Shown: positions 1 to 64,000 of the stretch, in pieces
Layout of the letters: the number at the start of each line of letters is the position of its first letter
How positions within the stretch are numbered: the stretch's first letter is position 1
Assembly (NCBI GenBank): GCA_031418215.1
Contig: JANOXC010000154.1
Coordinates: 1,716-65,715 of the forward strand
Reading direction: 5' to 3'
DNA length: 64,000 nucleotides
DNA from: Bacteroidota bacterium
GTDB taxonomy: Bacteria > Bacteroidota > Bacteroidia > AKYH767-A > OLB10
Notes under the pieces: model-generated
Database searches by the model: none
What the model saw: only the letters and a program-made list of their open reading frames with translations
Told to the model about the DNA's origin: nothing
Position numbers and translations under genes: made by a program

Positions 1-156
1 CTTGAAAAATGCCAGGAAAAAAAACACAAATAGGGAAATACCAGTAACTGTTAAAAATCTTTTGCTGAAGTTCTCTGAATAAGGAAAAGGCTGTTGTAAA
101 AAAGTGATCATTGTAATAAAAAAATAGTATTAAAATAAAGTTGAACCCGCCTGGTT

Positions 157-2883
157 TTACTGCAGATATTTATCCTGAAAAAACATGGCATATTTCTGAA
201 TATCCTTTGTTTGTGCAAGCTGCGTGAGGTTTGTTGGTGATATTACAAAAAACTGTGTGCTTCCGCCGGCTAATAAAATTAGTACGTTGGGATCCTGAGT
301 GATGCTGGTATAATAACTCATTGCTGACTCTTTATTGGTAAACCCTGACACAGCAATGTATAACCATGAAAGATCAATGTTCCCGGTTTGAATCTGTAAG
401 TTAGCTGCTTTGAAGTTGTTGTTATTAAATGAAATGATTTTGTTTTTATTGTCATTCACATTAATACCCGCATCCCTTCTGGCCAATATTAAAAACATAT
501 GCGGACTTTCCGGTGCGTATGAAAAAGCAGTACTGTCAATAACTGCATTAAGACTGCTATTTGACTGCAATGAGTCATTTGCTGTTGCAGTGGCTTGCCT
601 GGCCTTAATAAACGCTAATATATCTTTTGCACGAAAGCTTACGGTGTCTTTTGGATATGAACGAACCACTTCTTCCAAAGCAATTTCAAAATTATTTATT
701 GATTGCGTTTTCCCAATTGCCAGTGCTTTGAGCAAAGCAAACTTTCCTGCCAACGGGTTGTTTTTGGGAAACAAGGTGTCTGCCAGTGTTTTTCTATCTA
801 TCACATCACCATACTGGCCATTGAGGTAAGCACGGTAAGTGTTTTCGTAATACACTTGTAATACAGCTGTTTTCTTTTTTGCTTCTGCAAAATAATTCGG
901 GTTAAGGATTAACTTGCTGTATTCCGACTCAGGATAATTCTTCACCAAGAAATCCTTGTACCTTGCAGCATTCACGGAATCATTCAATGCTGCATATAAT
1001 CGGTAGAGATTATAATAGGAAGGAAGTTTATATTTATTATCGGGGAAGCGCGAATCAAGTGTTTCAAAACTTTTAACTGATTCCGGGAAATTCCCTAATT
1101 GTTCTTTATATATAATGCCAACATTATAGTACGCTTCTATAACTTTTGCGTTTGACTCCTTTCGTTGTGCATCGCTTGTTGGAACGGATTTTAAATAGGC
1201 TACTTTTCTTTTATCAGCATCAAGGCTGGCCAGTGAGTCTGCCATTGCAATTTGCGAATCGGCAAGGCTGTCTATTGAACCGACCGATGAGCCATCCTCC
1301 TCTTGAACTGTTGACTCTGCCTCTTTATCAACCCTTCGCCAGTTATCCTCCAGCTTTCGGAACCCCCATTTTTTCATGAACTCTTTTATCCCTGCACTCA
1401 TGGAGGCTGCATTATAAAAATACCAAGCCCCTTGTTGTGTAGCGGAGGGTTGCCTATAGTTGCGCGGCTGACTTTTCAATTGCTTTTCTTCCAATCCCTG
1501 TTGCTCTTCCATTCGCTGCGCTTCCTCCTTAATCATTCTTTGCCTGTCCTTTTCCTCCGTTTCGCGCTGAATCACTGCATCTATCCTTGCCTCTTGTTCA
1601 GCAAAGGAGAGTCGCGATAATCCCTGAAGACTATCTTCCATCATGATAATTCGTAAATTCTTTACCAGCCTTTCTAAACTATTTCGACGTTGCAAAATTT
1701 CATAATAATCCGGATGTTCATTACTTAAAACCACAATACAGCTATCGTAATAATCAGAGGCAGGAACATATTCAGGGCGTGCATAATATATATCGCCAAG
1801 CGTTTTATAACTCATGGCTTTCTGATTGGTATTGTTGGTGCCTGCCGACAATGACAAATTCAAGTAGTCAATAGCCTCCTCTTCCTTTTTCTCCTGTTGG
1901 GCAATCCCGGCCAATGCATAATATATTTGATCCATGTATTCTGCATTCTTATCATCCTTTAGCATCTTCATCAACTCCCGCTTTACGGACTCACCATTTT
2001 CACTATTCACATCAAAACAACGTGCACGGTTGATACGTGCATTAAATGCCAGTTCATAAGGAGGATTTAACCTGATGACTTTTGAATAAGCGGCAAATGC
2101 AAGCTTTGTGCTGTCTTGTTTTTGCAATAACTGAGCGAGAATGAAATAATAACGGGCGCGTGAATCTTTTTTCTTTGTGTAAATTGCTGCATGCTCAATT
2201 TCTTCAATTGCTTTGGGTATGTTTTTTTGCATCAAATAAAAACTAGCTGCTGTAGCGGCATAGTCTCCTTTCAGACGAACAGGAAAATTTTTGTCGTTCT
2301 TTAAAAAGTCAAGGAGATACTCTGCATCAGTTGTTTTACCAAGTTCTAAATAGGATCGTGCAAGCCATACTAATGCATCATAACGTACGCCACCATCTTT
2401 ATACTCCGATGAGGTATATTGAAAGGTTTCAATGGCTGTCCAGAAATCGTGTTTATAAAACTGCGCCTGCCCAATGATGAAATAACAGTCTTCAATCCAA
2501 ATATTTCTTTCCGCTAATTTCTCATTATGCTTGCTCTTAGCAACAATAGAATGACGTTGAATAGCAATAGATGCTTTTTTTATGGCTTCATCCATATCAG
2601 GAAAAATACCTTTTGCTGCGCCATCATCTCCATATTGGAAAACAGAAAGTACCCTGTCGTATTTATCCTGTTGTGCAGCGGCAAGCGTTACAGCTCCCTG
2701 TCGAACTCTTTCACGTGCATTGAAAAAGTAATTGTAATGGGTGGTAGTTCCGTGATAAGCGCAACTCACATAATTGTTTTTACGTGCGCCGCAGGAAGAA
2801 AAAAAGAGGATAAAAAGAAAGTAAAGGGGAACAAGTGTTCCGAACCCGATTTTTTTAAACTTATTGTTGCTTGGCACGTGCAT
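157..2883 (-). CDS. TPR-repeat lipoprotein, possibly SprE/PorW-like
   Basis: 908-aa ORF with an N-terminal signal peptide and lipobox (FFSSC). Long runs of TPR-like helical repeats and a central Glu/Gln-rich coiled coil. The SprE/PorW assignment is only by size and architecture. Confidence 0.6.
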   Translation of the reverse strand: MHVPSNNKFKKIGFGTLVPLYFLFILFFSSCGARKNNYVSCAYHGTTTHYNYFFNARERVRQGAVTLAAAQQDKYDRVLSVFQYGDDGAAKGIFPDMDEAIKKASIAIQRHSIVAKSKHNEKLAERNIWIEDCYFIIGQAQFYKHDFWTAIETFQYTSSEYKDGGVRYDALVWLARSYLELGKTTDAEYLLDFLKNDKNFPVRLKGDYAATAASFYLMQKNIPKAIEEIEHAAIYTKKKDSRARYYFILAQLLQKQDSTKLAFAAYSKVIRLNPPYELAFNARINRARCFDVNSENGESVKRELMKMLKDDKNAEYMDQIYYALAGIAQQEKKEEEAIDYLNLSLSAGTNNTNQKAMSYKTLGDIYYARPEYVPASDYYDSCIVVLSNEHPDYYEILQRRNSLERLVKNLRIIMMEDSLQGLSRLSFAEQEARIDAVIQRETEEKDRQRMIKEEAQRMEEQQGLEEKQLKSQPRNYRQPSATQQGAWYFYNAASMSAGIKEFMKKWGFRKLEDNWRRVDKEAESTVQEEDGSSVGSIDSLADSQIAMADSLASLDADKRKVAYLKSVPTSDAQRKESNAKVIEAYYNVGIIYKEQLGNFPESVKSFETLDSRFPDNKYKLPSYYNLYRLYAALNDSVNAARYKDFLVKNYPESEYSKLILNPNYFAEAKKKTAVLQVYYENTYRAYLNGQYGDVIDRKTLADTLFPKNNPLAGKFALLKALAIGKTQSINNFEIALEEVVRSYPKDTVSFRAKDILAFIKARQATATANDSLQSNSSLNAVIDSTAFSYAPESPHMFLILARRDAGINVNDNKNKIISFNNNNFKAANLQIQTGNIDLSWLYIAVSGFTNKESAMSYYTSITQDPNVLILLAGGSTQFFVISPTNLTQLAQTKDIQKYAMFFQDKYLQ

Positions 2884-2953
2884 TAAATTCTATTGGCCAA
2901 ATATCGTAAATCCATAGTAATGAAGCATTATAAGCAATTTACCGATATTTGTA

Positions 2954-3832
2954 GTGATGATTCCTGAACGTAAAAAACGTCAACGCATTGCACGCAAGCT
3001 TCGTAACAAGTTCAGGCTCGTTATTTTGAATGCCGAAACATTTGAAGAAAAGGCCGCTTTAAAGCTGTCTCCAATGAATGTTATTGTTTTTTTCGGCACC
3101 ATTATGATCAGTCTGATTACAATTACGCTTTATGTAATTGCCTTTACCCCTCTCAGGGAGTACATACCCGGTTATGCAGATGTCAACATGAGAAGGTCAT
3201 TGGTGAAACTGGCGCTCAATGCCGATTCTTTATCAACGGAAATGCACGCTAACGACCTATATCTTGATAATTTCAGAAATATTCTTGAAGATCAGCCAAC
3301 TAGTGCAAGACCGGTGGCTGATACTTCAGTTACTACTTTGTATGATTCGGTAAGGACTCTTCAGCGCTCTGAAGATGACTCACTATTACGTAGGTTGGTG
3401 GAGTCGCAGGACCAGTATGAGTTATTATCAACAACTGAGAAACCTTTTGCAATTGGTATAGGGAGTTATGTTTTCTTTACTCCTGTAAAAGGAACGATTA
3501 CCACCCCTTTCAATGCTCTTAAAAAACATTATGGGGTGGATATTGTAGCAGCGCCTGATGAAGTGATCAAATCAGCACTCGACGGCACTGTTTTATTTTC
3601 CAACTGGACATCAGAAACAGGATATGTAATTGGAGTTCAGCATAGCAATAATTTATTTACCATCTATAAACACAATTCAGCATTGCTTAAAAAAGTTGGC
3701 GATTACGTCAAAGCAGGTGAGGTTATTGCCATCATCGGAAATACCGGTGAATTCACCACCGGGCCCCATCTACATTTTGAGTTGTGGTATAATGGCAGTC
3801 CGGTAAATCCAATGGATTATATTGCTTTCTAA
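2954..3832 (+). CDS. M23 family metallopeptidase
   Basis: N-terminal transmembrane segment. C-terminal LytM/M23 motif (GNTGEFTTGPHLHFELWYNGSPVNP). Confidence 0.8.
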   Translation: MMIPERKKRQRIARKLRNKFRLVILNAETFEEKAALKLSPMNVIVFFGTIMISLITITLYVIAFTPLREYIPGYADVNMRRSLVKLALNADSLSTEMHANDLYLDNFRNILEDQPTSARPVADTSVTTLYDSVRTLQRSEDDSLLRRLVESQDQYELLSTTEKPFAIGIGSYVFFTPVKGTITTPFNALKKHYGVDIVAAPDEVIKSALDGTVLFSNWTSETGYVIGVQHSNNLFTIYKHNSALLKKVGDYVKAGEVIAIIGNTGEFTTGPHLHFELWYNGSPVNPMDYIAF

Positions 3833-3880
3833 TAGTAAACAATGTGCTTACCATTATAACACCATACATTCGAAGCCTTT

Positions 3881-5077
3881 ATGAAGCCTGATCAACCACC
3901 AAAACGAAATATCGCCATTCTTGGATCAACAGGATCGATTGGCAAACAGGCACTTGAAGTGATTGCCGCCTACCCTGATTTTTTCCAGGTTGAACTTTTA
4001 ACCTCCAATAAAAATGCTGATTTATTAATTGACCAGGCCAGACAATTCAAGCCTAACACGGTAGTCATTTGCGATGAAACAAAATACGATTATGTAAAAA
4101 ATGCTTTACGTGATGAGCCGGTAAAAATCTTTAGTGGAAATAAATCCATCATCCAGGCTTTGGAAATGGATTCAATTGATGTGGTGCTTACTGCTATGGT
4201 GGGTTTTGCGGGCCTGGAACCAACGATGGCGGCAATAAAAAACAAAAGAACGATTGCCCTTGCAAACAAAGAAACGCTGGTGGTAGCAGGAGAGCTGATT
4301 ACGGCAATGGCAATGCAGGAAGGTGTTAATATTTATCCTGTTGACTCTGAGCATTCCGCCATTTTTCAATGCCTTGTAGGGGAGTTTCACAATCCCATTG
4401 AAAAAATATATTTAACAGCCTCCGGAGGCCCTTTCAGAGGTAAAGACCAGGCCTTTTTGTCGGGTGTGAAAAAGGAAAATGCCTTGAAACATCCTAACTG
4501 GGACATGGGTGCTAAAATCACCATTGATTCTGCCACACTGATGAATAAAGGGCTGGAGATGATTGAGGCTAAATGGCTTTTTGGGCTGAAACCGGAACAG
4601 ATCGATGTAATTGTACATCCTCAATCAATCGTACACAGTATCGTACAATTCGAAGATGGCTCTATGAAGGCACAGATGGGGTTACCTGATATGAAGCTGC
4701 CAATTCAATATGCTTTGGGATATCCTAAAAGACTAAAATCCGACTTCAAACGTTTTAATTTCATCAACTACCCATCCCTCACCTTTGAACAACCGGATAG
4801 AACGACTTTTCGTTGTCTCTCTTTAGCAGAGGAGGCGATGGGAAAGGGCGGAAATATGTCATGTATTATGAATGCCGCCAATGAAGTGGCTGTTGAGGCA
4901 TTTCTGCACGATCAGATTGGATTTATTGAAATCCCACAACTCATTGAATCTTGTATGCGTGTCGTTAATTTTATCAGTATTCCATCTTATAGTGACTATC
5001 AGGAAACCGATCGGTTGGCAAGAGCGAAAGCGAAAGAAATGATAGGGAGTAAAAAAAGTGTAATTTCGTCGACTTGA
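3881..5077 (+). CDS. dxr: 1-deoxy-D-xylulose 5-phosphate reductoisomerase
   Basis: GSTGSIGKQALEV NADPH-binding motif; LANKETLV and DSEHSAIFQCL Dxr signatures; 398 aa. Confidence 0.9.
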   Translation: MKPDQPPKRNIAILGSTGSIGKQALEVIAAYPDFFQVELLTSNKNADLLIDQARQFKPNTVVICDETKYDYVKNALRDEPVKIFSGNKSIIQALEMDSIDVVLTAMVGFAGLEPTMAAIKNKRTIALANKETLVVAGELITAMAMQEGVNIYPVDSEHSAIFQCLVGEFHNPIEKIYLTASGGPFRGKDQAFLSGVKKENALKHPNWDMGAKITIDSATLMNKGLEMIEAKWLFGLKPEQIDVIVHPQSIVHSIVQFEDGSMKAQMGLPDMKLPIQYALGYPKRLKSDFKRFNFINYPSLTFEQPDRTTFRCLSLAEEAMGKGGNMSCIMNAANEVAVEAFLHDQIGFIEIPQLIESCMRVVNFISIPSYSDYQETDRLARAKAKEMIGSKKSVISST

Positions 5078-5153
5078 AAAAAAACAGCCCGGTACAACTA
5101 AATAACTTTTACCGGCATTCTCACACTCACTAATTCTAACAAAAAAATAATTA

Positions 5154-6491
5154 ATGACGGGTTTAATAATGGCTGCTCAACTCATACTGGGATTATCAAT
5201 CTTGGTTACCTTGCATGAGTTAGGGCATTTTTTGGCAGCACGTGCCTTTGGCATCAAAGTAGAAAAGTTTTATTTGTTCTTCGACGCATGGGGATTTAAG
5301 TTCTTCAGCTTTAAAAAGGGGGATACGGAGTACGGTATGGGCTGGCTTCCATTGGGAGGTTACGTAAAGATAGCCGGAATGATCGATGAAAGTCTTGACT
5401 CTTCTCAGCTTGCTGCTGAGCCTGAGCCATGGGAATTTCGGTCGAAGCCGGCCTGGCAGCGTTTGATTGTAATGCTTGCAGGTGTTACAATGAATGTGAT
5501 ATTAGGCGTTGCAATATTTTCCTCCATCTTAATCGGCTATAAAACAGAATATCTTCCGACATCTGAAGTCAATAAGGGGGAAGGTATTTATGCTTATAAA
5601 TTAGGAAAGGAACTTGGTTTACAAAACGGAGACAAGATTGTTGCCATCAATGGAAAACCATTTGAGCGATTTGACGACCTGCTTTCAACACGTGTTATTT
5701 TTGGTGCTTTGTTAACCGTGGAACGTAACGGACAACAATTGGAAATAACTATTCCCGATAATTTTTACCGAACTATTAATGCTGCCGGCCCAATGAATTT
5801 TATTGGAACCGGAAGTATTAATTATGATATCACGCAGGTTTCACCGGGTGAACCGGCCGAAAAAGCTGGTTTTAAAGAAGGTGACAAAATCATTGCTATT
5901 GCAGGAAAACCAATCCTGGATGCCGACGATTTAAAGAATCAGATCTCCGTGCTGAAAGGTGGAAATATTATTGTGACAGTAGAAAGAGATCATCAAATGA
6001 AAGACCTTACTACTGCTATTTCACAGAAAGGCACTATTGGTATTGGTTATAATGCCAGCGCTCCGATGAATAAGAATTATCAAATGCACCCTTATACAAT
6101 ATCAACTGCTTTGAAATTTGGCTCCAGTGATGCCCTCGAAGCACTGGTTTCGAATGCAAAAGGGCTTCGTAAGATTTTTACCGGTGAAGAAAAAGCAACG
6201 GACTCTGTACAGGGTCCCATTGGTATTGCACAAATTTATGGCGGCAAATGGAACTGGCCACGTTTTTGGACGATTACCGGCTTGCTTTCTATGGTACTTG
6301 CCCTGATGAATATTCTACCTATTCCGGCACTTGATGGCGGACATGTAATATTCCTGGGAATTGAAAGTATTACCCGTAAAAAGCTCAGTGATAAATTCAT
6401 GGAGCGTGCCCAAATTGTTGGAATGGTTATTCTGCTTGCTTTAATGGCCTTTGCCATTGGCAATGATGTGTGGAAGCATGTGATTAACTAG
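5154..6491 (+). CDS. rseP: RIP zinc metalloprotease (site-2 protease) RseP
   Basis: HELGH zinc motif inside the first transmembrane helix, two PDZ-like regions, C-terminal membrane helices. The dxr-rseP adjacency is conserved. Confidence 0.85.
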   Translation: MTGLIMAAQLILGLSILVTLHELGHFLAARAFGIKVEKFYLFFDAWGFKFFSFKKGDTEYGMGWLPLGGYVKIAGMIDESLDSSQLAAEPEPWEFRSKPAWQRLIVMLAGVTMNVILGVAIFSSILIGYKTEYLPTSEVNKGEGIYAYKLGKELGLQNGDKIVAINGKPFERFDDLLSTRVIFGALLTVERNGQQLEITIPDNFYRTINAAGPMNFIGTGSINYDITQVSPGEPAEKAGFKEGDKIIAIAGKPILDADDLKNQISVLKGGNIIVTVERDHQMKDLTTAISQKGTIGIGYNASAPMNKNYQMHPYTISTALKFGSSDALEALVSNAKGLRKIFTGEEKATDSVQGPIGIAQIYGGKWNWPRFWTITGLLSMVLALMNILPIPALDGGHVIFLGIESITRKKLSDKFMERAQIVGMVILLALMAFAIGNDVWKHVIN

Positions 6492-6580
6492 CCATCCTAT
6501 ATATTTATAATGGGCTCGACTTTGCCCTTTCTTAATTAGTTGCTTATTACTTTCTTTGATCTTATATATACATCAATACA

Positions 6581-7363
6581 TTGTCTGATAATTTTGAGAT
6601 AAGGCTACCGCAATTTGAAGGTCCGTTTGACCTGTTGCTTTTTTTTATTGAACGCGACGAACTGGATATTCACGATATTCCAATTGCAGGAATTGTCAAT
6701 GATTTTATGGAATACATGCATAGCATGAAAACCATGAATATTGAATTAGCCAGTGAATGGATTTTAGTTGCAGCGACATTGATGCGCATCAAAGCGAAAA
6801 TGTTATTGCCAAGGTATGAAAAGGATGAACAGGGCAATGTTATTGATCCTCGTCAGGATTTAGTTCGCCAGCTGTTGGATTATAAACAGTTTAAAGCTGC
6901 CGCGGAAGATTTACGTAATATGGAAGATGAACGCATGATGCGCTTTACACGTGGCAACCTGCAACAGGAATTATTGAAGATGGCCGGTGATATGGAAACC
7001 GGATATGCCGGTGAACTCAATCATCTTACTTTATATAAACTGATTGCTACCTTTGAAAAGGTAATGGTCCGTTTTGATGATATTCAAAACCGTGTGATAC
7101 ATACGGTAGTGCAGTATCCTTATACCTTAGACAGCCAGAAAGATTATATAAAAGAAAGATTAGTAAGAAAGCCGCAGATGAATTTTACCGAGCTTTTTGA
7201 AGATTGCACAAGCAGGATACATGCTGTATTTACTTTTCTTGCATTGCTTGAATTATTACAGACACGAAACATCGTGATTTTTTTAGGTGAAGGATTTAAC
7301 AGTTTTGTAGTAAGCACCACGGAAGCAGCACCTCAACAGCAAAATCCTGCCGATGCAGAATAA
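6581..7363 (+). CDS. scpA: segregation and condensation protein A
   Basis: N-terminal FEGPFDLLL..IE..ELDI motif typical of ScpA; 260 aa. Confidence 0.8.
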   Translation: MSDNFEIRLPQFEGPFDLLLFFIERDELDIHDIPIAGIVNDFMEYMHSMKTMNIELASEWILVAATLMRIKAKMLLPRYEKDEQGNVIDPRQDLVRQLLDYKQFKAAAEDLRNMEDERMMRFTRGNLQQELLKMAGDMETGYAGELNHLTLYKLIATFEKVMVRFDDIQNRVIHTVVQYPYTLDSQKDYIKERLVRKPQMNFTELFEDCTSRIHAVFTFLALLELLQTRNIVIFLGEGFNSFVVSTTEAAPQQQNPADAE

Positions 7364-8414
7364 GACACGGGATGTCTTAAAAAGTTTTTCAACGGGAAAA
7401 ATTATTTGGCCTGTTTTAATAGGATTGAGCGTTGCAACATGGTTGCTGCTGCGTGAGTTTGACCCAAATGCTTATGCACGTATTGAGTGGACAACCACTT
7501 CCACCTTGTGGCTTTGCATGGCCGGGTTGATGTTATTTGTCCGCGACTTCGCTTACATCATTCGTATTAGAATATTAACTGATGGTGAACTTAACTGGTA
7601 CCGTGCATTCATTGTCATAATGCTCTGGGAATTTGCATCGGCATTGGCTCCCGGTTTAGTGGGCGGTGGTTTCTTCTTCGCTATATTAATATTAAACCGT
7701 GAAGGAATTAATATGGGGCGCAGCATAACTGCCATCTTATATTCATCTTTCCTCGATGGAATATTTTTAGCACTGATGGCGCCGCTTGTTTATTTCACGG
7801 TAGGGAAAGAAGTTTTATTTTCAGGATTTAACATGAACAGTGTTTTTGGTAGTGGGATATTCTATTCTTTCTGGCTCATCTATTATATAATCATTGCCTA
7901 CAAACTTCTCGTTGCTTATGCATTGTTTGTGAATCCATATTTTGTACGGCGTCTGCTAATTGGCATGTTTTCTATTCCCATGTTGAAACATTGGAGAAGA
8001 GGTGCAGCGGAGACCGGCGATCAGCTAATCATTGCTTCGAAAGGATTAAAAGGTAAAAACCTGAAATACTGGTCGCTCTCATTAATCGCCACTTTCGCAT
8101 CATGGACTGCACGATATTCAATTGTTAACTTTTTAATTCATGCATTTCATGGCGACAAGCAATTGCATGATTGGGCTATATATGGTAAGCAGGTTATCAT
8201 GGGTATTTTAATCTTGGTAAGCCCAACGCCGGGTGGAAGCGGTGTTGCTGAATATATATTCAAGGATTTTCTTGGCGAATATATACCTCAAGGTCTGGCT
8301 CCCTCTTTAGGTCTTTTATGGAGGCTGATGAGTTATTATCCTTATCTGTTTATCGGGGCCATCATTTTACCAAAATGGATCAGGTCGCATTTTAAAAAGG
8401 ATGCGTTGCATTAA
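7353..8414 (+). CDS. polytopic membrane protein, flippase-like/UPF0104 (lysyl-PG synthase transmembrane-domain-like)
   Basis: Multiple transmembrane helices and a VSPTPGGSGVAEY motif. Overlaps scpA by 11 nt. Confidence 0.5.
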   Translation: MQNKTRDVLKSFSTGKIIWPVLIGLSVATWLLLREFDPNAYARIEWTTTSTLWLCMAGLMLFVRDFAYIIRIRILTDGELNWYRAFIVIMLWEFASALAPGLVGGGFFFAILILNREGINMGRSITAILYSSFLDGIFLALMAPLVYFTVGKEVLFSGFNMNSVFGSGIFYSFWLIYYIIIAYKLLVAYALFVNPYFVRRLLIGMFSIPMLKHWRRGAAETGDQLIIASKGLKGKNLKYWSLSLIATFASWTARYSIVNFLIHAFHGDKQLHDWAIYGKQVIMGILILVSPTPGGSGVAEYIFKDFLGEYIPQGLAPSLGLLWRLMSYYPYLFIGAIILPKWIRSHFKKDALH

Positions 8415-8521
8415 AAAAATTGCACAACTTGTCCGCGTTTGTAAAGCGGATGAACTACATAAGCGCATTTGCACTGAAACACATTATCCTTCTTAAGAAT
8501 ATATATAAAGATTTTCTCCCT

Positions 8522-8554
8522 CTTCAGTGTCTCCCTATTTCGGGGACACTGAAG
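8522..8554. repeat. short palindromic element (CTTCAGTGTCTCCC..GGGGACACTGAAG)
   Basis: Perfect inverted repeat readable in the sequence. Member of a family with copies at 8639, 14193, 14269 and 14682. Confidence 0.7.
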
Positions 8555-8638
8555 ATTGTAAAAATTTCACATTGCAAACGTTCTCGTGGATTACAACCTC
8601 GTTACAAAGAAGAACGAGTTTTGGATCATGCTTAGCTG

Positions 8639-8668
8639 CTTCAGTGTCCCTTACAGGAGACACTGAAG
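8639..8668. repeat. short palindromic element (CTTCAGTGTCCC-TTACAG-GAGACACTGAAG)
   Basis: Inverted repeat from the same family, sitting between the two 110-bp units. Confidence 0.7.
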
Positions 8669-8823
8669 AGACATTAAGTTTCTCCCTTTTTCGGGAACAC
8701 TGAAGATTGTAAAAATTTCGCGTTGCAAACGCTCTTGTGGATTACATCCTAGTTACAAACAAGGACAAGTTTTGAGGATACTGAAGTGAAATCAAACGCG
8801 GACGAAAAGAATATATATAAAGA

Positions 8824-9351
8824 TTACCCAACAGCCGGAGGAGGCGCCAGCATCACCGTTCCACACTTCTTACAAGTACATTTCTGTGTTGAAGAGTAAA
8901 AACTGTTCATTACTGCAGGAAGCTGGTTTACAATATCTGTTAATTCAAAAGTCTCTTCATAAAGTTTATTGCCGCAATTTTCACAAAACCACATACAGGC
9001 ATCCATCTCTGTTTTTTCACGGTATACTTCCATTACCAATCCAACAGTATTAGCAGGGCGTTGAGGTGAATGAGGTGTACGTGGCGGCAACAAAAAAATC
9101 TCTCCTTCATTAATAGGAATGGTAACAGGTTTGCCGTCTTCAATAATTTTTAAAGTAATGTCGCCTTCCAATTGAAAATAAAATTCCTCGCCTTCATTAT
9201 AATGATAATCCTTCCTTGAGTTTGGTCCGCCAACAACCATTACAATAAAATCATCGTTGTCTTTATATACTTGTTGATTACCAACGGGTGGTTTGAGGAG
9301 GTGACGGTTTTCATCAATCCACTTTTTAAAACTGAAGGGTCTTCTTATCAT
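8824..9351 (-). CDS. 3-hydroxyanthranilate 3,4-dioxygenase
   Basis: Cupin core with strong similarity to HAAO (NEGEEFYFQLEGD..IFLLPPRTPHSPQR..NTVGLV). C-terminal rubredoxin-like CxxC..CxxC site; 175 aa. Confidence 0.85.
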   Translation of the reverse strand: MIRRPFSFKKWIDENRHLLKPPVGNQQVYKDNDDFIVMVVGGPNSRKDYHYNEGEEFYFQLEGDITLKIIEDGKPVTIPINEGEIFLLPPRTPHSPQRPANTVGLVMEVYREKTEMDACMWFCENCGNKLYEETFELTDIVNQLPAVMNSFYSSTQKCTCKKCGTVMLAPPPAVG

Positions 9352-9381
9352 TTTTTTTACTGCTTATTTATTAAGTAAATA

Positions 9382-9672
9382 CTATTTTTTTTGTTTAAAT
9401 ATATCACGCAATTTATCGCCAAATTCAGAAAGCACTTCATCTGCTTTATGAGCCACTTCTTTGGCAGTATCTTCAGCCTTTCCGCCAAGATCCTTCAGAT
9501 TACTTTTAAAGGCATCCCCAAAATTACCATCCTTCATCACCGTATCAACTTCATCATGCAAGGCCTTGGGAAATTTGGATTTTAAATAAGAAGTAATGAC
9601 TTCTACTGCTTTAGTTGCCTGGTCACTGGATAAGCCAGCATCCTGCACCAATTGTTCTGTTAGCTTTGACAT
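9382..9672 (-). CDS. hypothetical small charged protein
   Basis: The ORF as drawn has an unlikely N-terminal extension; MSKLTEQ is a more probable start. Lys/Asp-rich helical protein with no recognised domain. Confidence 0.4.
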   Translation of the reverse strand: MSKLTEQLVQDAGLSSDQATKAVEVITSYLKSKFPKALHDEVDTVMKDGNFGDAFKSNLKDLGGKAEDTAKEVAHKADEVLSEFGDKLRDIFKQKK

Positions 9673-9783
9673 GGGTCTGTTATTATTAATCAACCAAAGG
9701 TAAGCATGATCATTGTATTTCAAAATTTATAGAGCAGTATGCCCGGAGTTGGTTTTCTTTGCAGGAAATTAAATAACTGAGGA

Positions 9784-10572
9784 ATGGATTTATCACTATC
9801 AGGAAAAAGAGCATTGGTTTGCGGCAGTACGCAAGGTATCGGTAAAGCAGCTGCAATTGAGCTATCAAAAATGGGAGCCTCCATTACACTTGTCGCAAGG
9901 AATGAGGACAAACTCAAAGAAACACTTCGCGCATTAGACAGTGGGCCACATCAAAGGCATGATTATATAGCTGTTGATTTTAATGATGCTGTCCGGTTGA
10001 AATCAAAAGTAACTTTGTACCTAGCTAAAACCGGTCCAGTGCAAATCCTGATCAACAATACAGGCGGGCCGCCAGCTGGTAAGGTAGAAAAGGCCCAGGA
10101 AGGGGAATTCCTTCAGGCATTTAACAACCATTTGCTTTGCAATCATGTTTTAATGCAGGCAGTGGTGGAAGGAATGAAGGCCTCGAAATACGGGAGAATC
10201 ATCAATGTAATTTCTACGTCTGTAAAAATTCCTTTAAAAGGATTGGGCGTTTCCAATACCATTCGCGCTGCAGTGGCTAATTGGTCTAAGACACTTGCTA
10301 CTGAACTTGCAATTCATCAAATTACAGTTAATAATGTCCTTCCCGGAGCAACCAACACCCAGCGCCTGCAGGGCATCATTGAAAATAAATCAAAAACAAC
10401 TGCGATTGCAACTGATGAGGTAATACATGAAATGGTAGCAGAAATTCCGGCCGGCCGTTTTGCAGAACCTGAAGAGGTTGCGAATGCTATTGCATTTCTT
10501 GCATCACCTGCTGCCTCCTATATCACCGGGATTAACTTACCTGTTGACGGGGGACGGACCGGATGTTTATAA
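9784..10572 (+). CDS. SDR family oxidoreductase
   Basis: GxxxGIG Rossmann motif (CGSTQGIGKAAA); 262 aa; FabG-like architecture. Confidence 0.8.
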   Translation: MDLSLSGKRALVCGSTQGIGKAAAIELSKMGASITLVARNEDKLKETLRALDSGPHQRHDYIAVDFNDAVRLKSKVTLYLAKTGPVQILINNTGGPPAGKVEKAQEGEFLQAFNNHLLCNHVLMQAVVEGMKASKYGRIINVISTSVKIPLKGLGVSNTIRAAVANWSKTLATELAIHQITVNNVLPGATNTQRLQGIIENKSKTTAIATDEVIHEMVAEIPAGRFAEPEEVANAIAFLASPAASYITGINLPVDGGRTGCL

Positions 10573-10642
10573 TAATGTTCCACCTCTTGAATTAGTGAAA
10601 TTACATTATATATATAATTTATACTTTTTGATTAGATAAGTC

Positions 10643-12085
10643 ATGATTAAAATACTCAATTACATCAATGGCCAATTAGTTGAGCCGGTCAATAAATCAT
10701 ATATAGATAATATTAACCCTGCAACAGGAGAAGTTTATTCGCTGATTGCCGATAGTGATGAACAAGATGTAGAGCAGGCAGTTGCAGCGGCCGCAGCAGC
10801 GTTTCCTATTTGGAGTAACATGCCTGTATCTCAGCGATCGGACATTCTTTTAAAAATAGCAGCATTAATTAATAAGAATAATGATGAGCTTGCTTTAGCA
10901 GAAAGCATTGATCAGGGCAAACCATTGTGGCTGGCAAAAACGATGGACATTCCACGTGCAGCAGCTAATTTTCACTTTTATGCAACCGGCGCTATTCATT
11001 TAAGTACGGAAGCACATGCCACAGAAAATGTCGCCATCAATTACACCTTGCGTCACCCTATTGGTATTGCAGGTTGTATTTCACCCTGGAACCTTCCATT
11101 ATATTTATTTACCTGGAAAATTGCACCTGCCTTGGCATCAGGAAATTGTGTGATTGCAAAACCAAGTGAGATTACTCCAATGACTGCTTTTCTGTTGAGT
11201 AAAATTTGCATTGAAGCAGGCTTGCCAGCCGGTGTTTTAAATATAGTACATGGATTGGGCCCAAAGGTTGGAGGCGCCATTGTACAACACAAACAAATTC
11301 CTGCTATCAGTTTTACCGGAGGAACGAAGACAGGTGAATGGATTGCACGCACAGCTGCACCAATGTTCAAGAAATTATCACTGGAGTTGGGTGGAAAAAA
11401 CCCGAACATCATTTTCGCAGATTGCAATTTTGACGATGCCGTAAAAACATCCGTCAACGCAGCATTCAGCAACCAGGGTGAAATTTGCTTATGCGGTTCA
11501 CGAATTTTTATTGAACGGCCTATATATAATCAATTTAGGGAAGCATTTATCAAGCGAGTTGCAACATTAAAGGTTGGCGACCCTTTGAATGATGAAAACA
11601 GGATGGGTGCTATAGTAAGCAAACCACACATGGAAAAAGTTCTATCATATATAAAGCTGGCACAGGAAGAAGGCGGTAAAGTTTTATGCGGGGGAAACCA
11701 ATTACATCTCGCCGGAAAAAATGCAAACGGATATTTTATTGAACCAACAGTCATAGAAGGTTTATCATACGATTGTCGTACCAACCAGGAAGAAATTTTT
11801 GGACCTGTTGTTACCATTATGCCATTTGATACAGAAGAAGAAGCATTGAAGTATGCTAACAGTACACAATACGGTTTGGCAGCAACTGTGTGGACAGAAA
11901 ATTTAAAACGCGCACATCGAGTTGCTGGCTTACTACACAGCGGAATCGTTTGGGTAAACTGCTGGCTCTTTCGTGATCTGCGGACACCTTTTGGCGGTAT
12001 GAAAAATTCAGGTGTAGGCCGTGAAGGAGGCTTTGAAGCGATGAAGTTTTTTACTGAGGAGAAGAATGTTTGTATTAAGTTTTAG
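10643..12085 (+). CDS. NAD-dependent aldehyde dehydrogenase, possibly 2-aminomuconate-semialdehyde dehydrogenase-like
   Basis: ALDH family: ELGGKNP and catalytic Cys region (GEICLCGSR); 480 aa. The specific assignment rests only on proximity to HAAO. Confidence 0.8.
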   Translation: MIKILNYINGQLVEPVNKSYIDNINPATGEVYSLIADSDEQDVEQAVAAAAAAFPIWSNMPVSQRSDILLKIAALINKNNDELALAESIDQGKPLWLAKTMDIPRAAANFHFYATGAIHLSTEAHATENVAINYTLRHPIGIAGCISPWNLPLYLFTWKIAPALASGNCVIAKPSEITPMTAFLLSKICIEAGLPAGVLNIVHGLGPKVGGAIVQHKQIPAISFTGGTKTGEWIARTAAPMFKKLSLELGGKNPNIIFADCNFDDAVKTSVNAAFSNQGEICLCGSRIFIERPIYNQFREAFIKRVATLKVGDPLNDENRMGAIVSKPHMEKVLSYIKLAQEEGGKVLCGGNQLHLAGKNANGYFIEPTVIEGLSYDCRTNQEEIFGPVVTIMPFDTEEEALKYANSTQYGLAATVWTENLKRAHRVAGLLHSGIVWVNCWLFRDLRTPFGGMKNSGVGREGGFEAMKFFTEEKNVCIKF

Positions 12086-12190
12086 GATGAGGTATAATTG
12101 AAAGGTGTCTCCTATTACATAACAACCTATAACTGTAAAAGTGTTAACTTCACATATAATTTATAAATAACAATTATAACCAAGAAAGTC

Positions 12191-13621
12191 ATGAGAAGGG
12201 CAATCCTGATTTCGACATTTGCAATACTTACAAATATTGCAACAATAAGTGCTCAAAATGTAAACATCCCAGATGCTAATTTCAAAGCAGCCTTGGTTTC
12301 AAACGCTGGTATTAATACTAATGGCGATGCCCAAATACAGGTCTCAGAAGCCGTTGCTTACACAGGGGGAATAAATGTTTCTAGCATGAATATTAATTCA
12401 CTTACAGGTATTGAAGCTTTTACAGCTCTTACTACATTGAATTGTGACACTAATCAATTAACGAGCTTGAATATTTTTTTTAATACGGCCCTTAGCAATT
12501 TGGATTGTTCCTATAATCAATTAACGAATTTGAGTGTTTCCTACAATACGGCCCTTACCTATTTGGATTGTTCCCGTAATTATTTAACGGTTTTGAGTGT
12601 TTCTTACAATACGGCCCTTACTTATTTGGATTGTTCTCGTAATAATTTAACAGGGTTGAATGTTTCTTACAATCCGGCTCTTACTTATTTGGATTGTTCC
12701 GATAATAATTTAACGAGTTTGGGAGTTTCTGTCAATACGGCTCTTGCTTATTTGGATTGTTCTAATAACAATTTAACAAGTTTGAATGTATCGGTCAATA
12801 CGGCTCTTACTTATTTGAATTCTTCCAATAATAATTTAACGAGTTTGAATGTTTCATCCAATACCGCTCTTACCAGTCTGTATTGTTGGGATAATCAATT
12901 ATCAATTTTAAATGTTTCTACAAATGCGAATCTTACGACTTTAATGTGTTCAAGTAATCAATTAACAAGTTTGAGTGTTTCTACAAATACAGCCCTTACT
13001 AATTTAAATTGTTCAAGTAATCAATTATCAAGCTTGAATGTTTCTGCCAATGCGGCACTTACTGTTTTAAATTGTATCTTTAATCAATTAACAAGTTTGA
13101 ATGTTACTACCAATACGGCTCTTATTTTTTTAAATTGTTCCTTTAATAAAATACCGAGTTTGGATGTTTCTGCAAATACGTCTCTTACAACTTTGTATTG
13201 TGGAGGTAATCAATTAACGAGTTTGAATATGCATAATAGTAACACTAATAATCTTGTTAATTTTAACTCCATAAATAACCCCAGTTTAACTTGTATACAG
13301 GTGGGTGATACCGCATATATGAACACCAATTGGCCAAATGCAAAAGATTCATGGGCAAGTTATAGTGTAAATTGCAATGTAAGTATTTCCAATTCCGCTT
13401 TTAAAAAGGCTATAATTGCATACCCTAATCCCACAACAGGAGTAATTAATTTATCAGATTTCTATAATGCAAACCTCACAGACATTACTGGTAAAATAAT
13501 TCTTGAAAAACAAAAAGTAAATACATTGGATATTGCTGATGAACCAGAAGGTATATATTTCATTTCGCTTCGCGGGAGTATGGGAGAATTAATTCAACGA
13601 AGTAAAGTGATCAAAGAATAA
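12191..13621 (+). CDS. secreted leucine-rich-repeat protein with T9SS C-terminal sorting domain
   Basis: Signal peptide. About 12 tandem 22-aa LRR units (LTxLNVSxNTALTYLDCSxNN). C-terminal domain (AYPNPTTGVINL..IYFISL). Confidence 0.75.
   Translation: MRRAILISTFAILTNIATISAQNVNIPDANFKAALVSNAGINTNGDAQIQVSEAVAYTGGINVSSMNINSLTGIEAFTALTTLNCDTNQLTSLNIFFNTALSNLDCSYNQLTNLSVSYNTALTYLDCSRNYLTVLSVSYNTALTYLDCSRNNLTGLNVSYNPALTYLDCSDNNLTSLGVSVNTALAYLDCSNNNLTSLNVSVNTALTYLNSSNNNLTSLNVSSNTALTSLYCWDNQLSILNVSTNANLTTLMCSSNQLTSLSVSTNTALTNLNCSSNQLSSLNVSANAALTVLNCIFNQLTSLNVTTNTALIFLNCSFNKIPSLDVSANTSLTTLYCGGNQLTSLNMHNSNTNNLVNFNSINNPSLTCIQVGDTAYMNTNWPNAKDSWASYSVNCNVSISNSAFKKAIIAYPNPTTGVINLSDFYNANLTDITGKIILEKQKVNTLDIADEPEGIYFISLRGSMGELIQRSKVIKE
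12470..13200 (+). repeat. near-identical 66-bp tandem DNA repeats encoding the LRR units
   Basis: Repeated ...aatacggc(c/t)cttac(t/c)tatttggattgttc... blocks are visible directly. Confidence 0.7.
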
Positions 13622-13671
13622 CAGGACATAACAGCGCCTGAAAACAATCGTCGGTTCTGCAGTAAATAAAA

Positions 13672-14151
13672 TTGCCCCGTTTCTGCCTGCATCAAATGTT
13701 GTCATTTAATGGCAAAAAAAACAATGTCATGTTAGAACTTAAGGATTTCCCGAAGCATTTAAAAACAATTAAAAAAGAAGATTGGGATAAACTCTTTGCC
13801 TTTATTACGAGACTGGAAGGAACAACAAGTTTCAGTAAAGTTGTAATAGGAGAAAAAAATGCTGACGGTTCCTTCGATTTTCCTCACATTGAAAACGCTC
13901 CACTTGCTTCAGAACTTGTTGATTTATTATATAAAATGAAATTGGCGCCTGTCTTTGATTATATGGATTGGAAAGAAGGACAAGAAATACTAAAAAACAA
14001 TTCTTTTGAAAACCTAGATGCAATAACCGTGTGTAAATTTTTTACTGTAATGTTAAGGAGTGAAAGGTTTATAGAGGGTTTTATCGCAGGTTGGTTGTCA
14101 GAAGGAATTGTTTTGAAATTGCTGAAAAGACTAAAAGAAATAGTTGTCTGA
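13672..14151 (+). CDS. hypothetical protein
   Basis: ORF of up to 159 aa with an ambiguous start (Met at 1, 9 or 20). No recognisable domain. Confidence 0.4.
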   Translation: MPRFCLHQMLSFNGKKNNVMLELKDFPKHLKTIKKEDWDKLFAFITRLEGTTSFSKVVIGEKNADGSFDFPHIENAPLASELVDLLYKMKLAPVFDYMDWKEGQEILKNNSFENLDAITVCKFFTVMLRSERFIEGFIAGWLSEGIVLKLLKRLKEIVV

Positions 14152-14192
14152 ACTGTGATTTATTAGCTTAAATTGATTAAATGGATTTGTCG

Positions 14193-14221
14193 CTTCAGAG
14201 TCTTCGTAAGGGACTCTGAAG
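14193..14221. repeat. short palindromic element (CTTCAGAGTC-TTCGTAAG-GGACTCTGAAG)
   Basis: Inverted repeat related to the 8522 family. Confidence 0.6.
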
Positions 14222-14268
14222 AAAATTATTAAATGGAGATTAATCGCTACTCAATCGAGATTTTAATT

Positions 14269-14304
14269 CATTAGCGTCTCCCGGAAATGGGGCGAATCTG
14301 ATGG
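14269..14304. repeat. degenerate palindromic element (..GCGTCTCCCGGAAATGGGGCGAATCTGATGG)
   Basis: Shares the arm and loop (CCCGGAAATGGGG) with the 14682 copy. The arms are imperfect. Confidence 0.5.
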
Positions 14305-14334
14305 AACAAAAAATACTTTCTTAAAATTATTACC

Positions 14335-14643
14335 ATGTCTGAAGTTGACAATACAAACGCCATCATACGCAAATTTGAACCCATGCTTCAAAACTTATCT
14401 ATGCCTGAGCTTACCATTCTAAGCAAAATGGTTGTAGAGCGGATACGGATAATATATAAAGCCGGCGCATTGGTATCTATGGCAAAATTTAATGTTGGCG
14501 ACCGTGTTTCAGGGGATGGCAGTGATGGAATTGTTCGCATAGGAATTATTATGAGGTTGAATCACAAAACAGCTTCAATTAAAATCGATAACGAAGGGCA
14601 TTGGAATGTATCCCCACAATTGTTGCGTAAGGAGAATGGATAG
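14335..14643 (+). CDS. hypothetical protein
   Basis: 102-aa ORF flanked on both sides by palindromic elements. No recognised domain. Confidence 0.4.
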   Translation: MSEVDNTNAIIRKFEPMLQNLSMPELTILSKMVVERIRIIYKAGALVSMAKFNVGDRVSGDGSDGIVRIGIIMRLNHKTASIKIDNEGHWNVSPQLLRKENG

Positions 14644-14681
14644 ATCAGGTAAATCCCAATTCATAAAGTGTTCTCCTTTTG

Positions 14682-14717
14682 CATCAGTGTCCCCCGGAAA
14701 TGGGGAGACACTGATGG
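14682..14717. repeat. short palindromic element (CATCAGTGTCCCC-CGGAAATG-GGGAGACACTGATGG)
   Basis: Near-perfect inverted repeat between two convergent genes. Confidence 0.7.
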
Positions 14718-14827
14718 GACGAGATATCTGAACTATGATTTCAGGGATTAAAGTGTTTACTATGATGTAGCTTTTTCAATCAGTTAAATCATGTAAATCA
14801 AAAAAATCCTGGTTCAGACAATTTTTT

Positions 14828-16618
14828 TTATGAGTCCAGCTTCAACACCGCTAAAAATGCCTGTTGTGGTATTTCAACATTACCAACCTGGCGCATGCGT
14901 TTCTTTCCTGCTTTTTGTTTCTCTAACAGTTTTCTTTTTCTTGAAATATCACCACCATAACATTTTGCAGTAACATCTTTACGCATCGCTTTCACTGTTT
15001 CGCGTGCAATAATTTTTGATCCGATGGAAGCCTGAATAATAATTTCAAATTGCTGACGTGTAATCAACTCTTTTAATTTCTCGCAGATCTTGCGTCCAAA
15101 ATCATGCGCATGTGAACGGTGAATCAAAGCAGACAATGCATCAACGGGCTCTCCATTCAAACGAATGTCAAGTCGAATTAAATCAGAAGCCTGATAACCG
15201 ATCTGGTGATAATCAAATGATGCATACCCTTTAGAAATCGTTTTGAGTTTGTCATAAAAATCAAAAACAATTTCTGCCATTGGCATCTTAAATGTTAACT
15301 CGACGCGATCGGTTGTGAGGTAACTTTGATTTAATATTTCACCACGTTTGGTAATGCAAAGCGTCATGATGGAGCCAATATATTCCGACTTGGTAATGAC
15401 AACTGCTTTAATATACGGCTCTTCAATTCTGTCAAGTTGTGATGGATCAGGAAAATCACTGGGATTATTAACGGTTAATTCCGTTCCATTGGTAAGGTAA
15501 GCAGTATAAGAAACGTTGGGAACAGTGGTAATCACTGTCATGTTAAACTCCCGCTCCAGTCTTTCCTGGATAATTTCCATGTGCAACATCCCAAGAAATC
15601 CACATCGGAAACCAAAACCCAATGCTGCCGATGACTCCGGTTCAAAAACCAAAGAGGCATCATTGAGCTGTAATTTTTCAATGGAGTTTCTTAACTCTTC
15701 ATACTCATCGGTATCAACAGGGTAGATCCCCGCAAAAACCATTGGCTTCACATCTTCAAAACCACTGATGGCTTCAGCACATGGACGTTCTTTATGGGTA
15801 AGCGTGTCACCAACTTTAACTTCTTTGGCTTCTTTAATACCTGAAATAATATATCCAACATCTCCGGCCTTCACAACATCGCGCGGTGACTTCTGTAATT
15901 TCAAAATACCCACCTCGTCAGCGAAATATTCTTTTTCAGTAGCCATAAACCGAACATGGTCACCTTTACGGATTTCACCGTCCATTACCCTGAAATAAGC
16001 AATAATACCACGAAAACTATTAAAAACAGAATCAAAAATAAGGGCCTTGAATGGGGCAGAAACATCACCTTTCGGGGCCGGCACTCTTTCTACAATTGCC
16101 CGTAAAATATCATGAACCCCTAAACCGGTTTTACCACTTGCCGGAATAATTTCTTCGCGGCGGCAACCGATCAAATCAACTATCTGGTCTTTAACCAACT
16201 CAGGTTCAGCACTTGGCAAATCTATTTTATTCAAAACAGGAATAATTAACAGATTATTCTCCAAAGCCAGGTAAAGATTTGAAATCGTTTGTGCCTGTAT
16301 TCCCTGAGCAGCATCTACAATTAACAAAGCCCCTTCACAAGCAGCGATAGATCTTGACACTTCATAGGAAAAGTCAACATGGCCAGGGGTATCAATGAGG
16401 TTTAGGATATACGGTATGCCATCCTGCTCATATTCCATCTGAATGGCGTGACTTTTAATGGTAATTCCCCGTTCACGCTCAATATCCATATCATCCAATA
16501 CCTGCGCTTGCGCGTCTTTTTTGGAAACAGTATTGGTATATTCCAATAAACGATCGGCCAGGGTGCTTTTTCCGTGGTCAATATGAGCAATGATGCAGAA
16601 ATTACGTATGTTTTTCAT
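14828..16618 (-). CDS. lepA: translation elongation factor 4
   Basis: N-terminus [22 protein letters not shown] and GTPase motifs; 596 aa. Confidence 0.9.
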
Positions 16619-16687
16619 CCGGGGGCGCGAAGATAGGGATAAGAAGAGTATGATTTACTGTTTCTGTTTGAGGATATTCTCCTATCA

Positions 16688-16797
16688 ATCAACGAATACG
16701 AATAAAATCGAATTTACGAATAGGGGATTCAGAGAGGAATATTCTCCTTCTATTTAAAATCTAATTCGTAATCTCGTAGAGATTCGTATTCGTTGAT
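16688..16797. mobile_element. MITE-like element, copy A (110 bp), with 16-bp terminal inverted repeats ATCAACGAATACGAAT / ATTCGTATTCGTTGAT
   Basis: Perfect terminal inverted repeats. Internal palindrome GAGGAATATTCTCC. Related copy at 29083-29207. Confidence 0.55.
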
Positions 16798-16856
16798 GAA
16801 AATTTTTTTAGGGTGATGCAACCCTTTTTCGTAAACTTACATCTTGGTATTTGTGA

Positions 16857-17453
16857 ATGATGTTACAATCCGAAGAACGATTAATTGAAGGATGCTGCAA
16901 GGGAGACAAACTTGCTCAACGGAATCTGTATGAAATCTATTCCCGCAAAATGTTTGGCGTCTGCCTTAGATATTGTAACAACAGAGAGGAAGCAGAAGAA
17001 GTATTACAGGAAGGGCTCTTAAAGGTGTTTAATAAAATTGGCGACTTCAAAAAAGAAGGCCCTCTGGAAAGCTGGATTAAAAAGATCATCATTAATACAG
17101 CCTTAGATTTATACAGACGGAATAAAAACCGGCAATTAGAAACTGAGTGGCAGGAGAACATTAATGAAAGCGTTGAACCTCTTATAGAATTAAAAGCAAA
17201 AGAATTGTTACAAATCATCCAAACACTGCCCATTGGTTTTCGTACCGTCTTTAACCTTTATGCAATTGAAGGATATAACCATGCTGAAATTGGCAACCTG
17301 TTGAGTATCAGTGAAGGAACAAGTAAATCGCAATACTCTCGAGCAAGGCAACACCTTATTAAACTCATTGAAAAGGAAAAAAAAGCGGGAGATGTTATTA
17401 GTGAGCCGGTCAATAATTTTAATATTAAATCAATACCCTTGAATATCAGCTGA
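16857..17453 (+). CDS. RNA polymerase ECF-type sigma-70 factor
   Basis: Region 2 and region 4 signatures (ALDLYRR; helix-turn-helix LSISEGTSKSQYSRARQHL); 198 aa. Confidence 0.85.
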   Translation: MMLQSEERLIEGCCKGDKLAQRNLYEIYSRKMFGVCLRYCNNREEAEEVLQEGLLKVFNKIGDFKKEGPLESWIKKIIINTALDLYRRNKNRQLETEWQENINESVEPLIELKAKELLQIIQTLPIGFRTVFNLYAIEGYNHAEIGNLLSISEGTSKSQYSRARQHLIKLIEKEKKAGDVISEPVNNFNIKSIPLNIS

Positions 17454-18538
17454 TGGACCTGGAAAAACTAGTTAAGACGTCGTTTGAGCAATTTGAGCCG
17501 GAAGTAAACCCTTCCGTTTGGCAGCGTCTTGAACAAAATTTAAATACCCCTTCAACATCAGCTGATCCTTCAGGTACTTCTTCCATTACAGGTAAAACAG
17601 CATTAAAAACCATCTTGGGCAATACCAATCCTTGGTTTTGGGTGGCAGGAATTATCAGCACAGCTGCAATTGTAATGGTAATTGTGACTACTTCCCCAAA
17701 GAAAAACACAGTTGTTCCTGTTATAGCACCTACGACCATTAACGATATTGCTGTTGATAAAGCGCTGGATAATTCGAACGTAATACAATCTGAAAATAAT
17801 GTGATTTCAGTTCAAGAGTCCCCGAAAAATGAGGTTGCTTTTAATAAAGAGGAAAGCAAAAAGTTTACTGCTGAGAAAACAGCAATTGAGCACCATAGTG
17901 AGTCGCCGGTTACTGCTTCAAGCAATCAGAACAAGAGCAGTGAGGCTTCATCAACAAAAGCCCCACCCTCCACTCCTCAAAAAGTAAATGAGCAGGCCTC
18001 TGAAAACGCTCCTGTAAATCAATCTGCTAATACTAATAAGCCTGTAGCAACCATTGAATCTGTTATCATTATTAATTCGCAGGTTGGATTTGCTCCTTTA
18101 AAAATAGTAGCCTTATTAAACAAAGAAGATGCTAAAGGCAATTGGGACTTTGGCGATGGTCAAACAAGCACCGGCTCGAATAGCATTACCCATAATTTCA
18201 CCAAACCAGGCACTTACAAGCTCTTATGTACAGTTGGTGAAAAAACCATTGAGAAAACCATTGAAGTAATTGGCTCAGTAAGCACTGCATTTACTCCCAA
18301 TGGCGATGGCGTTAACGATGAATTTTATGTTGAAAGCAGTCAATTACTGGAATTATCGGTTAAAATTTTAGATCGGTCGGGAAGAGTGGTTTTTGAAATC
18401 ACGCAACCCGGCCAGCATTGGGACGGAAAGGATGAGAACGGGGAAAACCTGACTTCCGGAACCTATTTTTACAATATATTTGCCCGCTCCGATAATGGGC
18501 AAATCAACCAAAAAGGAACTATAAGCATATTTAGATAA
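17453..18538 (+). CDS. putative anti-sigma factor-like membrane protein with extracytoplasmic PKD domain and type-B T9SS C-terminal domain
   Basis: Start overlaps the sigma stop (TGATG). About 65-aa cytoplasmic N-terminus, one transmembrane helix, Ser/Thr/Asn-rich linker, PKD motif (WDFGDGQTSTGSNSITHNF..GTYKL), and C-terminal FTPNGDGVNDEF..YFYNIF. Confidence 0.6.
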   Translation: MDLEKLVKTSFEQFEPEVNPSVWQRLEQNLNTPSTSADPSGTSSITGKTALKTILGNTNPWFWVAGIISTAAIVMVIVTTSPKKNTVVPVIAPTTINDIAVDKALDNSNVIQSENNVISVQESPKNEVAFNKEESKKFTAEKTAIEHHSESPVTASSNQNKSSEASSTKAPPSTPQKVNEQASENAPVNQSANTNKPVATIESVIIINSQVGFAPLKIVALLNKEDAKGNWDFGDGQTSTGSNSITHNFTKPGTYKLLCTVGEKTIEKTIEVIGSVSTAFTPNGDGVNDEFYVESSQLLELSVKILDRSGRVVFEITQPGQHWDGKDENGENLTSGTYFYNIFARSDNGQINQKGTISIFR

Positions 18539-18546
18539 ATAAACCT

Positions 18547-21500
18547 ATGAAAAAAATAATCACACTCCTCTGCCTTGTATCAACAATACTTGTTAGCAGC
18601 ATTACCAAGGTCAATGCCTCCCATGCTGTTGGTGCTGACTTAACCTACACCTACGTTAGCGCGAATGTAATCCACATCAAGTTGAGGTTTTACCGTGATT
18701 GCAGCGGTATCCCTGCACCTCTAACTGCAGCTATCGACATCAGCTCTGTTTCCTGTGGCATCATTCAGCCAACGGTGAATTTACCGCTGATCAGCTCTAC
18801 ACAAATTGTTACTTCCGACTGTATTGATACGTCTCAGGCAACAACCTGCAACGGTGGTCCACGCTATGGTGTGGAAGAATACATTTATGAGGGTGACGTT
18901 ACTTTACCTCAAGGATGTACCGACTGGATATTTGAATTTGAAGAATGTTGCCGCAACACCAATCAAACAATGTCAGGTGGCCCTTATTTATATGTAAGTA
19001 CTTCACTTGATAATCTTAATTACCCAACCAACAGTTCCCCTCAATTCCTTTCTTATCCTGCTACTTCTTTTTGTGTAGGAAATCCTTTTTACTACAAACA
19101 GGAAGCTTTCGATCCCGACGGCGATTCATTGGTTTATTCATTGGTTGATGCACAGACTAACGGTGGCGCATTGGTAAATTATATATTCCCTTATTCAGGG
19201 ATATACCCTGTTGCTTCTTCTACCCCAATCACTATTGATCAAACCGGTCAGATATTTTTAACGCCTAGCCAGATCCAGACTGCCGTTATGTGTGTACAGG
19301 TGGAGGAATACAGAAATGGAATTAAAATCGGTGCTGTTAAGCGTGATATTCAAATCAAGGTAGAATCTCTTTGTGATCCTAACCTGATTCCAAAATATGA
19401 TGCATTGGCTGATTCAGTCGGCGTAAATGTTCCTTGTGGAACTTTTGCCTTCGACGTCCCTTTCAAGCGCGATGTTCAATGCGGCTCTATTGTAAATGAT
19501 GATTTTCGTGTGATTAACTCGCTTGGTTTTCCAATTCCAATTATAAGCATTACAGGATATAACTGCGCAGGCGGACTTACCGATTCCATTCGTATTGTAT
19601 TGAGTGAGCCTTTTACCTACGGTAGCAATTACGTATGGACGAAGACAGGATCTGATGGTAACACCATTTTAGGTAAATGTGGTTTTGGCGCTTTTACTTT
19701 TGATACTATTGAATATATTGTAAATGATCCTTCCCCATATCAACTGGTTAGTGACTCAGTTGGTTGTGTGTTGAATAGTTTTACAACTGACTTATCTGAG
19801 TATGTATATTGTTACAGTGTTGACCAAGATGGATCATCTCTTCAACTGATTGATGCAGGAAACGGCAATAATCCGTTGCCGATTGTAAGTACCTACACTT
19901 ATTGCGGTCCTTCAGGCGATAGTTTGTCAAACCAGATATTGATTAATTTTCCAGCTCAGCAAACCCCTGCCGGCCCGTTATATCTTATTGTAAAGACAGG
20001 TACTGACAATAACACCATTGCTAACAGTTGCGGGCGTTTTCTGAATGTTGGCGATACACTAGCTGTTTATTATATTGATAATGTAATTCCAACATCATTG
20101 GGTGGGGATTTAGATGCTTGTACAAATAACAATGAGATTCCTGTTGCACTTAATTCCGGTTACACATCTGCCGGTGGATTAACCTTCCAGTGGTATTTAA
20201 ATGGAGGTGCAATCAGTGGTGAAACCAATGCAACCTATTCAGCTGCTGCCACAGGTTCTTATAGTGTTATTGTTTCTGCAACAGCTTTCTGTAAAGGGAC
20301 TGACACGATTGACATCAATGTTATCAATGTACCGGTTATCGATTTAGGCCCTGCCCTCAGAGATATTTGCCGTGGAGATTCAATTCTTCTTGACATGGGT
20401 GCAGGCAGTACCAATTACCTCTGGTATTATAATCAGCAAAATACTGCAACAGGACAAACATTATATGCTAATTTAGATGGACAGTATGTTGGAGCAATTG
20501 TAACAGTTGGTCCAAATCCTATCAATCACTTATGTTTCAGTTCTGATACAGTTGTTTTAGTGAATCATGATTATCCGGTACTTGTATTAAGTGATCAAAC
20601 AGTTTGCTCCAGCACATTACCATTTGTAATTGATGCCGGTAATTCAGGTGCTTCTTATCAATGGTCTAACGGTGCTACACAACAAACAGTTTCCACTTCT
20701 ACAGCAGGGCCTTATTCTGTTACCATCACCAATTTCCCAAGCTGTGCTGTTAATGATTCCATGTATTTAACAGTCCTGATTTCTCCAACAGCAAATCTTC
20801 CTATTGGAATAGCACAGTGTACCAGTGACCCTGCTCCTACATTAGATCCGGGCTTCACAGGTGCACAATCCTATCTCTGGACCGACGGAAGTGGTGCAAC
20901 GGTTTCTACTGACTCTGTATTTACTCCTCCTGTAACTGCCGGAACAAATACGTACACGGTGGTAATTACTAACGGACCTTGTACAGCAACAGATCAAACT
21001 GTTTTCACAGTAAATTCAGCTCCTACACTTAATGCATTAGGCACACAAGCAATTTGTGAAATTGACCCTGCTGCAGTTTTGGATGCAAACTATTCAGGAG
21101 CAACGGTAACCTATTTATGGTCCACAGGTGCTACTACTCAAACCATTTCTGCAAGTACAACTAATGATTACATCGTAACTGTTACAGAAAACGGATGTGT
21201 TTCAAAAGACACTGTTACCCTCACGGTTCAACAACAATTAGCTGCTCCAGTTATTGCCTGTGGTGGAGGATCTTCATCTAGTTATTTATTTGTTTATACC
21301 TGGAATGATATCGTTGGTAATACCGGTTATGAAGTAAGTACTGATAAGACGACCTGGATACCTGCCAACACACCTTCAGGACCTACATCACATGGCTCGA
21401 ATGAAACAGCACCTACTTTCTATGTAAGAACGAAAATGAATGGCGGTTGTCTATTTGGCAAAACAAGTGATCCAATTGCCTGTGCTCCTGTGGTTCCAAA

Positions 21501-21750
21501 TATTATCACACCAAACGGTGACGGACAAAATGATGTTTTACTTATTGAAAACATAGGTTTCTATCCGAACAACGTCATGAAGATATTTAACCGTTGGGGT
21601 AAAGAAGTGTACAATGAAGGTGGTTATAACAACACAACCAAGGTGTTCAAAGGCGACAATTTAGCTGAAGGTACTTACTTCTACATCCTTGAATTAGGAA
21701 ATGGTACTGATCCTAAGTCAGGAACTTTGACTATTGCAATTGGAAAATAA
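18547..21750 (+). CDS. large Cys-rich secreted protein with type-B T9SS (gliding-motility-associated) C-terminal domain
   Basis: Signal peptide; 1067 aa. C-terminus IITPNGDGQNDVLLIEN..FNRWGKEVY..GTYFYIL. Its N-terminal ~450 aa are paralogous to 21952-24684. Confidence 0.75.
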   Translation: MKKIITLLCLVSTILVSSITKVNASHAVGADLTYTYVSANVIHIKLRFYRDCSGIPAPLTAAIDISSVSCGIIQPTVNLPLISSTQIVTSDCIDTSQATTCNGGPRYGVEEYIYEGDVTLPQGCTDWIFEFEECCRNTNQTMSGGPYLYVSTSLDNLNYPTNSSPQFLSYPATSFCVGNPFYYKQEAFDPDGDSLVYSLVDAQTNGGALVNYIFPYSGIYPVASSTPITIDQTGQIFLTPSQIQTAVMCVQVEEYRNGIKIGAVKRDIQIKVESLCDPNLIPKYDALADSVGVNVPCGTFAFDVPFKRDVQCGSIVNDDFRVINSLGFPIPIISITGYNCAGGLTDSIRIVLSEPFTYGSNYVWTKTGSDGNTILGKCGFGAFTFDTIEYIVNDPSPYQLVSDSVGCVLNSFTTDLSEYVYCYSVDQDGSSLQLIDAGNGNNPLPIVSTYTYCGPSGDSLSNQILINFPAQQTPAGPLYLIVKTGTDNNTIANSCGRFLNVGDTLAVYYIDNVIPTSLGGDLDACTNNNEIPVALNSGYTSAGGLTFQWYLNGGAISGETNATYSAAATGSYSVIVSATAFCKGTDTIDINVINVPVIDLGPALRDICRGDSILLDMGAGSTNYLWYYNQQNTATGQTLYANLDGQYVGAIVTVGPNPINHLCFSSDTVVLVNHDYPVLVLSDQTVCSSTLPFVIDAGNSGASYQWSNGATQQTVSTSTAGPYSVTITNFPSCAVNDSMYLTVLISPTANLPIGIAQCTSDPAPTLDPGFTGAQSYLWTDGSGATVSTDSVFTPPVTAGTNTYTVVITNGPCTATDQTVFTVNSAPTLNALGTQAICEIDPAAVLDANYSGATVTYLWSTGATTQTISASTTNDYIVTVTENGCVSKDTVTLTVQQQLAAPVIACGGGSSSSYLFVYTWNDIVGNTGYEVSTDKTTWIPANTPSGPTSHGSNETAPTFYVRTKMNGGCLFGKTSDPIACAPVVPNIITPNGDGQNDVLLIENIGFYPNNVMKIFNRWGKEVYNEGGYNNTTKVFKGDNLAEGTYFYILELGNGTDPKSGTLTIAIGK

Positions 21751-21772
21751 AATTACTGATTCTTCAGTTCAA

Positions 21773-21809
21773 CCCCCTGTTTAACTACAGGGGGTTTTTT
21801 TATTTTTTT
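21773..21809 (+). terminator. rho-independent terminator
   Basis: CCCCCTG-TTTAACTA-CAGGGGG followed by a T run of about 15, 23 nt after the stop. Confidence 0.65.
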
Positions 21810-21951
21810 TTCCTACCTAAAGATGGTTTGTTTTTTAGCCATCTCTGTTTTATATATATACAGATTTTATTTATCCTGGATGCTTCCTATTTCCTGTTTA
21901 TTACGTCTATATATATAATTAACAGATTATTAATTTAAAAAACTCCCCAGC

Positions 21952-24684
21952 ATGAAAAAATCCTATTTAATATTTGTACTTACAATTTTTGCAACCTTTA
22001 GCATTCAGACTGCACATGCTTCTCATGCTGCAGGTGCTGACCTCACTTACACTTATGTAAGTACAAACACTATTCATCTCAAGTTGCGTTTTTACCGCGA
22101 CTGCAGCGGCATTCCTGCTCCAATAACTGCACTTATTAATATAAGCTCTGCATCATGTGGACAAAATTTTTCGATAAACATGCCTCTTATCAGTTCATCG
22201 GAATTTTTAACTTCTGAATGTATTGATACTACACTTGCATCAACCTGCAATGGAGGAAACCGGCTGGGAATTGAATTATATATATATGAGCAGGATGTTA
22301 CATTGCCAACCATTTGTACTGACTGGATTTTTGAATTTGTAGAATGCATGCGTAACGGTAACCAGACTTTAATATCTAATCCATGCCTCTATATAAGTAC
22401 TACTTTAGATAACCTGAATGGTTCATACAATAGTTCACCACAGTTTATTTCCACAGCCGTTATATCTTTTTGCCTGGGCGTTCCGGCAATGTATGTGCAA
22501 AACGGTTTTGATTCTGATGGTGATTCATTGGTGTATTCACTTGCTTCGGTGCAAGGAGCAGGTGCATCCAATGTTAATTATATCCCTCCTTATTCAGGCA
22601 CATATCCCATCTCTTCCTCAACTGGATTTAACATCGATCAGCAAGGTGTCATCACTTTCACTCCTAATAAAATTATGGTTGGGGTCATTTGCATGCAGGT
22701 TGATGAATATCGGAATGGAGTAAAAATAGGTGGAGTACGAAGAGATATCGAAATACATATCACGAATGCTTGCAGCATCAATGCTGTTCCACAATTTAAC
22801 AACCAAATTTCATCAAATGGTGTGATTGTTCCATGTAATGCAATGGAATTTGATGTTTTGTTTAATCGTATGGTACTGTGTAATTCTGTAATCAGTGACG
22901 ACTTTCGCGTAATAAACGCAATGGGTTTTCCTGTTCCTGTTGTTGGCGTAAACACCGTGAGTTGCAATGGAAACCTCACGAATAAAGTCCACATCACCCT
23001 GTCGCAACCGCTTACCTGGGGCAATAATATTTTAATTATAAGAACAGGTTCAGATGGCAATACAGTTGTTGGAAATTGTGGATTTCAATTCCCTGCAAAT
23101 GATTCATTATTACTTATTTTAAATGATCCTGTTCACTGGCCGGTAAGTATTGATACTGCCGGTTGTCTCTTCAGCAATTTTGAAGTTGTGTTCAATGATC
23201 TATTATATTGTTTTACGCTTGATCATGATGGTTCAGCATTGCAATTGTTTGACGCCGGAAATAACAACGCTGTGATTCCTGTTGAAGCATCTTATTCTTA
23301 TTGCGGCCCTTCAGGTGATGACAGCTTATCGAATAAAATTTTAGTTGTCATTGACAGCTTACAGGCTTTAACCGGGCCATTATACCTTTTAGCGCAACAA
23401 GGAAGTGATGGTAATTCCATTGCCAACAGTTGCGGAAATTTTCTGAATTCAGGTGATACATTGGCAATCATTCTTATCGATAATTATTTGCCGGTCACTT
23501 TGCCTGATCTAACGTTAGGCTGTTCTAATTCACCTGTTTTATTAAATACAGGATATAATGGTTGCAACACCTGCATCACTCAATGGTATTTCAACGGGCA
23601 GCAGCTCACAGGTGCTGTATTATCAGAACTTACCGCTAATTATTCGGGCTTATATAGTGTCCGTATTATTAATGGTACATGTATCGGCGAGGATTCAACA
23701 TTGGTTAAAATACTGGAAGTACCAGCGTTTGATTTAGGTGATGATATTGCAAACTGCAATGGCGACACCATCCGGCTTACCATGCCTCCGGGAGGTGAGT
23801 TTTATCAATGGTATCTAAATGGTCTAGCTTATGAAATGGATCCAACCCTAGATGAAGCTATTTCAGAGCCTGGAGAATATGTCGGACTCATTGTTGTAAG
23901 TGATTCGTCAGGCTTTTTATGCTTCTCTTCCGACACAATAATAATCAGAGATGTCCCTCCATTTATTTCCTCATTGAATGACCTGCTCCTTTGTTCCACA
24001 GACCTTCCTTATACATTGGATGCTGGTAATTCCGGCGCCCATTATCTCTGGGAAACTGAATTAAATGACACCTTACAAACGCTAACAGTTAACAATAGTG
24101 GCCAATATACAGTCGACATTTCATTCAATCATGGTTGTGTAGCCTCCGATTCAATGACTTTATCAGTTATAGAACAAGCAGAAGCGCCTGTTGTAAATTG
24201 TAATATTTCTTCTTCTATAAATTATTCTAGTATTTATAGCTGGACTAGCGTACAGGATAATGACGGCTATGAAGTGAGTTATGATGGATATTATTGGTTC
24301 CCTCCAAATACTCCCCAGGGGCCTGAATCACACGGAGAAACGTATGCGCTATCTAATTTTTATGTGAGAGCTATAACGATGGCTCCTTGCTTAGAAAGCC
24401 ACATTGGAGAACTGGATAACTGCGGTCTTGTTGTACCAAATATCATTACTCCAAATCGTGATGGACAAAATGATCAGTTTATTATTTTAAATATCGATTT
24501 GTATCCTGAAAATAGTTTAAGAATTTATAATAAATGGGGAATTATTGTGTATGAAGCGGATGGATATAACAATACTTCAAAAGTGTTTGATGGAGAAGGG
24601 CTTGCTGTTGATGCATATTTTTATACGCTAATTCTGGGTAATGGCAGGAAAGGGAAATCAGGTTCGTTAATCGTTTCAAGGTAA
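21952..24684 (+). CDS. paralogous Cys-rich secreted protein with type-B T9SS C-terminal domain
   Basis: 910 aa with a signal peptide. Same N-terminal architecture (SHAAGADLTYTYVSTNTIHLKLRFYRDCSGIPAP..). C-terminus VVPNIITPNRDGQNDQF..IYNKWG..AYFYTL. Confidence 0.75.
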   Translation: MKKSYLIFVLTIFATFSIQTAHASHAAGADLTYTYVSTNTIHLKLRFYRDCSGIPAPITALINISSASCGQNFSINMPLISSSEFLTSECIDTTLASTCNGGNRLGIELYIYEQDVTLPTICTDWIFEFVECMRNGNQTLISNPCLYISTTLDNLNGSYNSSPQFISTAVISFCLGVPAMYVQNGFDSDGDSLVYSLASVQGAGASNVNYIPPYSGTYPISSSTGFNIDQQGVITFTPNKIMVGVICMQVDEYRNGVKIGGVRRDIEIHITNACSINAVPQFNNQISSNGVIVPCNAMEFDVLFNRMVLCNSVISDDFRVINAMGFPVPVVGVNTVSCNGNLTNKVHITLSQPLTWGNNILIIRTGSDGNTVVGNCGFQFPANDSLLLILNDPVHWPVSIDTAGCLFSNFEVVFNDLLYCFTLDHDGSALQLFDAGNNNAVIPVEASYSYCGPSGDDSLSNKILVVIDSLQALTGPLYLLAQQGSDGNSIANSCGNFLNSGDTLAIILIDNYLPVTLPDLTLGCSNSPVLLNTGYNGCNTCITQWYFNGQQLTGAVLSELTANYSGLYSVRIINGTCIGEDSTLVKILEVPAFDLGDDIANCNGDTIRLTMPPGGEFYQWYLNGLAYEMDPTLDEAISEPGEYVGLIVVSDSSGFLCFSSDTIIIRDVPPFISSLNDLLLCSTDLPYTLDAGNSGAHYLWETELNDTLQTLTVNNSGQYTVDISFNHGCVASDSMTLSVIEQAEAPVVNCNISSSINYSSIYSWTSVQDNDGYEVSYDGYYWFPPNTPQGPESHGETYALSNFYVRAITMAPCLESHIGELDNCGLVVPNIITPNRDGQNDQFIILNIDLYPENSLRIYNKWGIIVYEADGYNNTSKVFDGEGLAVDAYFYTLILGNGRKGKSGSLIVSR

Positions 24685-24702
24685 TCCTATTCGTTTAGTG
24701 GA

Positions 24703-24740
24703 ATAAACGTCTGTCTTATTCGGCAGACGTTTATTTTTTA
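24703..24740 (+). terminator. rho-independent terminator
   Basis: AAACGTCTG-loop-CAGACGTTT followed by ATTTTTTAT. Confidence 0.55.
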
Positions 24741-24784
24741 TCCACCTTTGCACCTGGTTTTATTTTAGCATTGTCTAATCACTT

Positions 24785-25738
24785 ATGAAAGTAACAGAAC
24801 ACTTAAAAAAGGCAACAGGTCCTCTTTTCTCCATTGAAATTCTCCCGCCGTTAAAAGGTAAAAGTATTCAGTCTATATACAATGCTATTGACCCGTTACT
24901 GGAATTTAAACCGGCATTTATTGATGTTACTTATCACCGGGAGGAGTTTGTTTACAAGAAAAAGCCCAACGGGTTATTGGAAAAAAAATCGGTGAAAAAA
25001 AGGCCCGGAACTGTTGGCATTTGCGCCGCCATCATGAATAAATATAAGATTGATGCCATTCCACATATCATCTGTGGTGGTTTTACAAAGGAAGAAACAG
25101 AAGATGCTTTGATTGACCTATCCTTCCTTGGCATCGATAATGTTTTAGTATTAAGAGGCGACTCCATAAAAAGCGAAGGAGCATTCATGCCGGAACCCGG
25201 AGGAAACATCTATGCATCTGACTTATTGCAACAGGTTGCAGCAATGAATAATGGTAAATTTATGGAGGATGATCTGCTTGATGTGGAGCCTACCACTTTT
25301 TGTATCGGTGTAGCCGGCTATCCAGAAAAACATTTTGAATCCCCAAATCTAAGATCTGATTTGAAATACTTGAAACAGAAAGTAGATCTTGGTGCCGAGT
25401 ATATCGTCACACAAATGTTTTATGACAATAAAAAATATTTTGAATTTGTAAAAATGTGCCGTGAAATTGGCATTGATGTTCCAATTATTCCCGGACTAAA
25501 AGTGCTTACCACAAAGAAACAATTGAACGTTTTACCCAGCTTTTTTCATATTGATATGCCACATGAGTTGGCCGAGGAAGTGGAGAAAGCACGCGACAAT
25601 GAGCAGGCCCGCGAAATTGGTATTGAATGGTGCATTGAACAATGTAAGGAGCTGATCAAGCATAACGTACCTTGCCTCCATTTTTACACAATGGGTACTT
25701 CAGAAGTTTGTAAACGCGTTGCACAGAAAGTTTTTTAA
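24785..25738 (+). CDS. metF: 5,10-methylenetetrahydrofolate reductase
   Basis: N-terminus ..PLFSIEILPPLKG and MTHFR fold signatures; 317 aa. Confidence 0.85.
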   Translation: MKVTEHLKKATGPLFSIEILPPLKGKSIQSIYNAIDPLLEFKPAFIDVTYHREEFVYKKKPNGLLEKKSVKKRPGTVGICAAIMNKYKIDAIPHIICGGFTKEETEDALIDLSFLGIDNVLVLRGDSIKSEGAFMPEPGGNIYASDLLQQVAAMNNGKFMEDDLLDVEPTTFCIGVAGYPEKHFESPNLRSDLKYLKQKVDLGAEYIVTQMFYDNKKYFEFVKMCREIGIDVPIIPGLKVLTTKKQLNVLPSFFHIDMPHELAEEVEKARDNEQAREIGIEWCIEQCKELIKHNVPCLHFYTMGTSEVCKRVAQKVF

Positions 25739-26105
25739 TTCTTTGTTAATCGTGAAAAAAATTTATCATTTAGCTACCTGTACTACTAACCAGCGGATTT
25801 TAAAAGAATTAAAACCCGGCAAAGACTTCGTGATGCAAGAAATTAAAACGGAGCCCATCAGTGCAGATCAGTTGAAGGAAATGTCATCACTGGCAGGAAG
25901 CTATGAAGCACTTTTCAGCCGAGTAGCTTTGAAATACCGATCGCTGGGATTAAATGAAAAGAAACTTTCGGAAAAGGATTACAGAGATTATATATTAAAA
26001 GAATATACTTTTTTAAAACGGCCTGTTATTATCATTGGTGATCAAATTTTTGTTGGCAATGCTCCAAAAAATATTGCAGCAGCCAAATCAGCAATGAAAA
26101 AATAG
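25719..26105 (+). CDS. ArsC/Spx family protein (arsenate-reductase-like thioredoxin fold)
   Basis: About 115-aa core with LATCTTNQR-type N-terminal Cys and ..KRPVII motifs. The true start is probably downstream of the drawn ORF start, near 25750. Confidence 0.55.
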   Translation: MHRKFFNSLLIVKKIYHLATCTTNQRILKELKPGKDFVMQEIKTEPISADQLKEMSSLAGSYEALFSRVALKYRSLGLNEKKLSEKDYRDYILKEYTFLKRPVIIIGDQIFVGNAPKNIAAAKSAMKK

Positions 26106-26107
26106 GA

Positions 26108-27007
26108 ATGAAGCGCTGGCAGGCACACCTCGCTGTATTTATTGCCAACCTTATTTATGGCGCCAATTATTCGATTGCCAAAACCGTAACTCCTCTTTAT
26201 ATAAAACCGTTTGGCTTTATAGTATTACGGACATTAGTTGCAACCATATTATTTTGGGTGGCAGGTTATTTTTTTCCTAAAGAACAACTAAAGAAAAAAG
26301 ATTTATTGCGCCTTTTAGGTTGCGCCTTATTTGGAATTGCAATTAACCAGCTGTTGTTCTTTAAAGGATTATCTCTTACCAGCCCGATCAATGCTGGGTT
26401 GATGATGATTAGCAACCCGATTTTTGTACTCTTACTTTCTTTCGCAATGCTGCATGAGCAAATTACCTGGATGCGTATTATTGGAATTGCCTCTGGAATT
26501 GCAGGTTGTGCGATCTTGATATTATACGGCGGACGATTTTCTACCGTTCAATCATCATCCATTGGTGATTTATGCATCCTGATTAATGCATTATCCTATG
26601 CTGTTTATTTAATATTGGTGAAACCGTTGATGGGAAAATATCACCCTGTAACAATTATGAAATGGATTTTTCTATTCGGTGCCTTAATGGTACTGCCTTT
26701 TGGCTTTTCGGAATTTAATGAAGTGCAATGGTCATTGTTTGATAATAAAATATGGATGGCAACCGTATTTGTGGTGATCGGCAGTACCTTTTTTGCATAT
26801 CTCTTTAATACATTGGGATTAGTTACCTTAAGTGCATCTGTTGTTTCAGTATATATATACATGCAACCGCTTTTAGCAGCAGGTTTTGCCTTACTGCTTG
26901 GAAAAGACTCGCCCCATTTGCTACATGGCATTGCTGCCATATTGATTTTCTCAGGTGTTTACCTAAGTATCAAGCCTAATTCGCGGAACATCAGTCCTTC
27001 CGCATAA
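26108..27007 (+). CDS. EamA/DMT superfamily transporter
   Basis: 10 predicted transmembrane helices in two EamA-like halves; 299 aa. Confidence 0.75.
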   Translation: MKRWQAHLAVFIANLIYGANYSIAKTVTPLYIKPFGFIVLRTLVATILFWVAGYFFPKEQLKKKDLLRLLGCALFGIAINQLLFFKGLSLTSPINAGLMMISNPIFVLLLSFAMLHEQITWMRIIGIASGIAGCAILILYGGRFSTVQSSSIGDLCILINALSYAVYLILVKPLMGKYHPVTIMKWIFLFGALMVLPFGFSEFNEVQWSLFDNKIWMATVFVVIGSTFFAYLFNTLGLVTLSASVVSVYIYMQPLLAAGFALLLGKDSPHLLHGIAAILIFSGVYLSIKPNSRNISPSA

Positions 27008-27042
27008 AAAATATACTTTTGCCGTAAATAGCAGTTCAGCTT

Positions 27043-27915
27043 ATGATAAGATCAATGACAGGATATGGAAGCGCTTCCGGACAGGTTGCGGGATATAAGG
27101 TAACCGTTGAAATGCGGTCGCTCAACAGTAAATTCCTGGAGTTGAATATCCGCACACCCTCTCTTTTTCGCGATAAAGAATCAGATATGCGACTCGAGTT
27201 TTCAAAAACTGTAGAACGGGGAAAATTGGATATTGCGATTAATATTGATAACAATGAAGTAGCCAGGAGAAGTACGATCAATAGAGAGATTTTCAAAGCC
27301 TATTATGATGAACTCAAAAGTCTTTCTTCAGAATTATCAATGGAAGAGGCAAATTGGGTGGATACCGTTTTAAAGCTGCCACAGGTACTGAACTCTGATA
27401 AATCTGAATGTACAGAAGAACAGTGGAAAGAAATGCAGCAATTGATAACGCAGGCTACAGAAAAATTCAATCAGTTTCGTGCTGAAGAGGGGAAAGTGCT
27501 GGAAGATGATCTATCTGAAAGATTAAAATGCATTATTCAACTACTGGAGGAAGTTGTACCATTCGAAAAAGAGCGTATTGAAAATATCCGCCAACGTATT
27601 GCTAAGAGCATGTCGGAAATACGTGAAATAACCAATGTTGATCAAAATCGCTTTGAACAGGAATTAATATTTTATATTGAGAAGCTTGACATCAGCGAAG
27701 AGAAAACACGCCTTCGTGCACATTGTAATTATTTTCAGGAAGCCATGAAAGGAAAAGAGGCAAATGGCAAAAAACTTGGATTCATTGCACAGGAAATTGG
27801 ACGTGAAATAAATACACTGGGAGCAAAAGCAAATGATGCCAGCATTCAACGCCGAGTAGTAGAGATGAAAGACGAGTTGGAAAAACTGAAAGAACAATTA
27901 GCCAACGTTTTGTAA
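27043..27915 (+). CDS. YicC/YloC family protein
   Basis: N-terminus MIRSMTGYG and a conserved C-terminal helical region; 290 aa. Confidence 0.8.
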   Translation: MIRSMTGYGSASGQVAGYKVTVEMRSLNSKFLELNIRTPSLFRDKESDMRLEFSKTVERGKLDIAINIDNNEVARRSTINREIFKAYYDELKSLSSELSMEEANWVDTVLKLPQVLNSDKSECTEEQWKEMQQLITQATEKFNQFRAEEGKVLEDDLSERLKCIIQLLEEVVPFEKERIENIRQRIAKSMSEIREITNVDQNRFEQELIFYIEKLDISEEKTRLRAHCNYFQEAMKGKEANGKKLGFIAQEIGREINTLGAKANDASIQRRVVEMKDELEKLKEQLANVL

Positions 27916-27923
27916 TAATTAGT

Positions 27924-28490
27924 TTGATGCAGAAGTTAATATTATTTTGTGGTCCATCAGGAAGCGGAAAAACAAGTCTGGTTCATCACCTGCTTGAAAA
28001 ATATCCCTTGTTTACCTTTTCAGTTTCTGCAACTACTCGTTCGCAACGAAAAAATGAAACAAATGGTAAGGATTATTACTTTTTGTCGGTTGAGGAATTT
28101 AAAGATAAAATAGAAAATGAAGATTTTTTAGAATGGGAAGAAGTGTATCCCGGAAAATTTTACGGCACGCTTAAATCAGAAACCGAAAAGCTATCTTTAT
28201 TGGGTAAAGTGGTTCTATTCGATGTGGATGTGAAAGGCGGATTATCCATAAAAAAATATTATGGCAAAAGAGTTCTTGATGTATTTGTAATGCCTCCCTC
28301 ACTCACAGAATTAAAAAAACGTTTGGTAGCAAGAGATAGTGAAACACAGGAGTCATTAGAAAAGCGGCTCGCTAAATCAGGACTGGAAATGAATTTCGCA
28401 GATCAGTTCAGTTACATTATTGTGAATGATGAATTCAAGAAAACAATGCATGATGCAACAGCCCTTGTAGAAAATTTTTTGGCAGAATAA
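27924..28490 (+). CDS. gmk: guanylate kinase
   Basis: P-loop GPSGSGKTSL and Gmk signature; 188 aa. Confidence 0.9.
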   Translation: MMQKLILFCGPSGSGKTSLVHHLLEKYPLFTFSVSATTRSQRKNETNGKDYYFLSVEEFKDKIENEDFLEWEEVYPGKFYGTLKSETEKLSLLGKVVLFDVDVKGGLSIKKYYGKRVLDVFVMPPSLTELKKRLVARDSETQESLEKRLAKSGLEMNFADQFSYIIVNDEFKKTMHDATALVENFLAE

Positions 28491-28507
28491 ATAATCAAAT
28501 TATACCA

Positions 28508-29083
28508 ATGAAGATAGGCTTGTTTTTCGGTACTTTTAATCCTGTCCACAATGGTCATTTTGTGATTGCAGGTTATATGTCGGAGTTCACCGATATACAG
28601 CAGGTATGGATGGTAATCTCCCCTCACAATCCTTTAAAAGCTGCCGGTTCATTGTTGCAGGATTATCATCGCTTTCATTTGGTTGAGTTGGGCATCAATA
28701 ATTACAAAAAAATAAAAGCGTCCAAAGCAGAATTTAAATTGCCAAAACCAAGTTATACCATTCATACGCTTGCTTACCTTACTGAAAAATATCCGCAGCA
28801 TGAATTCGCTTTGATTATGGGTAGTGACAATCTGGAAAGTCTGCATAAATGGAAAAATTATGAGATGATTCTCGAAAATCATGAGTTATATATATATCCA
28901 CGACCGGGATCTGATGGCGGACAATATAAAGATCATCCACATGTTAAAATAATCAATGCGCCGTTGATGGAAATCTCAGCAAGCTTTATCCGCCAGAGCA
29001 TAAAAACAGGTAAAGATGTAAGGTATATGATGCCACAAGCGGTTTTTGAATTTATTGATGAGATGCACTTTTATAAAAAATAA
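28508..29083 (+). CDS. nadD: nicotinate-nucleotide adenylyltransferase
   Basis: GLFFGTFNPVHNGH nucleotidyltransferase motif; 191 aa. Confidence 0.85.
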   Translation: MKIGLFFGTFNPVHNGHFVIAGYMSEFTDIQQVWMVISPHNPLKAAGSLLQDYHRFHLVELGINNYKKIKASKAEFKLPKPSYTIHTLAYLTEKYPQHEFALIMGSDNLESLHKWKNYEMILENHELYIYPRPGSDGGQYKDHPHVKIINAPLMEISASFIRQSIKTGKDVRYMMPQAVFEFIDEMHFYKK

Positions 29084-29207
29084 TCAACGAATTACGAATA
29101 AAAAACAAATATACAAATAGGTTTTTGGTAAGGGAAGATCATTGTATTACTGGGTAATCATATGTTTTTTTGATTCGTAAATTAGTATAGATTCGTAATT
29201 CGTTGAT
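29083..29207. mobile_element. MITE-like element, copy B (125 bp), with 17-bp terminal inverted repeats ATCAACGAATTACGAAT / ATTCGTAATTCGTTGAT
   Basis: Perfect terminal inverted repeats. Left terminus abuts or overlaps the nadD stop codon. Sub-terminal similarity to copy A. Confidence 0.55.
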
Positions 29208-29244
29208 GATAAAAAGTACTGCTCCTTGAAACAAGGTATCTCAT

Positions 29245-29937
29245 TTATGCCTGTACCATATTCAAAATTGACTCAAAAATCAATCTGCCATTGGTATTTC
29301 CCAAAACTTGTTCCGATGCGCGTTCCGGATGCGGCATCATTCCAAATACATTTCGTCCCTTGTTGCAAATACCTGCAATAGCATCGAGCGCACCATTCGG
29401 ATTACTTTCAGGAGTGAGTTCACCTGCTTCATTGCAATAGCGGAAAAGCACTTGATTATTGTCATTCAATGATTTTAATGTTGGCGCATCACAATAAAAA
29501 TTTCCTTCTCCGTGTGCAATTGGAACTTTAATAACCTGACCGATACGTAAGCGTGATGTAATCAGGCTTTCATCCGTTTCACATTTCAAGTAAGTGTTCT
29601 TACAGCTGAATTGATGATGCATGTTGTGCAATAATGCGCCGGGTAATAAATTCGATTCACACAAAATTTGAAAACCATTGCAGATACCAAAAACAAATCC
29701 GCCCTTTTCAGCAAATTCCATTACTTCCTGCATGATTGGGGAGAAACGTGCAATAGCACCGGAACGCAAATAATCACCATAAGAAAAACCACCGGGAAGA
29801 AGAATAAAATCACATCCCCTCAAAGTATGCTCCTTGTGCCAAAGCACTTCAACCTGCTGGCCCATCACATCACGCATAACATGAATCAGATCACGATCAC
29901 AGTTAGAACCGGGAAAAACTACTACGCCAAATTTCAT
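29245..29937 (-). CDS. purQ: phosphoribosylformylglycinamidine synthase, glutaminase subunit
   Basis: [17 protein letters not shown]-terminus; class-I glutamine amidotransferase Cys/His; 230 aa. Confidence 0.9.
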
Positions 29938-30027
29938 TTGCTTAATTTTTTACAAAAGTAAGAAATGCTTCAGATAAACAGCCGTTGATAGCTGCAATAA
30001 AATTACAATATCTCATTGCAACAATAG

Positions 30028-30059
30028 CAAAAAAGGTCTCCGGTTTAATTTCGGAAACC
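30028..30059 (-). terminator. rho-independent terminator for the bTHX gene
   Basis: On the minus strand, GGTTTCCGA-loop-CCGGAGACC followed by TTTTTTGC, about 25 nt after the stop. Confidence 0.45.
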
Positions 30060-30081
30060 AATTCAACATTCAATCATTTAC

Positions 30082-30207
30082 TTAGCCTTTTTTAGGCACT
30101 TTGGCAGCAGCACGGGATGCTATATTTTGCTTGCGTGCAGGACGGGTTTTTCCTTTTGAACCAATAATTAGCTTGCCTTTTCCGGAGCGTTTATCACCTT
30201 TTCCCAT
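30082..30207 (-). CDS. 30S ribosomal protein bTHX
   Basis: 41-aa ORF missing from the supplied track: MGKGDKRSGKGKLIIGSKGKTRPARKQNIASRAAAKVPKKG. The GKGD(K/R)R..GK motif is typical of bTHX in Thermus and Bacteroidota. Its own terminator lies downstream. Confidence 0.55.
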   Translation of the reverse strand: MGKGDKRSGKGKLIIGSKGKTRPARKQNIASRAAAKVPKKG

Positions 30208-30275
30208 ATTATTTGAATGATTTTAGCAAAAGCAAAAATAAAAATGAGAAAAAAAACTTCCAAAAAATAATTAGA

Positions 30276-31031
30276 TTATTTTAACCTAAAAAGTAGCGGT
30301 TTACTGGGACTTGCATCATTCTCAAACGATGCCATTTGAAGATTTAAAAGGTACATCCCGTCTGTAATCTCTGAAGGAACATAAATAAATTCTGTTATGG
30401 TAGCGTGCAGTCTTGTTTGCTCAGGATAATTCCAAAATGCATGATGAGCAAGCAACTGACCATTGTCCTGCTCGCGATCAACCGAGGGAAGGTCAATTAA
30501 AAGATGGTCGACCCCTTGCATGCGCAAATATAAAGCAGCATCGTGGTGTAAGTAAGGAGGATTGGTATTCGAATATTGCCTTGTCTGTTTTAAAAGATTA
30601 TTGGGCAACGTGCGAATCACAATTGCTTCGCAACGATCATTTCCAATTGCATCCAAAATTTGCCGGCGTGTAATGACTTGATCTTCTTCTACTACTTCAG
30701 GTGTGATCGTAATTAATTTAGCAAGAAAGAAAAACTGTTTCAATTCCTTGTTAATTGAATACCACTCCTTGCTGATATGCCCTACACATTCCGTATGCGT
30801 GCCATGTCCATGTGGATTAAAATAAATATCACGAAAATTGACTGACCCTCCCTGGTTAACATCACCAATCCAATCAGCGGTTTTAACCGGTTCTATCCTT
30901 ACTGGTTTAACATACCAGGCACTCAATTTTCCGGGGCCGGCTTCAAGGGGAATAGAGATGTCGATTGGTTCTGACAGGTCAACTGTGATTTCATTAAGCT
31001 GATGTATAATGGTTGCAAGCATTGTATTCAC
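30276..31031 (-). CDS. cyclase family protein (arylformamidase/kynurenine formamidase-like)
   Basis: HGHGTHTECVGH resembles the HxGTHxDxPxH cyclase-family metal-binding motif; 251 aa. Confidence 0.5.
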   Translation of the reverse strand: MNTMLATIIHQLNEITVDLSEPIDISIPLEAGPGKLSAWYVKPVRIEPVKTADWIGDVNQGGSVNFRDIYFNPHGHGTHTECVGHISKEWYSINKELKQFFFLAKLITITPEVVEEDQVITRRQILDAIGNDRCEAIVIRTLPNNLLKQTRQYSNTNPPYLHHDAALYLRMQGVDHLLIDLPSVDREQDNGQLLAHHAFWNYPEQTRLHATITEFIYVPSEITDGMYLLNLQMASFENDASPSKPLLFRLK

Positions 31032-31093
31032 GTTACGCTGTTTGAAAAAGTTTGAATGGTTTAAATAGTTTGAAATGCTTAGACGTGTTAAAT

Positions 31094-32218
31094 TTAAATA
31101 AATAAATCCGAAGCAATACGATCGGCAATGAACTTTCCTTTTCGTGTTAGATACATGTGGCTATTTTCTGTTTTAAGTTCCCCTTTTAAAAGGTAAATTG
31201 CTGCTTCATTTTTCAGATGTTGCAATACTTCTTCACCGAAATGTTGCTGCACTATTTTCAAATCAACCCCCCATACGGTACGCAAGGAAGTCAACACATA
31301 TTCATTGTACTTCTCTGATGTCGTTAATACCTCTTTCGTAAATTCCAATTTACCTGATTCAACAGCCTTTATATATAATGGGTTATTGGAAACATTCCAT
31401 TGACGTGATGCCCCATCAAATGAATGAGCAGAAGGGCCAATTCCAAGATAAGGAATCCCCTTCCAATAAGATGTGTTATGTCTTGAATAAAAGCCGGGTT
31501 TAGCGAAATTAGATATTTCATACTGCTCAAAATTATTTTCCGCAGCATAATCTATCAGCCATTCAAATTGTGCGATGGCGTTTTCATCCTCAGCAACTTT
31601 TGAAATTCCTTTTTTAATTTGATACGCCAAAGCTGTTCGCGGCTCAATTGTAAGACAATAACAAGATAAATGTTGTACCGGCAAAGCGATGGCTTTCTTT
31701 AAATTATTCTGCCAGTCTAATAAGGAAAGATCAGGCAATCCATAAATCAAATCAATGGAAATATTATTAAAGCCTGCAGATGCAGCATCCATCACACTGT
31801 TAGTTGCTTCCGAGGAATTATGTGCACGGTTCATCCATTTTAAATCAACATCACGAAAAGATTGTATGCCGATGCTTAACCGATTGACTGGTGTTTCACG
31901 CAATTGCTTTATATACGCTTTGGAAAGATCATCAGGATTGGCTTCTAAGGTAATCTCCACCTCTTCATCAACAGAAAATAAATTGTGAATCGTTTCAAAT
32001 ATGGAAAGTAGTTCCGATGATGATAAAAGCGAAGGTGTTCCTCCACCTAAATAAATTGTTTCTATTTTATTATCCAACAAATAATCCTTTCGCAAAGTCA
32101 ATTCATTGTTAATTGCCGCAATCAGCGATTGTTTGTTTTGCAATGACGTGCTGAAATGAAAATCACAGTAATTGCAGGCTTGTTTGCAGAAGGGAATGTG
32201 AATGTAGATGCCCGACAT
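31094..32218 (-). CDS. hemW: radical SAM heme chaperone HemW (HemN-like)
   Basis: N-terminal CxxxCxxC (IHIPFCKQACNYCDF); 374 aa. Confidence 0.8.
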   Translation of the reverse strand: MSGIYIHIPFCKQACNYCDFHFSTSLQNKQSLIAAINNELTLRKDYLLDNKIETIYLGGGTPSLLSSSELLSIFETIHNLFSVDEEVEITLEANPDDLSKAYIKQLRETPVNRLSIGIQSFRDVDLKWMNRAHNSSEATNSVMDAASAGFNNISIDLIYGLPDLSLLDWQNNLKKAIALPVQHLSCYCLTIEPRTALAYQIKKGISKVAEDENAIAQFEWLIDYAAENNFEQYEISNFAKPGFYSRHNTSYWKGIPYLGIGPSAHSFDGASRQWNVSNNPLYIKAVESGKLEFTKEVLTTSEKYNEYVLTSLRTVWGVDLKIVQQHFGEEVLQHLKNEAAIYLLKGELKTENSHMYLTRKGKFIADRIASDLFI

Positions 32219-33732
32219 TATTCTATCTTGAGTATTTTCCTTGTAACTTGCTCTCCATCATTATTTGTTAGCTGAATAAAATATATTCCATCAAAATATC
32301 TTGTGAAGTCTATCCACGCATTTTTTGTAAATGCTCCAGAAAACAACTCTCTGCCGGTAACATCATATATTTTCAAAGTAGCTTGCATAAACCTGTCTGA
32401 TGAAACATTACAAAATTGCTTAACCGGGTTTGGCGAAATTGACAAACAATATTTTTCATATGGTGTTATTTCATTTATTCCAATATTACATAAACCAGAA
32501 GGCCCAAGATTATAGTTAACCATATTAGGCAGTCCGAACATACAACGCTTTCCACCTAAATAAAAACTTAAGGGTGAAAAATTACAGCCGTTTCCCGGTA
32601 TATTTGGATCATTAATAACCGATAAATTCATGTTAAAAGAATTATAAAATATATTTGGATTATTGGTTGTGCCAATGCCTCCGTATAAGCCTGCAATATA
32701 AATTTTATAATCTGGAGCAAGTAACATTTGGCCCAAAACAAACTTTGTAACAGTATCGCTCCATAAATTAATTTTACTTGAAGAAATATTTGCAGCTGTT
32801 AAATCATATTGATATAAACTGTCTTCAGTTGAAATGTATATAATATTTCCATTTGGAGATAATTCACAACCATATAAAGACGAGCCGGCAACATATGTAT
32901 TGTTCGACGGAATTGTTATTTGATTACTTAAAAGTCCTGTGCATCTGTCAAAGTCAAATACGTTTATGATATTGGGAATCCCAACCATTGCACATCGCGT
33001 ACCATCCTTACTGAATTTAATAGGACCCAAAACCCCGTTGGCCCCACTATTTTGAAAAAGTGTTCCTGTATTTTGTATGTAAGGTCCATTTATTCCAGCA
33101 GGTGTTACCAGAAATTCTATGAAATGATTATTATTTGATTCATGTGATAAAACCCACCAATCCCGACCATTACCATGCTTACAGGCCGACAATTTCTCAG
33201 TCAATATTGCAGCATGCAAAAGATTGTTTTTAGAAACCACATCGCCGAGCCCACCATTCGTTGTCATATCAACCACTGAGTAATATAATCCTCGTTGCAT
33301 TCCCGTAATTACTGGAGAATTAATATTATTTTTAAAAATATAGTAATGGATTGAATCATTTGGAAGTGGAATTATTAATGATCCTTGCGTGCAGGATAAA
33401 TTACCAACAAGACTATCTCCATTGGGCATCATCATATGATTTCTGTCGTATACATCACTAAAATCATAAGGATAATTATTAGTCCCTACCCAAACAGAGT
33501 CAGCACCATTCACATGAAAAAGCAATCCGCCATCTTTATCAGAAATAGTTGCATAATCTTCGCCCCCAATTCCTTTTAACCCGGTATTAAATGCAAAAGG
33601 AGCTGATAAGTTATTAAAGTTTAATCCAACGCCATCATCAAACACCCAAATTCTATCTTGTTTCTGACAAAATGTGAAAGCAACACTTATCAGAATAAAC
33701 AAAATTGTAAGAAGTATGGTTTTCATTTGCAA
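32218..33732 (-). CDS. secreted protein of unknown function with type-A T9SS C-terminal domain (family member 1)
   Basis: Signal peptide. C-terminus ..ATLKIYDVTGREL..GIYFIQL. Shares conserved motifs with 49007-50566 (RIWVFDD, HGNGRDWWVLSH, DFDRCTG, YNMNLSVINDPN, FSPLSFYLGGKR). Confidence 0.7.
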   Translation of the reverse strand: MQMKTILLTILFILISVAFTFCQKQDRIWVFDDGVGLNFNNLSAPFAFNTGLKGIGGEDYATISDKDGGLLFHVNGADSVWVGTNNYPYDFSDVYDRNHMMMPNGDSLVGNLSCTQGSLIIPLPNDSIHYYIFKNNINSPVITGMQRGLYYSVVDMTTNGGLGDVVSKNNLLHAAILTEKLSACKHGNGRDWWVLSHESNNNHFIEFLVTPAGINGPYIQNTGTLFQNSGANGVLGPIKFSKDGTRCAMVGIPNIINVFDFDRCTGLLSNQITIPSNNTYVAGSSLYGCELSPNGNIIYISTEDSLYQYDLTAANISSSKINLWSDTVTKFVLGQMLLAPDYKIYIAGLYGGIGTTNNPNIFYNSFNMNLSVINDPNIPGNGCNFSPLSFYLGGKRCMFGLPNMVNYNLGPSGLCNIGINEITPYEKYCLSISPNPVKQFCNVSSDRFMQATLKIYDVTGRELFSGAFTKNAWIDFTRYFDGIYFIQLTNNDGEQVTRKILKIE

Positions 33733-33907
33733 TGTGAATATACAGAAAAAAATGCATTCTTAAATTCACAATAACTCCTATTCAATAATGCTACATTTAA
33801 ACCGCAAAGAAACGCAAAGTTATACGCAAGGAACGCTGAGAGTTTTAATTGATCATCGTGTTCAATTCCTATTTGTATATTAGTAATGATTAGTAATTCG
33901 TGGATAA

Positions 33908-35059
33908 TTATTTCTTCAACACAATACGAAACGTAGTCCCTTTATTCGGATCAGAGCTCTTTACAAAAATTTGTCCGTTATGATATTCCTCCACTATTCT
34001 TTTACTGAGTGACAATCCTAATCCCCAGCCGCGACTTTTACTGGTGTAACCCGGCTTAAAAACAGTTTTGTATTTCGATTTAGGAATTCCCTTTCCTGTA
34101 TCACAGATATCAATATAAGCGAATTGCTGCTGGTCAGTTATTTTTACATTGATAGCTCCTTTTCCACTCATTGCATCAATAGCGTTTTTAAATACATTCT
34201 CCAGCACCCATTCAAACAATGGGACATTAAGAGGAGCTTCCACGTCGTAATTCTGCACGTTCTGCAATTCAAAAATCACTTTGGATGATGTACGTGTCTT
34301 GATATAATTGATGGAGTTCTGTAAAACCAACATGAGGCTTTCTTTCTTAAGTGCAGGCGCAGAACCAATTTTAGAGAAGCGTTCGGTAATTGTATTTAAT
34401 CGAATGATATCTTTTTCAATTTCAGCCAAATGTTCCCCTTGCTGAGGTTGTGCCTTTAAATATTCCAACCATGCCATTAATGAAGAGAGTGGTGTTCCCA
34501 GTTGATGCGCCGTTTCCTTCGCCATCCCAACCCATACCTGGTTCTGCTCTGCATTACGTGAGCTGCTGAAAGCAAAATAGGAAACCAATAAAAACAAGCC
34601 TATCACTAACAACTGAAAAAACGGATAGTACCGCAACTGTGTAAGCAGGTAAGAATCTTTGTAATAGATATAGTTTTTCTGATTATCACCAAAGGAAATT
34701 TCAATTGGTGCATGTGCTTTACGCATCAATGTGATTTGTTCCTTCAAATAATTGGGATCATCAGCAGCCTGCAATGAATCAAGGTTACGAAATGACACGG
34801 TCTGCTTTCCATCAAACAAAATCATCGGAACAGTGGTGTTATTAGTCAGCACAGATACAGCAAAGCTGATATCACCAGCTTCTGTATTGATATCGGAAAT
34901 ATGCTTGACTGCTTCGGCCCAAAGCTCTACGCGCTTTTTTTCTTCGCCAGCTAACTCGCCAGCCAGTTTATTGGTATACCACATCGAGCTGATACCAATA
35001 AGCATTGCCGCTATTAATAGCAATAATTTCCAGCGTTGTTTACGTGTATATATATTCAC
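33908..35059 (-). CDS. sensor histidine kinase
   Basis: Two N-terminal transmembrane helices, H-box (AHQLGTPLSSL) and HATPase_c motifs (DTGKGIP, GWGLGLSL); 383 aa. Confidence 0.8.
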   Translation of the reverse strand: MNIYTRKQRWKLLLLIAAMLIGISSMWYTNKLAGELAGEEKKRVELWAEAVKHISDINTEAGDISFAVSVLTNNTTVPMILFDGKQTVSFRNLDSLQAADDPNYLKEQITLMRKAHAPIEISFGDNQKNYIYYKDSYLLTQLRYYPFFQLLVIGLFLLVSYFAFSSSRNAEQNQVWVGMAKETAHQLGTPLSSLMAWLEYLKAQPQQGEHLAEIEKDIIRLNTITERFSKIGSAPALKKESLMLVLQNSINYIKTRTSSKVIFELQNVQNYDVEAPLNVPLFEWVLENVFKNAIDAMSGKGAINVKITDQQQFAYIDICDTGKGIPKSKYKTVFKPGYTSKSRGWGLGLSLSKRIVEEYHNGQIFVKSSDPNKGTTFRIVLKK

Positions 35060-35087
35060 TCCCGGAAACTAATTATATATAAAAATA

Positions 35088-38000
35088 TCAGGCTAATGTG
35101 CGTTTAACTGCAACCTGTTCGTAGCCTTCAATAATGTCACCTGTTTGTATATCATTGAAGTTGGTAAGGCTCAGTCCGCATTCAAATCCAGATGATACTT
35201 CTTTTGCATCATCCTTAAATCTCTTCAAAGAGGCAAGTTCACCAGAGAATGCAACAATACCATCTCTTACTACCCGGACCTTGGTATTGCGTGAAATTTT
35301 TCCATCCAACACCATGCAACCAGCAACGGTTCCGACTTTTGGAATCTTAAATACTTCACGCACTTCAATATTTCCAACAATTTTCTCTTCAAATTCAGGA
35401 GCCAACATTCCTTCCATCGCTGCCTTCACTTCATTGATAGCATCATAAATGATAGAATATAAACGAATATCAATTTGTTCCTGCTCGGCAAGTTTACGTG
35501 CACTTACAGAAGGACGAACCTGGAAACCAATGATAATTGCATTGGATGCAGAAGCCAACATGATATCTGACTCAGAGATCTGTCCTACTGATTTATGAAT
35601 GACATTTACCTGTATCTCCGGATTCGAAAGTTTTAATAAACTATCAGATAATGCTTCAATAGAACCATCCACATCACCTTTCACAATTACATTCAATTCC
35701 TTGAAATTACCAATTGCCAGACGACGACCAATTTCATCCAGTGTAATATGTTTAAAAGTTCGAATACCTTGTTCGCGTTGCAATTGTAAACGTTTGTTGG
35801 CAATGTCGCGTGCTTCACGTTCATCATCCATCACATTAAACTGATCACCCGCTTGAGGCGCACCCGTCATACCTAAAATCATAGCTGGAGCTGATGGCCC
35901 CGCCTCCGTAATTTTTCCTCCACGCTCATTGAACATTGCTTTTACGCGACCGCTATAACATCCTGCCAATACCACATCGCCAATACGCAATGTTCCGGTT
36001 TGAACCAAAATGGTAGTTACATATCCACGCCCTTTATCCAGTGAAGACTCAATGACGGTTCCCTTAGCATTCCGTTCTGGATTCGCTTTAAGATCGAGCA
36101 ATTCTGCTTCCAATAAAACTTTCTCCAGCAATTTATCAATATTCAATCCTTTCTTCGCTGAGATGTCCTGACTTTGATATTTACCTCCCCATGATTCAAC
36201 GAGGAAATTCATACTCGCCAATTGCTCTTTTATTCTTTCAGGGTTTGATTCTGATTTATCTACCTTGTTAATTGCAAAAACAATGGGAACACCTGCAGCC
36301 ATGGCATGGTTGATTGCCTCTTTCGTTTGTGGCATCACGCTATCATCGGCAGCTACAACAATAATTGCAACATCAGTAACTTTCGCACCGCGGGCACGCA
36401 TTGCAGTAAACGCTTCGTGACCTGGAGTGTCTAAGAATGTTATTTTCTTGTTGTTCTCCAGTGTTACTTCGTAAGCACCAATATGCTGTGTAATACCACC
36501 GGCCTCACCTGCTATGACATTGGCTTTCCTTATGTAATCCAATAAAGATGTTTTACCATGATCAACGTGACCCATCACTGTAACGATTGGTGCACGTGTT
36601 TTCAATTCATCTTCTGTATCTATTTTCTCATTAATTGCTTCCTGAACATCAGCAGAAACAAACTCAACCTTGTAACCAAACTCTCCGGCAACAACTGATA
36701 AGGTTTCTGCATCCAATCGCTGATTGATGGATACAAACATTCCCAAACTCATACAAGTGGAAATGATTTGCGTAACAGAAATATCCATCAGCTTCGCCAA
36801 TTCATTTGCCGAAACAAATTCCGTTACCTGAATTAATTTTTCAGAAGTTTGTTCAGCAATCTGCTCTGCACGTTGTGCATGTGCTGTTCTTTTTTCCTTA
36901 CGAAACTTAGAAGCTTTTGATTTACCAGAGCCACTTAATCGTGCAAGGGTTGCTTTTATCTGATCCTGAATTTCTTTTTCTGTAGGCTCAACGCGAGGTG
37001 AAGATGTGGAAGGCCCCCTGTAAGCTCCTGTACCTCGTGGTCTGCCGGCATTACTACCAGCTGCTGGTGCAGCACCTGCTCCCTTTTGATCAGGACGTTT
37101 CCAATCTTTGAGTTTATCAGAACTGCTTGTACCTGCAACATTTGATGTAGGTCCGCCTTTCTGATCTTTACGTTTCCGTTTGCGCTTCTCCGCATTTTTT
37201 TCAAAATCTGAAGAAGACGCTACCGGTTTCTTCTTGGGTTGCTCTGTTGGCAATTGAATTTTTCCAAGGATATTTGGTCCTGTTAATTTTTCAATGCGAA
37301 CGCTAAAATGCTCGGGAGGGACAGGCCCCTCTTTTGTTTCAACTATTGGTGCTTCCGGTGTTGTTTCAACCGGTGCCGCATCAACAGGAATTGTTGTTTC
37401 AGCAACAGGTGAAGCTTCTTCAACCACCGGAGCGTCTTCCTTCTTCTTCCCTTTGGTTGCTTTTTTACTAGCTGCAGCTTTTTTTAATGCTTCAGCTTCT
37501 GCAGCTTTTTGGTCTGCGATTTCTTTATCCTTTTTTGCTTTGCTTTTCTTAGCACGCGGTTCTTCTAATTCAATTTTACCAAGAACCTTTGGCCCGTCAT
37601 TTTTTTCAATAGTTGCTTTAATGACCTCAGGAGCTGCAATTTTTTCAACTTCCTTTTCTTCTTTTTCCTCTTTTTTACTCTTCGCTTTTGGCTTTACATT
37701 TTCTGCTGCAGCTGCGGATTTAATTTTGTCAAGACTTTCTTTCAGCGTTTCATCCGTTTCGGATTCCATTTCCGATTTACCTGCTTTACCTGAAGATGGC
37801 TTTACCTCAATAACAATATTATCACGCTTGAGTTTTTCTTTCGTTACCTCTTGCGCATCAAGACGCGCCAGCTTATCAGGCTGATATTTTTCCTGTAAAA
37901 TAGCATACACCTCCGGAGAGATTTTTGCGTTAGGATTGCTGTCAACCTTCACACCTTTACTCTCAAGGTATTCCACAACATGCTGCATTCCCACGTTAAA

Positions 38001-38090
38001 CTCTTTGGCAACTTTAATAAGGCGTAATGCTTTTTCTTCGGCCATGCTTATCTGTTCGGTCAAATTATTTTTTTTAATAGATGAATTCAC
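35088..38090 (-). CDS. infB: translation initiation factor IF-2
   Basis: Low-complexity N-terminal region. G-domain ([24 protein letters not shown]); 1000 aa. Confidence 0.9.
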
Positions 38091-38139
38091 TCAATTCTTC
38101 AGGAGAAGTCTATCGCTCATACCGGTAAACCTCATTCAA

Positions 38140-39375
38140 TTATTCAAATTCTGTTTTCAATATTCGTACTACTTCTTTAATGGTCTCTTCTTCGAGATCG
38201 GTACGTGTTACGAGGTCTTCAACGGTGATATTAAGAACACTCTTCGCAGTATCACAACCGATATTTTTTAACTCATCAATTATCCAAGGATCAATTTCAT
38301 CACTAAATTCATCAAGGTCAACATCTTCATCTTCATCTTCGGAATCACGGTAAACATCAATTTCATATCCGGTTAACCGGCCTGCCAGTTTAATATTGTG
38401 GCCACCTTTTCCAATAGCAAGAGAAACCTGGTCAGGGCGCATAAATACAGCGGCCTTTTTTGTTTCATCATCAAGCTTTATACTGGTAATTTTTGCCGGA
38501 CTGATGGCGCGTGATATATATAACTGAAGGTTGTTGGTGAAATTGATCACGTCAATATTTTCATTGCGCAATTCGCGAACGATACCATGAATACGTGATC
38601 CTTTCATACCTACACATGCTCCAACAGGGTCAATACGGTCATCATATGATTCAACAGCAACCTTTGCACGTTCGCCCGGCTCACGGACAATATTTTTAAT
38701 GGTAATCAGTCCGTCAAATATTTCCGGAACTTCTTGTTCGAATAACCGCTCAAGAAAAACAGGAGCAATACGTGAAAGAATAATTTTCGGATTGGCATTC
38801 ACCATCTCCACACGCAAAACAACAGCCCGCACAGTATCGCCTTTCTTATAAAAATCAGCCGGTATCATTTCGTTTTTAGGCAACATCAATTCATTGCCTT
38901 CATCATCTAAAACAAGCAATTCTTTCTTCCAAACCTGATAAACTTCACCTGTTATAATTTCACCAACGCGATCCTTATATTTCCTGTATATACCATCTTT
39001 CTCTAATTCTGAAATCCTGGAAACAAGATTTTGACGTAGTGCCAATACAGCACGCCTTCCAAAATCTCCCATCTTCACTTCTTCCGTAACATCTTCCCCA
39101 ACTTCAAAATCAGGTTCAATTTTTACAGCTTCTGAATAGGCAATCTGTGCAGCATCATCTTCTACCATGCCATCATCAACAATGGTTCGGTTGCGCCAAA
39201 TTTCAAGATCGCCTTTGTCGAGGTTAATGATGATATCAAAATTATCAGCTGTCCCATAACGTTTGCGCAACATACCCCGAATTACATCATCGAGTATGCT
39301 CATCATTGTGGCACGGTCAATATTTTTTACGTCTTTGAATTCCGAGAAGGATTCGATCAATACCTGGTGATCCAT
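38140..39375 (-). CDS. nusA: transcription termination/antitermination factor NusA
   Basis: S1 and KH domain signatures, acidic C-terminal region; placed between rimP and infB. Confidence 0.9.
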   Translation of the reverse strand: MDHQVLIESFSEFKDVKNIDRATMMSILDDVIRGMLRKRYGTADNFDIIINLDKGDLEIWRNRTIVDDGMVEDDAAQIAYSEAVKIEPDFEVGEDVTEEVKMGDFGRRAVLALRQNLVSRISELEKDGIYRKYKDRVGEIITGEVYQVWKKELLVLDDEGNELMLPKNEMIPADFYKKGDTVRAVVLRVEMVNANPKIILSRIAPVFLERLFEQEVPEIFDGLITIKNIVREPGERAKVAVESYDDRIDPVGACVGMKGSRIHGIVRELRNENIDVINFTNNLQLYISRAISPAKITSIKLDDETKKAAVFMRPDQVSLAIGKGGHNIKLAGRLTGYEIDVYRDSEDEDEDVDLDEFSDEIDPWIIDELKNIGCDTAKSVLNITVEDLVTRTDLEEETIKEVVRILKTEFE

Positions 39376-39382
39376 TTTATTA

Positions 39383-39853
39383 TTATTTGATTTTGAAATT
39401 TAACACTAATTTAGATTCGCGCACTTCATTGTACTTAAAACTTATTAAGGACTCAGTGCGTATTTTAACTTTCTTTTCTTTTTTTTCTGTGACAGCCAGC
39501 ATTTCAAAGCCATTTTGATCAGCTTTCTGAAGCAAGCCTTTTGACTCCTTCCCTTCCTGGTCAACCACCCGTATTTCACGACCTATCCTGCGAAGATACT
39601 GCTGCGGAACCTTTAAAGGCATTTCCATTCCCGGCGAAGAAACCTCAATATCATGCTTTTCCAGGAAACCATCAGGCTCCAGTACTGTAAGCAGATGACG
39701 GTTAAGTGCAGAACATTCCTCTAATTGAATACCGGTAGGTTTATCTAAAAATATGGTCAGCTTTCCGGGTGATAAATGAATATCAACCAGGAACTGATCT
39801 GTCCCTTTGATAAAGGCCTCAATGGTGTTTTTGATCTCTTCTTTGTTCATCAC
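39383..39853 (-). CDS. rimP: ribosome maturation factor RimP
   Basis: 156 aa, upstream of nusA and infB in the conserved operon; RimP-like N-terminal region. Confidence 0.85.
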   Translation of the reverse strand: MMNKEEIKNTIEAFIKGTDQFLVDIHLSPGKLTIFLDKPTGIQLEECSALNRHLLTVLEPDGFLEKHDIEVSSPGMEMPLKVPQQYLRRIGREIRVVDQEGKESKGLLQKADQNGFEMLAVTEKKEKKVKIRTESLISFKYNEVRESKLVLNFKIK

Positions 39854-39992
39854 CGGATAATGAAAGAGGGGACTTTTCCGTCCCCTCTTAAAATTTCAAC
39901 AAGGCAAAAGTACTTCTTTTTCCCTCATCTCCAATAGCAAAACAATAAAATTTTAAAGGCCTTATGACTGCCGAAACGCTAATATTGCGCCC

Positions 39993-41027
39993 ATGAAATG
40001 GATTAACTTCAGTTATAAGGGCATGATGCTGGCTTCCATGACGGTAAGCAGGGCTATCAATGCCTACCGGAATCCGGCAAAACTGGACTTTGAACGGATT
40101 TTATTCATCAGAATGGATGAAATCGGCGATATGATCTATTCCACCCATATTTTTGAGATGGTAAGAAAACAGTTTCCAAAAGCCAAAATCACCCTTTTAT
40201 GCAAATCATACGGCAAAGCTTTGCTGAAATCCGACCGGAATATTGATGAAATCATCACTTCTTGGGCAGATTTAAAAGGGAGTTTTGACCTCATCGTCGA
40301 CTTAAAAAGCGACTGGAAAAGCATTGGATATTCCCTAAAAGCCTGGCCAAAGATCCGACTCGACCGGGGAACGGTACGGGTTATTGACGCTGCGAAAGGG
40401 GAATACCCTCATGAAGTAATTACCAATTACCAAATCATTGCTCCCATCATCAGTGAAAAAAATAAAAATCTTCAGCCTCATATTGCTTTAAGTGATGATG
40501 ATTTAAAAGCTGCAGAGCAATTTATTGCTGACGATGAATTAGGCTCCTTTGCACTGCTTCACATCAATGCAAGAAGAACATTACGAAAATGGCCTTTGCA
40601 GAATTTCTGTCAGCTTGCCAATTACTTACACAACGAGAAAAAACTATCTGTTGTTTTTATTGGCGATGAAAGTGAGGCAGCAGAAATTGCAGCAGCGCAA
40701 AAACAACTTGCGTTTAAAACGTTTAGCACTGCCGGAAATCTTTCACTGACACAATTGGCAGCATTAATGAAAAAAGCAACTATATATATTGGCAATGAAA
40801 GCGGGCCTCTACACATGGCGGCAATTATGCAGGTTCCCTGTCTTGGATTGTATGGACCGGGCCCGCAACATATTTTTTATCCTTATGGGAAACAAACAGC
40901 TGTGATTCATCATGTGCTCGAATGTAATCCGTGTGACCAGATTCATTGTGTTCACATTGATAATCCTTGCATACAAAGAATTACACTGGAGGAAGTGAAA
41001 GGTAAAATAAACGAATTACTCAGCTAA
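39993..41027 (+). CDS. glycosyltransferase family 9 (heptosyltransferase-like)
   Basis: GT9 fold motifs (..GDMI.., ..IGNESGPLHMAA..); 344 aa. The 3' end overlaps lspA convergently by 12 nt. Confidence 0.7.
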   Translation: MKWINFSYKGMMLASMTVSRAINAYRNPAKLDFERILFIRMDEIGDMIYSTHIFEMVRKQFPKAKITLLCKSYGKALLKSDRNIDEIITSWADLKGSFDLIVDLKSDWKSIGYSLKAWPKIRLDRGTVRVIDAAKGEYPHEVITNYQIIAPIISEKNKNLQPHIALSDDDLKAAEQFIADDELGSFALLHINARRTLRKWPLQNFCQLANYLHNEKKLSVVFIGDESEAAEIAAAQKQLAFKTFSTAGNLSLTQLAALMKKATIYIGNESGPLHMAAIMQVPCLGLYGPGPQHIFYPYGKQTAVIHHVLECNPCDQIHCVHIDNPCIQRITLEEVKGKINELLS

Positions 41028-41684
41028 CGTTTCAGGACTTTTTTCAACAGTCGGTGTTTCTGTTTGTATGTCCGATTCTACCTTCAACTCCATGGATTTC
41101 ATAAACCGTTTTTGAAAAATAATCCAAAGTAAAACACCAATAGAAATACTGCTGTCTGCTATATTAAATATGGGACGAAAAAATATAAAATCTTCGTTGC
41201 CCCAAATCGGAAACCAAGATGGAAAATGCCCTTCCAAAATAGGAAAATATAACATATCCACTACCTTACCATGCAGGAATTTTGAATACCCTCCCTCAGT
41301 CGAAAAAAGCTGTGCCACCTGGTATTCACTACTGTTAAAAACCATTCCATAAAAAGCACTGTCAATTAAATTTCCCAATGCGCCTGCAATGATTAGTGAA
41401 AGCGTGATTACATAAAGTGAATCATATTTTGTACGCGTCAGTTTATATAAATACCAGATGATGGCAATGACAAAAACAATTCGGAATAAACTGAGAAAGA
41501 GTTTTCCATATCCTCCACCAAATTCCATCCCAAAAGCCATTCCATAATTTTCAGTGAAATGTATTGTAAACCAATTTCCCAACACTTTGTATTCTTGTCC
41601 TAAATACATGGTGGTCTTTACCCAGAACTTAACACCCTGGTCGATCAACAACACCAAAAAAATAACAAGGAATGATTTTTTCAC
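41016..41684 (-). CDS. lspA: lipoprotein signal peptidase II, with a C-terminal charged extension
   Basis: LIDQGVKFWV, NYGMAFG and FNIADSSI motifs; 222 aa. Probable GTG start. Confidence 0.85.
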   Translation of the reverse strand: MKKSFLVIFLVLLIDQGVKFWVKTTMYLGQEYKVLGNWFTIHFTENYGMAFGMEFGGGYGKLFLSLFRIVFVIAIIWYLYKLTRTKYDSLYVITLSLIIAGALGNLIDSAFYGMVFNSSEYQVAQLFSTEGGYSKFLHGKVVDMLYFPILEGHFPSWFPIWGNEDFIFFRPIFNIADSSISIGVLLWIIFQKRFMKSMELKVESDIQTETPTVEKSPETLAE

Positions 41685-41720
41685 GCTATCGTTTCTTAAT
41701 AAGAATTATACTATTCAACC

Positions 41721-41897
41721 CTTCTCTAAACGAGATATTTTCCCCCTCTCTGAAGGAGATACTTTCCTCCTCTCTGAAGGAGATACTTTCCCCCTCTCTA
41801 AAGGAGATACTTTCCTCCTCTCTGAAGGAGATACTTTCCCCCTCTCTGAAGGAGATACTTTCCCCCTCTCTGAAGGAGAGGGGGTAGGGGGGTGAGG
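41721..41897. repeat. tandem array of about 6.5 copies of a 24-bp unit (CTCTGAAGGAGATACTTTCCYCCT), ending in a G-rich tail
   Basis: Directly visible, with C/T and G/A polymorphism between units. Lies between the dksA-like stop and the lspA start on the transcribed (minus) strand. Confidence 0.85.
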
Positions 41898-41976
41898 CTA
41901 AAACAAAACTGCCATCCCAAATCAAGCGAATAATAATGCTTTTTTCAGAATGGCAGTATGCCATTAATACAGCTGA

Positions 41977-42885
41977 TTAGTCTTTGTATTGCTGAAGTTT
42001 TGCTTCCATGCTTTGTGTTGTATGCGGAACAGCACGTAATCTTTCTTTCGGAATTAATTTCCCTGTAACACGACAAATGCCATACGTTTGGTTTTCAATT
42101 CTTACCAATGCTGCTTCCAGTTGCTCAATAAATTTTTTCTGACGTGCTGCTAATTGTGCTGCTTCTTCTTTTGCCAGAGTATCAGATCCGTCTTCCAACA
42201 TCTTAAAAGAAGCACCGGTATCATCAGTACCATTTTCATTCGCACTGATTATAGCAGCATTGAGGTTAATCAACTCAATACGGGCATCATTCAGTTTATT
42301 TACAATTAGAACTTTAAATTCTTTTAACTCGCTATCAGAATAGCGTGTTTTTTCCGTTCCATTACTGTTGCGTTGAACCGGCAGTACTGCTGCTTTTACA
42401 GGTACCGTCTTATGTGGAGGAACCGGCATAGTAGGTCTGGGGCGCTGAGGCAAGATTAAAGCAGCAGGCTTTTGTTCAACTTTTTTTGGAGCAACAGGTT
42501 TTTGTGCAGGAGCCACCGGTTTGCCTTTTGCAGATTTATCAATCGAGTGTGCAGCCACATTATTCCTGTTAACAGGAGGTTTAGTTGCTACAGGATTTAT
42601 AAATGAACTTTTAGGCGCTGCTTTTTTCTCCACAACCTTGCTTGCAACCGGTTTAGTCACTTTTGCAGGAGGAAGTGTTTTCTTCACAACTTTTGCCTTT
42701 AACGGTTTAACAGCAACAGGCTTTTTTACTGAAGTTTTTTTGGCGGCAGGTTTCTTAGCAGCAACTTTCTGCACTGGCTTCGCTGTTTTTTTCTTTTCAA
42801 CCGGTTTACTGCCTTTAGTTTTTACTGACTTAACAGGTTTGGCAACGGCCTTTTTCCCTTTCACTATTTTTTTGCTTGTGGCCAT
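41977..42885 (-). CDS. DksA/TraR-family protein with a ~180-aa Lys/Pro/Ala/Val-rich N-terminal extension
   Basis: C-terminal DksA-like coiled coil plus CRVTGKLIPKERLRAVPHTTQS. The N-terminal half is a histone-H1-like low-complexity region (KPVxK repeats). Confidence 0.7.
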   Translation of the reverse strand: MATSKKIVKGKKAVAKPVKSVKTKGSKPVEKKKTAKPVQKVAAKKPAAKKTSVKKPVAVKPLKAKVVKKTLPPAKVTKPVASKVVEKKAAPKSSFINPVATKPPVNRNNVAAHSIDKSAKGKPVAPAQKPVAPKKVEQKPAALILPQRPRPTMPVPPHKTVPVKAAVLPVQRNSNGTEKTRYSDSELKEFKVLIVNKLNDARIELINLNAAIISANENGTDDTGASFKMLEDGSDTLAKEEAAQLAARQKKFIEQLEAALVRIENQTYGICRVTGKLIPKERLRAVPHTTQSMEAKLQQYKD

Positions 42886-42887
42886 AA

Positions 42888-45800
42888 TTATTGTTTTTTA
42901 ATAAATGTTAATACATGGAGATGCTCGTCTACTTCAACACTATCTCCGTCATTTTCGTTTAAGCCATCTGTAAATTCGATGGTGGTTGCTAAAATTTCGG
43001 TGCGAATATAATCGAAATTGTTTGTTACTGATTTACGAATGTTATCGGGGCCCATTAACTTTACGCTGATCCGGTCAGTAACGGCAAAACCCTTGTCTTT
43101 TCGCAGGTTTTGGATTCGGTTAACAAGTTCACGTGCAAGGCCTTTCTCCTTCAGCTCCTCCGTAATATGGGTATCAAGCGCTACCGTAAGCTTACCCATC
43201 GTGGCCACCTGCCACCCCGGAATATCTTCTGATAAGATCTCTACATCTTCCAAAAGAAGGTCAAATATTGTATTACCCAAATGTAAGGAGAGTTTGCCAT
43301 CTGACTCCAACTGGCTAATTTGTTTTTGATCAATTTCACCTATGGCAGCAGAGAGCAACTTCATCATTCCGCCTACCTTTTTCCCTAACGTTTTAAAGTT
43401 AGGCTTGATTTTTTTGGTCAATAATCCCGAAGTATCATGAATATATTCAATGGCTTCCACATTCACTTCGGCCAAAATCAAATTTTTAATACGCTCTACT
43501 TTTTCTTTGAAATGTGGTCCGTCAACAGGTAACAATATTTTATTCAGCGGCTGACGAACTTTAATATTTACTTTCTTGCGCAAAGACAATACCAAGGATG
43601 AAATATCCTGAGCAAGTTGCATTCTTTCCTGCAGATTGTTGTCTATATATAATTGATTAGCCACAGGAAATTCAGACAAATGAACTGATATGTTTGGATC
43701 CTTTTTCGTTACGTGATTTAAATCATTAAACAAATGATCAGCATAAAACGGTGCAATGGGCGCCATCAGTTTGGCCACAGTTTCGAGACATTGATACAAC
43801 GTTTGGTAAGCAGCAATTTTATCTTTTGCAGCTTTTTCATCATCACCGGCTTGCTTCCAAAATCTCCTTCTGCATAAGCGAACATACCAATTACTCAAAT
43901 GCTCGCATACGAAATCAGTGATGATACGTGCAGCCCTTGTAGGCTCGTAATCGGCATAACTTTCATCAGTCTCTTTAATAAGCGTATTAAGTTGTGAGAT
44001 AACCCAACGATCAATCTCCGGCCTTTCTGCCAATGGTATCTCAGCTTCCTTATAGTTAAAGCCGTCGATGTTGGCATACAATGCAAAGAATGAATAAGTG
44101 TTGTACAGTGTTCCGAAAAATTTGCGCTGCACTTCTGTAATACCATCTAAATTAAACTTCAGGTTATCCCATGGTTGTGCATTACTAATCATGTACCAAC
44201 GTGTGGCATCAGGACCGAATTGATCAAGCGTAGTAAATGGATCGACAGCATTTCCAAGACGTTTCGACATCTTGTTGCCATTCTTATCCAACACTAATCC
44301 ATTCGAAACAACATTTTTAAATGCAACAGAATCAAACAACATTACTGCAATGGCATGCAGTGTGAAAAACCATCCGCGTGTCTGATCAACTCCTTCTGCA
44401 ATAAAATCTGCAGGATATGATTCATTAAATATTTCTTTGTTCTCGAAAGGAAAATGCCATTGTGCATAAGGCATGGCACCACTGTCGAACCACACATCAA
44501 TCAAATCAGTTTCACGTATCATCTTCCTTCCTGAATCAGACACAAGAATAATATCATCAACATAAGGGCGATGCAAATCAAAATCCGGTTTGGAAGCATC
44601 AACATGTTCCAAATGCGATGGATCCATCAGGCCGGCAGCTATTGATTTTTCAATTTCCTTTTTCAATTCTTCAATCGAACCAATACATTTCTCTTCCGTA
44701 AAGTCTTCCGTTCTCCATATGGGCAATGGAATGCCCCAGTAACGTGAACGGGATAAATTCCAGTCAACAAGATTTTCCAGCCAATTACCAAATCGCCCTG
44801 TTCCGGTACTCTCCGGTTTCCAGTTGATGGTTTTATTCAATGCAATCATGCGCTCGCGCGAGGCAGTTGTTTTGATGAACCAGGAATCGAGCGGATAATA
44901 TAATATTGGTTTATCAGTTCGCCAGCAATGCGGATAGCTGTGTTCATATCGCTCAACTTTGAAGGCTTTGTTTTCAGTTTTAAGTTTGATGGAAATACGT
45001 TCATCAACTGATAAATATTTTTCTCTTCCCTGCTTTTTTGCTTCTTCCTCTTTTTCAGAAGCATTTAAATATTCTTCTTTTACATATTCTCCTGCAAAAT
45101 CCGTAACTTCTTTTACAAAACGACCTCGCTTATCTACCAATGGCATTGGCTTGCCGTTTTCATCTGCCACCATGATGGAAGAAATTCCATTTTGACGACA
45201 TATGCGAAAGTCATCGGCACCAAAAACAGAAGCGGTATGTACGACTCCTGTTCCGTCTTCCGTCGTTACAAAATCACCAAGAATAACTTCAAATGCCTTT
45301 CCCTCCGGTTGAACATAAGGCATAAGTTGATCATATTGTATGCCTTCCAATTGCTTTCCGTTGTAAGAAGCAATTATTTTAAAAGGAATGTTCTTTCCTC
45401 CGGCCGTGTATTCTTCCATTCTTAACTCTCCATTCTTTTCAGGAAAATATTTTCCCAATAAATCTTTTGCAAGAATTAACACAACAGGCTGAAAAGTATA
45501 AGGGTTGAATGTGCGTACAGCAACATAATTAATTTTATCTCCAACTGCCAATGCACAATTTGCCGGCAGTGTCCATGGTGTGGTAGTCCAGGCTATAAAA
45601 TATATTGGTGCATCAACTTCCTTTATATATAAGAACTCCGATCGTTCATTACGCTTAACTTCAAACTGCGCAATGGCACTGGTGTCTTTAATAAGCTTGT
45701 AACAGCCGGGTTGATTTAACTCATGGGAGCTCAATCCTGTTCCGGCAGCCGGGCTGTAGGGTTGTATGGAATATCCTTTATATAATAATTCTTTTTTATA

Positions 45801-46322
45801 TAACTCCTTTAAAAGGTACCAACATGTCTCAATATAATTATTTTCAAAGGTGATGTAAGGATTATCGAGATCAACCCAATAACCGATCTTACGCGTGAGA
45901 TCATCCCAAACATTTTTATACTTCATCACCTCCTTGCGGCAAGCTTTGTTATAATCTTCAATGGAAATCGACTTGCCAATGTCTTCTTTTGTGATGCCCA
46001 GTGTTTTTTCTACAGATATTTCAATAGGCAAACCATGTGTATCCCATCCGCCTTTTCGTTTTACCTGGAACCCTTTCTGTGTTTTATAACGACAAAAAAT
46101 ATCCTTGATAGAGCGCGCCATCACATGATGAATACCTGGTAATCCATTAGCAGAAGGAGGACCTTCATAAAAGGTAAAAGAGGGCTTTCCCTCGCGAGAG
46201 GTCACGCTTTGCTCAAAAATCCGGTTTTCATCCCAGTTTTTTAAGACCCGGGCCGCCAGCTCAGGCAGATTTAATTGTTTGTACTCAGTATACTTAGACA
46301 TAAATTTTTTAAGAGGGGGCAA
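42888..46322 (-). CDS. ileS: isoleucine--tRNA ligase
   Basis: HIGH-type motif (PSANGLPGIHH), KMSKRLGN, editing domain; 1144 aa. Confidence 0.95.
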   Translation of the reverse strand: MPPLKKFMSKYTEYKQLNLPELAARVLKNWDENRIFEQSVTSREGKPSFTFYEGPPSANGLPGIHHVMARSIKDIFCRYKTQKGFQVKRKGGWDTHGLPIEISVEKTLGITKEDIGKSISIEDYNKACRKEVMKYKNVWDDLTRKIGYWVDLDNPYITFENNYIETCWYLLKELYKKELLYKGYSIQPYSPAAGTGLSSHELNQPGCYKLIKDTSAIAQFEVKRNERSEFLYIKEVDAPIYFIAWTTTPWTLPANCALAVGDKINYVAVRTFNPYTFQPVVLILAKDLLGKYFPEKNGELRMEEYTAGGKNIPFKIIASYNGKQLEGIQYDQLMPYVQPEGKAFEVILGDFVTTEDGTGVVHTASVFGADDFRICRQNGISSIMVADENGKPMPLVDKRGRFVKEVTDFAGEYVKEEYLNASEKEEEAKKQGREKYLSVDERISIKLKTENKAFKVERYEHSYPHCWRTDKPILYYPLDSWFIKTTASRERMIALNKTINWKPESTGTGRFGNWLENLVDWNLSRSRYWGIPLPIWRTEDFTEEKCIGSIEELKKEIEKSIAAGLMDPSHLEHVDASKPDFDLHRPYVDDIILVSDSGRKMIRETDLIDVWFDSGAMPYAQWHFPFENKEIFNESYPADFIAEGVDQTRGWFFTLHAIAVMLFDSVAFKNVVSNGLVLDKNGNKMSKRLGNAVDPFTTLDQFGPDATRWYMISNAQPWDNLKFNLDGITEVQRKFFGTLYNTYSFFALYANIDGFNYKEAEIPLAERPEIDRWVISQLNTLIKETDESYADYEPTRAARIITDFVCEHLSNWYVRLCRRRFWKQAGDDEKAAKDKIAAYQTLYQCLETVAKLMAPIAPFYADHLFNDLNHVTKKDPNISVHLSEFPVANQLYIDNNLQERMQLAQDISSLVLSLRKKVNIKVRQPLNKILLPVDGPHFKEKVERIKNLILAEVNVEAIEYIHDTSGLLTKKIKPNFKTLGKKVGGMMKLLSAAIGEIDQKQISQLESDGKLSLHLGNTIFDLLLEDVEILSEDIPGWQVATMGKLTVALDTHITEELKEKGLARELVNRIQNLRKDKGFAVTDRISVKLMGPDNIRKSVTNNFDYIRTEILATTIEFTDGLNENDGDSVEVDEHLHVLTFIKKQ

Positions 46323-46587
46323 AGGTAAAAAAATAAGAACCTTGATTTACAAGAGTTGACCGTTTCCCCAGTTACTTTCCTTATTACAATATCCTGTAAT
46401 ATTTAGGGTTATATCTATGCTTTAAGGCCATTTTTTTTACCTGTTTAGCGAGTAGATGCCTTAATTCACTACATAATGCCCAAATTCAACACTTACCAAG
46501 AAAATTTATCCTTGTAATATTATGTAGCATTTTGTCAAAAAAATAAATGCAGGGGCCTTAAATTTAAATACTCGTATAAAGCCAATA

Positions 46588-47043
46588 ATGCGCGCATTAA
46601 TCATTACCGTACTCGCCCTTGTAATCAGCTTATCAGCTACGGCACAAAAATCCGGGGCCGATAAAATAGTTGGCCTGTGGATCAGTAAGGAGAAAGATTT
46701 AATAGTTAAATGTTACAAGGAGGATGATAAGTACTATGGAATAATAGTCTGGTATAAAAAACGCAGTGCCGGAGTTACTGCTGCCGCGAATAATGAATAT
46801 AATGGAATGCCTGAGGAACAATGGATGAATTCCTTTGTAATGAAAGATTTTGTTTTTGACAATGATGAATGGAATGATGGTAATATATATGATATAAAGA
46901 AAGGTAAAAAATATACCGCCTATATAAAATTAAATAGGGACAACGAACTGCATGTTACCGGTTACGTTTGTTTTCGTTTCCTATGCCAAACAATGGATTT
47001 TAAAAGGTATACCGACAATAAACTTCCTGCCTTTGTGTATTAA
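46588..47043 (+). CDS. DUF2147-like secreted protein
   Basis: Signal peptide and IVGLW..YGIIVW motif; 151 aa. Confidence 0.5.
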   Translation: MRALIITVLALVISLSATAQKSGADKIVGLWISKEKDLIVKCYKEDDKYYGIIVWYKKRSAGVTAAANNEYNGMPEEQWMNSFVMKDFVFDNDEWNDGNIYDIKKGKKYTAYIKLNRDNELHVTGYVCFRFLCQTMDFKRYTDNKLPAFVY

Positions 47044-47129
47044 CAAAATATATTACTATTAAGATTTTACAGCAAAGAAAAAATATTTAAATGCTGTTAA
47101 TCAAAAAAACTTGAGATCCCTTTTACTTA

Positions 47130-47615
47130 CTATTTTTTTTCAATCAACTTAATCGGTCGCGTAAAATTTTCCTCCAATGAAATAAATGTTTCCGTTCGTT
47201 GTATCCCTTTTATCTTTTGTAATTTATCGTGAAGCACTTCTTTCAAATGTGCTGTATCCTTGCAAACAATTTTTGCGAACATACTGTATATACCCGTTGT
47301 GTAATGCAAGTTAACAATTTCAGGAATCTGTTCAAAGGCTTTTGCAACATCATCATACAGTGAACTCTTTTCCAGATACACCCCAATAAAAGCCGTTACA
47401 TCATAACCCAACTTTGTGTAATCCACTTCCATCCTGGGCTTCTTGACAATACCCATTTGTTCAAGCTTTTTCATGCGAACATGAACTGTTCCTCCACTTA
47501 CAAAGATTTTTTTTGCCAATTCCGTATAAGGAATGAAGGCATCTTCAATTAATGCCGCTAATATCTTCAGGTCTGTTTTATCAATTTCTAAATTTTCAGG
47601 CTCTTTCATGATCAA
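47130..47615 (-). CDS. Lrp/AsnC family transcriptional regulator
   Basis: N-terminal helix-turn-helix (DLKILAALIEDAFIPYTELAKKI) and C-terminal RAM domain; 161 aa. Confidence 0.8.
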   Translation of the reverse strand: MIMKEPENLEIDKTDLKILAALIEDAFIPYTELAKKIFVSGGTVHVRMKKLEQMGIVKKPRMEVDYTKLGYDVTAFIGVYLEKSSLYDDVAKAFEQIPEIVNLHYTTGIYSMFAKIVCKDTAHLKEVLHDKLQKIKGIQRTETFISLEENFTRPIKLIEKK

Positions 47616-47739
47616 ATGTTGATATAATACTAATCAAATGTACAATATTTTATCAAAATCATAATATTTATCTTAATTAATTAAAATATTTGCATTGCGC
47701 TATAGAACGCAGTATGTTTGCATCAGTTCTTCTAACATA

Positions 47740-48010
47740 ATGTAGGGTGTTGAAACTGGCAGCCAAACCCTCCTGTCCCGGGGGTGAGGATCACGGGATA
47801 AACGTAGTATAGAGCCGTCCAGGGTTAAACCGAGGACGACCAGGGTCGACCACTGAACTTTGTGCTATAGCTAACCGCCTCTTGGAGGTTCGAATCCTTC
47901 TCCTACAGCTGAAACATCAATCCGTTTTGCTTAAAATGGGTTTTAAGATGTACTTTATCGTTTACTCCCTTCTGTTTGAAGCTATGCTTTGCAGGAGGGA
48001 GTTTTATTTT
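47740..48010 (+). ncRNA. candidate structured RNA or tRNA-like remnant ending in a rho-independent terminator
   Basis: GC-rich internal hairpins. Exact T-loop consensus GGTTCGAATCC at 47887-47897. Acceptor-like pairing TGTAGGG (47741) with TCCTACA (47901). Terminator hairpin 47966-48001 plus T run. No canonical cloverleaf could be built. Confidence 0.25.
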
Positions 48011-48183
48011 AGTAGTATCAAGTATATAGTATCAAGACACAAGACAAAAAACAAAAACAGCTTACTTAGTCGAGCCTCAAAAAGCCAAAAAACCGAGGAC
48101 TATCAACAATTTAGTTGAGAAAGGGTTGATAATTTTCTGCAAGAAAAGACAAGAATGATTAAAAAATCTTGCAGATTTGAGTC

Positions 48184-48366
48184 ATGCTTACACGAGAGAA
48201 ATCAAAATCGCAATTAGGCTTTTATAGCACCTTTGAGGAGCAATTGGATCATGGTCATCCGTTGTACATTTTAGCAAGTCAAATTCATTGGCAAGAATTT
48301 GAAAATGCGTTTGCTAAACATTATAGCCAAACAATGGGCGCTCCCTCAAAGCCGATCCATCATTAA
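48184..48366 (+). pseudogene. N-terminal remnant of an IS4/IS5-superfamily transposase
   Basis: SQLGFYSTFEEQLDHGHPLYILASQIHWQEFENAFAKHYSQTMGAPSKPIH resembles the N-terminus of a widespread Bacteroidota transposase family (..QLSHNHPL..IDW..F...YS..GRPAKPI..). Truncated by a stop codon. Candidate inverted repeat TCTGCAAGA..TCTTGCAGA just upstream. Confidence 0.5.
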
Positions 48367-49010
48367 TGAACCTTGGGGTTGCCAGTGATATTATTTATCA
48401 AAATGCCTATACTGAAATTCAACAATCTAATATTGGCAAAATTGATAAAATCAATGAGGATTTGGTAAATGATAATAGAACTGGCGCAATGCAGAAGTTA
48501 AATCTGTTTCAGGATCAAAATCCAATTGAAAGTAATAAGAAATTCGTTTTGGATAATTACATTTCTAATTATATTCCTGGTACTACCCCGGAAAATAACC
48601 TAGTTGAACAACTAACTGCTTTAGCAAATTCTCATTCATTTTATGGAGGAGAAGCAGTTTTTTGGGCTAGAGGTCTGGTTCGGCAGGATGTTGAAGATCA
48701 TTTACCACAATTTAGAAAGCCAAAACCATCACCAAATAAAACGATTGTACCAGACGTAACTTTTCAAGGTATATTGCAACCAAACCCCGCTAATAATAGA
48801 GTTGAGTTAAAGTTTAATAAGGCATTAGAAAATACATCTCTACTTAGAATTTATAATAATATGGGAATTTTGATGGAGGAAATAGCTATTGATAAGAATT
48901 CTATTTCTTATTCAATACATACTGAAAGATATATGCCTGGCATTTATTCATGCAGCTTATTTTCAAATAATAAGTTCCTTAGTATGGAACGTTTAGTTAT
49001 TACACATTGA
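48366..49010 (+). pseudogene. 5'-truncated gene fragment encoding a T9SS type-A C-terminal sorting domain
   Basis: No signal peptide. C-terminal ~80 aa are a T9SS sorting domain (..NNRVELKFN..LLRIYNNMGILMEE..GIYSCSLF..). Directly abuts the IS remnant. Confidence 0.35.
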
Positions 49011-50566
49011 ACAAAAGGGAGGGGGTTAATACTCTCACTTTTATAAATATTAGAAAAATGATTAGGTATTTAATGCTGTTACCATTTATCATGGCAACTC
49101 ACCTATCAGACTGTCAAAACAGGAATTCTATCTGGATATTTGGCGATAGTGCCGGAATTAATTTTAGCAATGTAAGTAATCCAACGCCTTATTATTCAGT
49201 CATGGACGGGAGAGGTAGCTGTGCAAGTATTTGTGATACATCAGGCAATCTATTGTTCTATTCATATAATACTACTGGTTTAGGAGATAGTGCAACTTAT
49301 GTCTTAAATTATTTTAATGATACCTTAATAAATGGGTATAAATTATGCGGACAAGGATTATATAATCAAATTACTATTATACAAAAACCACTCGATTCAA
49401 ATAAATATTATATTTTTTATTTAGGTACAAATGTGACAGAAGGACTTTATTATTCTATTGTTGATATGTCAGTAAATGTTGGGCAAGGTGCAATAATTCA
49501 AAAAAACATTCAACTTAAAAATAACAGGCAAGGAGATTGCTTGCAAGCGATTAAGCATGCTAATGGTAGAGATTGGTGGATTTTATCTAAACCCTCAAGC
49601 AATCCAATAACGTCTATAAACAGATTTACAATATTTCTTGTTACAAGTGCTGGAATATCTGCACCAATTAATTATGATTTCAGTAATGCCTCGGATATTG
49701 ATTTCCAAAAAATTGTAATAAATAATAGGGCCACCAAATTAATGGTAATTAATTTCAAGGGATTTATGGCGAAATATGATTTTGACCGATGTACGGGTAT
49801 TGTTTCGAATCAGAATATTATATTTCCTCAACAGCCCAATGGAGTAAGAAATTTTTGGGAGGGCGCATATTCTCCTAATGATAGTTTATTTTATGCAACT
49901 GCTACTTGGTATAGCTTTCCAATTTCAGATACATCACGATTGTTACAATTTAATCTATTTGCAGCTGATATTCCGGGTAGCTGTGATACTTTGGCATTTA
50001 ATAAACATCCTAATATTTATGGTGCATTAAGATTGGGACCGGATAAAAAGATATATATGGCAAATGCGTATGATTGGGGATTCCCCACCTATCCTTATCC
50101 TGATAGCGTATACAATCAATATAATATGAATTTAGGGGTAATTAATTATCCAGACAGTAATGGTCATTCATGCAGTTTCCAACCTTTTAGTTTTTTTCTT
50201 GGAGGAAGACGCAATTATGTTGGATTACCTAACAATCCGAATTATCAGTTGGGGCCTGTTGTAGGTAGTGTTTGTGATAGTTTAACATCAGGAATTACAA
50301 CCAGCCAATTTGAAAATTCAAAGTTATTCACCTTTTATCATCATGACTGGCAAATAGTTTTTATAAATGCACAGGGCCTTGAGGGAAGAAAATACATATT
50401 GAATGTGGTTAATATATTGGGCCATTTGATTTATAAAGAAGAAGGAAATCTTGATTCTCACTACTATACACATGATCTTTCGATGCAAGGGTTAGCGGAT
50501 GGTGTTTACATAATTTCATTAGTAACCGATAAGGAAGCGCTATCAGCGAAGTTTGTCCGGCAGTAA
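49007..50566 (+). CDS. secreted protein of unknown function with type-A T9SS C-terminal domain (family member 2)
   Basis: Paralog of 32218-33732 (SIWIFGDSAGINFSN, HANGRDWWILSK, DFDRCTGIVSNQ, YNMNLGVINYPD, FQPFSFFLGGRR); 519 aa. Confidence 0.7.
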   Translation: MNKREGVNTLTFINIRKMIRYLMLLPFIMATHLSDCQNRNSIWIFGDSAGINFSNVSNPTPYYSVMDGRGSCASICDTSGNLLFYSYNTTGLGDSATYVLNYFNDTLINGYKLCGQGLYNQITIIQKPLDSNKYYIFYLGTNVTEGLYYSIVDMSVNVGQGAIIQKNIQLKNNRQGDCLQAIKHANGRDWWILSKPSSNPITSINRFTIFLVTSAGISAPINYDFSNASDIDFQKIVINNRATKLMVINFKGFMAKYDFDRCTGIVSNQNIIFPQQPNGVRNFWEGAYSPNDSLFYATATWYSFPISDTSRLLQFNLFAADIPGSCDTLAFNKHPNIYGALRLGPDKKIYMANAYDWGFPTYPYPDSVYNQYNMNLGVINYPDSNGHSCSFQPFSFFLGGRRNYVGLPNNPNYQLGPVVGSVCDSLTSGITTSQFENSKLFTFYHHDWQIVFINAQGLEGRKYILNVVNILGHLIYKEEGNLDSHYYTHDLSMQGLADGVYIISLVTDKEALSAKFVRQ

Positions 50567-50729
50567 GCTAAACAGATTGGAATATTTGTGTAATCAGAAA
50601 AAAATATTGAATGTCGAACAGGCCTGCCTGACGGCAGTCAGGAAATTCCGAATTCAGAAGTTTTACTATTTGATTTAAAATTTCGGATTCAATAATATCT
50701 GTAACAGAGTTGCATCGTCATGCAACAAA

Positions 50730-51728
50730 TCAGGAAGCATTTCTAAAAACCACTTCCAGTAAAGTCTGACCAACAGCCTTCATGGTGTTTTTATCAATCT
50801 TATCCATGCTGTCGCCATGCGTATGCCAGTACTTCCAAAAATGGGAAGGAGTATTGTAATCGTAGTGAACAATATCAATGCATTTTATCCCTCCCATTTT
50901 ATTGATGTAATAGTGGTCATCAATAATACCGGTAGTCTCATCCTGTACAAAATAATCAGAATAACCGGCTGCTGCCGCAGTATGCCAAACCATATTTACA
51001 ATATCAGGTGCATATTGCATGGAGGTCCCTTCTTTTGTAAAGGTTCCATGAGCTGCTGCCGTCATGTCTAACAAAATACCAAAGCGTGCCTGATAACGTT
51101 CAACATGTTTGTGTTGTGTCCAATACTGTGAACCATAACAATAAGAATTATCATGTTCCGTTTTACCATAATCTTCCAGGTCGAAAAATATGATGTCAAC
51201 TCCTAAATTGGTATTTGATAAAGCTAATTGTCGTGCAATTTCCAATAATGTTCCTACCGGTGCTGCACCATCATTGGCGCCATCAATCGGTTTGTCTTTA
51301 TTAACTGTATCCTGGTCAGCCCAAGGACGTGTATCCCAATGCGCAGTAAATAAAATCCGATTCGCAACTGAAGGATTAAAAGAACCGATCATGTTGCGCA
51401 TCTGCAACACCTTGCCGTCATAAGCGGTGATGGGCGCCTTCTGCTCAATGAAAGTGTCACACCATTGTTTCAGTGAAGCAGCAAGGTAGTCCCCGCATTT
51501 TGTATGTGCAACACTATTGGGGATACGCGGGCCAAAATCAACCTGCACTTTAGTATATATATAAGCTGAATCAGGATTGAAGGATGGGACATTAACAACA
51601 GGAACGGGCTGTTGTGTTTCCTGCACCTGTTCCTGTTTGGGTGAATTACAAGCAAGGAGAAAAAAGATGAAGACGAAAAAAGAAAAAGGAGAAATAAATT
51701 TTTTAATTCTTACTCCAGGTTGTGCCAT
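50730..51728 (-). CDS. M28 family zinc peptidase lipoprotein (aminopeptidase or glutaminyl-cyclase-like)
   Basis: Lipobox (LLACNS). M28 metal-binding region ([32 protein letters not shown]); 332 aa. Confidence 0.7.
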
Positions 51729-53178
51729 TCTTTTCGTCTTTGATAGTGAAATTCAGTTTTAATAATTCGTCACGTATTTTATCGGAAGTGGCAAAATCCT
51801 TTTTTGTTTTTGCTTCTGCCCTGATATTTAACAATACCTGTATGAGTCCCTCAGTATCATCGGATCCCGTTTTGATTTCAGGTTTCAACCCGAGTATGTC
51901 AATGGCAAAAGAATTCATCAGCGATTTCAAAATCACTTTATCAGCAGCTGTTATTTTTTCAGAGCTTGCATGAACAGAATTAATATAGCGTGCAGCATCA
52001 AATAAATGAGAGATGGCAATTGCCGTATTCAAATCATCATTCATTGCCGAGTAAAAATCAGTCTTCAGCTTTGCGATATCATATGTTGATGTATCACTAG
52101 AAATCAAACCGTCAATCAAATCCATGGCATTAAACAATCGCATCATCCCTTTCTCTGCAGCTTGTAATCCTTCATTGGAGAAATCAACGGTACTCCTATA
52201 ATGTGCCTGTAAAATAAAGAAGCGAACTGTCATAGGTGAATAAGCTTGCGCAAGCAGTTTATGTTCACCGGAAAAAAATTGTTCCAGGTTGATAAAGTTA
52301 CCCAACGACTTTCCCATTTTCTGACCGTTGATGGTGATCATGTTATTGTGCATCCAGTAACGGACAGGTGCTTTGCCACAACTTCCCTTCGACTGTGCAA
52401 TCTCACTTTCATGATGTGGAAATAATAAATCCATTCCACCTCCGTGTATATCAAATGTTGACCCAAGGTATTTCTGACTCATGGCAGAACATTCAATATG
52501 CCAGCCCGGAAAACCATCACTCCAGGGTGAAGGCCAGCGCATGATATGTTCAGGCTGTGCTTTTTTCCATAATGCAAAATCAACTGCATTCTGTTTTTCG
52601 GCTTGTCCTTCCAACTCACGCTTTTCATTTCCTGCTCCTGCAATCAAATCTTCAACGATACGACCGGACAACTTTCCATAATCATTTGTCTTGCTGTATT
52701 TCAATACATCAAAATATACGGAGCCATTCGATTCATACGCAAAACCATTATCCATGATTTGTTTAATCATTTCAATCTGTTCAATAATATGTCCTGATGC
52801 ACGAGGTTCAATACTAGGATTTAGAATATTCAATGCGCGCATTGAATCATGAAACATATCCGTATACAATTGTACGATTTCCATCGGCTCCAATTGTTCC
52901 AGTCTTGCCTTTTTTGCAATCTTATCTTCCCCTTCATCAGCATCATTTTCCAAATGGCCAACATCAGTAATGTTGCGCACATAACGAACTTTATATCCTA
53001 AATGCTGAAGGTAACGATTTAAAACATCGAAGGTGATATAAGGACGCGCATGTCCTAAATGCGGTGCGCCATAAACCGTTGGTCCGCAGACATACATCCC
53101 TGCAAATGGAGGGTTAAGGGGAATAAAATTTTCCTTCTGACGGGTTAATGAATTGGTAATAAATAATGGATGTTCCAT
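51703..53178 (-). CDS. cysS: cysteine--tRNA ligase
   Basis: [15 protein letters not shown] (HIGH) and KMSKSLGN motifs; 491 aa. Confidence 0.9.
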
Positions 53179-53231
53179 AATGAGGTCCCGATTTTTCGGG
53201 GAAAAAATTAATTTTCTATATATATAAATTC

Positions 53232-54203
53232 TTAAAGGGTCACAGGATTTTGTTTTTGCAAACGGATGTGTTTAATCATATCACCTGTCATTCTTTGCAG
53301 ATCATACTCAGGTTTCCAATTCCAATGTTCACGTGCAACGCTGTCGTCAATTGATCCCGGCCATGAATCAGCAATCTGCTGCCGAAAATCCGGCTGGTAA
53401 TTAACACTGAAAGATGGAATGTGTTTTTTGATTTCTGCTGCAATTTCAGCTGGCGTAAAACTGATTCCGGCTAGGTTATAACTCGATCTGATTTTGATCT
53501 TATCAGCTGAGGCATTCATCAGTTCAAGGGTGCCGCGAATGGCATCAGGCATGTACATCATCGGCAACATTGTATCCGATTTCAAGTAACACTCATAACT
53601 TCCTTTCACAATTGCTTCGTGGAAAATGTCAACTGAATAATCAGTAGTTCCGCCACCTGGATGCGCTTTATAACTAATTAACCCCGGATAACGAATGCTG
53701 CGTACATCAACACCAAATTTGTTATGATAATATTCGCACCAACGTTCGCCAGCCAGTTTACTAATTCCATAAACCGTAGAAGGTTCCATTACTGTATACT
53801 GTGGCGTATCCCTATTAGGTGTTGTCTTTCCAAAAACAGCAATCGAACTGGGCCAGAATATTTTCAACGAAGGATTTTCCCTGGCAAGTTCCAATATATT
53901 AAAGAGCCCTTCCATATTTAATTTCCAGGCTGATTTCAATTTTTGCTCTGCTGTAGCTGAAAGCAGTGCCGCCAAGAGGTATACTTCTTTTACTTTGTGA
54001 ATACGGATGATATCGGCTACCGATTTAACATCCAATACATCCATCACATAAAAAGGTCCTGATTCGCGCAAATATCCCTGCTGGTCTTTTACATCAGAAG
54101 CTACCACGCGGCTGCCCCCTAAATTTTCCCTGAGTTGCGTAACAAGGTCAGTACCAATCTGACCTGCTGATCCAATAACTAAAACTGTGTCACCCGTATT
54201 CAT
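53232..54203 (-). CDS. NAD-dependent epimerase/dehydratase family protein (SDR-type L-threonine 3-dehydrogenase-like)
   Basis: N-terminal [14 protein letters not shown] Rossmann motif, YxxxK; 323 aa. Confidence 0.7.
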
Positions 54204-54288
54204 AGCTCGTTTGTTCTGATAAGTCTTGCAAAAGTAGAATTATTCCTGCAGCATTCAATGTTACCTTCATTACTTTTGAGCAGCTTTT

Positions 54289-56427
54289 ATGACAAGATTT
54301 AAAAAACTATTTCATCGTCTTTCAGTACCCTTATCACTTTTGATATTGGTGCTGGTGGCATATTGGCCTTTAATGGTCTATTGCATGAAATTCGACATCC
54401 TCGATCAATATCTTCCCTGGCGCTATTTAGTAGGACAATGTCTGCAAAGCGGGCACTTGCCTTTGTGGAATCCATATACCCACTTGGGCTATCCACTCAA
54501 TGCCGATCCACAGAGTGGTGCCTGGTATCCAATTGCTTGGTTTATAGGAATGGGATTTGGATACAATATATATTGGATTCAGACTGAATATTTATTTCAT
54601 GTATGGTTGGCCGGTTGCGGTATGTTTCTCCTAGTTAAAGAATTGGCAAAAAACGAAAATGTGGCGTGGTTGGCAGGAGCCAGTTATCTTCTTTCCGGAT
54701 TTTTTACCGGTAATGCACAACACCTTACCTGGATCATTAGCGGAGCCTGGGTCCCCTTTATTCTTTGCAATTTCCTGATGATGGCAAGACTTGGGCACTT
54801 GAAATACATTTTATATTGCGCCCTTTGTTTTTTTATGTTGATTACAGGAGGTTATCCTGCATTTACCATTGTTCTATTATATATATTGATTGCCCTGAGT
54901 ATAATAATAATCATCAGGAAATGGCATTTCAATTATCCTATTTTTCCATTTATAAAATCGTTGCTGATTTTTGGTGTTTCCACGATTTTGCTGAGTTCCG
55001 TTATGCTTGTTTCTATTGCAGATAGCTTTCGTATTGCAGGACGGGCAGAAGGTTTGAGCAGAGAGTTGGCTATGGCAAATCCTTTCTCACCACAAAGTAT
55101 GTTGTCGTGGCTGTTCCCTTTAAGTTCCGTGAAAGATGCTGACCTGTTTCAGACTGACCCAAGCATGTCGAACGGATATTTCGGATTGATGATGATGGCG
55201 GGGTTGTTTATTAGTTTTTTCAGAAAGAAATATTTCCTGGAAAAAGTGATATTGATCGGTAGTTTGTTTTTCCTGATTGCTGCCATGGGAAGCTATATGC
55301 CATTACGCGGATGGATGTACGATTATATTCCTTTAATGAATCTATTTCGTATGCCAGGACTTTTCCGCTTATTTACCATTATCGGTTTCATCATGTTAGC
55401 TTCCTTCTCTATTGCTGACATATATCAACGAAAAAATGTATCAGCGTCTTTTACAAAACCGTTATTGGCAATTAGTGTTTTACTAATTACCGGAATTGTC
55501 ATTATCATTTTCCGTGGCGCTGAATGGAGCCATTTTAACTCCAATGGTTATGTAAGCGGATTACAAGATTTAAAGTTTAATGAAAGCATGTTGTTACAGG
55601 GCATTGTTCAATTAACTTGTATTGCCTTATTTCTTGTGTTTTTGAAAAACAAAACTGCTTTTTATTTATTGGTCATTGACGGTGTTCTAGCCTGTTGGCT
55701 TTGCGCACCTGTAACAATTGTGAGTACACTTAAAATAACTGATCTGCAGGAAAAAATAAATCAACTTCCTGTTTCATTTCGAATCCCGGACCTCACACCA
55801 ATGGATAAAAATGTGGATCGTGATGGTTTCATTGGCCCGCTTTGGTGCAATCTGGGTATTTGGAAAAAGCAACCAATCAAGGATGGCTATAATAACTTCC
55901 AGACAAAAGATTTTCTGCTTTTTGAAAAATCTGCTATTGCAAAATACGTTCTTAAAAATCCAATTATCTATCAATCATTAACGGCTTCCTTAAGCAAAAA
56001 GAGCAATGCTGATTCAATGTTACTCGTCAACGATAGTACCCATTTGCTGTTGGATGAATTAACTTATGAAAACAATGTTGCAGTTCCGGTAGCAAAAACT
56101 CAAATGTCTTTGCCGGAGTTAACTGCATTTTCTCCCTACAAAATTGAAGCATCAGTTGACAATACTGTTGATTGTTATTTCACACTTTTACAGCAATATA
56201 CCACAGGATGGAAGATTTGTATTGATGAAAAAGAAAATATGTCTATGCGTAGTAATGGTCTGTTTATTTCAACAAAGGTGAAAGCCGGAAAACACAAAAT
56301 ATCCTTTATATACAATGATAAAAAAACAGCGTTTGCATTTTATATGTCTGCCTTCTCATTGCTAGTTGCACTTGTATTATTGGCAGTAAACAGAAAAACT
56401 ATTTCAAGTCCTTCCCCATATTTTTAA
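54289..56427 (+). CDS. large polytopic membrane protein (YfhO-like, possible glycosyltransferase)
   Basis: 712 aa with at least 12 transmembrane helices followed by a C-terminal soluble domain. The family assignment is tentative. Confidence 0.45.
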   Translation: MTRFKKLFHRLSVPLSLLILVLVAYWPLMVYCMKFDILDQYLPWRYLVGQCLQSGHLPLWNPYTHLGYPLNADPQSGAWYPIAWFIGMGFGYNIYWIQTEYLFHVWLAGCGMFLLVKELAKNENVAWLAGASYLLSGFFTGNAQHLTWIISGAWVPFILCNFLMMARLGHLKYILYCALCFFMLITGGYPAFTIVLLYILIALSIIIIIRKWHFNYPIFPFIKSLLIFGVSTILLSSVMLVSIADSFRIAGRAEGLSRELAMANPFSPQSMLSWLFPLSSVKDADLFQTDPSMSNGYFGLMMMAGLFISFFRKKYFLEKVILIGSLFFLIAAMGSYMPLRGWMYDYIPLMNLFRMPGLFRLFTIIGFIMLASFSIADIYQRKNVSASFTKPLLAISVLLITGIVIIIFRGAEWSHFNSNGYVSGLQDLKFNESMLLQGIVQLTCIALFLVFLKNKTAFYLLVIDGVLACWLCAPVTIVSTLKITDLQEKINQLPVSFRIPDLTPMDKNVDRDGFIGPLWCNLGIWKKQPIKDGYNNFQTKDFLLFEKSAIAKYVLKNPIIYQSLTASLSKKSNADSMLLVNDSTHLLLDELTYENNVAVPVAKTQMSLPELTAFSPYKIEASVDNTVDCYFTLLQQYTTGWKICIDEKENMSMRSNGLFISTKVKAGKHKISFIYNDKKTAFAFYMSAFSLLVALVLLAVNRKTISSPSPYF

Positions 56428-57064
56428 TGGTTTCAAGATTAGTTTTTTGTTCATCAATATCCTTATTCAGGCCTGTCTGCTGCTCCTTTATTTCTTTTTG
56501 CTCTCTTTCATTTTCAGCTATCTTAACTTTCATTTTTTCAATATCAGATACAAGTCGTTCATCTTTTTTCTGCAGGTTCTGCAATTGCACCATTTTTACA
56601 GATAGCAACTTAGTGGCAATACTAATCTTGTTATCAAGCTCATTTTTTGCAATAGGTGTTGCAAAATCATTAAGTATTCGTTCCAATAATTTCGCATCGC
56701 CGGCAAAAGTTGCGGGAGCAATATAAGTACCCTGTTTTCTGAAGGCAGATGTTAACAAAACACCTCCCGGAGCCTCTTCTATTTTTGAAAAAATCTGTAA
56801 TGTATCAGGCCCAATGGCATTGATCATTGCATTTTGTCCGCTAATGCCATCTTTATTACTTTTTACTCTTGCATTATTATCTTTTAAGAAACCAACCCAT
56901 TTTTTCTCCACTGTCTTTGTTGAAGCATGTGGAATAAAAACAGCGAATGCTGAATTATAACCATCATCCATTTTCATTGAAGTATTTTCAACTGTTACCT
57001 TCTGTGCTGCTGAATCTGAAATTGCAAATGCAATAAAGAGTACGACTAAAATGTTTTTCATCAT
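56399..57064 (-). CDS. hypothetical secreted protein with C-terminal coiled coil
   Basis: Signal peptide; roughly 120-aa globular part followed by a Lys/Glu/Gln-rich coiled coil; 221 aa. Confidence 0.45.
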   Translation of the reverse strand: MMKNILVVLFIAFAISDSAAQKVTVENTSMKMDDGYNSAFAVFIPHASTKTVEKKWVGFLKDNNARVKSNKDGISGQNAMINAIGPDTLQIFSKIEEAPGGVLLTSAFRKQGTYIAPATFAGDAKLLERILNDFATPIAKNELDNKISIATKLLSVKMVQLQNLQKKDERLVSDIEKMKVKIAENEREQKEIKEQQTGLNKDIDEQKTNLETIKNMGKDLK

Positions 57065-57208
57065 TTACTTATTTTTGATATTAAACCAATTAGAACTAGT
57101 AGTTGACTTTTCACTTCTTAATTATTTTGCATTACTATTTTTAAAAAATATGCTCATGATTGCTTAGTGTTTTACAATCAACAAACAATTAATATTTCCC
57201 TAGCCTAT

Positions 57209-57574
57209 TCATTCACTTGATATTATTTTATCAATGTAATAGTTTGAATCCCCTCTCCATGGCAGATGACTTCTCTTTTGTTCATAATGAAGTGTAACAT
57301 GCTTCCCTTCAAGATTAAACAACACGCCGGCTATGCTGTCATTTTTTACAGAGAAGTAAAATTTTTCCGATGCAATGGTAGTGTTGCCGGTGGTAGTAAT
57401 GCTACTCATGATCAGCTCTCCTTCGTACGTTTTAAAGATATTACCCTTTTTCGAAAACTTTTGCAGGATGCCCGCGCGATTGCCTTCGCTATAAGTGTTA
57501 TAGTAGTTCCAATAAACAAGAAAAGCAAGTAAAACAATTAATATGATGGTTCCCCAGATTAGAAATTTCTTCAT
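57209..57574 (-). CDS. hypothetical membrane-anchored protein
   Basis: N-terminal transmembrane helix; 121 aa; no known domain. Confidence 0.4.
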   Translation of the reverse strand: MKKFLIWGTIILIVLLAFLVYWNYYNTYSEGNRAGILQKFSKKGNIFKTYEGELIMSSITTTGNTTIASEKFYFSVKNDSIAGVLFNLEGKHVTLHYEQKRSHLPWRGDSNYYIDKIISSE

Positions 57575-57668
57575 ATGTTATAACTATAAGAGTATAAAAT
57601 TAATATAAATCCAACAGATTACAAGGCCATTAATTCTTCTTAAAGTAGTATAGTTAAATAGTTTGAAA

Positions 57669-58259
57669 TTATTGATGTTTGGTTTCAGTTACACCGCCGG
57701 AAATCACAAACTTCATCATGTCGGTTCCTGAAGCATCAATGCGTGAGATATTTTCTTTAGTTACAATGACTAACTGACCGTTAAACCCATAACTGAAGGG
57801 CAGATATACAGCAATTAAATTTTGTGGCAACCCAATTTCCGTTAAATCATCTTCTGTAACAAAACCGATGCGGTGCACCTTAGGGTTTTCGTTCATGGTA
57901 ACCAATACCGGCTGCGTAAAGCGTTTTTTCTCCCCAACAAATGCTTCAATTAAATCTTTCACTGAGCCATAAATTAATTTTAGCATCGGTGTCCGCTCAA
58001 TGAATGATTCCATCATAGCAAAGACCGGATTCCTTACAAAACGGGTTCCTACATAACCAAAAAAGGTAATCGTTACCAATATAACGAGGATGCCTAGTCC
58101 GGGTAATGTGATTCCTTTTGTACCGGGAACAGGGATATCAATCTGTATCGGCAATAAACCATCCATCCATACTACAGCATTGATCACAACATAAAATGTA
58201 ACAACAATAGGTACAACGAATAATAATCCTTGCAAGAAAAAATTGACTAGCTTCTTCAT
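57669..58259 (-). CDS. DUF502-like membrane protein
   Basis: MKKLVNFFLQGLLFVVPIVVTFYV.. is typical of DUF502. The start is trimmed to MKKL, because the longer ORF would run across the upstream terminator. Confidence 0.55.
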   Translation of the reverse strand: MKKLVNFFLQGLLFVVPIVVTFYVVINAVVWMDGLLPIQIDIPVPGTKGITLPGLGILVILVTITFFGYVGTRFVRNPVFAMMESFIERTPMLKLIYGSVKDLIEAFVGEKKRFTQPVLVTMNENPKVHRIGFVTEDDLTEIGLPQNLIAVYLPFSYGFNGQLVIVTKENISRIDASGTDMMKFVISGGVTETKHQ

Positions 58260-58261
58260 TT

Positions 58262-58330
58262 TTTTTAGATTGGAGCCTGGAGTTCGGCGTTCGGAGAGGA
58301 ATTTTATTTTAAGTCTCCGAACTCCGAACA
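58262..58330 (-). terminator. long inverted-repeat terminator-like hairpin
   Basis: GGAGTTCGGCGTTCGGAGAG..CTCTCCGAACTCCGAAC inverted repeat, followed by a T run on the minus strand, downstream of the 58379-58732 gene. Confidence 0.4.
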
Positions 58331-58378
58331 AACAACTCCCGACTATTTGCAAATATCAGTGAAAAATAGAATACGAAA

Positions 58379-58732
58379 CTATTTATCCGATAAAATTTTT
58401 TCCGCTTTCTTTCCCATGCTTTTAACCACCATTTCATATGAATGATCGATCAATTCAAAAATTAGTTTCTTCTTGAGTAAACCATTTATCATTACGGTAT
58501 TCCAGTGCTTTTTATTCATGTGAAAACCGGGTGTGATTTCCTCATGATGCTCCCGCAATTCAATTGCCTTTTCAGGATCACACTTCAGGTTGATGCTGTC
58601 GGGTGCTCCCAAATCAATCAAGGCAAACATCTTACCGGCAACTTTAAAAACCAGCACAAACTCATTAAAAGGAAACGATTCCGTTACTTCCCTTTTGCTG
58701 ATGCAATGTTCGCGGATCTGCTCAACGTTCAT
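58379..58732 (-). CDS. MmcQ/YjbR family protein
   Basis: MNVEQIREHCISKREVTESFPFNEFVLVFKVAGKMFALI.. matches the YjbR family N-terminal pattern. The start is trimmed to MNVEQ. Confidence 0.55.
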   Translation of the reverse strand: MNVEQIREHCISKREVTESFPFNEFVLVFKVAGKMFALIDLGAPDSINLKCDPEKAIELREHHEEITPGFHMNKKHWNTVMINGLLKKKLIFELIDHSYEMVVKSMGKKAEKILSDK

Positions 58733-58881
58733 TTTGCAAAAATGAGGAAAAAAAGTGCTGGGTTCCGAGTACTGGGTGCTGGGTTCGATTTGAAAATTCG
58801 GCAATTAGATAATTTGAAAATTAAGTGCTATTTTTAAAAATATACTGGAACACACAGGCAAAGATTTTTTATCCCTAGTGT

Positions 58882-59049
58882 TGTCATTCAGTAGGAACCT
58901 TGTCAAATCGCACTGAAATTGCCAAGTATCTAGGGAAAAGTTAATTCAGGGCGCAGAAAGAAAATATTTTCACTACCATACTTCGACCTGCTTTTTGTGG
59001 GTTAATTACTCTCCATGCTCCAAAATGACAAGGTTCCTCCTGAATGACA
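58882..59049. repeat. 168-bp element with 24-bp terminal inverted repeats (TGTCATTCAGTAGGAACCTTGTCA / TGACAAGGTTCCTCCTGAATGACA)
   Basis: 23 of 24 bp complementary, 120-bp spacer, in the polA upstream region. Confidence 0.55.
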
Positions 59050-59085
59050 TTAGGTGTGGGTGAAAACCTTCTACAATCCGAAATA

Positions 59086-59102
59086 ATTCGTAATTCGCTG
59101 AT
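59086..59102. repeat. solo terminal inverted repeat of the MITE-like family (ATTCGTAATTCGCTGAT)
   Basis: 16 of 17 match to the right terminus of copy B. No partner left terminus nearby. Confidence 0.35.
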
Positions 59103-59147
59103 TTATTTATTTACTTTGAAGAATCATTACAGAATTTACAACTTAAA

Positions 59148-62012
59148 ATGAAAAAACTCTTTTTACTGGACGCTTTAGCGCTCATCTACCGAAGCTACTA
59201 CGCCCTCATACGAAATCCAAGAATAACCTCAACAGGTCGCAACACCAATGCACAATTCGGTTTTACAACAACGCTGGTTGACCTCATCAATAAAGAAAAG
59301 CCCACCCATATGGCTGTGTGCTTTGATACCCATGCCGCAACTGAACGTCATACCGACTTCGCTGATTACAAAGCCAATCGCGAAGAAGCACCGGAAGATT
59401 TAATACTGGCTTTGCCTGACATTAAAAAGATCATTGAAGGGTTTAACATTCCCGTTGTTGAGCTAGATGGTTTTGAAGCTGATGACATCATTGGCACACT
59501 TGCATTGGAAGCGGCAGATGTTGGTTATACTGTTTACATGGTAACGCCGGATAAAGATTACGGACAAATCGTTCGGGACAATATCTTTATATATAAACCC
59601 TCCTACCAGGGTAATGCTCCTGAAATCATGGGGCCGAAAGAAGTGTGTGCAAAATGGAATATTAATAATGTACACCAGGTAATTGATCTTTTAGGAATGA
59701 TGGGAGATGCTGTGGATAACATTCCCGGTATTAAAGGAATTGGCGAAAAGACTGCTGTTAAATTATTGTCTGAATATCATTCACTGGAAAATGTATTGGC
59801 CAATGCTGATAACATTAAAGGTTCTATGGGTGAAAAAGTACGTGCCGGAAGAGAGAATGCAATTATGTCGAAAAAACTGGCAACGATTATTACGAATGTT
59901 CCTGTAGAATTTCACGAAGAGAATTTCCGTTTGAAAGAAGCGAATAAGGAAAGTTTATCAGAAGTATTTGCAGAACTGGAATTTAAAACATTAGGCAAAC
60001 GGATTTTAGGGGATGCTTTTAATGCTTTCGCAGGAAATGGGAATGATGCAAGAGCCGATAACCGGCAACGTGATTTATTTGGAAATGTGATTGAATCAAA
60101 AGGCGCCACTGTTGTTGAACGCAAAGAAAACAATACCACAGAAGCCGCAGATCAAAGCAATTTGGAAACGCAGTTGGGGATGACGGCTGAACACAACATT
60201 GAAAACACGCCGCATGAATATATATTGGTGAATGATGGCAATGCTGTTGATGCTTTAATCAATACATTGAAGAAAGTCAAAGAAATTTGTTTTGATACAG
60301 AAACCACAGGGAAAGATGCCAACGACATGGAAATTGTTGGTATGAGCTTTTCCATTGAACCGCATAAGGGATGGTATGTTCCCTTATCTGCTGATCAAAA
60401 ATTAGCACAACGTAAAATTGATCAGTTTAAAATCCTGTTTGATAATCCCGACATCCTTTGGATTGGACATAATATAAAATATGATTTGTTAGTGATGAAG
60501 TGGTACAACATAGAGATCAAAGGCAAGATTACCGATACCATGCTGGCACACTACCTCATTGATCCCGATGGAAGAAGAGGAATGGATTTGCTGAGCACGC
60601 AATATCTGCACTATGAACCGGTAAGCATTGAAACGCTCATTGGTAAGAAAGGAAAGAATCAGGGCAGCATGCGCGATGCTGAACTGGAAATGATAAAAGA
60701 ATATGCTGCAGAAGATGCAGATGTTACGTTACAACTGAGTAAAGTATTTGCGCCAATGTTGAAAGAGCGCGGTGTGGAAGAAGTGTATGACAAAGTGGAA
60801 AATCCCTTGGTGCCGGTTTTAGCGGATATGGAATTTGAAGGAATTAAAGTGGATGTTGATTTTTTGAATGCTTACTCAAAGGAATTGGAAAAAGAAGCCG
60901 GAGAAAGTGAAGCGAGCGTTTATAAACAAGCAGGTGTGAAATTTAATTTGGCTTCCCCAAAACAATTGGGTGAGGTACTATTTGATATTTTAAAGATTGA
61001 TGCTAAAGCAAAAAAAACCAAGACAGGGCAGTATGCAACAGGTGAAGATGTATTATTAAAACTAGCACACCAACATAAAATTGTAGATGACATACTTGCC
61101 TTCCGTGAGCTTACGAAATTAAAATCTACTTATGTTGATGCACTCCCTTTAATGATTAACCGAAAGACAGGTCGCGTACACACTTCCTACAACCAGGCCA
61201 TTGCTGTTACAGGACGATTAAGTTCCAACAACCCCAATTTGCAAAACATCCCGGTGCGTACTGAGCGTGGGCGTGAAATACGAAAAGCATTTATTCCACG
61301 CGACAAAGATCATGTATTACTATCTGCCGACTATTCGCAGATTGAATTGCGCATCGTTGCAGCCATGAGTGGTGATGAAAACATGTGTCAGGCATTTCGT
61401 GATCATAAAGACATTCACACAGCAACAGCGGCACGTATTTACAAAATTGAAGAAAGTGAGGTGACCAAAGAAATGCGTTACAAAGCGAAGAGTGTAAACT
61501 TTGGTATCATATACGGACAAAGTGCATTTGGCCTCGCAGAAAACATTGGTGTTTCCCGCACAGAAGCAAAAGAACTCATCGACAATTACTGGAAGGAATA
61601 TGGCGCCATCAAAACCTTTATGGATTTGCAGGTAAATTTTGCAAGAGAGAATGGTTATGTACAAACCTTAATGGGTAGAAAAAGATGGCTGCGCGATATA
61701 CTCTCTTCAAATGCTGTAGTACGCGGGTTCGCCGAGCGCAATGCCATTAACATGCCCATACAGGGAACAGCTGCCGACATGATTAAGCTGGCCATGATTC
61801 GCATACAGAAAGAACTAAAAAAACAACAGCTGCAATCCAAAATGATTTTACAGGTGCATGATGAATTAGTGTTTGATGTACATCGCAGTGAAGTAGAAAA
61901 AATAAAACCCGTCATCCTTGACGGTATGCAGCATGCGCTTGAATTACCAAATGAAGTACCAACCGATGCTGAAGTGGGTGTTGGGGAGATTTGGTTGGTG
62001 GCGAATTTATAA
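59148..62012 (+). CDS. polA: DNA polymerase I
   Basis: 5'-3' exonuclease N-terminus, 3'-5' exonuclease and polymerase motifs (RRxxKxxNFGxxYG, QVHDELV); 954 aa. Unusual C-terminus ..GVGEIWLVANL. Confidence 0.95.
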   Translation: MKKLFLLDALALIYRSYYALIRNPRITSTGRNTNAQFGFTTTLVDLINKEKPTHMAVCFDTHAATERHTDFADYKANREEAPEDLILALPDIKKIIEGFNIPVVELDGFEADDIIGTLALEAADVGYTVYMVTPDKDYGQIVRDNIFIYKPSYQGNAPEIMGPKEVCAKWNINNVHQVIDLLGMMGDAVDNIPGIKGIGEKTAVKLLSEYHSLENVLANADNIKGSMGEKVRAGRENAIMSKKLATIITNVPVEFHEENFRLKEANKESLSEVFAELEFKTLGKRILGDAFNAFAGNGNDARADNRQRDLFGNVIESKGATVVERKENNTTEAADQSNLETQLGMTAEHNIENTPHEYILVNDGNAVDALINTLKKVKEICFDTETTGKDANDMEIVGMSFSIEPHKGWYVPLSADQKLAQRKIDQFKILFDNPDILWIGHNIKYDLLVMKWYNIEIKGKITDTMLAHYLIDPDGRRGMDLLSTQYLHYEPVSIETLIGKKGKNQGSMRDAELEMIKEYAAEDADVTLQLSKVFAPMLKERGVEEVYDKVENPLVPVLADMEFEGIKVDVDFLNAYSKELEKEAGESEASVYKQAGVKFNLASPKQLGEVLFDILKIDAKAKKTKTGQYATGEDVLLKLAHQHKIVDDILAFRELTKLKSTYVDALPLMINRKTGRVHTSYNQAIAVTGRLSSNNPNLQNIPVRTERGREIRKAFIPRDKDHVLLSADYSQIELRIVAAMSGDENMCQAFRDHKDIHTATAARIYKIEESEVTKEMRYKAKSVNFGIIYGQSAFGLAENIGVSRTEAKELIDNYWKEYGAIKTFMDLQVNFARENGYVQTLMGRKRWLRDILSSNAVVRGFAERNAINMPIQGTAADMIKLAMIRIQKELKKQQLQSKMILQVHDELVFDVHRSEVEKIKPVILDGMQHALELPNEVPTDAEVGVGEIWLVANL

Positions 62013-62100
62013 TAATATTACTTTTCCTTTCTATAGTTTGGTAGTAACAAACGAAAACGACTTGTTTTTAGTCTCATAAATAACTAAATTTGTAATTGAA

Positions 62101-62403
62101 ATGAAAGAGATAAATCTGCATATTGACCAAATTCAACAACTTTGTGCCTCTAACAAAGTTAAGTCTCTTTTTGCATTCGGCTCTGTTACCAATAATAAAT
62201 TTAATGCTGACAGTGATATTGATTTGGTGGTAGATATTGCAGAAAACGATCCGCTCTCTTATGCAGAAAGTTATTTTAATTTAAAATTACAGCTCGAACA
62301 ACTTTTCAAACGCCATATTGACCTTTTGGAGCAGAAAGCAATAAAAAACGCTTTCCTGAAATCACAAATTGATCAGACCAAAATTCTCCTTTATGGAAAA
62401 TGA
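62101..62403 (+). CDS. MNT-type nucleotidyltransferase (antitoxin-like partner of HepT)
   Basis: GSVTNNKFNADSDIDLVVD minimal nucleotidyltransferase motif; 100 aa. Overlaps the HepT start. Confidence 0.7.
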   Translation: MKEINLHIDQIQQLCASNKVKSLFAFGSVTNNKFNADSDIDLVVDIAENDPLSYAESYFNLKLQLEQLFKRHIDLLEQKAIKNAFLKSQIDQTKILLYGK

Positions 62404-62734
62404 AATTAAGGTTTGGTTGACGGATATTAAACAAGCCATTGAGGAGATCAATCAATTTCTTCCCGAGAGGAAAGACTTTAATGAATTTCAAAAAGATCTT
62501 AAAACTAAATGAGCAATTGAAAGAAACATTGAGATTATTGGAGAAGCTGTAAACAGGATTTTAAAAGCCAACCCTGAAATTAAAATTACTCACGCCAGGA
62601 AAATTGTTGATACAAGGAATAGAATCAGCCACGGATACGACAGTGTGTCTTCAGAAATTATTTGGTCAATTGTGGTTCGCGACTTATCTGACTTAGAAAC
62701 TGAAATCAAGCAGTTGCTTGAATCTGATTTGTAA
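62393..62734 (+). pseudogene. HepT (DUF86) toxin gene interrupted by an in-frame TGA
   Basis: Start overlaps the MNT stop. Frame reads ..DLKTK-TGA(62510-62512)-AIERNIEIIGEAVNR..RNRISHGYD (Rx4HxY motif) and is continuous apart from the single stop. A TGG (Trp) is expected at that position. Confidence 0.6.
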
Positions 62735-62753
62735 TGTAAATTTCTTGACTTAA

Positions 62754-62875
62754 ATCGCAGCGAAATAGAAAAAATAAAACTCCTCGACGGCATGCAGCAG
62801 GCGCTTGAATTACCACATGGAGTACCAACAGATGCTGAGGTAGGTGTTGGGGAGAATTGGTTGGAAGCGCATTGA
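62754..62875 (+). repeat. diverged direct duplicate of the polA 3' end (last ~125 bp of the coding sequence)
   Basis: About 88% identical to 61883-62012, with a 6-bp indel. Still in frame, encoding ..LDGMQQALELPHGVPTDAEVGVGENWLEAH*. Confidence 0.75.
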
Positions 62876-62933
62876 AATGTATAGGCAATAAAATAGCGGT
62901 TATTTATTAGTTAGTGGAAATAACTGAAAAAAT

Positions 62934-63200
62934 CTAAGGGAATAATTTATATATATCCTTGCGATGAATTATTCTAGCAAAAATAACTTTCTGGTCTTCG
63001 AAAAAAAAACCAACTCGATAATCTCCAATACGAATTCGATACGCTGACTTATGCCCTACAAGTTTCTTGATTTTAGGAATATCATTAAGTCTTTCTGCTT
63101 TTTCAATTTGCCCAATTAATTTAACGAGACTCGCTTTAGTAGATTTCTGATTAATTGAATCTAGGTCTCTAGAAAAAATGCTTAAAAACTCAATTTTCAT
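62934..63200 (-). CDS. RelE/ParE family type II toxin
   Basis: 88 aa; ..HKSAYRIRIGDYRVGFFFEDQKVIFARIIHRKDIYK pattern of RelE/ParE toxins. 4-nt overlap with the upstream small gene. Confidence 0.6.
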   Translation of the reverse strand: MKIEFLSIFSRDLDSINQKSTKASLVKLIGQIEKAERLNDIPKIKKLVGHKSAYRIRIGDYRVGFFFEDQKVIFARIIHRKDIYKLFP

Positions 63201-63397
63201 TTAGAATTGAGCTTTTGCATAATACTTTCTTTGGTTGCCTTTTTAGTCTTGTCGACTGATTTAAGAAGTTTGGATAAACCAATATCTTCCAACTCCTCTT
63301 TCGACATCGTGGCAGAGGAAATACCTAGCTTCCTTAATAATTCACTTACGAATTTGAATTCAGTTGCAGTTCTGGGTCTTATTACGACAGCTTTCAT
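63197..63397 (-). CDS. putative antitoxin
   Basis: 66-aa gene immediately upstream of the toxin and overlapping it. No domain recognised. Confidence 0.45.
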   Translation of the reverse strand: MKAVVIRPRTATEFKFVSELLRKLGISSATMSKEELEDIGLSKLLKSVDKTKKATKESIMQKLNSK

Positions 63398-63678
63398 ATC
63401 GCAAATATAATGAAAAAAGGCACTTCCGCTAACACCAAGCAGCCGCCATACAGCATAACTCCCTATCTGTGCAAGACTTCAGTCTTGTGACTTTAAATTT
63501 ATTTCTAGAGGATATCATGAAAAGAAAACAGATCAATATTCAATAATTGTTTCTCATATGATAATTATTTTTGATCATCAATTCAATTACTGATTTTTAG
63601 GCACAAGTTTGACTTAACAAAACTCCTCAACGGCATCATTAAAAACCGTATTTTTCAGCAATGAATTAGTATCATTGA

Positions 63679-64000
63679 ATGATGAATAAAAAGAGTTTAT
63701 CTGAAAGAGACATCTGTACCAAGTTTATCACGCCTGCCATTGAAAAAGCCGGATGGGATAAGCAGACACAATTATTGGAGGAGGTTTCTTTTACTGATGG
63801 CAAAATTTATGTCAAGGGTAAACTAACCGCTCGCGGACAAGCTAAAAGAGCTGACTATATTTTATACTATAAAGCAAATATCCCCATTGCAATAGTTGAA
63901 GCAAAGGACAATAACCATACTGTTCGATCAGGAATACAGCAGGCTCTTGATTATGCCAAAATTCTTGATATCCCATCAGTTTTTAGTAGCAATGGCGATG
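63679..64000 (+). CDS. hsdR: type I restriction enzyme R subunit, partial (5' end)
   Basis: MMNKKSLSERDICTKFITPAIEKAGWD..EEVSFTDGKI..RGQAKRADYILYYKANIPIAIVEAKD is the canonical HsdR N-terminus. The gene runs off the end of the window. Confidence 0.8.
   Translation, partial: MMNKKSLSERDICTKFITPAIEKAGWDKQTQLLEEVSFTDGKIYVKGKLTARGQAKRADYILYYKANIPIAIVEAKDNNHTVRSGIQQALDYAKILDIPSVFSSNGD

Follow-up and report, generated by a model that had tools for sequence, protein, structure and literature searches.

The 3' end of polA, best read as a docking site for very small recombinase-less toxin-antitoxin cassettes in a Chitinophagaceae lineage

Within the window, by which we mean the whole 64-kb stretch of DNA analysed here, the gene for DNA polymerase I (polA) occupies positions 59148..62012 of the forward strand in the list of open reading frames and encodes 954 aa as written. 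Its last 300 aa share 77% amino acid identity with PolA of Ferruginibacter and other Chitinophagaceae. Alignments and a repeat search define a direct repeat of the polA 3' end, with copy 1, the functional end, at 61873..62009 (+) and copy 2, a detached relic, at 62745..62875 (+). In the population, polA stops at the TGA at 62007-62009, as seen in the translated version of contig L082. The two copies align over ~135 nt at 84-87% identity with one 6-bp indel (blastn E 1.5e-30), in blocks of 93 nt at 87% and 41 nt at 83% identity. A sequence-only reading of this DNA had already reported that the polA end recurs downstream of the gene; its location was right, and the true boundaries are ~10 nt wider. 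Translation confirms its further statement that copy 2 remains in frame, with the ending ..VGVGENWLEAH*. The left half of copy 2 is degenerate (a 2-codon deletion, with 7 nonsynonymous to 4 synonymous differences) and its right half is intact, and the left half of copy 1 agrees with the family consensus at 5/5 informative residues. The deletion-type left arm of copy 2 is also present in contigs L089 and L175. No inverted copy of the polA-end repeat was found in a repeat search of the window.

The 730 bp between the copies encode an MNT antitoxin and a HepT toxin, an assignment of the earlier reading that profile searches uphold. The MNT/MntA-type nucleotidyltransferase antitoxin (62101..62403, +; 100 aa) matches PF18765 (Polbeta) at 2.9e-14, PF01909 (NTP_transf_2) at 1.5e-11, PADLOC PDC-S09 at 3.7e-26 and NCBIfam MntA at 3.3e-12, the last under cutoff. 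HepT, a HEPN RNase toxin, is present as a pseudogene (62393..62735, +) that scores 9.5e-22 against PF01934 once its stop is repaired. This stop, an in-frame TGA at 62510-62512 located 5' of the RNRISH (Rx4H) motif, is fixed in all contigs, and orthologues carry CGA or AGA (Arg) at the codon; L088 and L089 keep an intact frame. The earlier reading does not mention it. In terms of type VII MntA/HepT systems, the gene pairing is present, with MNT adjoining HepT and the RNRISH motif, at NCBIfam equivalog scores below cutoff, and an intact toxin frame is missing from the window and all population contigs. A cassette leader (62013..62100, +), defined by sequence comparison, is homologous in the window, L088, L089 and L172. 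It carries a -7 box, TAAATTTG, at 62085-62092, assigned through TAnnTTTG, the established Bacteroidetes promoter motif; a sigma-70 promoter scan of the region was uninformative. Because the leader 3' of the stop is homologous wherever this cassette (MNT-HepT#2 below) occurs, the polA-end mimic travels with the cassette and its MNT gene.

A second unit follows the relic. The 41 nt after copy 2 (62876..62916) are common to L175, where the blastn alignment ends at 62916, and from there the cargo differs by strain. In the window this cargo consists of a ParE/RelE-family toxin gene (62934..63200, −; Pfam ParE_toxin 1.1e-6) and, beside it, a gene for a putative antitoxin of 66 aa (63197..63397, −). 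The unit as a whole (62934..63397) has its own -7 box, TATATTTG, immediately upstream of the antitoxin start. It is missing from L089, and L175 has other DNA in its place. In L089 the sequence jumps from the HepT end to the window equivalent of ~63455-63466. A terminator-like hairpin with a T-rich tail (GCAAGACTTCAGTCTTGTG; 63466..63496, +; terminator scan), of which L089 has two copies, lies there directly 3' of '..CATTGA' and so probably marks the original region downstream of polA. Exactly where homology to L089 ends, a candidate third, truncated polA-end fragment (AACAAAACTCCTCAACGGCAT; 63613..63636, +) matches copy 2 at 19/21 positions and has the deletion-type sequence in common with it; this assignment is uncertain, and the match could be due to chance. 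The window closes with the 5' part of a type I restriction-modification gene, hsdR (63679..64000, +; Pfam HSDR_N), and the extension in L178 continues with hsdR (799 aa), a Fic gene (PADLOC SoFic 5.5e-23) and hsdM. The order is polA, MNT-HepT with an inactivated toxin, relic, ParE-antitoxin, original downstream region and type I restriction-modification.

As written in the window, the attached copy ends ..GEIWLVANL*, an ending found in the window sequence only. All nine independent metagenome contigs that cover 61990-62045 (L081-L087, L183 and L186, elsewhere 99-99.9% identical to the window) read GAG AAT TGG TTG GAG GCG CAT TGA, that is, ..ENWLEAH*. The window differs privately at eight sites in 56 bp (61990, 61999, 62004, 62008, 62010, 62032, 62037 and 62045), and this cluster at 61990..62045 creates the ..IWLVANL* terminus. 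All eight changes are transversions, seven of them to T, and across the ~1.9 kb beyond the cluster the window and the contigs differ at 0-1 sites. Among relatives, His is the last residue in 153/158 polA termini, and 117/158 end in NWLEAH. The cluster is likely a sequencing or assembly error, or a strain-private variant, and not a property of the element. The headline of the sequence-only reading, which makes the detached copy canonical and gives polA a foreign, less canonical C-terminus, does not survive this comparison: the attached copy leaves polA intact and fully canonical in the population, and the departure belongs to the window sequence with its private transversions. Judged from the alignments, the true asymmetry is the degenerate left half of the detached copy. 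What stands of that reading is its observation of the repeat and the cassette, and its interpretation as far as it concerns insertion with a replacement end, which the arrays described below extend, and the lack of an integrase; what falls is the non-canonical attached end as a feature of the element.

The origin of the two ends can be read from their right-hand ~20 codons. Compared copy with copy, these differ at four synonymous and no nonsynonymous sites in the window, six and none in L014, and five and none in L088. Pooled over these three independent copy pairs, 15 differences are synonymous and none is nonsynonymous (pS 0.32-0.46; binomial P=1.5e-10), which argues that both copies evolved as working polA ends in different lineages. 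On this comparison, the copies are diverged, once-functional polA ends of separate ancestry and not an in-situ duplication. The same counts bear out the earlier claim that the repeat is no recent tandem duplication and, together with the geometry, fit its proposal of an insert that entered polA at the 3' end together with a substitute for that end. That the polA end was duplicated in place and the spare copy then decayed, or that the repeat is an assembly artefact, is very improbable and already contradicted by the data. The attached copy of the window does look damaged, and short-read assemblers break at the repeat, with most contigs 1-5 kb long. However, a neutral spare copy would gain mostly nonsynonymous changes, against the wholly synonymous set observed, and the cargo differs from unit to unit. 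Moreover, 16 further contigs, assembled independently from at least ten samples, span one or both junctions in the same order as the window, which answers the concern over mis-assembly. Two polA-end copies without an intervening cassette, which would have spoken against an insertion, occur in no relative.

Several lines of evidence bear on where the ends were exchanged. Of the four synonymous sites, L176, a cassette-free relative (92% amino acid identity; no cassette within 133 nt), shares the first three with copy 1 and the fourth with copy 2, a pattern that puts the crossover of the window between 61978 and 61999. The degenerate left and intact right halves of the detached copy likewise point to a crossover in mid-repeat, near 61977-61999. 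Hence, we infer that copy 1 is a chimera, native to the left of ~61977 and cassette-borne to the right. The stretch 61944-61978 is the only one common to every polA-end copy seen, and 61977-61999 (GGTGTTGGGGAGAATTGGTTGGA, 23 nt) is the longest identical block between the two window copies; the multi-copy alignment delimits a candidate recombination zone at 61944..61999 (+). Junctions cluster here. Short copies start at window-equivalent 61938 (L088, L172) and 61944 (L014) in two unrelated cassettes, copy 3 of L088 breaks into foreign DNA at 61978-61981, and L183 shows a polA allele switch left of 61977, beside the pattern in L176. With 36 nt of support, the L183 junction may be a chimera of the k=31 assembly.

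Arrays of such units occur in sister populations, and a different single cassette occurs in another genus-level lineage. L088 reads polA, MNT-HepT#1, a 70-nt relic, MNT-HepT#2 and a relic of at least 130 nt, giving three polA-end copies and two cassettes; L172, L173 and L174, from other samples, share this order. L175 has a short relic, #2 and then the same long relic as the window. At 32% and 38% identity, MNT-HepT#1 and #2 are too far apart to be a tandem duplication. In L014, a different genus-level Chitinophagaceae MAG, an unlike two-gene cassette (a 68-aa ORF and a DUF6036-like NTase) lies between 66-nt polA-end repeats, with a terminator hairpin after the distal copy. The direct repeat of the target 3' end is thus found at both junctions in the window, L014, L088 and L172-L175. 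The repeat is rare outside the clade: a single end of the ENWLxAH type is present in 157 of 158 other polA loci, the state that the earlier reading had proposed to look for where the cassette is missing. Among the listed ParE contigs (15 on record), all that extend upstream of copy 2 carry MNT-HepT, and neither an empty site nor a circular junction was seen in this population.

The units share a compact structure and have variable borders. Each is a single TA operon (0.6-0.8 kb) under a Bacteroidetes-type promoter box of its own; on the polA-proximal side it carries a repeat of the final ~35-70 nt of polA through the stop, and its distal side often has a further polA-like arm. Relic lengths are about 6, 66, 75, 130, 140 and at least 150 nt, the shortest being right-hand junctions with ~6 nt of polA ('CATTGA' in L089; ~63450 in the window). 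The left border of the ParE unit falls 41 nt 3' of a polA stop, outside polA. In the window and L175 the deletion-type left arm follows cassette #2, whereas in L089 the arm precedes #2. This placement on either side of #2, together with the variable relic lengths, speaks against one fixed attP for each cassette.

The cassettes, the 64-kb window and the 3.6 kb that follow it yielded no recombinase gene, and the tyrosine-recombinase motif is absent from the window, so the earlier statement that no integrase is visible extends past the window. Between and after the repeats lie only MNT, HepT, ParE and the antitoxin, followed by hsdR, fic and hsdM. A crude motif search that covered 6-10 kb downstream of polA in 158 relatives gave no recombinase, with a Pfam summary of 130 ORFs that omits singletons. 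Phage, plasmid and viral collections and viral contig scans gave no match, and literature searches gave no report of polA as an att site. It is improbable that the cassettes are decayed, CIME-like remnants of large integrative elements or prophages that targeted polA with their own integrase and left a TA operon and att sites behind. Accretion of integrase-less remnants at gene 3' ends is known for ICE/IME families (PMC5704250), TA operons are lost less readily than any other part of an element, and a type I restriction-modification and Fic island lies just downstream. Yet all four distinct units are exactly one operon with 9-90 nt of flanking DNA, which fits primary cassettes better than random deletion remnants. 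No unit contains a fragment of an integrase, transfer or phage gene, the crude search revealed no integrase-bearing element at polA in the 158 related loci, and the collections searched hold no counterpart.

The repeats, their foreign origin, the arrays and the compact units without a recombinase gene are direct observations, and the best reading is that the polA 3' end in this Chitinophagaceae lineage serves as a docking site for very small recombinase-less mobile cassettes. A circular intermediate and an enzyme are what we infer from them. A circular cassette would recombine with the chromosomal polA end, crossing over where ..AEVGVGENWL.. is encoded (about 61977-61999 of the window). The cassette-borne end would then complete polA, so that the essential gene remains intact, and the old end would be displaced downstream as an untranslated relic. 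Repeated rounds would build cassette arrays with polA-end relics between them. It is very probable that cassettes carrying a foreign polA end inserted one after another and restored polA each time. The likeliest agent is a site-specific recombinase acting in trans, from another element or from the host; that such an enzyme is responsible is put at slightly under an even chance, and serial insertion jointly with such an enzyme at an even one.

A serious rival, although an unlikely one, dispenses with a recombinase. A polA 3' end with the adjoining TA operon, taken up from another strain or species, would circularise illegitimately and enter by one RecA crossover in the polA end (Campbell-type); in a variant, homology-facilitated illegitimate recombination would give the same product, and arrays would be reshuffled by unequal exchange between relics. 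Relic left borders from -6 to -150 nt are what illegitimate joins predict, the left arms are not firmly tied to one cassette, and homology always ends at the stop, as it would where donor and recipient differ in their intergenic DNA. The mimics are real polA ends of other lineages, as their synonymous divergence indicates, and the searched regions hold no recombinase. The inferred crossover also falls inside the longest identical block, which homologous recombination would pick as well. Against this, copies 84-91% identical over 66-135 nt, with identical blocks of 23-39 nt, are a poor RecA substrate. Two distant lineages have received at least four different cargos at this one gene end, and the relic borders of two unrelated cassettes are 6 nt apart. 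In addition, double-crossover hotspot exchange leaves no duplicated gene end, so this rival needs many repeats of the rare single-crossover route.

Serial insertion with a replacement end has parallels in known systems. In staphylococci, SCC composite islands and pseudo-SCC elements stand in tandem at the 3' end of rlmH (orfX), and direct repeats that contain its terminal codons divide one unit from the next. SCC repeats are about 15-20 nt and the units 3-60 kb; some SCC-type units without recombinase genes rely on Ccr in trans, with cognate ccr in neighbouring units. The likeness lies in tandem arrays of recombinase-less units at the 3' end of one housekeeping gene, whereas here the repeats are 66-150 nt and no such recombinase is visible. 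Integron cassettes also form arrays of one or two genes, often TA, with the enzyme encoded outside the cassette, and polA-end boundaries of 66-140 nt match the attC size range. In contrast to integrons, the boundary is host coding sequence, the cassettes have their own promoters, and there is no intI/attI platform: polA is directly upstream of the array, and the window lacks a recombinase motif. Eight copies/strands folded as DNA gave no attC-type hairpin (z -0.60 to +1.17).

The closest case of a replaced protein-coding end is e14 or phage 21 in E. coli icd, where the replacement end is diverged but functional and the old end persists as the icdC relic at the far junction (PMC13626634, citing Hill et al. 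1989). That repeat exceeds 100 nt, with mainly silent or conservative differences (PMC13626634). Both systems enter the 3' end of a conserved protein-coding gene and supply a new end, and the polA locus has a repeat at both junctions and a copy of foreign origin. It lacks an integrase beside the att site; e14 is a 15-kb prophage with an integrase, whereas the polA insert is a single 0.7-kb operon without a recombinase, and inserts stand in tandem. CIMEs and accretion products (ICESt1/ICESt3 at fda; IME tandems) are integrase-less, keep attL and attR and lie in tandem at a target 3' end (PMC5704250). The polA units share with CIMEs and pseudo-SCC the end repeat, the absence of recombination and transfer genes and the tandem arrangement with a shared repeat. 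Unlike CIMEs, which are defined as ICE/IME decay products, they show no sign of such a descent, and they have no known cognate ICE.

Serial islands at the ssrA gene of Dehalococcoides have repeats of ~20 nt and an integrase per island. In one report (PMC3146451), they are described as successive insertions at one conserved gene end, each bounded by a repeat of that end. Their target is an RNA gene, in contrast to the protein-coding polA. The sites of dif modules stand in alternating orientation. Xer-dependent dif modules of Acinetobacter plasmids are small, single-function and often TA, with 28-bp XerC/XerD sites served by the host recombinase (PMC6449649). Those modules are plasmid-borne with ~28-bp sites, whereas here no inverted copy was found and the chromosomal units are bounded by direct repeats of 66-150 nt of coding sequence.

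The 3' end of polA (59148-62012, plus strand) is best described as the anchor of an array of integrase-less toxin-antitoxin (TA) cassettes. Over its last 300 residues, the encoded PolA shares 77% identity with the enzymes of Ferruginibacter and other Chitinophagaceae MAGs. The last ~135 nt of the gene (61873-62009, copy 1) recur as a direct repeat at 62745-62875 (copy 2; blastn E 1.5e-30), and the two copies align as a 93-nt block of 87% identity and a 41-nt block of 83% identity, with one 6-bp indel. Between them lie an 88-nt leader, an MNT nucleotidyltransferase antitoxin (62101-62403) and the overlapping gene of the HEPN RNase toxin HepT (62393-62735). Copy 2 is followed by a ParE/RelE-family toxin (62934-63200, minus strand) and its 66-aa partner (63197-63397, minus strand), a terminator-like hairpin (63466-63496) and hsdR, which starts at 63679. 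The G+C content is ~0.33 in the cassette versus ~0.40 in polA. A few bases ahead of the first gene of each unit lies a TAnnTTTG motif (62085-62092 for MNT; on the minus strand, directly upstream of 63397, for the ParE unit), which corresponds to the established Bacteroidetes-type -7 promoter box. A sigma-70 promoter scan gave scores at or below chance, and Rfam matched no RNA family across 57000-64000. A possible third polA-end copy, very short (19/21 matching positions), occurs at a synteny breakpoint at 63613-63636.

Exact protein look-ups with MNT and ParE retrieved 16 further contigs from at least ten ENA/Logan samples. They match the window at 99-99.9% identity and run colinear with it over the junctions, so the duplication is not an assembly collapse and the repeat flanking MNT-HepT is real, as the sequence-only reading had held. 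That reading had also assigned a non-canonical end to the attached polA copy, a claim that has to be withdrawn. The nine contigs covering 61990-62045 all depart from the window at one shared set of eight positions (61990, 61999, 62004, 62008, 62010, 62032, 62037 and 62045), and in each of them the attached end reads GAG AAT TGG TTG GAG GCG CAT TGA (..ENWLEAH*). The bases specific to the window are transversions in eight of eight cases, seven of them to T, and all fall within 56 bp; in the 1.9 kb past this cluster, window and contigs differ at 0-1 sites. Among 158 related polA genes, 153 are His-terminal and 117 NWLEAH-terminal. We conclude that the ..GEIWLVANL* ending of the window is an error or a strain-private lesion. 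An exact look-up of the window PolA returned no match because of this private C-terminal variant. Only one assembly has this odd C-terminus, to which the locus owed its dramatic appearance, and without read support it should not be taken as biology. Further upstream, seven transitions within 24 bp of polA (61050-61073) are common to three population contigs (L081, L082 and L086), with V635I in L082 as the one residue change; this cluster looks like the short tract from another allele that natural allelic exchange would give.

The divergence between the copies informs their origin. With the population version of copy 1 in place of the private variant of the window, the right-hand 17 codons (VPTDAEVGVGENWLEAH) differ between copies 1 and 2 at four sites, all synonymous (4/4). 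The left-hand 25 codons carry four synonymous and seven nonsynonymous differences, and copy 2 lacks two codons; the left part of copy 1 is canonical at 5/5 informative positions when set against the family consensus. Comparable ratios of synonymous to nonsynonymous changes were obtained for the copies of L014, a Chitinophagaceae MAG with a different cassette (6:0), and for copy 1 versus copy 2 of L088, a contig from a related population (5:0). Pooled over the three loci, 15 synonymous and 0 nonsynonymous differences fall on 40.5 and 142.5 sites, respectively (P=1.5e-10), with pS of 0.32-0.46 across copy pairs. A spare copy decaying in place would show the opposite bias; hence, the copies derive from different polA lineages, and both once functioned as the end of the gene. 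The degenerate left and intact right halves of copy 2 fit a crossover midway along the repeat. The native polA end would then have consisted of the left of copy 1 and the right of copy 2, and the incoming sequence of the left of copy 2 and the right of copy 1. In the cassette-free relative L176 (92% aa identity), the first three of the four synonymous sites carry the base of copy 1 and the last carries that of copy 2, which places the exchange between 61978 and 61999 on the strength of four sites only.

Relatives were surveyed for the same arrangement. Among the best 80 GTDB species representatives by polA similarity, one (L014) has the geometry of the window, and a second polA-end copy is absent from the other 79. 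The order in L014 is polA end, 68-aa ORF, 153-aa DUF6036-like nucleotidyltransferase, polA-end copy (66 nt, 91% identical) and terminator hairpin. A PolA-tail scan of JGI metagenomes recovered the duplicated end in none of the 80 matches listed, which are mostly distant relatives. Arrays are present among close relatives of the window MNT (82-95% identical). In L088, polA is followed by a first cassette (MNT-HepT#1), a 70-nt polA-end relic without a stop codon, a second cassette (MNT-HepT#2) orthologous to that of the window, and a relic of at least 130 nt. Contigs from three other samples (L172, L173 and L174) carry #1, a 63-75-nt relic and #2. L175 has a short relic, #2 and the deletion-type long relic of the window plus 41 nt, and its DNA differs from the window from window-equivalent 62917 onward. 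In L089, HepT#1 is followed by a 140-nt relic bearing the 6-bp deletion of window copy 2, by #2 and then by only 'CATTGA', after which the sequence is homologous to window 63455-63612, hairpin included. By comparison with L089, the window therefore holds an extra unit composed of copy 2 and the ParE-antitoxin pair. Tandem duplication of one MNT-HepT unit is excluded by the 32% and 38% identity between #1 and #2, which are distinct systems.

Homologous leaders connect the polA stop to MNT#2 in the window, L088, L089 and L172, indicating that the polA-end mimic moves together with the cassette, on the side nearer to polA. L090 and L091 carry a more remote MNT relative (78% identity) that does not adjoin polA, so the association is restricted to the close clade. 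Together with the silent divergence of the copies, these arrays bear out in outline the earlier proposal of an insertion that brought a replacement polA end. There is firm support for self-contained TA cassettes having inserted one after another in the last ~35-70 nt of polA, each supplying a foreign yet functional end that pushes the earlier one aside.

Several contigs show additional features. Upstream of HepT#1 in L089 (2-160), an ORF joins a PCP-like carrier-protein fragment (..DDFFELGGNSL..) in frame to the C-terminal residues of an MNT (..QIEREIIYV*), and the locus is rearranged at this fusion. L175 (154-790) combines an MNT half of the kind in L088 and L172 with a HepT half identical to that of the window, in-frame TGA included, as a result either of recombination between cassettes or of chimeric metagenome assembly. 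On L177 (23-1269), an unrelated high-GC contig flagged viral, polA (..GENWLEAH*) is directly followed by an opposite-strand 138-aa ORF that looked HicA-like by eye.

An alignment of twelve polA-end copies was used to compare the borders. The right border is fixed at the stop codon; the left borders vary, at window-equivalent ~61853, 61866, 61873, 61938 and 61944. The two short left-border classes belong to unrelated cassettes (L014 and #1) and start 6 nt apart. Only 61944-61978 is present in all aligned copies, and the longest block identical between the window copies is the 23 nt at 61977-61999. The third copy of L088 exits polA homology at 61978-61981, after GAAGTTGG. Either a site-specific enzyme or RecA could plausibly act at 61977-61999. 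Past the break of its third relic, L088 carries four tandem ~24-nt repeats (TTCCGCGSNAAANTGACCCAC-like; 1907-2010), a motif not found in the window, the other loci or IMG/VR; they resemble the clustered sites bound by transposases or integrases at mobile-element termini. The first 36 nt of the reverse complement of L183 (window-equivalent 61941-61976) belong to a different polA allele (..PLPNDVPANAEIG..); the allele switches at ~61977 and the remainder is 99.9% identical to the window array, which reflects either recent transfer of the whole array to a different host or a chimera of assembly at k=31.

No recombinase gene is present in any unit. A crude motif search covering the window and, at 158 loci, the 6 kb that follow polA found no tyrosine recombinase, and neither does the 3.6-kb extension beyond the window (L178) carry a recombinase. 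We infer a moving enzyme and favour a recombinase acting in trans, because the one site has received different cargos repeatedly in two lineages, because borders and breakpoints cluster, and because the units are compact. A route independent of any recombinase is very much alive, either through donor fragments that circularise and then integrate by Campbell-type homologous recombination or through homology-facilitated illegitimate recombination. It is kept in play by points that count against the trans recombinase: the variable relic lengths, left arms that are not stably paired with cassettes, two junctions that keep only ~6 nt of polA, and the left border of the ParE unit, 41 nt past a polA stop. 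Decay from large integrase-bearing islands is possible, but it would have left no trace. Folding of the polA-end copies as attC-like hairpins was discarded on unremarkable z-scores. IMG/VR scans for the polA-end mimic gave one match, the ordinary polA end of a high-GC organism, and then zero; plasmid and phage BLAST searches returned nothing relevant, and a literature search found no report of polA as an attachment site.

Insertion at a gene end follows the same logic as e14 at icd, and accretion into arrays that of CIMEs and SCC composite islands. Unlike these, the polA units are single operons of 0.6-0.8 kb with boundaries of 66-150 nt and no recombinase, at a new target gene. On a bolder and rather doubtful reading, the end of polA, an essential and universally conserved gene, would be a landing pad for undescribed minimal cassettes, each a single defence or TA operon with a working copy of the last codons as its sole mobility determinant. 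A recombinase encoded by the host, or cellular recombination alone, would move them. The locus would then amount to an integron-like cassette array on the chromosome that lacks the parts of an integron. If the cassettes are the primary mobile units, the smallest defence or addiction modules could spread and accumulate beside an essential gene without an enzyme of their own, with the end of that gene, in functional form, as their passport. In that case, polA would join the known protein-gene attachment sites, and its boundaries (66-140 nt), 0.7-kb units and several natural array variants would offer a sequence-defined test system for integrase-less movement in Bacteroidota.

The HepT gene of the window contains an in-frame TGA at 62510-62512, upstream of the catalytic RNRISH motif. 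The codon is fixed in every population contig, and orthologous cassettes read CGA or AGA (Arg) at this position. The neighbouring MNT antitoxin is intact. In some Logan gene calls, HepT is nevertheless 113 aa long, presumably because the TGA was read through. Copy 2 lies in the HepT reading frame, starting 9 nt past the TAA stop (62733-62875); read-through would add a PolA tail, and the match in frame is probably coincidence.

Just upstream of polA (58873-59058), a 24-nt inverted repeat (58882-58905 / 59026-59049, 96% complementary) encloses 120 nt. The 191-nt stretch folds at -60.6 kcal/mol, far below its shuffled versions (z -5.0), with no other copy in the window and no Rfam match; it may represent a MITE-like element or structured RNA. 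At the other side of the array, L178 adds hsdR (799 aa), a Fic-domain gene (L178 730-1524; PADLOC SoFic 5.5e-23) and hsdM. The best HsdR homologue is 85% identical and comes from a different organism. The Fic gene lies between hsdR and hsdM, inside a type I restriction-modification system downstream of the array, which marks the region after polA as a small defence island.
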